From Eledone cirrhosa (Eukaryota): a stretch of 64,000 bases of DNA. Each line of letters opens with the position of its first letter. Within the stretch, counting starts at the first letter, position 1. Below, piece by piece: positions 1-64,000 of the stretch. Under the pieces are notes generated by a model. That model saw only the letters and a program-made list of their open reading frames with translations. It made no database searches and had not been told where the DNA came from. Both the position numbers and the translations under genes were made by a program. Location: positions 46,314,001 to 46,378,000 of the forward strand of contig OZ024744.1 of NCBI GenBank assembly GCA_964016885.1, given 5' to 3'.

Positions 1-1307
<1,307 letters not shown>

Positions 1308-1655
1308 AATGATTTCTTCTTCAACAGAATATACAAATGTTTTTCTTGTAATATTTTTTATATTATATTCCTAAAAAATATATCTTCTATATTTCCCTCA
1401 ACTGTAATTTGATTTAATATCTGAAGATAATACAAACTTCTTTTTCATCCAAGTTTAGTAAAAATACAAAATCATCTCTTAGTGAAGAAAATAAACTCAG
1501 CTTTGAGGAAATATTTCACAGTAATACGACTACAGATTTATATAAACAGTGTTATATGAGTTCTGTTTGAAAAGTTTTAGTCTTCAAATGATGATAAATA
1601 TAGGTGATGTATCCAAGATTGAAAATAATAATTTATCCCAATGTCATCTGATATT

Positions 1656-1675
1656 CTGAAATAAGAAAGAAAGAG
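1656..1675 (-). promoter_or_regulatory. Probable splice acceptor of the ZNF coding exon
   Basis: Minus strand reads ctctttctttcttatttcAG|aatatc (polypyrimidine tract plus CAG), about 350 nt upstream of the ATG. Confidence 0.5.
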
Positions 1676-2189
1676 TATGATATAATAGAGAATACTTAAG
1701 AAACAGAGATAGATTTAACAGTGGAAATTTTATATCTCTATATTACTAAACTGTAGATATCAACTTTCCTGTCCAGAGTAATTCTCTCCAATGTAAACTG
1801 GTATTCCAGCATGCTCTATAAATGTTATCCTTCTATCTCTAGAGAGGTGTGCTCTATGGCAGTTTAGTGAAAAATTCATTCTGATAGGACTTTCTAACAG
1901 AGCAATCATCTCCTCTCCTGGTGACATGTCAACACCAGTTTAACTTCCATCTTTTTATTAGTAGGAGTCAATTGTTCCTCTATATCTTTTTCTTACTTCT
2001 TTTCTATCTTTCTCTGGGAGAAATTGGCTGTGTTTAGACCAGGGTTTACGAGTCTATATGAATCCATACAATATCTGATTTCACTTGAAGTTTTATTCAG
2101 ATCTCAATTGTGTTCAGATGAGAGAGGTGATGGGCTCCATCAGGTTTTACAATATGCCCGAGAAATACTGTATGTCACTTAGAGTACCC

Positions 2190-2875
2190 CTACGACTCCA
2201 CTAGTGTTTCATTTGTTTAGGAGTAGTATCAGTAGAAGGGAAAACAGGGCCCCGATCCCATCAGAAAAATGGCCTTGCTCATTGTGCTATAAAAGTGTAG
2301 GTAGAAATTCCATTCTCTGTCCAAAATACAAACAATGGATACACAAGAGATGTAGTGGGATCTCATGTAGGTTAGCTAAGAATATAGGTTTTACATGTGG
2401 CCATTGCACAGGAGCAGTAAGCAGCAAACATTCACAGGAAGCAATGATCGACTTTCGTCAAATCAGACGGAGGAAGCAATATTTCCATTGGTCTTTCCAA
2501 TTGCTAATACTATCTATCGGTCACAACTCCAGGTAGAAGAAGCAATGTGAAATAAAATGTCTTGCTCAAGGACATAACGCATCATCCGGTCGGTGAATCA
2601 AACTCACAACCTCACGATTGCGAATCCAATTCTCTAACCACTCAGCCACACGTCTTCACAGGAAACAAGCTCTAACAAACTCTTGGAGGGTCACATAGAA
2701 GAGGTAGCCAGCTACTGTTACCTGGGTGATGATATCATCAGTGGAGGTGGGTGTTCTGAAAGTAGAGCAGCCTGAGTGAACATGGAATGGAAAAGGTTCA
2801 GGATGCTACTGCAACTTACTAAAGGCTTTTTCCTCAAAACAAAGGGCCAGTTGAATAATGGGTGTAAGAACAGTT
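2190..2875 (+). mobile_element. Degenerate RTE LINE fragment with PHD-like Cys motif, interrupted by a SINE
   Basis: KWPCSLCYKSVGRNSILC...WIHKRCSGI...FTCGHC, then YCYLGDDI..GGGCSES and WKRFRMLLQLTKGF after the SINE. Confidence 0.75.
2446..2656 (-). mobile_element. tRNA-derived CORE-type SINE
   Basis: A box tggctgagtggttaga, B box gagtttgattc, CORE-like gtccttgagcaagaca. Flanking TSD-like ttcacaggaa(g/a)caa. Homologous to 17536-17725. Confidence 0.8.
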
Positions 2876-2904
2876 TCACACACACACATATATATATATA
2901 TATA

Positions 2905-3368
2905 TACATTAAGACAATATCACTCGGCCGAGATCTTTGGTGCTACTCAGTAATTCAGAAGACCCGCCTTGCCTATGTACAAAGCGAAACCTAGTCAGTA
3001 GACACCTAATAACCAAATATACACCCCCATCCCACTACCCCTACTCGATCCCAATTCCCACCTACACCACCCTTTCTTTGTAAAGTTATGTTGGTACCAC
3101 AACATCAGGTCCTAAATAAATGAGGTCGTGTAGGTGTCACGACAAAAAAACACACAGTCCACGCTGTAATGTGGCCGTGTAGGTAACACGGTAAAAACCT
3201 CCCAGTCCACACTGTAAACGTGGTGGGTTTTAGGAAGGACATCCAGCCGTAGAAAAACTGCCAGACAGTCCTATACGAGCAAGGCAACCAAACTTGCGTC
3301 AAGTGTGAAAATTCCCATCTAAACCCATGCTAGCGTGGAAGATGGACGTTAAACGATGATGATGATGA
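2905..3368 (+). mobile_element. RTE LINE C-terminus and 3' UTR
   Basis: GRDLWCYSVIQKTRLA, then UTR ending ggacgttaaac(gat)n. Inverted homologue at 8873-9330. Confidence 0.75.
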
Positions 3369-3459
3369 TATATATACATACATATATATATACCAAAGAT
3401 TAATATGGTTCAATTGAACCATCAAGATCATTGAGGTATGTTATACATCAATTCATGTA

Positions 3460-3520
3460 TTTTATCTGACGAAGACGTACTGAAAAAACAGCAAATTACC
3501 TTCGAAATATATATAATAAA
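3460..3520 (+). ncRNA. Minimal hammerhead ribozyme motif in a pLTR-like fragment (family K)
   Basis: tttat-CTGACGA-ag...cttc-GAAA-tatata-ta-ataaa. Confidence 0.55.
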
Positions 3521-3728
3521 ACATATATTTTGATACGTGAATGTCTTCATTTATTAATATTCTGAATAATTTACATATATATATATCTCTATATATATAT
3601 TTACATAAATATCTATACATATGTTATACATACATATAAATATCTATATATAAATATCTATGATGGCTGCCCCTTCGTTATCGAGTATGGCCATTGGACG
3701 AGAAGAAGAGAAAAAAACATAATAATAA

Positions 3729-3770
<42 letters not shown>

Positions 3771-3779
3771 TAATTATAA

Positions 3780-4422
3780 GGCTCAAATATTCAAATATTC
3801 AACTTTGTATTGTACACTGTATATCCAAAAAAAATGGCTATAAATGGAAGAAGAAGAACCCCCCCCCCCTCCTCTCCTCTGGCTACACTATATAGGACAG
3901 CTAAACTCACCAACACCAGAAACTAGATACACCACCCACCCCATCATCTGTGTACACTAAACACAACAGCATTTTCACCTTCACCGCCACCGCTCACTAC
4001 GGCCATCATTACCACCACTATCCCATCACCGCCGCCACCACCCCTTGACTCCTTCACTGCTGCTGCCACCGCTACAGCACCATCACTACAGTAATACGGC
4101 TCAAATATTCAAATATTCAACTTTGTATTGTACACTGTATATCCAAAAAAAAAAAATAAAATGGCTATAAATGGAAGAAGAAGAACCCCCCCCTCCTCTC
4201 CTCTGGCTACACTATATAGGACAGCGAAACTCACCAACACCAGAAACTAGATACACCACCCACCCCATCATCTGTGTACACTAAACACAACAGCATTTTC
4301 ACCTTCACCGCCACCGCTCACTACGGCCATCATTACCACCACTATCCCATCACCGCCGCCACCACCCCCTGACTCCTTCACTGCTGCTGCCACCGCTACA
4401 GCACCATCACTACAGTAATACG
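3780..4422 (+). repeat. ~320-bp tandem duplication (3780-4097 / 4098-4422)
   Basis: Two near-identical units beginning ggctcaaatattcaaatattcaac. Confidence 0.9.
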
Positions 4423-4991
4423 GTCGCATCACCGCCACCACTGCCTCGGTATCGACATCACCACCACCACTGTCTCAGTATCGCCAACGCCGCCAGTCTC
4501 TGCTGGCTACCACTTCCACATTATAGAATTCCTACTACTAACAAAGAGGAAGGCATCAAAATATATAGATAGACTCAAAAGAAAAAAGAAAAAACAAACA
4601 ACAAAAGCAGCACAGCAACAACAGTAAAAAACGAGAAAAACAGAGAAAAACAAAAACAAAAAAAGAAACCCCAAAAACGTAAAGAAAATAAGAATGAAGA
4701 GAGAAGCAGGCGGACGGACAGAGAAGAGGGGGGAAAAAGTAAAACTTAAAAACAAAAACTAAGTCAGACATTCGAATACTACATTACAATGAAACTTATG
4801 CTTATTCATTTTTGGGGCCCTTTTTGCCCGTGTGTTTGTTTGTTTATGTGTGTCCGTATACAGCGTGGTGATAATGCCACACAAGGGCCAAGTGGGATGG
4901 CGGATCCACAGATGGCTATGTAAACATACATTCGCCAATCCTCGATAAGAGTGTTTAAATATCGAACATAAACAGTTCGAATAACGGTGAA

Positions 4992-7900
4992 ATGGAGACT
5001 AGAACGTCATGTGACAGACTCTCACCCAACAGGTGCCCCCTGGCTCAGCAGCAGGAACCTGACTGTCAACCAAATACTGCTGATGTTGGAGGAAGAAGAA
5101 GAAGGAAAGGGGCCAGAACCAACTGGACGAAAGAATTGAATAGAACTGTTATGCAATGCTACCTGAAAAGTAACCCCAAGGAGAGGGGCTACAGGAGACG
5201 GATGCATAACATCTGGAACGAGATTGGTTTATTTAAATTAGATGAACAAAAATTGGCCGGGCAGGCTCGGGTAATAAGAACTAATGGGTGGATAAGCGAG
5301 CTGGAACTGGAGGAACTGAGCAGAGAGAATGGCTTGGAGATGGCGGGTGTAGTATGCCAGACAAGCGAGCCGGCGGGAAATGAAGGTGAGGAGGTCCTGA
5401 GAACGGAGGAACCACCCGAAGCAGACAATGATCTGAATACTGAGATAAATAATACCTGGAACAGAGATACGGCCACTGAGGAGATGAATGCTGACGGGCT
5501 AGGACAAGATTCGGTTGACATCCTAAATTTAGTGGTAGATGAGTTGAACAATGATAGTGGGAGACCTATGAACCTAAGATTTGTAGACAGGAAAAAGTTA
5601 AAAGAAACAACAGCTAAGGTAAACAAAGTCATCCCATACCTTGAGGCGAGGAGTCTTCACCAGTGCAACAATATCCTCAAAGCAACAGCAAATACGGTGA
5701 GGAAACTACTTGGTATAAAAGCGAGAGGAAACAACAGACAAGAAAGAGCAGAGCCGTGGTGGAAGAAGCGACTGAGTGGGCAAATCGGGGAAATGAGAAA
5801 TGACATAGGAAAGCTTGAGTCACTACTGAATGGGACACTAAAAAACATAGGCACTAAAAATAGACTGGAAATAAAATACAAAACTAGGAGTAAAAAGCTA
5901 AATATTATCATAGAGGAATTGAAGCAACGCATTGTAGCAAAGAGTGCCAAAATCAGGCGATACGAGAACAGAGTCAGTCAGTATAAACAGAACCGCATGT
6001 TCGACAACAACCAGAAGATGCTGTTTGGACAGCTTGAGGGGAAAGAAAGAGGCAACGACTTGATCCCTGGGGCGGAACAAGCTAAAACATTCTGGAGAGG
6101 AATATGGGAGCAGGATGTTAGACACAATGCCCAGGCAGGGTGGATTGAGACAGTACAGAGGGAGATCGGTGAGCAGGCACAGCAACAGACTGATTTGAGT
6201 ATCACAGTTGAAACTCTTAAGGGGCAAGCCAAAAAACTAACCAACTGGAAATCACCAGGCCCAGATGGTGTGCAGGGGTATTGGATTAAACATTTAACAT
6301 CCCTCCACCCGAAGCTGACGGCCATATTCAATGACTGCTTGGTGTCGGGTGAGGTGCCAGAGTGGTTGACAAAAGGTACTACAGTTCTGATAATGAAAGA
6401 CCGAATCAAGGGTAATGATGTTACCAACTATAGACCTATCACATGTCTGCCCGTAATGTGGAAACTGTTGACGAGCATTGTGTCTGAGGAAATCTACCAT
6501 CACCTCCACACAAACAACTTGTTGTCGGACGAACAGAAAGGATGCCGAAAGAAGTCACGTGGTACAAAGGACCAGTTGTTTATTGATAAGATGGTAATGG
6601 GGAATTGCAGGAGGAGACACACTGATCTTGCCATGGGATAGATAGACTACAGAAAGGCATTTGACATGGTGCCTCATTCCTGGATCACCAAAAGCCTGGA
6701 GATCTTCAGGGTGGCAGATAACATCAGACAGTTGCTGGGCAGGAGTATGGGGTCCTGGGAGACAGAGTTGACATCAACTGGAGTATCCTTGGGAAGCGTG
6801 AAGATCAAGAGAGGTATCTTCCAGGGAGATAGCCTGTCCCCTCTGTTGTTTGTCCTTGCCCTGATGCCCTTGACCATTATGCTGCGAAAAGTGAGAGCAG
6901 GATACAAGTTGGGAAGGGGAGAGCTTACCATCAATCACCTCCTCTTCATGGACGATCTTAAGCTCTTCGGGAAAAGTGAGAAGGAGTTGGATGTGCTTGT
7001 TGACACTGTCCGTATTTTCAGCAGTGATATATGTATGCAGTTTGGTATTGGTAAATGTGGAGTCATTGTGATGAGGAGGGGTAAGTTGAGCAGAAGTAAC
7101 GGGATCCAGATACCAACAGGTGAGATGATAAAGGAAATTGACTCTGAGGAAGGATACAAGTATTTGGGCGTTCTGGAGGCTGATGGCATAAAGAACAAAA
7201 AAATGAAGGAATTGTTAAGAACTGAATACATTCGGAGAGTAAGGAGCGTATTGAAGTCACATCTGAACAGCAGAAATGCCATAAGCGCAGTAAATTCCCG
7301 AGCTGTGTCTATTATTAGGTACAGTGCGGGAATTCTGAGATGGAATGTTGCTGAACAAAAAGAAATGGATAGGAAGACTAGGAAGCTATTGACTATCTAC
7401 AACATGTTCCACAAGAGGAGTGATGTCGATAGACTCTACCTAAGGAGATCTGAGGGTGGAAGAGGTCTTATCAGCATAGAGGACTGTGTTCGGATGGAGA
7501 AAAACAACCTATACAAATACGTGACCTATAGTAAGGAGCCAATGCTCAGAGCTGTACTGAAGGAGGGGACAGTAGGCCAGGGGATACCCAAGGAGGAAAT
7601 AACATCAAGGAGGAAGAGCAGCCTTAAGGGAAAATCCCTTCATAGTACCTTCTTTGAGAAAACTGAATTTAGAGATCCACAGACATGGAACTGGTTGAGA
7701 AGAGGAGACCTCAAAAAGGCTACAGAAGGAATGCTAATGGCTGCGCAGGAGCAGGCCCTCAAAACGAAGTGGTTGAAGCACCATATCTACAAGGAGGAGG
7801 CTAGCCCACTGTGCAGGATCTGTGGAGAGAAAGAGGAGACTGTGGCTCACATTGTGTCCGAGTGTAAACACCTAGCCCAGACCCACTATAAGGGCTGGAG

Positions 7901-8384
7901 ACACGATGTGATGGGCAGGGTGATCCACTGGCACCTGTGCAAAGTAAACAATCTACCACATTCTGAGAAATGGTATGAGCATAGGCCAGAGGCGGTGATG
8001 GAGAACAGTCAGGTGAAGGTGCTGTGGGATTTTAGGATACAGACGGACAAAAAACTGGAACACAATAGACCTGACCTGGTGGTTGTGGACAAAGAAAAAA
8101 GATCGTGCCTGATTGTGGATGTGGCCTGCCCGTTCGACACGAGAGTGCAAGAGAAGGAGAGGGAGAAAATTAACCGATACCAGGACCTAAAGTGGGAGGT
8201 GAAAAGGATTTGGAACTGCCATGAAGTCAAAGTGATCCCGATTGTCATAGGCGCACTGGGGACTATCTCCAAAGGTTTCCAGGGATGGTTAAAGAAAATC
8301 GGCCCCTTCACGCTTTTTGGAACGCTTCAAAAGGCATGCTTGCTTGGAACGGCAAGAACCCTCCGATACGTCCTGAATATCTGA
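4992..8384 (+). pseudogene. RT-RLE polyprotein with a single in-frame TAG at 6639-6641
   Basis: NYRPITCL, QKGCR, *IDYRKAFD, QGDSLSPL, FMDDLK, CCHC knuckle CRICGEKEETVAHIVSEC, RPDLVVVD...DVACP. The two track ORFs share one frame. Confidence 0.92.
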
Positions 8385-8520
8385 GGCTGCAGGTAGTGGC
8401 TTGATATTCAATCCAACGGACTTTCCAGTTAACCAACATCAATGACTGAGATTCAAGGAATAACAATAACAATAATAATAATAATAATGACAACAACAAC
8501 AATAATAATAATATACACAT

Positions 8521-8872
8521 ATCATCATCATGCAGTGGGAGGGTGTGGGGGCATATTGTCTATATGCTTCAGCTTCGGCTTGTACCCGTGGCGGGTCGAG
8601 TCCTCTGTATTATTGCGTGACGCCAGAGGTCACGGTCGTGTGTCATCGCCCTTGAGAGGTGTAATTGGGTAAGGTCGGCTTTTCTCACCTCATCCCAGGT
8701 CTTCTAGGGTCTCCCCACTCCGCGGTTTCCATTGACTTCTAGTGCTCTGCACCTTTTTATGCAGCTGTCATCCTTCATACGCATCACATGTCCATACCAA
8801 CGCAACCACCTATCCTGCACACAGCATTTGATTCCTCTTATGCTCAGTCTCTCTCTCAATTGATTTATGCTT
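8521..8872 (-). mobile_element. RTE LINE 3' fragment
   Basis: LRWYGHVMRMKDDSCIKRC...GRP*KTWDE with a (GAT)n tail. Confidence 0.75.
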
Positions 8873-9474
8873 TCATCATCATCATCATCATCGTTTAACG
8901 TTCATCTTCCACGTTAGCATGGGTTTGGACGGGAATTTTCCCACATGAGGCAAGATTGGTTGTCTTGCTCGTATAGGACGGTCTGGTGGGTTTTCTACGG
9001 CTGGATACCCTTCCTAACACCAACCGCGTTTACAGTGCGGACTGGGAGGTTTTCACCGTGTTACCTACACGGCCACATAACAGCGTGGACTGTGTGTGTT
9101 TTATCGTGATACCTACACGCCCTCATTTGTTTCGGACTGGATGCTGCTGTGGTACCAACATAATTTTACATTGGAAGGGGTGGTGTGGACGGGGTGGGGG
9201 TAGTGGGGCCGGGGTGTATTTTTGTTAGAGGTGGCTACTGACTGTAGTAGGTTTCGCTTTGTAATTAGGCAAGGTGGGTCTTCTGTATTACTGTGTAGCG
9301 CCAAAGATCTCGGTCCAGTGACATTGTCTTGGAGAGGTGTAAGTGTGTGAGGTCGGAATTTAGCAAGTCGTCCCAGATCTTTCTGGGTCTGCCTATCTCC
9401 GTGGCTACTGTCTATTTTTATTGCCCTGCACTTTTTTATACAGTTGTCGGCTTTCATGCGCATCACGTGACCGT
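8873..9474 (-). mobile_element. RTE LINE 3' fragment with 3' UTR
   Basis: GHVMRMKADNCIKKCRAI, UTR homologous to 2905-3368, (GAT)n tail. Confidence 0.75.
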
Positions 9475-9492
9475 TATATATATATATATATA

Positions 9493-9664
9493 TATAAACG
9501 TTTGAATATGTGTAATAAGGCCAAAACAATGCAGGTATGGACATAGAAAAAAGAATGCAATAGTAAAAGATATTGTTGAGTCCATACCTGCATTGTTTTG
9601 GCCTTATTACACATATTCAAACGTTTATACCTCATTACACAATGCTTCAAGTGAACTATAACCT

Positions 9665-9667
<3 letters not shown>
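9493..9667. mobile_element. PLE family A pLTR-end fold-back
   Basis: Inverted arms matching 19495-19613, flanked by (TA)n. Only the right arm carries the 36-nt tail. Confidence 0.8.
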
Positions 9668-9754
<87 letters not shown>

Positions 9755-9757
<3 letters not shown>

Positions 9758-9985
9758 GGTGCGGACGATATCTGTTCGCAAGATTACTGTCTATGAAAAA
9801 AATAACACAGTAGTTTTATTTTTTAAGTTTTATTTATCAAACTTGGGTCAGTTTGTCTTCATGACTTGTTCTTTCGATCTCACTCGATAAACCCGCCATT
9901 GGCTTTGATGATGACCTCAAGGCGGCCTCGGAACCGGCTACAGGCCTTCGTCACTGTCCCCCGACTTAGGCCCCTAAAAGCACTG
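9755..9985 (-). mobile_element. Tc1/mariner transposon terminus with transposase C-terminus
   Basis: TA-CAGGGTG terminus; minus strand reads KACSRFRGRLEVIIKANGGFIE*. Confidence 0.75.
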
Positions 9986-10418
9986 CTCCTATATTGTTGA
10001 GCGCTTTACATTATAACTGAAAAAATGGAATTCTTTAAGATCTCTTCTTCTGTATAAAACCTGGAGAAAACAGAAAAGTTTAGTGAATATAGTTTCTATT
10101 TATTAATATCGTATATCTACTCCGAAAATTTGTCGAGTGCTTTATATCAGTTATAAAAATATTTACTTGTTGTATCTCAACAACTTTAAATAGAACTTTT
10201 GCATATATTCTGCTTCTATATTGTTGAGCGCTTTACATTATAACTGAAAAAATGGAATTCTTTAAGATCTCTTCTCGAAAAAACCTGGAGAAAACAGAGA
10301 AATTTCAGTGAATATAGTTTCCATTTATTAATATCGTATATCTACTCCAAAAATTTGTCCAGTGCTTTATATCAGTTATAAAAATATTTACTTGTTGTAT
10401 CCCAACAACTATAAATAT
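9984..10418 (+). repeat. ~227-bp tandem repeat, distal half shared with family E pLTR-like end
   Basis: Units start at 9984 and 10211. The segment atatagtttcc...caacaa matches about 47547-47645. Confidence 0.75.
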
Positions 10419-10419
10419 A

Positions 10420-10485
<66 letters not shown>

Positions 10486-10727
10486 TATATATAAATATAT
10501 ATATATATAAATATTTCGTTTCTGGATTTGTTTAGCAAGATTCTTTCTCTGAAAACGTGCCTTGAAACCGATATTGTTATACTTTGGGAGGGTCATGTTG
10601 CCAATAAGAAACACACGCACCTATAGTTTCACTTCAATTTATTATAATAAATTTATAAATTTAGGAATTTATTAATTTCTGGTTGGTTGGTTGGTTGGTT
10701 CCACAACCAGATAGTTGTTTATATATT

Positions 10728-10770
10728 GTCAAAGTTCTTTCGTCACACATTCTGTGACCTCTTCAGTGAC
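10728..10770 (-). ncRNA. Hammerhead ribozyme, family B pLTR
   Basis: gtca-CTGAAGA-g-gtcaca/tgtgac-GAAA-gaact-t-tgac. Further copies near 14770, 34500, 34908, 36285, 42120 and 45545. Confidence 0.8.
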
Positions 10771-10971
10771 TGGGGATTCTTTTCTTTGTTTTTGTGCCTC
10801 TCCTTTGTTCTGTCCTACGCCATTTTGTTTCTGTGTGTGTGTTGTGTGCTCAGTCTGCGCATGCGCCACATCCGGGTGTCTGTGTGTGTTTATATTCGTT
10901 TATTTATTTGTTTATTTACATGTTACCGGTTGGTTGTTTGTTCTATGTGCGTGTGTGTTTTCATTTTGTCA

Positions 10972-13900
10972 TTAATTGTAAGGTGTGATGTTGCTGTTCC
11001 ACTCATATTTTCTATTTAATTTTGGTTGTAATTCTTTTATGTTTATTGCCTCTGTGATTTGTCTAAACATTGCGTCTTTTCTGTGTGTAGATTCTATTTT
11101 TATTTCTATGTTCTCTAATTTACCCCTATGTTCTATTTTAGCATGTTGGTAGAGTACAGATGATTCTTTACTATCTTGAAGGTCTCGCCAGTGTTCATTT
11201 ATCCGTTCCCCTTCACCCACGAGCTGTCTCACCTATGTACACTATATTTTTGTCTCTACATTGTCCTTCAGTACATCTTATGCTATACACTACATTTCTA
11301 GTTTTACAGTTAATATGGGGGCTTATTTTACAGGTTATACATTTCTTATCTATACAGGCGGGTCTTTGAAAAGGGTATGTCTTGCTAATAAGTGTTTTAT
11401 GGAGGTACCTGGTCTTTCTACTATCTTAATATTGAGTTTATGTTTATCTAGGCCCTTCTAAATTTGTAAGCTAATTCACCTCTAGGGGTTGTATCGATGA
11501 ACATTACACTTTGGTATTTATTGCTATCATACCATGAGTTTATTCTATTAGCCTTATTCCTAGTTCTTTCTATTCTATTCCAAAATGTGTTACTATACAA
11601 GGGGCAGGTCACATTTGTGTCATTATTTACCATTTTTTCCTATTTGGTTCTGGCTCCTCTATATACTCTGATTTTATCTCTCTGATTGTAACCAGAGAAC
11701 TGCATACGGTGGATGAAGTGTTGTATGTGACTCTCTAGTTCTTTGGGGTTGAACATGCGGGACACGTTTCTCATCACCCGTACCAAATCCGCAATCAGTA
11801 TATTAATTTTGGTATGGTCCGAAACAGCTGAGTTTCGGTGGATCAGATGTTTGGAAGTCATGGGTTTGGCATAATGGGAATGGAGGATTTGTTTTTTGTT
11901 ATTAATGGTATCTAAGCAGAGCTCTGTGTCTAGTACAGGTAATCGATGGTTGGGGTGTTTACTTGGGTAGTCTATAGTAACTCTAATACTCTGGAGGATG
12001 GAGTTAGCTATTTGCTGGATGCTTTCCATTGTGTTTTTCTCTAGTTCCTGACTGTTCTCTAGTGGGGGTGTCTTAACTACGATGTTTATATCATCAACGT
12101 AGCGGGAGTACATTATCAGAGTTAAGGGGTCTTCTAATTGTTCTTTAAGTTTAAGCTTAAGTCTACTGTCCCACCATACCATGAATAAGTTAGCTATTTC
12201 GCCTGCAATGCTAACACCAATGGCTGCTCCTTCCTCTTGGGCATATGTTTTTCCATTAAATTTGAACATATGTTCCTTAAGGGTTAGTTTTATGCTGGCC
12301 CCTACCGCATGTGCAATCATTTTCTTCAGTTCATCGTGGTTTTCGGGTGTCCGTATGGCTCTGGTCCACCCGTTCCATCTATCTTTGTGGGTTTTCTTGG
12401 CCATTGAGGTAATGGTAGGTGGTCTGCCTCTTGCTGGTCTTGTAGAGCCCAGGTTGCTAAGGTCATATGTGTCTAGGTAATTATTACTATAGGTAAGTTT
12501 AAGTAGGAGTCCCAGCTCACTGGTATCAATCCAACGGAACTCAACATTGCTCTCCCTGATCATTTCTACGCATTTCTCCACAGCAAAATCCACGTCAATA
12601 GATGGATACAGGGACACAACATCCATACTACCTATTATGCAGTTTGTTAGGTCCCTAGATCGATTACTATCGCCGATTCTGCTGAGGAGGTTCTCCGTGC
12701 TGTCACATACATCTGTGGACATTTCAATGATGGGGCGTATGATCAGGGAGAGGAAGTAGGACAGTCTGTAGTTACTAGCAATGTTAGCTCCACAGACTGG
12801 CCGTATTGGTGGTCCCGTGATAGGGTTAATGCCCGTTTTATGGTCTTTTCGAAGCCCATACAACGCCGGCACGTAATTGTTCCAGGCCTGGAAGTTGTTG
12901 GCAGTCCTTTTGTTGGGCTGCATTATATTCGTCCACATCACCATATGGGCATTGAGGGCTTTTTCTCTATCCTCATGCTCCTGTGGTGTTACCTCTCTTG
13001 TGTTAGTGATGTGGGGTTGCATTGCCTGGATGTAGTTTGGCAGGTTGTCAACCGACATTCTGCCAGACTTGTCTGTTGGAAAGCATGCTAGCTCTCCATT
13101 ACGCGAGCGCTGCATGAGCTTACGCAAGCCATTTGCAGATTTTTCTCCCAGTTGCTGGGCCTCCATTCTATTATGCTTCTTGCTATACTGTTCTATAATA
13201 TTTCTAAGTTCGGATCTAGCTATACTAAATTGTGCTTCTGTTTGTTCATCGACCTGCGACGGCAATTGCGTGCGTTTGTTAAATGGTAAAGTCGTGGCGT
13301 GGACTCGTCGCAGGTCAAACGACTTATCGGAGGGATTATAAAAAGTAGATTTTCAGGCTGCTGCTTTATGTGTACTAGTGCTATTGTTATTGTTAGTTGT
13401 TTTGTTTCTATTTCTATTTCCACTAACAGCCTCATGGTTGTTTCTATGTCTCTCATTATTACTCCTGTCTCTTTCCACTGGCTCATTGTTATTATCTACT
13501 CTATTTTGTGTGTCTGTGTGTTCGTCTTTGTTATTTTATTTGTGCCTAGTCTCCCTTCTCCTTTTAATCCTATTACTTTCCCTTATTTCTGTGATTTCTG
13601 TGCTACTGTTATTACTTGTTTTCTGTGTATGTGTGTTTGTTAAGATTGTGGTGGTGGTGAGAGGCATTGAATGTGTGTGTGTTGTTGTTGTTGATGTGTG
13701 TTGTTGTTGTCTCCGTGTGTGTTATTATTGTTGTGTGTGTTGTTATTGTTGTTTGTGTCTGCGTGTCTGTTGTTGTTGTTGTTTCTGAGTATGTTATTAT
13801 TGTTGGTGTGTGTGTTGTTGTTATTGTTGTTTGTGTCTGTGTGTCTGTTGTTGTTGGGATGTGTGTTGTATATGTGTGTGCGTATGTTGTTACTTTTGTT

Positions 13901-14643
13901 TTTGTTTTTGTTTTTGAGGCTCCAACGTAATTTTGTAAATGATTTTTCTATTTCTGACAGACAACTAATCATACTTACCTTCTTGAATGTCGCAAATTTC
14001 GGCGGTAGTTGTAATACAGATAATTCATCAGGATCTATTGCCGTGTTGCCGTATATATTTGTGTTGTTGTTCTTGAACTCATCTGTTAATGAGGTGTGGG
14101 CCATATTTATACCGTCAATTTTGTCGGGATATCTATTGGTATTCTCTACAGTATCCTGATTTAGTTTTATCTGCTTAAGCCACTTTAGTTTCTTGTTAAA
14201 GTGCTTATCACATTCTTGAGCAATATACTGTTCTTCAGGACGTATAAGGCTTATAAATATTAGTTTTTCTCTTGGTGTGGTGATTCTAGTTATTTTTTGT
14301 ATTAGGTTACGCTTATGTTTTTCTTGATGACTTAATTCTCTATAGATCTTTTTATGTTTAGAATTAGTGTTCGTTTTAGCCTATCTGCTTGCTTTTTGGT
14401 GAGTTGTAATCTTCTTGCATCGGTGTTGATGGTGTTGGTGTAGACTCGGGACGAGGCACATTCTTTTATGAAGTGTAGTTGTCGAGATGTCATTGTTTTT
14501 CGTAGACAACAGAACATGGTGGTTTTCAGTATCTTGTTAGCCTAGCTAAGGCTTACGATATTTCGTTTCTGGATTTGTTTAGCAAGATTCTTTATCTGAA
14601 AACGGATGTTGAAACCGATATTTTTATACTTTGGGAGGGTCAT
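10972..14643 (-). pseudogene. PLE family B RT / GIY-YIG ORF, disrupted
   Basis: Starts MTLPKY inside the pLTR. LYGLRKDHK, SMDVVSLYPSI, QEEGAAIG, YSRYVDD, NVVYSI...YIGETAR. Asn-rich insert at about 13300-13920. Several stops and frameshifts. Confidence 0.88.
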
Positions 14644-15639
14644 GTTGCCAATAAGAAACACACGCACCAGTTGCTTTCACTTCAATTTATTATAATAAAT
14701 TTATAAATTTAGTAATTTATAAATTTCTGGTTGGTTGGTTCCACAACCAGATAGTTGTTTATATATTGTCAAAGTTCTTTCGTCACACATACTGTGACCT
14801 CTTCAGTGACTCGGGATTCTTTTCTTTGTTTTTGTGCTTCTCCTTTGTTCTGTCCTACGCCATTTTGTTTCTGTGTGTGTGTGTTGTGTGCTCAGTCTGC
14901 GCATGCGCCACATCCGGGTGTCTGTGTGTGTTTATATTCGTTTATTTATTTGTTTATTTACATGTTACCGGTTGGTTGTTTGTTCTATGTGCGTGTGTGT
15001 TTTCATTTTGTCCTTAATTGTAAGTTGTGATGTTGCTGTTCCACTCATATTTTCTATTTAATTTTGGTTGTAATTCTTTTATGTTTATTGCCTCTGTCAT
15101 TTGTCTAAATATTGCGTCTTTTCTGTGAATCTTGAATGTTTTTGTCTGTTGTTTCATGTAAACAAACATTTGTCTCATTCTGACGACACCAGTCCTGCTT
15201 TTCCACATGTGTGTTTATTTTAATAATCACGCATGATGTTAAACTAGCCTGCTTTTAAATTCCCTTTTTGGCATATTACCAGTGACACCTTGGTTACCAT
15301 CTTGAGCTCTGCTGATGAACGAAATGCAACCGTGACCATCCCCACTGAAAGTTTTCGTGAAATAGTCTTTTCAAGACTATACAGAGCATTTGAAGTTGTC
15401 CCAAATTGAAGATTGGGTACTTTAGACTTTGTTTTATCATGAGTTAAGTCTCTATTGATTTTTCCCTGGATTTCTCTAAATTCTGTTGGATAAATCTATA
15501 TCCTGATTCCTTTTGAATTGAGTCTGAATTATTTTTCCCATATCCTATGTTAACTATTTTCCCATTTTGACGCTATAGTCACATATATGTTATGGAATAC
15601 TGTTAGCTTCTCGCTACAACAATTTCTGTACTTTTCATT

Positions 15640-15731
<92 letters not shown>

Positions 15732-15769
15732 TATACATACATAAATATATATATATATATATATAAATA

Positions 15770-17082
15770 TATATATTTCAATGACGACAATGGCCACACT
15801 GTTCTGTGTGCGAGTGTCGTGACATCATCACACAGCTTGTTACATAATAAGGTTATCTTTCCGAGGCAATCCAAATTGAATCGACATGGGAACGGATGAA
15901 ATGCGTGATTTTGGGTTTTTCATCCGTTCCCCTGTGAGTACCAATTCACCCCCACCAGTCTGCGCAGGCGCATGTCCGAAGGAAGTTAACCATTAGCTAC
16001 CGCAGATTTGAACGAAATTCGCTTAGTCAGTTCACCCTCTCAGCCACACAATGGCCCACCTAGGCCTGTACCATAGTTTACTGCTACCCATCCCGACTGT
16101 GGCAGTCAGCCGAAAGCCAGAGGGGATGGGAGAGTGTTAGTTTTTACAGCTCATAATACTACCTCTCACCTAGCGTGGACAGTAGGACTGACCATCAACT
16201 CATAAGGGAAAATAAACTAAATTCTAGGTATCATGGTTTTACATTGGATTAAGAGTGAGAGCTGGAAATAAAAATTAAAATCCTAAATCAAATATCAGAA
16301 ATTATGAATTAAACAATTAAAAAATTAACAATTAGAAATTAAAAGTTAAACATTTTTTTCAAGTGAGAATTCGGATTGAGGTGAGGAAAAAAATATAGAT
16401 TGAAGTAAGTAAATAATATGGAGAGAGATGTTTAAGTAAGAAGTTCTGAGAGGGGTTCTAGTGTCACAGTTACTCTATCCACATATTGAACGACAGTGCC
16501 GTACATTAGAACGGAGGGTAAGCTACAGTATTCAAGGCATTAGTCAATCTGGTACACAGTCATAATTTCCATCACATGGAAATTGTGTACTTTATGTGTG
16601 TTTTTCTGTGTGTACTTTTGTGTACTTTTGTGTAATTTATGTCTGTTTTTCTTTGGTTTTGTTCCATGTGATGGAAATTATGACTGTGTACCAGATTGAC
16701 TAATGCCTTGAATACTGTAGATTACCCTCAAATTCCTTCGGACATGCGCCTGCGCAGACCGGTGGGGGTGAATTGGTACTCACAGGGGAACGGATGAAAA
16801 ACCCAAAAGCAAGCATTTCATCCGTTCCCATGTCGATCAATTTGGATTGCCTCGGAAACATAACCTTATTATGTAACGAGCTGTCTAATGATGTCACGAC
16901 ACTCGCACACAGAACAGTGTGGCCACTGTCGTCATTGAAATATATATCACAGCATTATTATTAAAGGACTTGAACATCTGAAATTACTTCGCTTTTCCTT
17001 ATTCGATATTTACTCCGTCACTCCTATGTAGAAAAAGTACGTTGAGTGCTTGAATTGAATTGCATCAATGTTTACCCTAATA
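15770..17082. mobile_element. ORF-less PLE-like fold-back element (family L)
   Basis: Inverted arms 15775-15984 / 16732-16945 and 16512-16580 / 16662-16730. Hammerhead motif, ~135-nt tail on the right arm only, (TA)n flanks. Confidence 0.75.
16880..16953 (+). ncRNA. Hammerhead ribozyme motif, family L
   Basis: gctgt-CTaATGA (the other arm reads gTGATGA; consensus CTGATGA)...GAAA-tatata-tc-acagc. Confidence 0.65.
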
Positions 17083-17137
17083 ATATATATAAATATATAT
17101 ATATAAATATATATATATAAATATATATATATACAAT

Positions 17138-17477
17138 GGGGGCACATGGCTTAGTGGTTAGAGCATTGGCCTTGCAATCGAAAGGTTGTGAGTTCAATTT
17201 TCAGACCGGGTGATGTGTTGTTTCCTTGAGCAAGACACTTTATTTCACATTGCTCCAGTTTACTCAGCTGTCGAAATGAGATGATAGGGACTGGGGTCCA
17301 TATAATTCCAGTGCAAAGTGGTCGTGGAGGTGCCACGGCATAAAAGCACCCATCACTCACTGTAAATGAGGTTGGTGTTAGGAAGGGCATCCAGCTGTAG
17401 AAATCAAGCCAGAATCAGTTCCTGTCCCACCCTTGCAAGCAGAGAAAAGAGGACGTAAAATGATGATGATGATGATG

Positions 17478-17480
<3 letters not shown>
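17138..17480 (+). mobile_element. tRNA-CORE SINE with RTE-derived tail
   Basis: A/B boxes, ccttgagcaagacact, and a tail cccacccttgcaagcag...(atg)n matching the RTE end at about 220-270. Confidence 0.85.
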
Positions 17481-17519
<39 letters not shown>

Positions 17520-17535
17520 AATATATATATATATA

Positions 17536-17725
17536 TGAAGACGTGTGGCTGAGGGGTTAGAGAATTGGATTCACAATCTTGGGTTTGTAAGTTCGATTCC
17601 TGGACCGGGCGATGCGTTATGTCCTTGAGCAAGACACTTTATTTCCCGTTGCTCCTTCTACCTGGAATTGCGACCGATAGAAATTGTTTTTTTGGTCCGA
17701 TTTGACGAAAGTCGATCGATAAAAA
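17536..17725 (+). mobile_element. tRNA-CORE SINE
   Basis: gtggctgaggggttagag...gttcgattcc...gtccttgagcaagacact; same family as 2446-2656. Confidence 0.85.
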
Positions 17726-17769
17726 AATATATATATATATATATATAAATATATATATATATATTTACA

Positions 17770-17885
<116 letters not shown>

Positions 17886-18120
17886 GTTTGAATATGTGTA
17901 ATAAACCCAAAACAATGCAGGTATGGACATAGAAAAAAGAATGCAATTGTAAAAGATATTGTTGACAATTCGTCCTTTACCTTAGGTTTATTTAAATGTC
18001 CTTAATTTTCGAGATAATATCTCTTCTTCAGATGGAAATAAAGGTCTCAAACCAGCGTTCTAAATATCTTGCCAAGCCATGCTGACAGGAATTAGTATAG
18101 AGTATCTGTTCTATCTCTAA

Positions 18121-19012
18121 TGTCCTTACATCATCCCGTGAGGAGGCAGATAAAATATACACAACATTCTCCAGCATGGACGCCAGTATAAAGTTCAGCA
18201 TGGAACACCCCGATGACCGCGGATCCCTATCCCTACTGGACTTCCAACTCAGGGTAACAGAGGAAGGCAACATCCACACCTGCTTCTATAAAAAAGCCGC
18301 CAGCAGGGACCTGTTCGTACATTTCAGATCGGCCCTCCCACTCGGTGCCAAGTTCGGATACATAAGGAACGAACTGGCACGTATCCGGAACAAATGCACC
18401 GACGCTAGAGACCGAGACACACACACCACACATTTCCTGGAAGTACTCAAACTGAACGGATACACGACATCCACCACAAACCGTGCCAGAAAGAACAGAG
18501 GACACCACACCCGAGGCACTAACACTTGCTTCCTGAAGCTCCCACACTTCAGTGAAGAAACAACAACAGCCATCCGCAGAGCCATCAGACGAGAGGGACT
18601 GGATATCCAACTGGCCCACTCGGGTCCTTCTCTGCGCGGACGGCTGGCCAAGAGACACTCCACCAGACATGACAACTGCTGCAGACTAGCCAACTGCCCC
18701 ATCAACGACACAGACCTATGCCACCAGGCTTACGTCGTATACAGACTAGAGTGTGACAAATGCAACAACTTCTACGTAGGTAGCACCACCAGACCACTCC
18801 ACATAAGAATAAAAGAACACCTCAATACTAACGCTTCCTCATTTAAGAAACACCTAGCTAAATGTAATAACACCGAAAAAACCATAACAGTTAGGATAGA
18901 AACTAAGGAAAGAAACCTCGGCAATCTTAGAATTAAGGAAGCATTAATTATAGATAAAACACAACCACCAATCAATAATAGACTAGAACTCAACACCCAA
19001 TTTATAAGCTGA
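18121..19012 (+). CDS. PLE RT thumb + GIY-YIG endonuclease (5'-truncated)
   Basis: IKFSMEHP..SLSLLDF, CRLANCPI, YVVYRLECDKCNNFYVGSTTRPLHIRIKEH, LRIKEALII...INNR. Confidence 0.85.
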
Positions 19013-19420
19013 TAGGGCTTCTAGCCCCATATTTACACACCCCACACACACACACGCACGCGCACACACACACGCCTACACCTCCACTTATTCTCTCTCA
19101 CACATACACACACATAACCAGTTCTAACACCAGATAACACCTATCCCCCACATTTACGAATAGACTTATCTTCTCACACTCACACACACACACTCACATA
19201 CTTACACCTTCATGCATTCTCCCACACAACAGGCATGTATATAAAATATTATTAAAAAAAACCCCCAAAAAACCCCTAAACAAACCCCCTTTAAAGGGAG
19301 ACTACTCTTTATCCACGTAATTTTAACTCTTTGACATTAGAGCTAGAACAGATACTCTATACTATTTTTGTCAGCATGGTTTGGCAAGATATTTAGAACG
19401 CTGGTTTGAGACCTTTATTT

Positions 19421-19458
19421 CCCTCTGAAGAAGAGATATTATCTCGAAAATTAAGGAC
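19421..19458 (+). ncRNA. Hammerhead ribozyme, family A
   Basis: cct-CTGAAGA-a-gagat/atctc-GAAA-atta-agg; inverted copy at about 17998-18035. Confidence 0.7.
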
Positions 19459-19702
19459 ATTTAAATAAATCTAATGTAAAGGACGAATTGTCAACAATAT
19501 CTTTTACAATTGCATTCTTTTTTCTATGTCCATACCTGCATTGTTTTGGCTTTAATACACATATTCAAACGTTTATACCTCATTACACAATGCTTCAAGT
19601 GAACTATAACCTCAATATATATATATTTATATATATATATATATATATATAAATATATATATATAAATACATATATATATATTTATATATATTTATATAT
19701 AT

Positions 19703-22200
19703 TCATGGAGCAAGCAATACTCCTCCCAACAAGAGGCGAAAATGTCCTGGACCTCTGTTTTACAAACAACGAAGTGCTCATCCACAATGTAAAGGTGACA
19801 CCAACAATTCTCTCGGATCATAACTTAGTAGAGCTAATGTTATGTGGTCCAAGAGAACCAACAGAGACAAAACCACCAAGAAGCTCCGGGACGCTATCCA
19901 GCCTTAACTTCTACAAGGCTAACTGGAAAAAGATTAAGAGTGAAATCCGGAAGGAAACATGGAGTGAAAACACCGCCAAACAAGACACTAACACACAATT
20001 TCAACACTTCATGACAACGATACACACTATATGCAAAAAGTTTGTCCCAGAGAAAGAGGCAAACAGACACAAAAATCTTATTCCCAGAGATAGGAAAATC
20101 CTTATGAGACGTAGAACTAAACTCTCAAACCAGTTGAATACTCAACAAAACAAAAACAAGAAGGAATCCTATTTGAAACGTGCACTACTTGACACGCAGA
20201 TTGCACTCAAACTTTCACATGAGAATGAGAGGGCAAAGAAAGAGAACAGGGCCATAGAAAACATTAAAACAAACCCTAAGGCCTTCTTTAAATTTGCAAA
20301 AGTAACTGCCTCAGTACACTGCATGATTGGGCCACTCTTCCACACGGACGGTTCATTAACCGAAAACCCCCAAGAGATATGTGAAATACTGAACGAACAG
20401 TACAAAAGTGTGTTCACATGTCCACTGAGGCACATGCAAATAACGAAGCCAGAGGAGTTATTTGATGCCACAACACTACATCAAGAAATGGCAACCCTCA
20501 ACGACATAGACATAACGGAGGAGGATGTGGTGTACGCCATTGATGAAATTAGAACAGACTCGGCTGCTGGACCTGATGGATTCGCAGCAGTTATCTTAAA
20601 AATATGTAAGCGGGCCTTAGCAACTCCACTGAAGATGCTCTTCAGAAGTTCCTTGGCTAGCGGTGTACTACCCAGGGAGCTGAAAGAAGGCACAATATGC
20701 CCTATCCATAAAGGAGGTAGTAGAGCGGAGGCCAAGACTATAGGCCAGTCTCACTGACGTCGGATATCAGTAAGGTCATGGAGCGAGTCGTCAGAAAGAA
20801 ACTAATCACTTTCCTCGAAGAAAATTACCGCCTGACTAGCACGCAACGTGGCTTCCGCCCAGGAAGAAGCTGCTTTACACAGCTGCTACATCACTACGAC
20901 TGGGTACTGAGACAACTACTAGACAGCTCGCATGTGGACGTGATATATCTTGACTTTGCGAAGGCCTTTGACAAGGTCGACCACGGAATGATATGTCACA
21001 AACTACACGGACTCGGCATAACTGGAAAAGTAGGTGAGTGACTGCATGGCTTCCTAAGGGACAGAAGCCAGGCATTCGCAGCAAATGGGCCCTCTCGAGG
21101 GAAACACCGATAACAAGTGGGGTGCCCCAGGGGACAGTCCTGGGACCACTACTGTTTTTGGTGGCTCTCTCGGACATGCCCTCTGTGGTGCATGCAACAA
21201 CATCCCTCACTAGCTATGCTGATGATACTAAGGTAGCACAGGCAATCAAAAATCCGACTGACGCTGCCCTTTTACAGCAGGATCTGGATGCCATATACAG
21301 ATGGGCGGAAGAAAACAACATGCGGTTTAATGCTGGCAAATTCCAAGCCCTACAATACAAACCTCCAAACACAAATATAGTGGAACACAGCTACACAGGA
21401 CCAGGAGGGACCGATATCCCCGTGTCAAAATCGATACGAGACCTGGGCATAGACATGAGCGATGATGCATCTTTTTCTTCACACATCATGAAAGTGGCGA
21501 CAATGTGCAGACGACTCGCTGGCTGGATCTTGAGGACTTTCCGGACAAGAGATCGAGACACCATGTTGACACTGTGGAGGACTTTTGTCCTAAGCCGCCT
21601 GGACTACTGCTCCCAGTTGTGGTCACCCCATAGTTTCAAACTAACCACGGAGCTTGAGGCAATCCAGCGAAGCTACACCAAGAGGATTGCCAAGATGAGG
21701 GAGACAAGCTACTGGGAGAGGCTAAAGGAACTGAACCTCTACTCCTTGGAGCGAAGACGGGAGAGATACGCAGTGATCTACATGTGGAAAATCCTGGAGG
21801 GACTAGCACCAAACTTTGGCATTGGGAGCTGGACCAACCGTCGAACAGGACGTCACTGTGTGGTGCCAAAGGTCCCGTCTTTCACATCTAGAATAAGGAG
21901 CAGGTATTGCAATAGCCTGGGATTCAAGGGCCCTCAACTCTTCAACAGGCTGCCGAGGCATCTGAGAGACTTGCATGACGTGGAGGTGGATGTCTTTAAG
22001 AAACATCTCGACACCTTGTTATCCAGGATCCCGGATGAGCCCACAGCAAGACACGAGGGAAACCTAAGGGCAGCAGCATCAAACTCCCTCTTACACCAGT
22101 GGCCAACCTATACAGGCTGGAGATAAAATGTGTAGCAAGAAGGGCGGTGCCCCAGCATGGCCTCAGCCGGATGGCTGAAACAGGTAAAAGAGTAAAAGAG
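19703..22200 (+). mobile_element. CR1/L2-group LINE, 5'-truncated, frameshifted
   Basis: End of APE (PTRGENVLDL, SDHNLV), DFAKAFDKVDH, GVPQGTVLGP, YADDTK, LERRRERY; (GTAAAAGA)n tail. Confidence 0.9.
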
Positions 22201-22232
22201 ATATATATAAATATATATATATATTTTTATAT

Positions 22233-22296
<64 letters not shown>

Positions 22297-22299
22297 ATA

Positions 22300-22350
<51 letters not shown>

Positions 22351-22358
22351 CTATATAA

Positions 22359-22566
<208 letters not shown>

Positions 22567-22599
22567 TTTTTATATATATATATATATATAAATATATAA

Positions 22600-22875
22600 A
22601 CAAGTTAATATATATTAATATATGATAAACACATACGTGTTTGTATTGTAAGAGACAAAGTTAGCTAGAATGAAATAAACTAATTAAAATGTCGAGACAG
22701 ACAAATTGTATTCATTTTAATTAGTTTATTTCATTCAAGCTAACTTTGTCTCTTACAATACAAACACGTATGTGTTTATCATATATTAATATATATTAAC
22801 TTGTATTTCACTGCTCGGAAATGCTTCTTTCTTTGAGCTGATTAATTGTAAATGACTTTGAGTTTAAACTCTAAA
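22600..22875. mobile_element. pLTR-like fold-back (family F)
   Basis: ~90-bp inverted arms 22601-22690 / 22713-22803, plus a ~70-nt extension on the right only, within (TA)n. Confidence 0.65.
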
Positions 22876-22884
22876 TATAATATA

Positions 22885-22915
<31 letters not shown>

Positions 22916-22965
22916 AATATATATATATATTTATATATATATATATACATATTTATATATATATA

Positions 22966-23051
<86 letters not shown>

Positions 23052-23092
23052 CATATATATACATATTTATATATATATATATATATTTATAT

Positions 23093-24167
23093 ATGTAGGA
23101 GGTGATTTTTATTGTAGTACAATAAAGCAATGCAGATATCGGATAAGAAGCACTCTACAGTTTGTAGGACTGGAGTATACATAATATATAAGAACAAAAG
23201 ATGGTTAAAAGAGTTCCATGTATTTTATTATGCGCATTTCAAAAACAAATATCATCATGCAATGATATTTGTGTTTTCATCAGATAAAACAGGAAGACAT
23301 GATATGAAGGTTAAAAAACACTTGTGGATAGTGCAGTTTTAAATCAACATATGAGAAGTAGTTTTAGATTGATGTGTGATATTGGGAAAAATATTTTATT
23401 TTGAGGGGGGTTGGTTGGAAAGGATGAAACAGAGGAGGAGATGAGAGTAAAAAATGGAGGGGGAGGAGTATAATGAGGAAGGGTGAGATAGGAGGAGAGA
23501 TGGGTGATAGAGAGAGAGAGATAGTTTTTATAACTGAGAAAGATATATTGTTTTACATAGAGAGGTTGAAAACCGTTGGAAGATAATGTATAAATTAAAA
23601 GAATTTGAAAATTAACGAAGAGAAAAATAGTGTAAAGTTAAGGTTTGTATATTGAGGGTTTTAATAATATGTGCGATGAAAAGAAAATGTTAATATGTAT
23701 TAAGAATAATATTTAAGGGTTTAATAACATGTGCGATGGAAAGAAAAGTTAATATGTATTAAGAATGATATTTAAGGGTTTAATAATATGTGCGATGGAA
23801 AGAAAATGTTGATATGTATTATTAACAAGAACAACAGGTAATTTAAGTAAGGATATATTGTGAGATGAGCATGAATGAGTTAGATGAAAGGGAGAAAAGA
23901 ATAATGAATTGAGGATGAATAATCTAACGTCAAAAAAATGTTTATGTTTATGAAGGATTTTTACAAGGTGATATAGAGTAAGAATGTATTGTATTATGTA
24001 ATAATTGATTCTATGTTAGGCAACAGTGAGAAAAGGTACAGATTAGGGGTTAGACATTAAAAGAAAAATAGGAGCGATATAGAATGAGTAACAAGTATTA
24101 TAGAATGAGTAACAAGTATTATATAATGTATAATAAAACCTTTGAAATAAGGTTTTATTATACATTA
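23093..24167 (-). mobile_element. PLE-like 3' region (family G) with hammerhead
   Basis: Hammerhead at 23223-23289, short hairpin at the 5' junction (24122-24167), homologue at 35433-35900. Confidence 0.7.
23223..23289 (-). ncRNA. Hammerhead ribozyme, family G
   Basis: ttttat-CTGATGA-long stem II-GAAA-TGCGCA-ta-ataaaa. Copies near 35565 (-) and at 35796-35862 (+). Confidence 0.8.
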
Positions 24168-27100
24168 GGCACTTAAGCAGGTAAACAAGAGTGTTAGGTT
24201 GGTTGATCTGATGACAAATTCTTTATATGATTGTTATAGTCTGTGTGTGGAGAAATAATATAAGCATTAAAAATAGTGTAAGCATTAAAAATATTAAAAA
24301 TATTGGAAATGCGCAACGAAGCGATGATATGTACTTCATGCACTTCGACATTTTCATAGTCTGGGGAGCGTATTTTTCAGATTATATGCCCCTCACATAA
24401 TCCACGACGATTCGATATTGAGCGTTTGACAATCCAGTTAGAGAATCGTAGTCTGATGTTCTTTAGTTCAATACAGGAAGATGTTACGTTTCGAGAATCG
24501 ACATCGAAATACTACCCGGAAGTGTGTGTGTGGCTAAGGAGAGTTAATCCATGAGGGGAGGTAACTCCGAGGTCTCTATTACTAACTATTAAAATGTGTC
24601 TCAAAATAGACCCTAACTTATATGATTATAAGCAATTTCTAAAAAATTTCTAAAATTTAAAGTGTTTTAACTATAGAGTAGTCTATTAAGTTGTGCTGAA
24701 GGTGTTCGTATTATTATGGTGTTTAACCCCCATCGTAGAGTGCCACAAATGAATATTATAGACGACGAGCGAGGATTCTAAATTAACGATCTCTGTGGTT
24801 GCAGTCTACTCAAAGGACCAGGCGCGGTTATTGCAGAATCACTTCAACACACTGGTAAGTTCTGGGTCATCGCTTGCTACATTGGATGTCGAAAGATAAT
24901 CATCACCAGGGCCGACCAGAGGTCAATCCACAGTCCCCATGACTCCAATCTGACCATCAAATCATCCATATATGTACAACCCATACGCCACTTGCAATAC
25001 ATTCATTCCCTGCACTCAGCGACATCCCTCTAGAACCCTTCACAGGGGGAATACCCATTTGTACCTCTATTTTAGGTGTGACAACATCCACCCGCTTGAA
25101 CTGCACTACACCGCTCTATAGGTAATTTAAGCATGAATTGATTGTCTTGTTAGTGCTGTGCGCAGGAAGTGCCATCGTTGGACAAATGAAAAACGAATTA
25201 ATCTAGTAACGCTGATGAGCAGTATGACCGGTACGCTGAGTGCAGGGAATGAATGTATTGCAAATGGTGTATGGGTTGTACATATATGGATGATTTGATG
25301 GTCAGATTGGAGTCATGAGGACTGTGGATTGACCTCTGGTCGGCCCTGGTGATGATTATCTTTCGACATCCAATGTAGCAAGCGATAACCCAGAACTTAC
25401 CAGAGATCATTGTGTGTTGAAGTGATTCTGTAATCACCACGCCTGGTACTTTGAGTAGACTGCAACCACAGAGATCGTTAATTTAGAATCCTCGCTCGTC
25501 GTCTATAATATTCATTTGTGGCACTCTACTATGGGGGTTAATCACCATAATAATACGAACACCTTCAGCACAACTTAATAGACTACTCTATAGTTAAAAC
25601 ACTTTAAATTTTAGAAATTTTTTAGAAATGGCGCATAACCATATAAGTTAGGGTCTATTTTGTGACACATTTTAATAGTTAGTAATAGAAACCTCGGAGT
25701 TACCTCCCCTCATGCATTAACTCCCCTTAGCCACACACACACTTCCGGGTAGTATTTCGATGTCGATTCTCGAAACGTAACATCCTCCTGTATTGAACTA
25801 AAGAACATCAGACTACGATTCTCTAACTGGATTGTCAAACGCTCAATATCGAATCGTCGTGGATTATGTGAGGGGCATATAATCTGAAAAATACGCTCCC
25901 CAGACTATGAAAATGTCGAAGTGCATGAAGTCCATATCATCGCTTCGTTGCGCATTTCCAATATTTTTAATATTTTTAATGCTTACACTATTTTTAATGC
26001 TTATATTATTTCTCCACACACAGACTATAACAATCATATAAAGAATTTGTCATCAGATCAACCAACCTAACACTCTTGTTTACCTGCTTAAGTGCCTCTA
26101 CTACACGCAACTCTCTGCCACACTATATAAACAAGACTCACGTGCTTGCCACACATATAACCTTTGCACTATATAACCGCTTATTTTCATGTTGTATCTT
26201 TTAATATGAATGTAATCTCTAAGTGTGTACTGCCACTCTAAATGCTGTAATGAATGTTGACCCACAATATTTGCATATGTATTTGTATGTCTCTTGGGTG
26301 AAAAGGAGGTCATATAAGTGTTCATTCAATAATAAATTGGTCCGAATAAACCAAACCTCGGTTTGGAGGAAACAGTTGTAAGCATAAAAATGTTTTGAAC
26401 AGTTCTTTGATTCTTGTAATTCATATAACTGCCCTGTAAATCATTTGATGTTTTTACATTGAACTACTTAACTTACTGGTAATAAGGTAGTAACATATTA
26501 CTGACTACCACTATTTAGGGTTTGTATAAAAATATATATGACTGCAAAACGTTTTTGTATTTACATAACCATAAATAGTATAATTAATACTATTAACTGC
26601 TCCATATTGTTGAGCTGACATACAATAAATGAACCAATATGCTAATCAAAGACCAACTCCCCATGTCAACCAAGAACATACCAATACCATCCAGGAATAC
26701 ATATGAGAAATTGCTGATCAACAGTGTAAATTCATTTATCAATAGAGTGAGATGGAGGACATTCCATTATGATAGAAACAGATCTAACAATGTTAATAAT
26801 ACTAACAAATTTGACTCCTTCGGCTTTAAAACCTTTAAAAGCCCCCCTCATAACACACTACTTAACTCCTTTGAAAATGACCTAGTTAAACTAGTTAAGA
26901 ACATTAAATACAATGAGCACCATAATAGAAGCAACACCTTCTTAAACAAACTTAACACCTCTATTAATGGATTCAAAACTAGTAATAAAATTATTGTGCA
27001 CGCAGATAAAACTAATAACATATACAGCCTAGATTATAATACTTATAGAAAGTTTATATATAATGAACTACATAAAAGCTACAAGTAGACCACTTTGAAA

Positions 27101-28812
27101 AACTTAGAAGATATTAATATAGAGGGATATAATATAGTGTCTAAACTAGGACTTCAGAGGCATACACAATCATACACCCCAAACCCCCCTAGATTCTCTC
27201 TGAAGGATCACAAGGAGGACTTCATTAGCAACCCCTCGATAAGACTTATCTGCCCTTCCAAGTCCGACATTGGTATTATCAGCAAGAAAATTTTAGATAA
27301 AATCATCCCACAAATTAAACACAAGATACACCTTAAACAATGGGGAAATACTGGTGAAGTTATTGAATGGTTCAAAGATATCAAGAATAATAAGGACAAA
27401 AAATTTATTCAATTTGATATCAATTCATACTACACCTCTATTTCCCCTATCCTATTAAATAAGGCACTAATCATGGCCATGAACAATAGCGACCTGACTA
27501 GAGCCCAGATTGATGTAATCCTTGCGGCCCGTAAAACCATAATCACCTTCGAGGACCAACTATGGACACGCAAGGATACGCACAACAACTTCGACATAAC
27601 CATGGGATCTAGTGACTCGGCGCAGCTCACTGATTTGGTCGGCCTATACCATCTTAATGAAATCCATAAGGACCTCCCTTACCTCAACGGTGGTTTGTAC
27701 CGCGATGATGCACTTCTACTTATAGAATATAAAAAAATTAATATAGAAAGAACTAGAAAACTATTGCACAAGACATTCACAAATTTTAACCTTAGTATCA
27801 CCATGGACAAAAACATTAAAAATGTTAACTTCCTAGACGCCACACTATACCTAGACTCAAAAATATATACACCTTTCCATAAGCCTAAAGAAAAACTCAT
27901 TTACGTAGATACCAAGTCTAATCACCCTAGATCAATATTAAACTCTATCTCTAAGGGGGTATCCAATAGAATCTCTAATCTATCCTATGACGCAAACATA
28001 TTTAGCAAAAACTCACAATATTATAATCAAGCATTAGCTAGATCCGGCCATAATATAGAAATTGAGTTCCTACCTAAGAAAACGCATAGCTACAACATAA
28101 TCTCGCACAACATGTCCATGAGGAAACCTAATAATAGGAATAGCAACCACAAGTACACCAAAGCGGAGGGTGCCACCGGAAGTAACCATTACCGCGGAAA
28201 CTACCGTAGTACCTTAGGAAGAAACAACACACCAAACACTAAAAACAAAAAAAGAAGAAATAATACATTTTTCAACCCTCCTTTCAACCTAAATGTCTCC
28301 ACCAACATACCTAGGGCTTTCTTCTCACTACTAGATAAAACTTCCCTCTAGGACACAAGTACCACAACCTTTTAAACAAAAACACTATTAAAATCTCATA
28401 ATCTACGACGCCTAACTTAGCATACCACATAGCTAGCAGCAATAAAAGTAAAATTAATTCTTACTTCCAAAAAACGAAATCACAACAGGAGGTAAACCTT
28501 CTAAATACCTCTGCAGCAAGCAACCATAGTAACGGCAGTAACAATAGAAATAACACTAGTATAAGAAATAACACCGGGGTCGACAACCCGAATGTCCAAA
28601 ATCCTATAGCTGTACTGCCACTCTAAATGCTGTAATGAATGTTGACCCACAATATTTGCATATGTATCTGTATGTCTCTCGGGTGAAAAGGAGGTCATAT
28701 AAGTGTTCGTTCAATAATAAATTGGTCCGAAGAATCCAAACCTCGGTTTGGAGGAAACAGTTGTAAGCATAAAAATGTTTTGAACAGTTCTTTGATTCTT
28801 ATAATTCATATA
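24168..28812 (+). mobile_element. PLE family C (Hydra-clade-like): inverted 3'-UTR arm plus sense copy with EN deleted
   Basis: 24168-25020 is inverted relative to 25235-26097. The ORF from 26639 jumps at about 28610 directly to the terminal pLTR segment. Confidence 0.88.
26639..28610 (+). pseudogene. PLE family C RT, disrupted
   Basis: RLICPSKSDIG, QFDINSYYTSI, FDITMGSSDSAQ, GLYRDDAL. Stop at 27086-27088 and frameshift at about 28340. Confidence 0.88.
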
Positions 28813-28831
28813 TATTTATATATATATATAT

Positions 28832-30080
<1,249 letters not shown>

Positions 30081-30581
30081 TTGAGGTTGGTAATGGCACA
30101 TGGAATATATAAGAGACAGAATACTTTTTTGTGAAAAAACATACAATTTCATAAGGTAAGGAAATAATAAAGGGTATAAAAAATGACCGGTTTCGATGGG
30201 TCTGCAAAAGCCATCTTTTCAAATGTTGATTAATATTAAGAAACATTAATAATAAGAAGAGTTAAAATTTGAGACTTGAAAATTCAAGTATAAAATGCAT
30301 TGTGGGATTTCATAGTAGTCTTCATCTTGGTAGCCGCAAGTTGACTGCTGTGTGCCTTTCTGGTAGTGAATGAGAAGTTATTTGGGGGTGTGGGTTATTT
30401 TATAAAGGTCAGATTTAGCAATGGCCAGATGGCCAGCTGCTGGTCAGTGAGGGGTAGAAGCAATATACATACATATAGCTCCCTGTGGTCGGTAGGAGAG
30501 GAGGAGATTGATAGAAAGGGATTTAGTGCACTTACACCTATATACACACATACCTTCATCCACACATACATACATATACAT

Positions 30582-30670
<89 letters not shown>

Positions 30671-30721
30671 CACACATACATACACAATACTCTTATTTGG
30701 GGACTCTTTCCACACACACAC

Positions 30722-31816
30722 CTCAAAGCCAATTGGAAAAGATATCTAGACGACTGCTTTATCCTATGGCAAGAAGACATGAACTCACTTACTATGTTTA
30801 AAAACATGATAAACAACATAGATAATAACATACAATTCACAATGGAATCCAATCCCAAGGAATTAGCCTTCTTGGATATTCTCATCTCTGTAATAGACGG
30901 GAAATTAGATACAGATATATTCTATAAACCCACAGATTTCAAGCAATATTTCTTTTTCACATCAAGTCACCCAAAACATACAAAACTTAACATTCCTTAC
31001 AATTTGGCCAAACGTATATGTAACATAGTATCAGATCCACCTAAACGGGAGCAAAGACTAAAGGAACTAAAAGACACCCTTATCTTAAGAGCCTTTCCAC
31101 TTGAAATAATCAACAATGGAATAGACAGGGCAAAACACCTAAATCCCCATCAACTTAACAATCCAAAACAGAAAACCACACTCAACACCCTGCCATATGT
31201 ATCCACTTTCAACCCCAGAAATACCGAAATGTTTGATCACCTACACAAAAACCTCCCTATCCTACTTAAATATGTAAAAATGAAGTCTATTCTTGAAACA
31301 CACAAGATCCTTAAAAGTAAAAGACAACCCAAATCACTAAAACGCATTCTCACTGGACCAAATATACCCAAACCAATCCTCAACCCTACAGTTACCAAAT
31401 GTGGTAGAACAAACTGTGGAACGTGCCTCTACCTCACTGAAGGACAAAAATTTATATTTAAAGATGGCCAAACATTTACAGTAAAAAGCAATTTCACCTG
31501 CAACTCGGAGAACTTGATTTACGCAATAACTTGCGGTGGGTGCAAACACAACTACATAGGACAGACGGGCACCTCATTACGCAAAAGAATGACCATCCAC
31601 CGCCAACAAATCCGGGACGCTAATACAAGAAAAATCCCCTTGAGCAGCCATATTGCGAACTGCGCAGGAATGACACTACCCAACTTTAAAATCTTCCCCT
31701 TCTGCAAGTGCTCAGATTCGTTCACACAGCAACAAAGAATAAACAAAGAAAATCTATTCCGTAACAAATTTAAACCAAAACTAAATGGGTTATCACCCCC
31801 AATAGAATTGTCATAA
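30722..31816 (+). CDS. Neptune-type RT C-half + Cys linker + GIY-YIG
   Basis: WKRYLDDCFILW in frame upstream of the listed ORF; CGRTNCGTC; NLIYAITCGGCKHNYIGQTG..RMTIHRQ. Confidence 0.88.
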   Translation, partial: LKANWKRYLDDCFILWQEDMNSLTMFKNMINNIDNNIQFTMESNPKELAFLDILISVIDGKLDTDIFYKPTDFKQYFFFTSSHPKHTKLNIPYNLAKRICNIVSDPPKREQRLKELKDTLILRAFPLEIINNGIDRAKHLNPHQLNNPKQKTTLNTLPYVSTFNPRNTEMFDHLHKNLPILLKYVKMKSILETHKILKSKRQPKSLKRILTGPNIPKPILNPTVTKCGRTNCGTCLYLTEGQKFIFKDGQTFTVKSNFTCNSENLIYAITCGGCKHNYIGQTGTSLRKRMTIHRQQIRDANTRKIPLSSHIANCAGMTLPNFKIFPFCKCSDSFTQQQRINKENLFRNKFKPKLNGLSPPIELS

Positions 31817-32229
31817 AATATAAACACACATACGAATGGGGTGACAGATATATGTGTTTGTATGTGTGCATGTATATAATTATCACTACTATTAAAGACC
31901 AGAGACCAATTCTGTAGAATCAGGTTTATTCGTTGACAGACCATGCCTTTGTGTGACCAACACATCCATGTTAAACCCTGCACGTGCACACACATATATC
32001 TATATATATATGCGCACACAGAATTCACCACTGTCGGTTGCGGGGCCCAATCTACATGAAGAACTCAATGTGATCAGAATGACTTATATTTTAATTTCAC
32101 TGTCCTAACTTCTTATATTATGGAAAAAATATATGTGTATGTATGTATATATATATATTTGGAGGCCATTTCTATGTCTGTGGGTGTATGTATGTGAATA
32201 TGTGTGTGTGTGCATGTGGATGTATATAT

Positions 32230-32291
<62 letters not shown>

Positions 32292-32307
32292 GATGTATGC
32301 GTATGTG

Positions 32308-32338
<31 letters not shown>

Positions 32339-32522
32339 ATATATATGTGTGTGTGTATGTGTATATATGTGTGTGTGTGTGTGTGTTTGTATGTGTGTAT
32401 TTATATATATGTGTGTGTGTGTGTGTGTATGTATGTGTGGGTGTGTGTATATATGTGTGTATGTATATGTGTGTATATATGTGTATGTACATATATATAT
32501 ATGTGTGTGTGTATGTGTGTAT

Positions 32523-32650
<128 letters not shown>

Positions 32651-33011
32651 ATGTATATGTATATGTATGTATGTGTGGATGAAGGTGTGTGTATATATAG
32701 GTGTAAGTGCACTAAATCCCTTTCTATCAATCTCCCCTCTCCTACCGACCACAGGGAGCTATATGTATCTATATTGCTTCCACCCCTTCACTGACCAGCA
32801 GCTGGCCATCTGGCCATTGCTAAATCTGACCTTTATAAAATAACCCACACCCCCAAATAACTTCTCATTCACTACCAGAAAGGCACACAGCAGTCAACTT
32901 GCGGCTACCAAGATGAAAACTACTATGAAATCCCACAATGAATTTTATACTTGAATTTTCAAGTCTCAAATTTTAACTCTTCTTATTATTAATGTTTCTT
33001 AATATTAATCA

Positions 33012-33058
33012 ACATTTGAAAAGATGGCTTTTGCAGACCCACCGAAACCGGTCATTTT
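33012..33058 (+). ncRNA. Hammerhead with U3-A8 variant core, family D
   Basis: TTGAAAA-gatgg/ccatc-GAAA-CCGG-TC; the inverted copy at about 30183-30228 has a perfect stem II. Confidence 0.65.
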
Positions 33059-33226
33059 TTATACCCTTTATTATTTCCTTACCTTATAAAATTATATGTT
33101 TTTTCACAAAAAAGTATTCTGTCTCTTATATATTCCATGTGCCATGACCAACCTCAATTTTCTCTATAACCTTCGTTTTGTGTAGTAAATTACACTTTTC
33201 ATATATATATATATAAATATATAAAC

Positions 33227-33315
<89 letters not shown>

Positions 33316-33929
33316 TTTTGAGTATATGTTGGTAGTATACCAACACCTCAGTATGCAGGCTGAAGCACTCGACGATGTGCGCAGGTTGGTTTGGTTACTC
33401 CGGAGTAATGTAAAATAAAGTTAAATAAAAAGTCAAATGTTTAAAATTTAGCTTCGTTTATTACTGCTATATATATTTCAGTGACAGCCATCTTTGGCTG
33501 TCACCTCTTCAGGCAATCCGAATTAGTGTGGTATAGACAAGTACATATGTTGTTGAGGTGTATAATTTTGTCAATACTCTGATATGTCCATTCCTCATTC
33601 TAAGTGTTGTTATTGTTGGAGTTAGCTTAAAAAATTTATAAAGTGGTAGAAGGAACAAGGTGGTAAAGGAACAACATAACAAAAAAGTGTCAAACTTCCC
33701 ATTGGTCAGCTTTGAGAGCAGTCCTCAGTCAGAAGTCTATAGAATTATTTCTGGGGTGAGGCTCCCTGTAGTGTTGTGTTTGCTATTGTTAAAAACATTT
33801 GACCACTACCTTATTTCGGTAGTGTTGTTGGTGTTGTGGTCAGCTTATGTCTTGCTGCTGCTGAAATATATATAGCAGTAATAAACGAAGCTAAATTTTA
33901 AACATTTGACTTTTCATTTAACTTTATTT

Positions 33930-33930
<1 letters not shown>
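33316..33930. mobile_element. pLTR fold-back (family H)
   Basis: Arms 33410-33481 / 33860-33930, with a tail on the left only. Confidence 0.7.
33463..33517 (-). ncRNA. Hammerhead ribozyme, family H
   Basis: tgc-CTGAAGA-ggtgacagcca/tggctgtcact-GAAA-tatata-ta-gca. Confidence 0.8.
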
Positions 33931-33961
<31 letters not shown>

Positions 33962-33964
33962 AAT

Positions 33965-34089
<125 letters not shown>

Positions 34090-34110
34090 AATAAATATAT
34101 ATATACATAT

Positions 34111-34189
<79 letters not shown>

Positions 34190-34226
34190 TATATATATAT
34201 ACATAAATATATGTATATAAATATAT

Positions 34227-34285
<59 letters not shown>

Positions 34286-34288
<3 letters not shown>

Positions 34289-35106
34289 CGTTTCTGAATT
34301 TGTTTAGCAAGATTCTTTATCTGAAATCGTGTGTTGAAACCGATATTGTTATACTTTGGGAGGGTCATGTTGCCAATAAGAAACACACGCACCAGATGTT
34401 TCACTTCAATTTATTATCATAAATTCATAATAAATTTACAAATTTATAAATTTCTGGTTGGTTGGTTGGTTCCACAACCAGATAGTTATTATATATTGTC
34501 ATAGTTCTTTCGTCACACACTCTGTGACCTCTTCAGTGACTGGGGATTCCTTTCTTTGTTTCTGTGCCTCTTCTTTGTTCTGTCCTACGCCATTTTGTTT
34601 CTGTGTGTGTGTTGTGTGCTCAGTCTGCGCATGCGAACCATCCGGGTGTCTGTGTGTGTTTATGTTCATTTATTTATTTGTTTATTTACATGTTACTGGT
34701 TGGTTGTTTGTTCTATGTGTGTGTGTGTTTTCATTTTGTCCTTAATTGTAAGTTGTGATTACAATTAAGGACAAAATGAAAACACAGACAGACACACAGA
34801 CACCCGGATGTTGCGCATGCGCAGACTGAGCGCACAACACACACACAGAAACAAAATGGCGTAGGACAGAACAAAGGAGAGGCACAGAAACAAAGAAAGG
34901 AATCCCCAGTCACTGAAGAGGTCACAGAGTGTGTGACGAAAGAACTATGACAATATATAAACAACTATCTGGTTGTGGAACCAACCAACGAACCAGAAAT
35001 TTATAAATTTATAAATTTATTATAAATTTATTATAATAAATTGAAGTGAAAGCAACTGGTGCGTGTGTTTCTTATTGGCAACATGACCCTCCCAAAGTAT
35101 AACAAT
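34286..35106. mobile_element. Family B pLTR-only fold-back
   Basis: Inverted pLTR arms meeting near 34758; the left arm carries the ~57-nt tail. Confidence 0.9.
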
Positions 35107-35114
35107 ATAAATAT

Positions 35115-35145
<31 letters not shown>

Positions 35146-35161
35146 AATATATATATATATA

Positions 35162-35233
<72 letters not shown>

Positions 35234-35252
35234 AATATATATATATAAATAG

Positions 35253-35309
<57 letters not shown>

Positions 35310-35316
35310 AATACAT

Positions 35317-35351
<35 letters not shown>

Positions 35352-35355
35352 AATA

Positions 35356-35430
<75 letters not shown>

Positions 35431-35432
35431 AT

Positions 35433-35900
35433 ATGTAGGAGGTGAGTTTTATTGTAGTACAATAAAGCAATGCAGATATCGGATAAGAAGCACTCTACAG
35501 TTTGTAGAACTGGAGTATACATAATATATAAGAACAAAAGATGGTTAAAAGAGTTCCATGTATTTTATTATGCGCATTTCAAAAACAAATATCATCATGC
35601 AATAATATTTGTGTTTTCATCAGATAAAAGAGGAAGTCATTATATGAAGGTTAAAAAACACTTGTGGATAGTGCAGTTTTAAATCAACATATGAGAATTA
35701 GTTTTAGATTGATCAATCTAAAACTACTTCTCATATGTTGATTTAAAACTGCACTATCCACAAGTGTTTTTTAACCTTCATATCATGTCTTCCTGTTTTA
35801 TCTGATGAAAACACAAATATTATTGCATGATGATATTTGTTTTTGAAATGCGCATAATAAAATACATGGAACTCTTTTAACCATCTTTTGTTCTTATATT
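35433..35900. mobile_element. Family G pLTR-only fold-back
   Basis: Palindromic centre ...agattgatcaatct... near 35712; ~90-nt tail on the left arm. Confidence 0.85.
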
Positions 35901-35901
35901 A

Positions 35902-35932
<31 letters not shown>

Positions 35933-35957
35933 TTATATATATATATATATATATATA

Positions 35958-36022
<65 letters not shown>

Positions 36023-36096
36023 GTATTTATTTATAAATATATATATATATATAAATATATGTATATATATATAAATACATATATATATATATAAAT

Positions 36097-36134
<38 letters not shown>

Positions 36135-36136
<2 letters not shown>

Positions 36137-36593
36137 TGTTATACTTTGGGAGGGTCATGTTGCCAATAAGAAACACACGCACCAGTCGCTTTCATTTCAA
36201 TTTATTATATATTTACAAATTTACAAATTTATAAATTTCTGGTTGGTTGGTTGGTTCCACAACCAGATAGTTGTTTATATATAGTCATAGTCCTTTCGTC
36301 ACACACTCTGTGACCTCTTCGGTGACTGGGGATTCCTTTCTTTGTTTCTGTGCCTCACCTTTGTTCTGTCCTACGCCATTTTGTTTCTGTGTGTGTGTTG
36401 TGTGCTCAGTTTGCGCATGCGCCACATCCGGGTGTCTGTGTATATATAATAAATTGTAAATATATAATAAATTGAAGTGAAAGCAACTGGTGCGTGTGTT
36501 TTTATTGGCAACATCACCCTCCCAAAGTATAACAATATCGGTTTCAAAACACGATTTCAGATAAAGAATCTTGCTAAACAAATTCAGAAACGA

Positions 36594-36597
<4 letters not shown>
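36135..36597. mobile_element. Family B pLTR-only fold-back
   Basis: Left arm tail-less, right arm tailed. Confidence 0.88.
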
Positions 36598-36625
<28 letters not shown>

Positions 36626-36634
36626 AATATATTT

Positions 36635-38806
36635 ATTAAAATAAAAGATTAAAGTTTAAGCAAAGAATCGCTGCTTTCACCCTTAACGGGATCTTCTGAA
36701 ACGAACAAAGTCAATCTGTAAACGCAGAACTGGATATTTCAAAAAACGTTGCACCCGGAGGAAGACAGGAAGACGATACTTTGGTTCGTGGACACGTTCG
36801 CTGGCAAAGAACGGGAAAAAACGAATAATACGTCATTAATAGGAGCGGTGAAAAACAATTACGCGCAAAGACAGAACCACGTTTATGGTATAAAAGAGGT
36901 CGTAGACTAATGTTCTCTTAGGTGGTGCATAGAGACGTTCTCTGGCAATGAACGAAAAAACGAAGATAATAAGTCATATGTGGAGCGTGGAGAACAATAG
37001 CACGCACAGACAAGACCACGTAAATGGTATAGCAGAAGTCGTAGACTAAAATTCTAACTAGGAGACCGAATGAATCTCCGCTACAGAGTTAAGAACAAAG
37101 TAAATAAATACAATACAGAAGTAATAGAAATAAATAAATACATACACGCAAACAAATACGTACATACACAAGCATACGCAAAAACTTACCATAGGTAAAC
37201 AAAACCACGCACATATAAATATGTGTGTGTGTGTATGCGTGTATACAAATAAATAAATAATTATACAAACGTATATAAATAAATAAATACGTATATAACA
37301 AGCGCACACACATACCTACATGTAAATACACGAATGTTCGGAGACGTAAGTCAACCAAACCATGAAGTACACATATACACACGCCCTACATACGTACGAA
37401 CCTGCATACTCACACAGACAAAAGACCCGTATACACATAGCCGAACCATATGTACCAGAATATATAAAAAAATTATACGCCATAACAATCAAATATACGT
37501 ACGAGAAGGTATACATACCTTCACAAAACATACGGGTAATATATACTTACCTATGCAAATAAGTAAAGGTATAAACAAAACATATACTTAGCTCCCACAT
37601 CAAGACGTAAAATATCCACGTATAGATCGTACTCTCCGTTAGCGTATAACGTGGGGCTGTAATACAGGAAAGTTTTGGGCAATTTAAGTTTACAAGCCGA
37701 AATTGCATCAGATTTTTTGTTTAAGATGCGGTCTGTGGCGTAGAGTATTTCCAGGGCCTCAGCGGTGCAGAGATCACATGGTCTTTTATTTCCGTTATAC
37801 GTTCTAGCCCTATCTAGGATCTCCCAGTGTAACTTATATTGGGTGTGGTTGTCTTTTAGACTCCAGATATAAGCTGAAAGTGACGTCATATTCCTTCTTA
37901 GAGGGTAACGAAAAGAATGGGTATGCATGTAAAGACGCTGCTTGAAACTATTGGCGGTTAACTCTATGTAGGCCCTACGGGACGTGGGTGTTACAACCCT
38001 ACATTGTAGACAATGTTACTAGAGAGGCATTTCCCGGATGGGGGGCAATCAACCCGATTCCTACAATTACAGTTAGTACTAACTACAGGGTTGCACGTGT
38101 TCCTACGGCTAGATAGTTTAGCTAAATTTGAAGCTGTAATGTTATGTGCAAGTTTAGGAGTCGTAGAGTAAGAAATTTTAATAGTATTTCTATTAAAAAT
38201 GTTACCATATTTATGTGTAGGAGGAAAATGCTTCGTAATAAGGGAAAGAAAGATCTTAGCTAATGGTGTGGCCACCTCCATATTATATGGTGGGTTATAC
38301 CAACAAATGCGACGGGATCTATTTCTACTAGGTCTATTTTCGTACTCTGTATATGCTACCTTATCGACAAATCCACTTCGAGCAAGAGCTTCATTGTAAT
38401 AAGTGGAATGGTCGTTGAAAATACGCTCGTTGGTGGAAAGACGGGAAAGCCTCAAAGAAATGTTTCTTACCAGGTTCTTGGTTATGCTGGCAGGATGGTT
38501 GGAATGCTTACTTATGTAATTAAGCGTATCATTCGGCTTTCTATACGGGTAATACAACCCATTCAATAAGTTGAGGGTAACGTCGAGGTAATTAACAACC
38601 GAGAGATTGGCCTCAACCTGTATAGAGAGGTTGAAGCCTTTAAAGAAGGCTGTGAGTTCTTTTCTGAACCTGTCGCAAGCACGAGGTCCGCACTTAGTCA
38701 TGGTCAAAAGACCATCGTCACGGTACAAACCACCGCCTGCGTTGGGGAATTCGTCCTTGATAGAGAAAAGAAGGAAAAGGCTGATAAGATCAGTAACCTC
38801 CGCAGA
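36635..38806 (-). mobile_element. PLE family I (Hydra-clade-like), 5'-truncated
   Basis: GLYRDDGL, WYNPPY, CNCRNRVDCP (CxCx5C), TSLSAYIWSLK..LHWEI, CDLCTAE, ILNKKSD. Frameshift near 37960. Confidence 0.88.
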
Positions 38807-38866
38807 ATATAAATATATATATATATAAATATATATATAAATATATATATATGTATAAATATATAT

Positions 38867-38903
<37 letters not shown>

Positions 38904-38911
38904 AATATATT

Positions 38912-39778
38912 TAATACAGAGAAAGCTTTAAGCTATACTCTGACTGGCTTCCATCTCACTCAACAAACATTAGGATATACCTTAGTATAATCCCAATTTT
39001 ACGTTTGGGGTGCTAACTATATGTATTTCGCGGAAAGCCAGTTGTATTATTTTATATAAGACATAATTAAAATATATCTCCCTTTCCAAACAATTGTTTC
39101 ATTATAAGTTTTCTACAAGTTGGGAAAATGTGTCCACATCGATATTCCGTCAAACATCGATATGTAGTAGCCTGCATATATTCCGTCAAACATCGATATC
39201 AAAAAAACTCTCTTACCGATGTCCAATCCAATGTTAGCGATGGTCCCTCTCCGTATCAGAATGACCGCCAAATTTGAAATTCCAGCAGTCTCAGAATGAG
39301 AAATTTCACACTGTCATCAAGCGGAAAGGGTAGGTCATCGCGAAACATAAGAAAGTAAAATAATATACACGCGGGTCAATTAATTTTTTCAACAATTTTA
39401 ACCTTGCGTGTGAAGAACTCAATTAGATTTTTAAAAAAATTAAAATATGCATGTATTATTTATACATGCATATAGGTATTTTCTTAGGCTAAAAACAGAG
39501 ATGTGATACCAGAAAAACTATCAATATTTCATAGTAATAATAAATACGGAAAGTTACGCTTAAAAGGTATCTGGAAATATTCATCTCAGGCCAAATGAAG
39601 AGTATAATATTTAATACATTAACAGAGAAAGCTTTAAGTTATACTCTGACTGGCTTCCATCCCACTCAACAAACATTAGGATATACCTTAGTATAATCCC
39701 AATTTTATGTTTGGGGTGCTAACTATATGTATTTTGCGGAAAGCCAGTTGTATTATTTTTTATCAGACATAATTAATA
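38912..39778. repeat. ORF-less unit with ~155-bp direct terminal repeats (period ~706)
   Basis: 38916-39070 matches 39622-39776; (TA)n flanks. Confidence 0.8.
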
Positions 39779-39815
39779 TATAAATATATATAAATATATA
39801 AATATATATATATAA

Positions 39816-39845
<30 letters not shown>

Positions 39846-39848
<3 letters not shown>

Positions 39849-39935
39849 CGATATTCAACAAATGGAAACTATATTTATAAAATCATATCTAGTTCATTAT
39901 ACATATTTCAGGGATACCATATTAAAAATATGGCA
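39846..39935 (-). mobile_element. Family E pLTR-like fragment
   Basis: Matches about 47862-47937. Confidence 0.65.
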
Positions 39936-39953
39936 TATATATAAATATATATA

Positions 39954-41720
<1,767 letters not shown>

Positions 41721-41769
41721 TATATAAATTTCATATATAAATATATAAATATATATATATATAAATATT

Positions 41770-41871
<102 letters not shown>

Positions 41872-41964
41872 TATATATATAAATATATAATATATATAAA
41901 TATATATATATTTATAAATATATATATAAATATATATATATATATAAATATATATATATAAATA

Positions 41965-44900
41965 TATTGTTATACTTTGGGAGGGTCATGTTGCCAATAA
42001 GAAACACACGCACCAGTTGCTTTCACTTCAATTTATTATAATAAATATATAATAAATTTATAAATTTATAAATTTCTGATTGGTTGGTTGGTTCCACAAC
42101 CAGATAGTTGTTTATATATTGTCATAGTTCTTTCGTCACAAACTCTGTGACCTCTTCAGTGACTGGGGATTCCTTTCTTTGTTTTTCTGCCTCTCCTTTG
42201 TTCTGTCCGACGCCATTTTGTTTCTCTGTGTGTGTTGTGTGCTCAGTCTGCGCATGCGCCACATCCGGGTGTCTGTGTGTGTTTATGTTCATTTATTTAT
42301 TTGTTTATTTACATGTTACTGGTTGGTTGTTTGTTCTATGTGTGTGTGTGTTTTCATTTTGTCCTTAATTGTAAGTTGTGCTGTTGCTGTTCCACTCATA
42401 TTTTCTATTTAATTTTGGTTGTAATTTTTTTATGTTTATTGCCTCTGTGATTTGTCTAAACATTGCGTCTTTTCTGTGTGTAGATTCTATTTTTATTTCT
42501 ATGTTCTCTAATTTACCCCTGTGTTCTATTTTAGCATGTTGGTAGAGTACAGATGATTCTTTACTATCTTGAAGGTCTCGCCAGTGTTCATTTATCCGTT
42601 CCCCTACACTACGAGCTGTCTCACCTATGTACACTATATTTTTGTCTCTACATTGTCCTTCAGTACATCTTATGCTATACACTACATTTCTAGTTTTACA
42701 GTTAATATGGGGGCTTATTTTACAGGTTATACATTTCTTATCTATACATGACGGTCTTTGAAACGGGTATGTCTTGCTAATAAGTGTTTTTCCGGAGGTA
42801 CCAGGTCTTTCTACTATCTTAATATTGAGTTTATGTTTATCTAGGGCCCTTCTGAATTTGTAAGCTAATTCACCTCTAGGGGTTGTATCGATGAACATTA
42901 CACTCTGGTATTTATTGCTATCATACCATGAGTTTATTCTATTAGCCTTGTTCCTAGTTCTTTCTATTCTATTCCAAAATTTGCTCCTATACAAGGGGCA
43001 GGTCCCATTTATGTCATTGTTTACCATTTTTCCCAATTGGTTCTGGCTCCTCTATACACTCTGATTTTATCTCTCTGATTATAGCCAGAGAACTGCATAC
43101 GGTGGATGAAGTGTTGTATGTGTCTCTCTAGTTCTTCGGGGTTGCACATGCGGGACACGTTTCTCATCACCCGTACCAAATCCGCAATCAGTATGTTGAT
43201 TTTGGTATGGTCCGAAACGGCCAAGATTCGGTGGATCAGATGTTTGGAAGTCATGGGTTTGGCATAATGGGAATGGAGGATTTGTTTTTTGTTATTAATG
43301 GTATCTAACCAGAGCTCTGTGTCTAGTACAGGTAATCGATGGTTGGGGTGTTTACTTGGGTAGTCTATATTAAGTCTAATACTCTGGTGGATGGAGTCAG
43401 CTACTTGCTGGATGCTTTCCATTGTGTTTTTCTCTAGTTCCTGATTGTTCTCTAGTGGTGGTGTCTTAACTACGATGTTTATATCATCAACGTAGCGGGA
43501 GTACATTATCAGAGTTAAGGGGTCTTCTAATTGTTCTTTAAGTTTAAGTTTAAGTCTACTGTCCCACCATACCATGAATAAGTTAGCTATGTCGCCTGCA
43601 ATGCTAACACCAATGGCTGCTCCTTCTTCTTGGGCATATGTTCTTCCATTAAATTTGAACATATGTTCCTTAAGGGTTAGTTTTATGCTGGCCCCTACCG
43701 CATGTGCAATCATTTTCTTCAGTTCATCGTGGTTTTCGGGTGTCCGTATGGCTCTGGTCCACCCGTTCCATCTATCTGTGTGGGTTTTCTTGGCCATTGA
43801 GGTAATGGTAGGTGGTCTGCCTCTTGCTGGTCTTGTAGGGAACAGGTTGCTAAGGTCATATGTGTCTAGGTAATTATTACTATAGGTAAGTTTAAGTAGG
43901 AGTCCCAGCTCACTGGTATCAATCCCACGGAACACAACATTGCTCTCACTGATCATTTCTACGCATTTCTCTACAGCAAAATCCACATCAATAGATGGAT
44001 ACAGGGACACAACATCCATACTACCTATTATGCAGTTTGTTAGGTCCCTAGATCGGTTACTCTCGCCGATTCTGCTGAGGATGTCCTCCGTGCTGTCACA
44101 TACATCTGGGGACATTTCAATGATGGGGCGTATGATCAGGGAGAGGAAGTAGGACAGTCTGTAGTTACTAGCAATGTTAGCTCCACAGACTGGCCGTGTT
44201 GGTGGTCCCGCGACAGGGTCACTGCCCGTTTTATGGTCTTTTCGAAGCCCATACAACGCCGGCACGTCATTGTTCCAGGCCTGGAAGTTGTTGGCAGTCC
44301 TTTTGTTGGGCTGCATTATATTCGTCCACATCACCATATGGGTATTGAGTGCTTTTTCTCTATCCTCATGCTCCTGTGGTGTTACCTCTCTTGTGTTAGT
44401 GATGTGGGGTTGCATTGACAGGATGTAGTTTGGCAGGCTGTCAACCGACATATTCTGCCAGACTTGTCTGTTTGAAAGCATGCTATCTCTCCATTACGAG
44501 AGCGCTGCATGAGCATACGCAAGCCATTTGCAAATTTTTCTCCCAGTTGATGGGCCACCATTCTATTATGTTTCTTGCTATACTGTTCTATAATATTTCT
44601 AAGTTCGGATCTAGCTATACTAAATTGTGCTTCTGTTTGTTCATCGACCTGCGACGGCAATTGCGTGCGTTTGTTAAATGGTAAAGTCGTGGCGTGGACT
44701 CGTCGCAGGTCGAACGATTTATCGGAGGGATTATAAAAAGTAGAGTTCCAGGCTGCTGCTTTATGTGTACTAGTGCTATTGTTATTGTTAGTTGTGTTGT
44801 TTCTATTTCTATTTCCACCAACAGCCTCATGGTTGTTTCTATGTCTCTCATAATTACTCCTGTCTCTTTCCACTGGCTCATTGTTGTTATCTACCCTATT

Positions 44901-45800
44901 TTGTGTGTCTGTGTGTTCGTCTTGGTTATTTTCTTTGTCCTTAGTCTCCCTTCCCCTTTTAATCCTATTACTTTCCCTTATTTCTGTGATTTCTGTGCTA
45001 CTGTCATTACTTGTTTTCTGTGTCAGTGTGTTTGTTAAGATTGTGGTGGTGGTGAGAGGCATTGAATGTGTGTGTGTTGTTGTTGTTGATGTGTGCTGTT
45101 GTTGATGTGTGTTGTTATCTCCGTGTGTGTTATTATTGTTGTGTGTGTTGTTATTGTTGTTTGTGTCTGCGTGTCTGTTGTTGTTGTTTCTGGGTATATT
45201 ATTATTGTTGTTGTTGTTAGTGTTGGTGTGTGTGTTGTTATTATTGTTGTTTGTGTCTGTGTGTCTGTTGTTGTTGGGATGTGTGTTGTATATGTGTGTA
45301 CGTATATTGTTACTTTTACAGCAATATCACAACTTACAATTAAGGACAAAATGAAAACACACACACGCATAGAACAAACAACCAACCAGCAACATGTAAA
45401 TAAACAAATAAATAAATGAACATAAACACACACAGACACCCGGATGTGGCGCATGCGCAGACTGAGCACACAACACACACACAGAAAAAAAATGGCGTAG
45501 GACAGAACAAAAGAGAGGCACAAAAACAAAGAAAAGAATCCCCAGTCACTGAAGAGGTCACAGAGTGTGTGACAAAAGAACAATGACAAAATATAAACAA
45601 CTATCTGGTTGTGGAACCAACCAACCAACCAGAAATTTATAGATTTATAAATTTATTATAAATTTATTATAATAATTTGAAGTGAAAGCATCGGTGCGTG
45701 TGTTTCTTATTGGCAACATGACCCTCCCAAAGTATAACAATATCGGTTTCAACAGACGATTTCAGATAAATAATCTTGCTAAACAATTTCAGAAACGAAA
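41965..45800 (-). mobile_element. PLE family B, 5'-truncated, with inverted tailed pLTR (45317-45800)
   Basis: RT (YSRYVDD) at 43021-44481 and GIY-YIG at 42365-43036; the long arm lacks the tail. Confidence 0.92.
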
Positions 45801-45813
45801 TATATAAATATAT

Positions 45814-45844
<31 letters not shown>

Positions 45845-45927
45845 AATATATATATATAAATATATATAAATATATATAAATATATATAAATATATATAAA
45901 TATATATAAATATATATATATATATAA

Positions 45928-45976
<49 letters not shown>

Positions 45977-46043
45977 AATATATATAAATATATGTAAATA
46001 TATATATATAAATATATATGAATATATATATATATATAAATAT

Positions 46044-46674
46044 AAATGGAATAGAATGAAACGGAATTTCATTTCTCACTCTTAGTACGGCACTTACTTA
46101 AATGTAAGTATGTATGTATACGTACATACATATAAGTATACAGACGTACAGTAGCATGTATATATATACATACAGGCACACATATATATAGGCACGTATC
46201 AGTTTACCGAACATTTATTATAATGCTCGGTTTGTTCGTTTGTAAACAAACAAACAGCCTGAATTACGCCGTACAGTGTTTAGGCAACCACGTCACCTTT
46301 TTGTTCAACACTGACACAGGAACAATGTACTAGTTTCAAGCTTATTAGCTATCGTCAGCACCGTATACCTTTCTGCCAGATGGTTGAACGTCCGAAAGTA
46401 TATACTTTCCTTATGAAAATTAACGGCCGAGCAGCCTAATTTGCATATCGAGTGAGTTCAGTCGGCCAGGCGCACCGAAAACGATAAATGGAATAGAATG
46501 AAACGAAATTTCAATTCTCACTCTTAGTACGGCACTTACTTAAATGTAAGTATGTATGTATACGTACATACATATATGTATACAGACGTACAGTAGCATG
46601 TATATATATATACAGGCACACATATACATATGCACGTATCAGTTTACCGAACATTTATTATAATGCTCGGTTTG

Positions 46675-46675
<1 letters not shown>
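46044..46675 (-). mobile_element. Retrozyme-like non-autonomous element (~440-bp unit, ~190-bp terminal redundancy)
   Basis: 46044-46235 matches 46486-46675; central hammerhead; no ORF; (TA)n flanks. Confidence 0.65.
46324..46363 (-). ncRNA. Hammerhead ribozyme
   Basis: ggtg-CTGACGA-t-agct/agct-t-GAAA-CTAG-TA-catt. Confidence 0.7.
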
Positions 46676-46712
<37 letters not shown>

Positions 46713-46754
46713 AGGCTTGAGTAGATATAATTTACTAATTTCAGGATGTGCATA

Positions 46755-47945
<1,191 letters not shown>

Positions 47946-48033
47946 TATATAATTATATATATATTAAATATATATAATAATTAAATATATATAATTATAT
48001 ATGTATTAAATATATATAATAATTAAATATATA

Positions 48034-48199
<166 letters not shown>

Positions 48200-48200
48200 A

Positions 48201-48301
<101 letters not shown>

Positions 48302-48351
48302 TTTATATAAATATATATATATATATATATACATTTATATATATATATAAA

Positions 48352-48893
48352 TATATGAAATATAAGAATCAAAGAACTGTTCAAAACATTTTTGTGCTTA
48401 CAACTGTTTCATCCAAACCGAGGTTTGGTTTCTTCGGAGCAATTTATTGATGAATGGACAGTTATATGACCTCCTTTTCACCCAAGAGACATACATATAC
48501 ATATGCAAATATTGTGGGTCAACATTCATTACAGCATTTAAAGTGGCAGTACACACTTAGAGATTACATTCATATTAAAAGGTACAATCAAAAATCAAAA
48601 ATACAGGTTAAAATACAACATGAAAATAAGCGGTTATATAGTGCAAATGTTATATGTGTGGCAAGCACGTGCGTCTTGTTTATATAGTGTGGCAGAGAGT
48701 TACGTGTAGTAGAAGCACTTAGGTAGGTAAACAAGAGCGTTAGGTTGGTTGATCTGGTGGCAAATTCTCTATATGATTGTTATAGTCTGTGTGTGGAAAA
48801 ATGATATAAGCATTAAAAATAGTGCAAGCATTAAAAATATTAAAAGTATTGGAAATGTACAGCTGTGCATTTCCAATACTTTTAATATTTTTA
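48352..48893 (-). mobile_element. Family C 3' fragment (tail-less) ending in a short fold-back
   Basis: Matches about 49380-49883; palindrome centred near 48862. Confidence 0.85.
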
Positions 48894-48939
48894 AGAAAAA
48901 TATATATAAGAAAAACCAAAGACCCTTCATCTCAACTCA

Positions 48940-48977
48940 CCTTTTGAAAAGCAGAAGAACTGCGAAACCGGTAAAGG
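48940..48977 (+). ncRNA. Hammerhead with U3-A8 variant core (family M fragment)
   Basis: cctt-TTGAAAA-gcag/ctgc-GAAA-CCGG-TA-aagg; all three stems pair. Confidence 0.75.
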
Positions 48978-49124
48978 AACCAAATATATATATATTTTTA
49001 AAAAAAATAAGACTTCAGTTGCATTTTTGATTTCATCTGTTTTTCTTTAAACTTTCACTCGTCTAGGACACCTCGGTTATTTTTCATTTTGTAAAAAAAA
49101 CCTCACTTTCTAATATTAATATCG

Positions 49125-49178
<54 letters not shown>

Positions 49179-49182
49179 ATAT

Positions 49183-49217
<35 letters not shown>

Positions 49218-49423
49218 GTATTAATTATACTATTTATGGTTATGTAAATACAAAAACCTTTTGCAGTTATATATATTTTTATACAAACCCTAAATAGTGG
49301 TAGTCAGTAATATATTACTACCTTATTACCAGTAAGTTAAGTAGCGCAATGTAAAAACATCCGATGATTTACAGAGCAGTTATATGAATTATAAGAATCA
49401 AAGAACTGTTCAAAGCATTTTTA

Positions 49424-49470
49424 TGCTTACAACTGTTTCCTCCAAACCGAGGTTTGGTTTCTTCGGAGCA
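49424..49470 (-). ncRNA. Hammerhead with CCGAAGA (U4C) core, family C
   Basis: tgct-CCGAAGA-aa-ccaaacc/ggtttgg-ag-GAAAC-agtt-GTA-agca. Copies near 26340, 28725, 48400 and 53605. Confidence 0.6.
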
Positions 49471-50919
49471 ATTTATTATTGAATGAACACTTATATGACC
49501 TCCTTTTCACCCAAGAGACATACAGATACATATGCAAATATTGTGGGTCAACATTCATTACAGCATTTAGAGTGGTAGTACACACTTAGAGATTACATTC
49601 ATATTACAAGATACAATCAAAAATACAGGTTAAAATACAACATGAAAATAAGCGGTTATATAGTGCAAAGGTTATATGTGTGGCAAGGACGTGCGTCTTG
49701 TTTATATAGTGTGGCAGAGAGTTACGTGTAGTAGAAGCACTTAAGCAGGTAAACAAGAGTGTTAGGTTGGTTGATCTGGTGACAAATTCTTTATATGATT
49801 GTTATAGTCTGTGTGTGGAGAAATAATATAAGCATTAAAAATAGTGTAAGCATTAAAAATATTAAAAATATTGGAAATGCGCAGCGAAGCGATGATATGG
49901 ACTTCATGCACTTCGACAGTTTCATAGTCTGGGGAGTGTATTTTTCAGATTATATGCCCCTCACATAATCCACGACGATTCGATATTGTGCGTTTGACAA
50001 TCCAGTTAGAGAATCGTAGTCTGATGTTCTTTAGTTCAATACAGGAGGATGTTACGTTTCAAGAATCGACATCGAAATACTACCCGGAAGCGTGTGTGTG
50101 GCTAAGGGGAGTTAATGCATGAGGGGAGGTAACTCCGAGGTTTCTATTACTAACTATTAAAATGTGTCTCAAAATAGACCCTAACTTATATGGTTATGCG
50201 CAATTTCTAAAACATTTCTAAAATTTAAAGTGTTTTAACTAAAGAGTAGTCTATTAAGTTGTGCTGAAGGTGTTCGTATTATTATGGTGATTAACCCCCA
50301 TCGTAGAGTGCCACAAATGAATATTATAGACGACGAGCGAGGATTCTAAATAAATGATCTCTGTGGATGCAGTCCACTCAAAGGACCAGGCGCGGTGATT
50401 GCAGAATCACTTCAACACACAACGATCTCTGGTAAGTTCTGGGTTATCGCTTGCTACATTGGATGTCGAAAGATAATCATCACCAGGGCCGACCAGAGGT
50501 CAATCCACAGTCCTCATGACTCTAATCTGACCATCAAATCATCCATATATGTACAACCCATACGCCATTTGCAATACATTCATTCCCTGCACTCAGCGTA
50601 CCGGTCATACTGCTCATCAGCGTTACCAGATTAATTCGTTTATCATTTGTCCAACGATGGCACTTCCTGCGCACAGCACTAACAAGACAATCAATTCATG
50701 CTTAAATTACCTATAGAGCGGTGTAGTGCAGTTCAAGCGGGTGGATGTTGTCACACCTCACACCTAAAGTAGAGGTACAAATGGGTATTCCCCCTGTGAA
50801 GGGTTCTAGAGGGATGACGCTGTTTGTGTTATATTAGATCAGTGAGTGTTGGTATGTGGTATAGGGTGTGCCCCTGGTGTTTGATGCTAGAGGTGGTGTT
50901 TGGTTCAAGTCCGACATTG

Positions 50920-53347
50920 CTATATATTGGGCTTAAAGTTTTGGAAGGAATGTCTGAAGCGGTGCTGGCAAGTTGCAAACACTTCAGATTTTTTGTTAAG
51001 TAGGTTACGGTTAGAGAAGATAATATTGTGGGTCTGTAGTATACAGAGGTTACAAAATTTATTAGGTGGTTTGTACGAAGTCGCGCTACCTATCACTTCC
51101 CATTTGAGTGTGTAAGGTTTATTTTTAGTTTTTAGATAGTGTATGTAGCTAGATAGTGAGGTGGAGTTGGCTAGACTGTGCTTTTTGAACGAGTGGATGT
51201 GCGAATTATATCTGATTTTGAAGCAGGTAGAAGTGGAGCCTACATAGGTTTCTGAAGAGTTGCTATTTGTGACGGTGCATGAGTATATGATATCCTTGGT
51301 TAGGCATTTTTCATCTAAAAGGCAGGTTCTATTAGCTCTACAGTTACAATTATCCTGTGTGTTAGTCTGCTGGTTATAATGCAGTGCAGAAGTCTGGGTG
51401 GTAGCTATAGGATTTTGGACATTCGGGTTGTCGACTCCGGTGTTATTTCTTATACTAGTGTTATTTCTATTGTTACTGCCGTTACTATGGTTGCTTGCTG
51501 CAGAGGTATTTAGAAGGTTTACCTCCTGTTGTGATTTCGTTTGTTGGAAGTAAGAATTAATTTTACTTTTATTGCTGCTAGCTATGTGGTATGCTAAGTT
51601 AGGCGTCGTAGATTATGAGATTTTAATAGTGTTTTTGTTTAAAAGGTTGTGTTACTTGTGTCCTAGAGGGAAGTTTTATCTAGTAGTGAGAAGAAAGCCC
51701 TAGGTATGTTGGTGGAGACATTTAGGTTGATAGGAGGGTTGAAAAATGTATTATTTCTTCTTCTATTTTTGTTTTTAGTGTCTGGCGTGTTGTTTCTTCC
51801 TAAGGTACTACGGTAGTTTCCGTGGTAATGGTTACTTCCGGTGGCACCCTCCGCTTTGGTGTACTTGTGGTTGCTATTCCTATTATTAGGTTTCCTCATG
51901 GACATGTTGTGCGAGATGATGTTGTAGCTATGCGTTTTCTTAGGTAGGAACTCAATTTCTATATTATGGCCGGATCTAGCTAATGCTTGATTATAATATT
52001 GTGAGTTTTTGCTAAATATGTTTGCGTCATATGATAGATTAGAGATTCTATTGGATACCCCCTTAGAGATAGAGTTTAATATTGATCTAGGGTGATTAGA
52101 CTTGGTATCTACGTAAATGAGTTTTTCTTTAGGCTTATGGAAAGGTGTATATATTTTTGAGTCTAGGTATAGTGTGGCGTCTAGGAAGTTAACATTTTTA
52201 ATGTTTTTGTCCATGGTGATACTAAGGTTAAAATTTGTGAATGTCTTGTGCAATAGTTTTCTAGTTCTTTCTATATTTTTTTTTTATATTCTATAAGTAG
52301 AAGTGCATCATCGCGGTACAAACCACCGTTGAGGTAAGGGAGCTCCTTATGGATTTCATTAAGATGGTATAGGCCGACCAAATCAGTGAGCTGCGCCGAG
52401 TCACTAGATCCCATTGTTATGTCGAAGTTGTTGTGCGTATCCTTGCATGTCCATAGTTGGTCCTCGAAGGTGATTATGGTTTTACGGGCCGCAAGGATGA
52501 CATCAATCTGGGCTCTAGTCAGGTCGCTATTGTTCATGGCCATGATTAGTGTCTTATTTAATAGGATAGGGGAAATAGAGGTGTAGTATGAGTTGATATC
52601 AAATTGAATACATTTTTTGTCCTTATTATTCTTGATATCTTTGAACCATTCAATAACTTCACCCGTTGTTTAATTTGTGGGATGATCTTATCTAAAATGT
52701 TCTTGCTGATAATACCAATGTCGAACTTGGAAGGGCAGATAAGTCTTATCGAGGGGTTGCTAATGAAGTCCTCCTTATGATCCTTCAGAGAGAATCTAGG
52801 GGGTTTGGGTGTATGGTTGTGTATGCCTCTGAATTCCTAGTTTAGACACTATATTATATCCCTCTATATTAATATCTTCTAAGTTTTTCAAAGTGGTCTT
52901 CTTGTAGCTTTTATGTAGTTCATTATATATAAACTTTCTATAAGTATTATAATCTAGGCTGTATATGTTATTAGTTTTATCTGCGTGTACAATAATTTTA
53001 TTACTAGTTTTGAATCCATTAATAGAGGTGTTAAGTTTGTTTAAGAAGGTGTTGCTTCTATTATGGTCCTTATTGTATTTAATGTTCTTAACTAGTTTAA
53101 CTAGGTCATTTTCAAAGGAGTTAAGTAGTGTGTTATGAGGGGGGCTTTTAAAGGTTTTAAAGCCGAAGGAGTCAAATTTGTTAGTATTATTAACATTGTT
53201 AGATCTGTTTCTATCATAATGGAATGTCCTCCATCTCACTCTATTGATAAATGAATTTACACTGTTGATCAGCAATTTCTCATATGTATTCCTGGATGGT
53301 ATTGGTATGTTCTTGGTTGACATGGGGAGTTGGTCTTTGATTAGCAT
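50920..53347 (-). pseudogene. PLE family C RT / GIY-YIG ORF, disrupted
   Basis: GLYRDDAL, CNCRANRTCL (CxCx5C), DIIYSC...YVGSTS, YTLKWEV, CNLCIL, LLNKKSE. Several frameshifts. Confidence 0.88.
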
Positions 53348-56200
53348 ATTGGTAATTTATTGTATGTCAGCTCAACAATATGGAGCAGTCAATAGTATTA
53401 ATTATACTATTTATGGTTATGTAAATACAAAAACCTTTTGCAGTTATATATATTTTATACAAACCCTAAATAGTAGTAGGCAGTAATATATTACTACCTT
53501 AGAACCAGTAAGTTAAGTAGCTCAATGTAAAAGCATCAGATGATTTACAGAGCAGTTATATGAATTATAAGAATCAAAGAACTGTTCAAAACATTTTTAT
53601 GCTTACAACTGTTTCCTCCAAATCGAGGTTTGGTTTCTTCGGAGCAATTTATTATTGAATGAACACTTATATGACCTCCTTTTCACCCAAGAGACATACA
53701 GATACATATGCAAATATTGTGGGTCAACATTCATTACAGCATTTAGAGTGGTAGTACACACTTAGAGATTACATTCATATTAAAAGATACAATCAAAAAT
53801 ACAGGTTAAAATACAACATGAAAATAAACGGTTATATAGTGCAAAGGTTATATGTGTGGCAAGCACGTGCGTCTTGTTTATATAGTGTGGCAGAGAGTTA
53901 CGTGTAGTAGAAGCACTTAAGCAGGTAAACAAGAATGTTAGGTTGGTTGATCTGGTGACAAATTCTTTATATGATTGTTATAGTCTGTGTGTGGAGAAAT
54001 AATATAAGCATTAAAAATAGTGTAAGCATTAAAAATATTAAAAATATTGGAAATGCGCAGCGAAGCGATGATATGGATTTCATGTACTTCGACATTTTTA
54101 TAGTCTGGGGAGTGTATTTTTCAGATTATATGCCCCTCACATAATCCACGACGATTCGATATTGAGCGTTTGACAATCCAGTTAGAGAATCGTAGTCTGA
54201 TGTTCTTTAGTTCAATACAGGAAGATGTTACGTTTCGAGAATCGACATCGAAATACTACCCGGAAGTGTGTGTGTGGCCAAGGAGAGTTAATCCATGAGG
54301 GGAGGTAACTCCGAGGTCTCTATTACTAACTATTAAAATGTGTCTCAAAATAGACCCTAACTTATATGATTATGCGTAATTTCTAAAACATTTCTAAAAT
54401 TTAAAGTGTTTTAACTATAGAGTAGTCTATTAAGTTGTGCTGAAGGTGTTCGTATTATTATGGTGATTAACCCCCTTCGTAGCGTGCCACAAATGAATAT
54501 TATAGACGACGAGCGAGGATTCTAAATTAATGATATCTGTGGATGCAGTCCACTCAAAGGACCAGGCGCGGTGATTGCAGAATCAATTCAACACAACGAT
54601 CTCTGGTAAGTTCTGGGTCATCGCTTGCTACATTGGATGTCGAAAGATAATCATCACCAGGGCCGACCAGAGGTCAATCCACAGTCCTCATGACTCCAAT
54701 CTGACCATCAAATCATTCATATATGTACAACCCATACGCAACTTGCAATACATTCATTCCCTGCACTCAGCGTACCGGTCATACTGCTCTTCAGCGTTAC
54801 TAGATTCATTCGTTTTTCATTTGTCTAACGATGGCACTTCCTCCGCACAACACCAACAAGACAATCAATTCATGCTTAAATTACCTATAGAGCGGTGTAG
54901 TGCAGTTCAAGCGGGTGGATATTGTCACACCTAAAGTAGAGGTACAAATGGGTATTCCCCCTGTGAAGGGTTCTAGAGGGATGTCGCTGTTTGTGTTATA
55001 TTAGATCAATGAGTGTTGGGTATGCGGTATAAGGTGTGCCCCTGGTGTTTGATGCTAGAGGTGGTGTTTGGTTCAAGTCCGACATTGCTATATATTGGGC
55101 TTAAAGTTTTGGAAGGAATGTCTGAAGCGGTGCTGGCAAGTTGCAAACACTTCAGATTTTTTTTTAAGTAGGTTACGGTTAGAGAAGATAATATTGTGGG
55201 TCTCTAGTATACAGAGGTTACAACATTTATTAGGTGGTTTGTACTAAGTCGCGCTACCTATCACTTCCCATTTGAGTGTGTAAGGTTTATTTTTAGTTTT
55301 TAGATAGTGTATGTAGCTAGATAGTGAGGTGGAGTTGGCTAGACTGTGCTTTTGAACGAGTGGATGTGCGAATTATATCTGATTTTGAAGCAGTTAGAAG
55401 TGGAGCCTACATACGTTTCTGAAGAGTTGCTAGTTGTGACGGTGCATGAGTATATGATATCCTTGGTTAGGCATTTTTTATCTAAAGGGCAGGTTCTATT
55501 AGCTCTACAGTTACAATTATCCTGTGTGTTAGTCTGCTGGTTATAATGCAGTGCAGAGGTCTGGGTGGTAGCTATTGGATTTTGTACATTCGGGTTGTCG
55601 ACCCCGCTGTTATTTCTTATACTAGTGTTATTTCTATTGTTACTGCCGTTACTATGGTTGCTTGCTGCAGAGGTATTTAGAGGGTTTACCTCCTGTTGTG
55701 AAATCGTTTGTTGGAAGTAAGAATTAATTTTACTTTTATTGCTGCTAGCTATGTGGTATGCTATGTTAGGCGTCGTAGAGTATGAGATTTTAATAGTGTT
55801 TTTGTTTAAAAGGTTGCGGTACTTGTGTCCTAGAGGGAAGCTTTTATCTAGTAGTGAGAAGAAAGCCCTAGGTATGTTGGTGGAGACATTTAGGTTGAAA
55901 GGAGTGTTGAAAATGTATTATTTCTTCTTCTATTTTTGTTTTTAGTGTCTGGTGTGTTGTTTCTTCCTAAGGTACTACGGTAGTTTCCGTGGTAATGGTT
56001 ACTTCCGGTGGCACCCTCCGCTTTGGTGTACTTGTGGTTGCTATTCCTATTATTAGGTTTCCTCATGGACATGTGCGAGATGATGTTGTAGCTATGCGTT
56101 TTCTTAGGTAGGAACTCAATTTCTATATTATGGCCGGATCTAGCTAATGCTTGATTATAATATTGTGAGTTTTTCATATATATATATATATATAAATATA

Positions 56201-56318
<118 letters not shown>

Positions 56319-56359
56319 AATATATATAAATATATATATATAAATATATATAAATATAT

Positions 56360-59828
<3,469 letters not shown>

Positions 59829-59834
59829 ATATAA

Positions 59835-59869
<35 letters not shown>

Positions 59870-59871
<2 letters not shown>

Positions 59872-62655
59872 GAAAATAAACCAAAGAAGCCTTCAATACA
59901 TCAAAAGTCTTTATTAGCCAACAATGTTTCGTCCTATTAAGGACTCATCAGGGCAACTAAAGCTATAAGAAGCACTATCAGCCAATACAAGCCGAAAACT
60001 CAGAAGAATATGGAGTGTACATAGATTAAATCATAAGAAAATAATCACGTAAAAATTATCAAGTAAAAAATTATCAAGTGAAAATTGCTAAGGAAGTAAG
60101 TAACATTTTGAACCATATTACAAATATAGTCCAATGCAAAAACTAGAGCTAAAACAGAGGTGTTGATATAGAGCGGGAATTATTGTACTATATATAATAT
60201 AATATAATATAATATAATATAATATAATTAATAATGATAATAATAATAATGTTAAAAGGCCCAATATACATATATATATATAAATATGTACACATATATA
60301 CATATATATATCAATACATATTTCCATCAATAGAAGCACAAACTAACCCTTATTAAGAGTTTAAATATAAATAATAATAATAATAATAATAAAAATAAAT
60401 AAAAATACAAATGAAAATAAAATTAAAATATAATACATATAAAATTTACAGTATAAAATGAAGAATAAATGATTAAAAGTAAGCATAAAAAATATAATAA
60501 ACTATATAATTATATAATAGATAATCTCCGGTTAATTTGCACAAACAATATAAGCGTTACAATAACACTAAAATCACAATATTATAATATAATGGCATAT
60601 AACTTAACAAATCATATAGAGTTACAGTCAGGGCGAGAAAAAAATTGTACAGAACTAAAATATTTTTTCATGCAGTTAAGTAAAAAATTTAGGAAACAAA
60701 CCCGGATAAATGACTAGAAAACCCTATTAAATTAATTAATATTGAAAGTACTTAAAATACATAAGTCCATACAAAATTAGCTATGGTTTAAGTAATCAAA
60801 ATCCCCGAATTTAAAGAAATCACTATAAAAATATATCTGGAAAAAATGAAATATTCAACTATCAGTAGAATAACGTTATCTAATAAACAGGCTTTTAATA
60901 GAGTTATGGTAGGCCAATGGGGACAGAAAAAAGAAATGTATGGAGGATATGAAAGAGCATAAAATCATAATCAACATACTGTATTATACAATAGAAAGGA
61001 GCGTAAAAGGGAATTGGATATAATTATAGTATATTTGAAGGGGCGAGTGACAAGTATGTATGTGTGTGTGTGGGGGGGGGGGGGTTTAGTTATCCAAAGA
61101 AGAATCCAAATAAAATAAAATAGAATAATATAAAATAAAATAAAATATATAATCAGATATAAACTCATAAGGTGTTAATAGTGAAAATATAATATTTAAG
61201 AAGATAGAAATGGTATGGTAGCCAAAAGATTATGGAAGCTATAATGAAAAGCTGTCAAAAGCCAATGATAAAAATGATGATAATGATGGTGGTAAACATA
61301 ATAAACCTTAACTAAAAAGATAAGGGAATGTGTAGCAGCTAATGGATACAATTTACACTACTAGAACCTTTAGGTTTATAATAAAAGTAAGAATTTGAAA
61401 TGGCCTGGGGGCAAGAAGAGAATATCTCAGACTTCCTATTAAGTAAGGTTTCCCTAGAGAAAATTATAGAGTGGGTCTCAAGGATACAGAGATTGCAAAA
61501 TTTAGTATGTGTTGAAAGGTTATTCGAGCGTGCTACTATACGCCAACTAAGGCTATATGGTATATTAGCCCCCTTAAGATCCCAGATATGGTGTGCTAAA
61601 GAAGTAGAATTCTTAAACTTAACATGTTTAAAATTAGAGATATGAGAATTAAACCTAGTCTTAAAAGTGTTAGATGTAGAGCCTATATACGTGCTATTAA
61701 GAGAATTAGTTTTAACCACACAAGCATAAACGATGTTCTTGGAGAGGCAGTTACCGTTTAAAGGGCAGTTAGCACTCACTCTACAGTTACACTTCCGGGT
61801 GTTATTGATCGGCTGAAGTAGTGATATATCGCACGTAGGATTACTATGAGATAAAGTCTGCTCTGGTGGTAAGGCATTTACGGATCTATTCTGACTAGTA
61901 GTACGTAGAGAGGAGTATCCATCCCTAATTTTCCCATTGTTTGTGCTAGCTAAATGAGAACTAATATTAGGGGTGGTAGAGAATGAAAGTTTAATTACAT
62001 AAGTATTTAGTCTCCTTCTATTTTTATCCTTACCAACTCTACCGTTATTTAATGTCCTATTATTAAGATTTGGGTTACTACAAGGGTTAGTTAAAACCGC
62101 ATTACTTGAATCAGCCGAAACTCGATTAAGTCTCTTTCTGTTTCTACCTCTAGTATATTTGCCGCCATCTGGAGTCATATCAAAAGGATTAGGGCCAATA
62201 ATAGGATCAGTAGAAACAACATTATTAGAATTAGGTATATCAAAAGTATTACCAATGGGTGAGCGTTCAGAGGGCTCGACTTGATTCCTAGGAGTATTAG
62301 ATTCTCTGCTACGAGTCCGGTGACTTAACCCATGGATGGGTTCAGATACACCTATGTGATTTCTACGATTCTTATGCTTTCTACTCCCATTCATGGCCAT
62401 ATTATGGGATATTATGTTATTATTATTATAAGTAAGCGGAGACTTTCTAAGGTTACTATTATTATAATGTATTTTACCAGAGTAACCTGAGTTAGCTAAG
62501 GCATTATTATAGTACTCTGCATGTGCATTAAATATTCCTACGTCCTTAGAGAGTGTGGAAATCCTATTAGATACACCATTAATTATAGAGCGTATCATAG
62601 ATTTGGGGTGGTTAGAATTTGGACTAACATAAGAGAGTATTTCATTAGGCTTATG
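59870..62655 (-). mobile_element. PLE family J (Hydra-clade-like) 3' half with long 3' UTR
   Basis: CNCRVSANCP, NIVY...YIGST..FKTRF, CNLCILE, LLNRKSE; hammerhead followed by AATAAA at the end. Confidence 0.85.
59916..59955 (-). ncRNA. Canonical minimal hammerhead ribozyme, family J
   Basis: gcc-CTGATGA-GTCC-ttaata-GGAC-GAAA-cattg-tt-ggc. Confidence 0.85.
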
Positions 62656-63999
62656 ATCAATGATCATCTCAATGATCATCTCCACACATCTTTCCACACA
62701 TCTTTTCACAGCAAAATCAATGTTAATGGATGGGTACAGTGACACCACATCCATGCTGCCTATTATGCAGTTGGATAGGCTCCTGTTTTTGTTGCACTCA
62801 CTGATTCTGCTGAGGAGGTCCTCTGTACTTTCACATACATCTGGGGACATCTTGATTATGGGGCGTATAACCATTGAGAGGAAGTAGGAGATCCTGTAGT
62901 TGATAGCTATATTAGCTCCGCATACGGGTCTTGTTGGTGGTCCTGTTGTCGGGTCGTCGACTGTCTTGTGGTCTTTGCGGAGCCCATACAAGGGTGGTAT
63001 GCCATTGTTAGACGCCTGGAAGTTGTTGGCAGTGCGTCTGCTTGGCTTTAGGATGTTAGTCCACATCATCATGTGAGCGTTGAGGATTTTTTCTCTCCCA
63101 TCGTGTGTTTGTTGTGCAACTTCGCTCGTGTTGGTGATGTGGGGTTGCATAGCCTCGATGTAGTTCGGCATGCTATCTATTGACATCCTACCAGACTTAT
63201 CTGTGGGTAGACACACTACCTCACCATCCCTTGTGCGCTGCTTGAGGCTAACCAAGCTTTCTACAGGTTTCCTCCCAAGTTGTTGGGCCTCTGGTCTGCT
63301 CTGTCTCTTAGTATACCTGTCTACTACTTGTCTAATCTTATTTCTAGCTATGGTGAACTGTGCCTCTGTCTCGTCATCTATTTGTTGTGGTATGCAAACT
63401 CTTTTATTAAATGGTAACCTCGTAGGATAGATATTACCCATCTTATATGTTTTGTCGGCTGGGTTGAAAAATAGTTTTTCTAAGGGGTTGTCATTATATC
63501 TATCGTCATAGTTGTGTGTGTTGCTATTGTTGTTATCAGGGTGGTTGTTGTTGTTTCTATCATTAGCATTATTATTATTGTTATGATTGCTAGATGTATT
63601 GTTGTTTACTTCACCGTTATTGTTGTTGTTGTTACTGTTATTTCTACCATTGTGGTTGTTACTTTTATTATGTTTCTTGTTTTTGTTGATGTTGCTACAT
63701 GTACTATTTCCATTATTACCACTGTGGTTATTGTTGTTGTTGTTCGTATTGTTACCGTTACTACTACTGTGGTCGCTGTTGCTGTGTCTGTGGTTAATGT
63801 TTCTATTATTATTATTATTGTGGTTGTTGTTGTTCTGTCTATCGCTAGTATTATTACCATTATCACTATTTCTCACTTTCCTGCCATTGTTATGGTTCTG
63901 GCTGTTATTTCTATACCCATAGTTATTGTTTATATTACTACTACCGTTATTATTGTTGTTGTTGTTGTTTACCTTTGCATTCCAACGTATTTTTGTGAA
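61339..63999 (-). CDS. Chimeric PLE ORF: family-B-like N-half fused to Hydra-like thumb + GIY-YIG, no YxDD
   Basis: Frame open to the window edge (FTKIRW...). B-like up to SMDVVSLYPSI...CVEMII, then HKPNEILSYVSPNSNHPKS. Confidence 0.8.
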   Translation of the reverse strand, partial: FTKIRWNAKVNNNNNNNNGSSNINNNYGYRNNSQNHNNGRKVRNSDNGNNTSDRQNNNNHNNNNNRNINHRHSNSDHSSSNGNNTNNNNNNHSGNNGNSTCSNINKNKKHNKSNNHNGRNNSNNNNNNGEVNNNTSSNHNNNNNANDRNNNNHPDNNNSNTHNYDDRYNDNPLEKLFFNPADKTYKMGNIYPTRLPFNKRVCIPQQIDDETEAQFTIARNKIRQVVDRYTKRQSRPEAQQLGRKPVESLVSLKQRTRDGEVVCLPTDKSGRMSIDSMPNYIEAMQPHITNTSEVAQQTHDGREKILNAHMMMWTNILKPSRRTANNFQASNNGIPPLYGLRKDHKTVDDPTTGPPTRPVCGANIAINYRISYFLSMVIRPIIKMSPDVCESTEDLLSRISECNKNRSLSNCIIGSMDVVSLYPSINIDFAVKRCVERCVEMIIEMIIDHKPNEILSYVSPNSNHPKSMIRSIINGVSNRISTLSKDVGIFNAHAEYYNNALANSGYSGKIHYNNSNLRKSPLTYNNNNIISHNMAMNGSRKHKNRRNHIGVSEPIHGLSHRTRSRESNTPRNQVEPSERSPIGNTFDIPNSNNVVSTDPIIGPNPFDMTPDGGKYTRGRNRKRLNRVSADSSNAVLTNPCSNPNLNNRTLNNGRVGKDKNRRRLNTYVIKLSFSTTPNISSHLASTNNGKIRDGYSSLRTTSQNRSVNALPPEQTLSHSNPTCDISLLQPINNTRKCNCRVSANCPLNGNCLSKNIVYACVVKTNSLNSTYIGSTSNTFKTRFNSHISNFKHVKFKNSTSLAHHIWDLKGANIPYSLSWRIVARSNNLSTHTKFCNLCILETHSIIFSRETLLNRKSEIFSSCPQAISNSYFYYKPKGSSSVNCIH

Positions 64000-64000
64000 A

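Follow-up and report, generated by a model that had tools for sequence, protein, structure and literature searches.

In the Eledone cirrhosa assembly, a reading frame on the minus strand fuses the 5′ half of a putative Nematis-type PLE (hereafter B) to the 3′ half of a Hydra-clade PLE (hereafter C), switching between them at position 62655. We interpret the locus as a composite insertion, present in one copy, of three retroelement families that bear hammerhead motifs, in which the B/C join was made by an RT and the frame stayed open by luck, and we give this reading a probability of about 0.68. Within the window, the stretch of 64,000 nucleotides that was analyzed, the frame runs through 886 open codons (61339–63999), confirming the original prediction of at least that many. 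It extends 244 codons beyond the window end, reaching extended position 64731 for a total of 1,130 codons; the first ATG, at 64710, gives 1,123 aa. Positions beyond the window use an extended numbering in which the genome place is C28:46314000 + n. The RT catalytic core is absent from the frame. As predicted, motifs B and C, found as QNEGAAIG/YVDD and VTMGS/YRDD in the two parents, are missing, and with them the intact core (motifs B and C with YxDD) of an autonomous EN+ PLE. A Pfam search with the whole fusion matched 0 families, with no RVT_1.

The fusion sits within a 7-kb composite flanked by (TA)n on both sides. The composite contains the 3′ part of C, B sequence amounting to 96% of a unit but permuted, a B end in inverted orientation, and a fragment resembling a retrozyme. 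Its parts are as follows.

59827–59866, unstranded: (TA)n-rich tract at the left composite end, which the C 3′ end enters
59867–61338, minus: C 3′ UTR/pLTR with its natural 3′ terminus
59897–59967, minus: hammerhead-ribozyme-like motif of C (CUGAUGA core, stem II, GAAA), from core pattern, Rfam, and fold
61339–61791, minus: Hydra-type CxCx5C linker and GIY-YIG endonuclease, from alignment and Pfam
61792–62655, minus: C thumb remnant and low-complexity linker, 5′-truncated at reference position 1428
61999–62000, minus: 114-nt in-frame deletion
62653–62704, minus: B/C junction, comprising CAT, the TGATCAT stutter, and two adjoining B 12-mers, each doubled
62657–64000, minus: B 5′ half, comprising an Asn-rich stretch and the N-terminal RT motifs through motif A (SMDVVSLYPS)
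to 64731 (ATG at 64710), minus, beyond the window: continuation of the B frame
64628–66624, minus: upstream B copy, 5′-truncated and frame-broken, with a pLTR and a hammerhead-like motif at 64934
66621–66736, plus: inverted B 3′ end
66733–66880, plus: retrozyme-like fragment, followed by (TA)n

The original prediction did not include the tandem B copy, the inverted end, or the retrozyme-like piece, all three of which lie beyond the window.

The C half has in common with the Hydra-clade PLEs, as described in PMC8557442 (Craig et al. 2021), a CxCx5C linker with a C-terminal GIY-YIG domain and a CxxC before the catalytic E; the C parent further shares DKT, RW(R), the lack of CCHH, a hammerhead-like motif, and (TA)n targets. 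In our alignments, the C parent L005 reads LADKTK and RIRWR and has no CCHH, these N-terminal motifs lying outside the piece held by the chimera, and the linker CNCRVSANC is found in both. Insertion into (TA)n is seen as TA at the 3′ end, and a pattern search predicts the hammerhead core at 59951. The Rfam HH9 match to this motif (25.6 bits, E 0.015) is under the gathering score of 52; stem II folds, and folding gives the two PLE hammerhead stretches weak z-scores (−1.46 and −1.12); a third stretch folded alongside them lacked the core. The other 11 Rfam matches were sub-threshold small-RNA matches, mostly on (TA)n. L065 and L067 also enter TA, either right at the C 3′ terminus or no more than a few bases from it, and L067 contains a second B-like-to-C join in the genome. 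Unlike the Hydra-clade elements, the C part here is 3′ only, beginning at the thumb, carries deletions of 114 and 393 nt, and has CxQ for CxH. Its 5′ end meets a B ORF in place of an inverted C piece or TA.

Parent B resembles Nematis-type PLEs in its DKSG and YVDD motifs, its short Cx4CxxC-x7-C linker, its CCHH endonuclease, its pLTR tandem with an inverted 5′ piece, and its hammerhead-like motif. CTNRKCIIC-x7-C and C-x4-C...H...H were present in most of the seven B parents retrieved (eight had been asked for). Judged by the linker alone, whose spacing was matched by eye against Fig. S2 of PMC8557442, B appears to be Nematis-type; in the same figure, Neptune has a much longer linker spacer. 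None of the B-family motif words was found in the supplement of that paper.

The switch point near 62655 was borne out by sibling copies. All 39 other scored matches to 62400–62900 hold the C side alone, ending at about 62655, and all 39 other matches to 62640–63450 begin at 62690–62693. The two 12-nt tandem duplications noted originally are present at 62657–62680 and 62681–62704 and occur in 0 of the 19 B parents printed. The proposed TGATCAT microhomology had to be revised: the C parent reads TTC-CATAAG at the join, so CAT (62653–62655) is all that B and C share, and TGATCAT represents B sequence stuttered a third time. Young copies of both parents are numerous (1,366 and 2,189 first-look candidates). 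An endonuclease-only family would have dispersed copies sharing the junction, but a genome-wide pattern search across it, allowing up to 3 mismatches, found it once in the 3.0-Gb assembly, leaving the suggestion of an endonuclease-only element unsupported.

Such a join could be an assembly or read chimera of a B copy with a C copy. Among the sequencing pieces listed, no contig from five runs and no raw read from a further run bridged the junction, and those near it showed parental continuations only; the search for spanning reads thus came back empty, and the join rests on the assembly. The sequencing runs, however, seem to differ from the assembly (best share 0.44 over 231 sampled words) and at position 62592 mostly show a letter other than this genome's majority; the gap is not evidence of absence. 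None of the runs listed is on record as RNA, and that too does not show absence. Moreover, B and C share just 3 nt, the filler is new and locally templated, private variants occur on each side, and the composite, which lies on a contig of 136 Mb, terminates naturally in (TA)n. These features make a chimeric artifact extremely unlikely.

The B sequence stops at reference position 1918 and resumes at 2085 of the 4,126-nt unit, a 166-nt gap that was spotted post hoc. The main copy ends just past RT motif A, and B's own endonuclease remains solely in the broken upstream copy. At the far end, the retrozyme-like piece carries a 12-nt deletion, and its 3′ end, like that of C, points outward into (TA)n. 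Both B ends are capped by another family, unlike other B insertions: in 20 of these, 0 of 40 ends were joined directly to C or retrozyme (95% upper bound 7%), and TA abutted the 5′ end in 18 of 20 and the 3′ end in 19 of 20, a tally that includes the short tracts of L123 and L074 missed by the 5-repeat rule. The B 3′ half is nowhere downstream of the fusion, and on this ground a simple nesting of C within B was rejected.

The remaining layout of the B side (inverted, truncated, and full-length pieces) is ordinary, as in L071–L074, and would suit an account in which B was already DNA when the two were joined. C would have inserted in the (TA)n tail of a complete B, deleting about 2.2 kb of it as the C 5′ end became attached, or a later microhomology-mediated repair would have deleted sequence between neighboring B and C copies, the stutters being templated repair insertions. 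B and C cluster because both end in (TA)n. Other 3′-interrupted B copies exist (L028 and L043), and deletions at microhomologies inactivate copies of Penelope in Adineta, according to parts of PMC3846280. Parts of PMC2718515 report microhomology, duplicated flank, and deletions where R1/R2 cDNA joins target DNA, with 3-nt microhomology and a duplicated flank at 5′ junctions; the junction signature alone therefore does not name an RNA acceptor. Against this account stand the absence of the B 3′ half and the relative ages of the parts, because insertion of C after B requires a younger C. Rare differences amount to 1.27% in the C part versus 0.66% in the B parts by one count (p = 0.013) and to 0.84% versus 0.59% by the other (p = 0.29); neither count makes the B parts the older ones. 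The near-unit-length permutation of B and its second, retrozyme-like cap would also be left as coincidences. Overall, we consider joining at the DNA level unlikely.

In the preferred reading, in which an RT made the B/C join, a DNA end with C sequence would anneal via CAT within a B RNA and prime reverse transcription there. The RT would make three false starts, giving TGATCAT and the two doubled 12-mers, and would then copy B from 1918 to its 5′ end, cross the pLTR join through a tandem transcript, an end-to-end jump, or a circular RNA, and halt at 2085. The opposite DNA strand may have been primed on a retrozyme-like RNA, followed by a jump to the B 3′ end. LINE RTs are known to jump between templates, to add non-templated A's, and to yield chimeras of several parts (parts of PMC8857657 and PMC2104539), and template jumps and circular templates have been proposed for PLEs (parts of PMC3846280 and PMC4209133). 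In LINE chimeras (Magnaporthe WEIRD/Mg-SINE/MGL, described in part of PMC2104539, and U6-L1 chimeras), copies of several transcripts are likewise fused directly at one locus and are ascribed to RT template switches. The present case differs in that it involves two PLE clades and a retrozyme-like RNA, with the join lying in frame within two coding regions, in a single copy with no readable target-site duplication. The 470-bp tandem unit and type I hammerhead core of the family behind the third piece recall the non-LTR retrozymes (bioRxiv 10.64898/2026.07.22.740005), whereas the piece found here spans just 148 nt, lacks the ribozyme, and is fused to the end of a PLE.

The C end may have been nascent cDNA of the same event, which would make this a true template switch, at somewhat less than even odds; somewhat less likely still, an older C copy, truncated and lying in that (TA)n tract, supplied the end from its 5′ edge. 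The template switching between PLE RNAs proposed at the outset is thus upheld in part. The wider locus supports it, with its three families, natural 3′ ends in (TA)n, and permuted near-unit B, but an RNA-to-RNA switch and priming off an older genomic C copy are indistinguishable. Reverse transcription is a good candidate for the step at which the two PLE families were joined. Possibly, although at somewhat less than even odds, one PLE insertion copied three RNAs in turn (Hydra-clade, Nematis-type, and retrozyme-like), with B perhaps from a circular RNA, and so put a Hydra endonuclease in frame after a Nematis N terminus. No target-site duplication is readable at either composite end, both lying within (TA)n, and a single event is therefore not proven.

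Within the C half, the deletion of roughly 38 aa reported near 62000 proved to be exactly 114 nt (38 aa) and takes out the FNPPY...KYH block. Its ends share a 2-nt AT microhomology and no GT-AG, and among 40 scored of 643 candidates it is spanned by this locus alone. A second deletion, absent from the original prediction, removes 393 nt of the 3′ UTR at ∼60667 and carries a short A-rich filler. The C part has two deletions of at least 40 nt compared with 10 in 40 other copies (Poisson p 0.026). Spliced introns were rejected as the source of the two deletions in this copy, the ends being not GT-AG but microhomology or A-rich filler.

The endonuclease had been described as intact. It retains GIY/YIG, R, E, N, CxCx5C, and CxxC, but the CxH motif has become CxQ (position 61405). 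The C parents carry both CxxC and CxH, flanking E and N, and the His is present in 4 of 4 comparison sequences. The excised domain matched Pfam GIY-YIG with E 0.0011 and 19.6 bits, below the 22.6 cut-off. If made, the fusion product is predicted from its sequence to have no RT activity and an endonuclease domain in which one of the conserved, putative zinc ligands is missing.

The frame has likely stayed open by luck and does not represent a gene under selection. Among sibling copies, taken as top matches by identity rather than a random sample, the C half is open in 12 of the 24 that hold it; for the B RT-N part the figure is 16 of 19. Of the 6 copies truly holding the B start, 3 have the entire B 5′ half open, a count that leaves out 9 copies whose start motif comes from the 3′ pLTR repeat. 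The probability of no stop for 23 substitutions is 0.52. The earlier contrast with broken TE ORFs holds for old elements in the window but not for the relevant siblings, about half of which are open. The frame luck of 1/81 should read about 1/9, because what counts is the net register at two places, the junction and the deletion (1/3 each), and the duplications belong to the junction.

A functional or emerging protein, that is, an RT-less endonuclease under selection, either host-exapted or a non-autonomous founder, would find at this locus a native B pLTR and ATG upstream, a native C 3′ end, and 1,123 open aa. A selection test based on paralogue counts gave a mixed outcome. By the strict count, the C half ranks first of 42 copies in synonymous-to-replacement ratio, at 8:3 versus 99:274 plus 9 stops pooled over neutral copies (binomial p 0.0016); a second count gave 9:8 versus 50:116 plus 5 stops (Fisher p 0.056). 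This excess is weak and count-dependent (p 0.002 to 0.056), and L102 likewise shows 8:7. The whole frame stands at 10:10 or 12:15 (p about 0.02–0.03 against 26%). The private changes of the B half, however, indicate neutral drift (2 synonymous, 7 replacement), and the C frame load equals the C UTR load in two counts (0.84% versus 0.84%; 1.29% versus 1.26%). A synonymous excess without depletion of total changes is better explained by divergence inherited from the source lineage than by selection at this site. Three of about 9 synonymous sites were tested, and their alleles occurred in 1, 2, and 1 assembly places; no multi-copy source lineage was found at these, the sole sharer, L132, being a distant copy (87–91%). 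The loss of both the CxH and the conserved 38-aa block, the single copy in the assembly, and the protein search, in which 0 of 33 database matches (lengths 487–1551) span both halves, also count against function. The suggested exapted protein is thus unsupported, with the weak synonymous excess as the sole point in its favor, and we regard a functional fusion as very unlikely.

Together, these data suggest that the event was likely an accident of reverse transcription with no further copying, and not a new gene. The fusion RNA keeps the C 3′ end and could in principle be mobilized in trans; this assembly holds no daughter copy. As a gene, the fusion is of small value, being one copy with no RT and unconvincing selection; had the join fallen farther along B, beyond the RT core, the outcome would presumably have been a hybrid with a working RT. 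As a record of mechanism, the locus has modest value. PLE clades are proposed to have acquired or exchanged endonucleases several times, and an in vitro PLE retrotransposition system is still to be established, according to parts of PMC8557442. Where young copies of Hydra, Nematis-type, and retrozyme-like elements are as plentiful as in this genome, cross-family junctions are countable, and such counts would test whether the PLE RT jumps between heterologous hammerhead-bearing RNAs. If one insertion did copy the three RNAs in turn, this locus would be a fresh snapshot of the exchange of endonuclease and pLTR between PLE clades hypothesized from phylogeny, and L067 hints at its recurrence.

The minus-strand frame at 61339-63999 runs for 886 codons without a stop, as the original prediction held. 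With the neighbouring stretch added, it reaches 1,130 codons, with an ATG at extended position 64710 (window numbering carried on past its end) and a product of 1,123 aa. It joins the 5' half of one PLE family (B) in frame to the 3' half of another (C) at 62655. Parental elements with long open frames and YxDD are present at other loci of the assembly (L005, 911 aa; L010, 931 aa; L041, 1,047 aa). The Hydra-clade description (PMC8557442) agrees with family C in CxCx5C, DKT, RW(R), the lack of CCHH, and (TA)n. Family B carries DKSG, YVDD, a Cx4CxxC-x7-C linker, and CCHH, and its short linker spacer fits the Nematis rows rather than Neptune in Fig. S2 (PMC8557442 supplement). This label follows the linker spacer, and we name B only "Nematis-type." No in-frame fusion between PLE clades was found described in titles and abstract openings, a scope outside which most subscription papers fall.

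The locus is bounded by (TA)n on both sides and includes a piece of a third, retrozyme-like element.

Layout of the fusion locus, left to right
Left of 59867: (TA)n, left boundary
59867: natural 3' end of C
Right of 59867: C UTR with an internal 393-nt deletion
To 62655: C frame, to reference 1428
To extended 64731: main B copy, reference 1918 back to 1
Extended 64628-66624: upstream B copy, reference 4098 back to 2085
Extended 66621-66736: inverted B end, 116 nt
Extended 66733-66880: 148-nt piece of a 470-bp tandem repeat whose family carries a hammerhead core
After 66880: (TA)n, right boundary

Taken together, the B sequence in direct orientation covers 96% of a single 4,126-nt unit, with its segments permuted; the missing 3' half of B does not lie downstream. 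The retrozyme-like piece stops where another copy, L084, also meets TA. CUGAnGA...GAAA cores occur in all three families. The 470-bp repeat, with its type I hammerhead core, forms a long array at G000:C1:95620990-95682694 and is also dispersed (loci L080-L090; 1,351 first-look candidates). A LINE with AP-endonuclease and RT domains (Pfam Exo_endo_phos_2 and RVT_1; window 56530-59825, minus strand), which we take to be RTE-like, adjoins with its 5' end the (TA)n tract that also borders the C 3' end. More broken PLE copies, B-like and Hydra-like, lie at window 11640-14380, 26633-28351, 37991-38932, 42365-45326, and 50920-52283 and at L021:5309-7184, all within 75 kb, and include two or more further Hydra-like types of endonuclease.

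The fusion is present in the 3.0-Gb assembly (window, G000:C28:46314001-46378000) as a single copy. Scanning the entire assembly with a 45-nt pattern for the junction, at most three mismatches tolerated, yielded a single hit. When sequence spanning the join served as query, one of the best 40 of 1,366 candidates matched in full, and the 39 others matched on the C side only, as far as about 62655; a B-side query gave 39 matches, all at 99% and beginning at 62690-62693 (best 40 of 2,189). The 114-nt deletion was bridged by the fusion locus only (best 40 of 643). Among the contigs and reads listed we found parental continuations and no bridge across the junction, in samples that appear unlike this assembly; no run with matching sequence is recorded as RNA. 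An assembly artefact, to which the missing bridge would correspond, is extremely improbable in our estimation. At window 62872-62902, contigs from runs X1 and X3 have joints going back that contain short filler sequences; one example, GGGAGGGTCAT, has its match in the B pLTR. These contigs are other B copies with templated junctions.

At the join, the B parent reads A12-B12-GAGTGAGG (A12, AAGATGTGTGGA; B12, GATGATCATTGA), the chimera A12-A12-B12-B12-T-CATAAGCC, and the C parent CCCTTC-CATAAGCC. Comparison of the three leaves CAT as the bases common to B and C; the TGATCAT proposed earlier as microhomology is an extra partial B12 repeat. Every stutter lies within 30 nt of the B entry point, a placement that would fit synthesis starting falsely several times over.

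The C part is no younger than the B parts. The strict count stood at 22 of 3,728 (0.59%) for B versus 23 of 2,748 (0.84%) for C (p 0.29), and the relaxed count at 26 of 3,923 (0.66%) versus 35 of 2,748 (1.27%; p 0.013). This speaks against C having inserted into a pre-existing B, and C may already have been in place. The range of reference 1000-1550, which includes the fusion copy (1428), holds 11 of the 37 C truncation points listed.

In our top two routes, a DNA end that terminates in C sequence would anneal via CAT inside B RNA and prime synthesis, and the opposite strand would be primed on retrozyme-like RNA before jumping to the B 3' end. We put the variant in which the C end is nascent cDNA at roughly 40%; older genomic DNA as the source is a possible, less favored variant. 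That B was joined as DNA, through an insertion-associated or later deletion, is doubtful. End-joining repair can leave templated insertions.

Comparison copies were the top matches by identity. In 40 other C copies, the 5' end usually abuts TA or an inverted stretch of C; it is fused directly to a B-like 3' end in one (L067) and to other sequence in two. Among 20 other B insertions, no direct join to C or to the retrozyme-like repeat occurs. Deletions of at least 40 nt number two in the fusion's C part versus 10 across the 40 others. At L067:2860-8235 (G000:C2:194975859-194981234), a C copy that is nearly full-length, beginning at reference 107, directly follows a B-like 3' end (82% to family B) bearing a pLTR and a hammerhead-like motif. 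No TA separates the two, and the single-copy junction places a foreign pLTR ahead of a Hydra ORF. A 724-aa minus-strand open frame at L067:1-2172 is a putative hAT-type transposase. Another B insertion, L069 (G000:C3:38809500-38819499), combines a 1,084-aa open frame with a notably long inverted arm of 2.8 kb.

The naive frame odds of about 1/81 give way to a fair figure of about 1/9 (two registers), then multiplied by roughly a half per side for staying open. Among siblings, the C half is open in 12 of 24, the B RT-N part in 16 of 19, and the whole B 5' half in three of six (nine copies lacking the start dropped). With copies this numerous, a single in-frame fusion is unremarkable.

A functional fusion is very improbable, and we read no convincing selection on it from its sequence changes. 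Private changes, seen in no other compared copy, number two synonymous and seven replacement in the B half, and one private replacement removes the CxH His kept in two siblings and two nearby Hydra-like families. In the C half the synonymous:replacement ratio is 8:3 versus 99:274 plus nine stops (41 other rows summed; p 0.0016), the highest of 42 under the strict count. Against its own subfamily, with one sharer allowed, it is 9:8 versus 50:116 plus five (p 0.056), and L102 gives 8:7. The total change load of the C frame equals that of the C UTR under both counts, and three synonymous alleles checked occur at 1, 2, and 1 places in the assembly. Inheritance from an unsampled source copy would account most simply for the synonymous excess. 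The 33 protein database matches to residues 340-560 are all confined to the B side, with alignments ending at residue 474 or earlier (the join falls at 449), and none aligns to the C half; both named matches are from Octopus vulgaris.

Our verdict is that the locus is a chimeric retroelement of known kind with an unusual cast of families, of low interest as a gene and of modest interest as a mechanistic trace.
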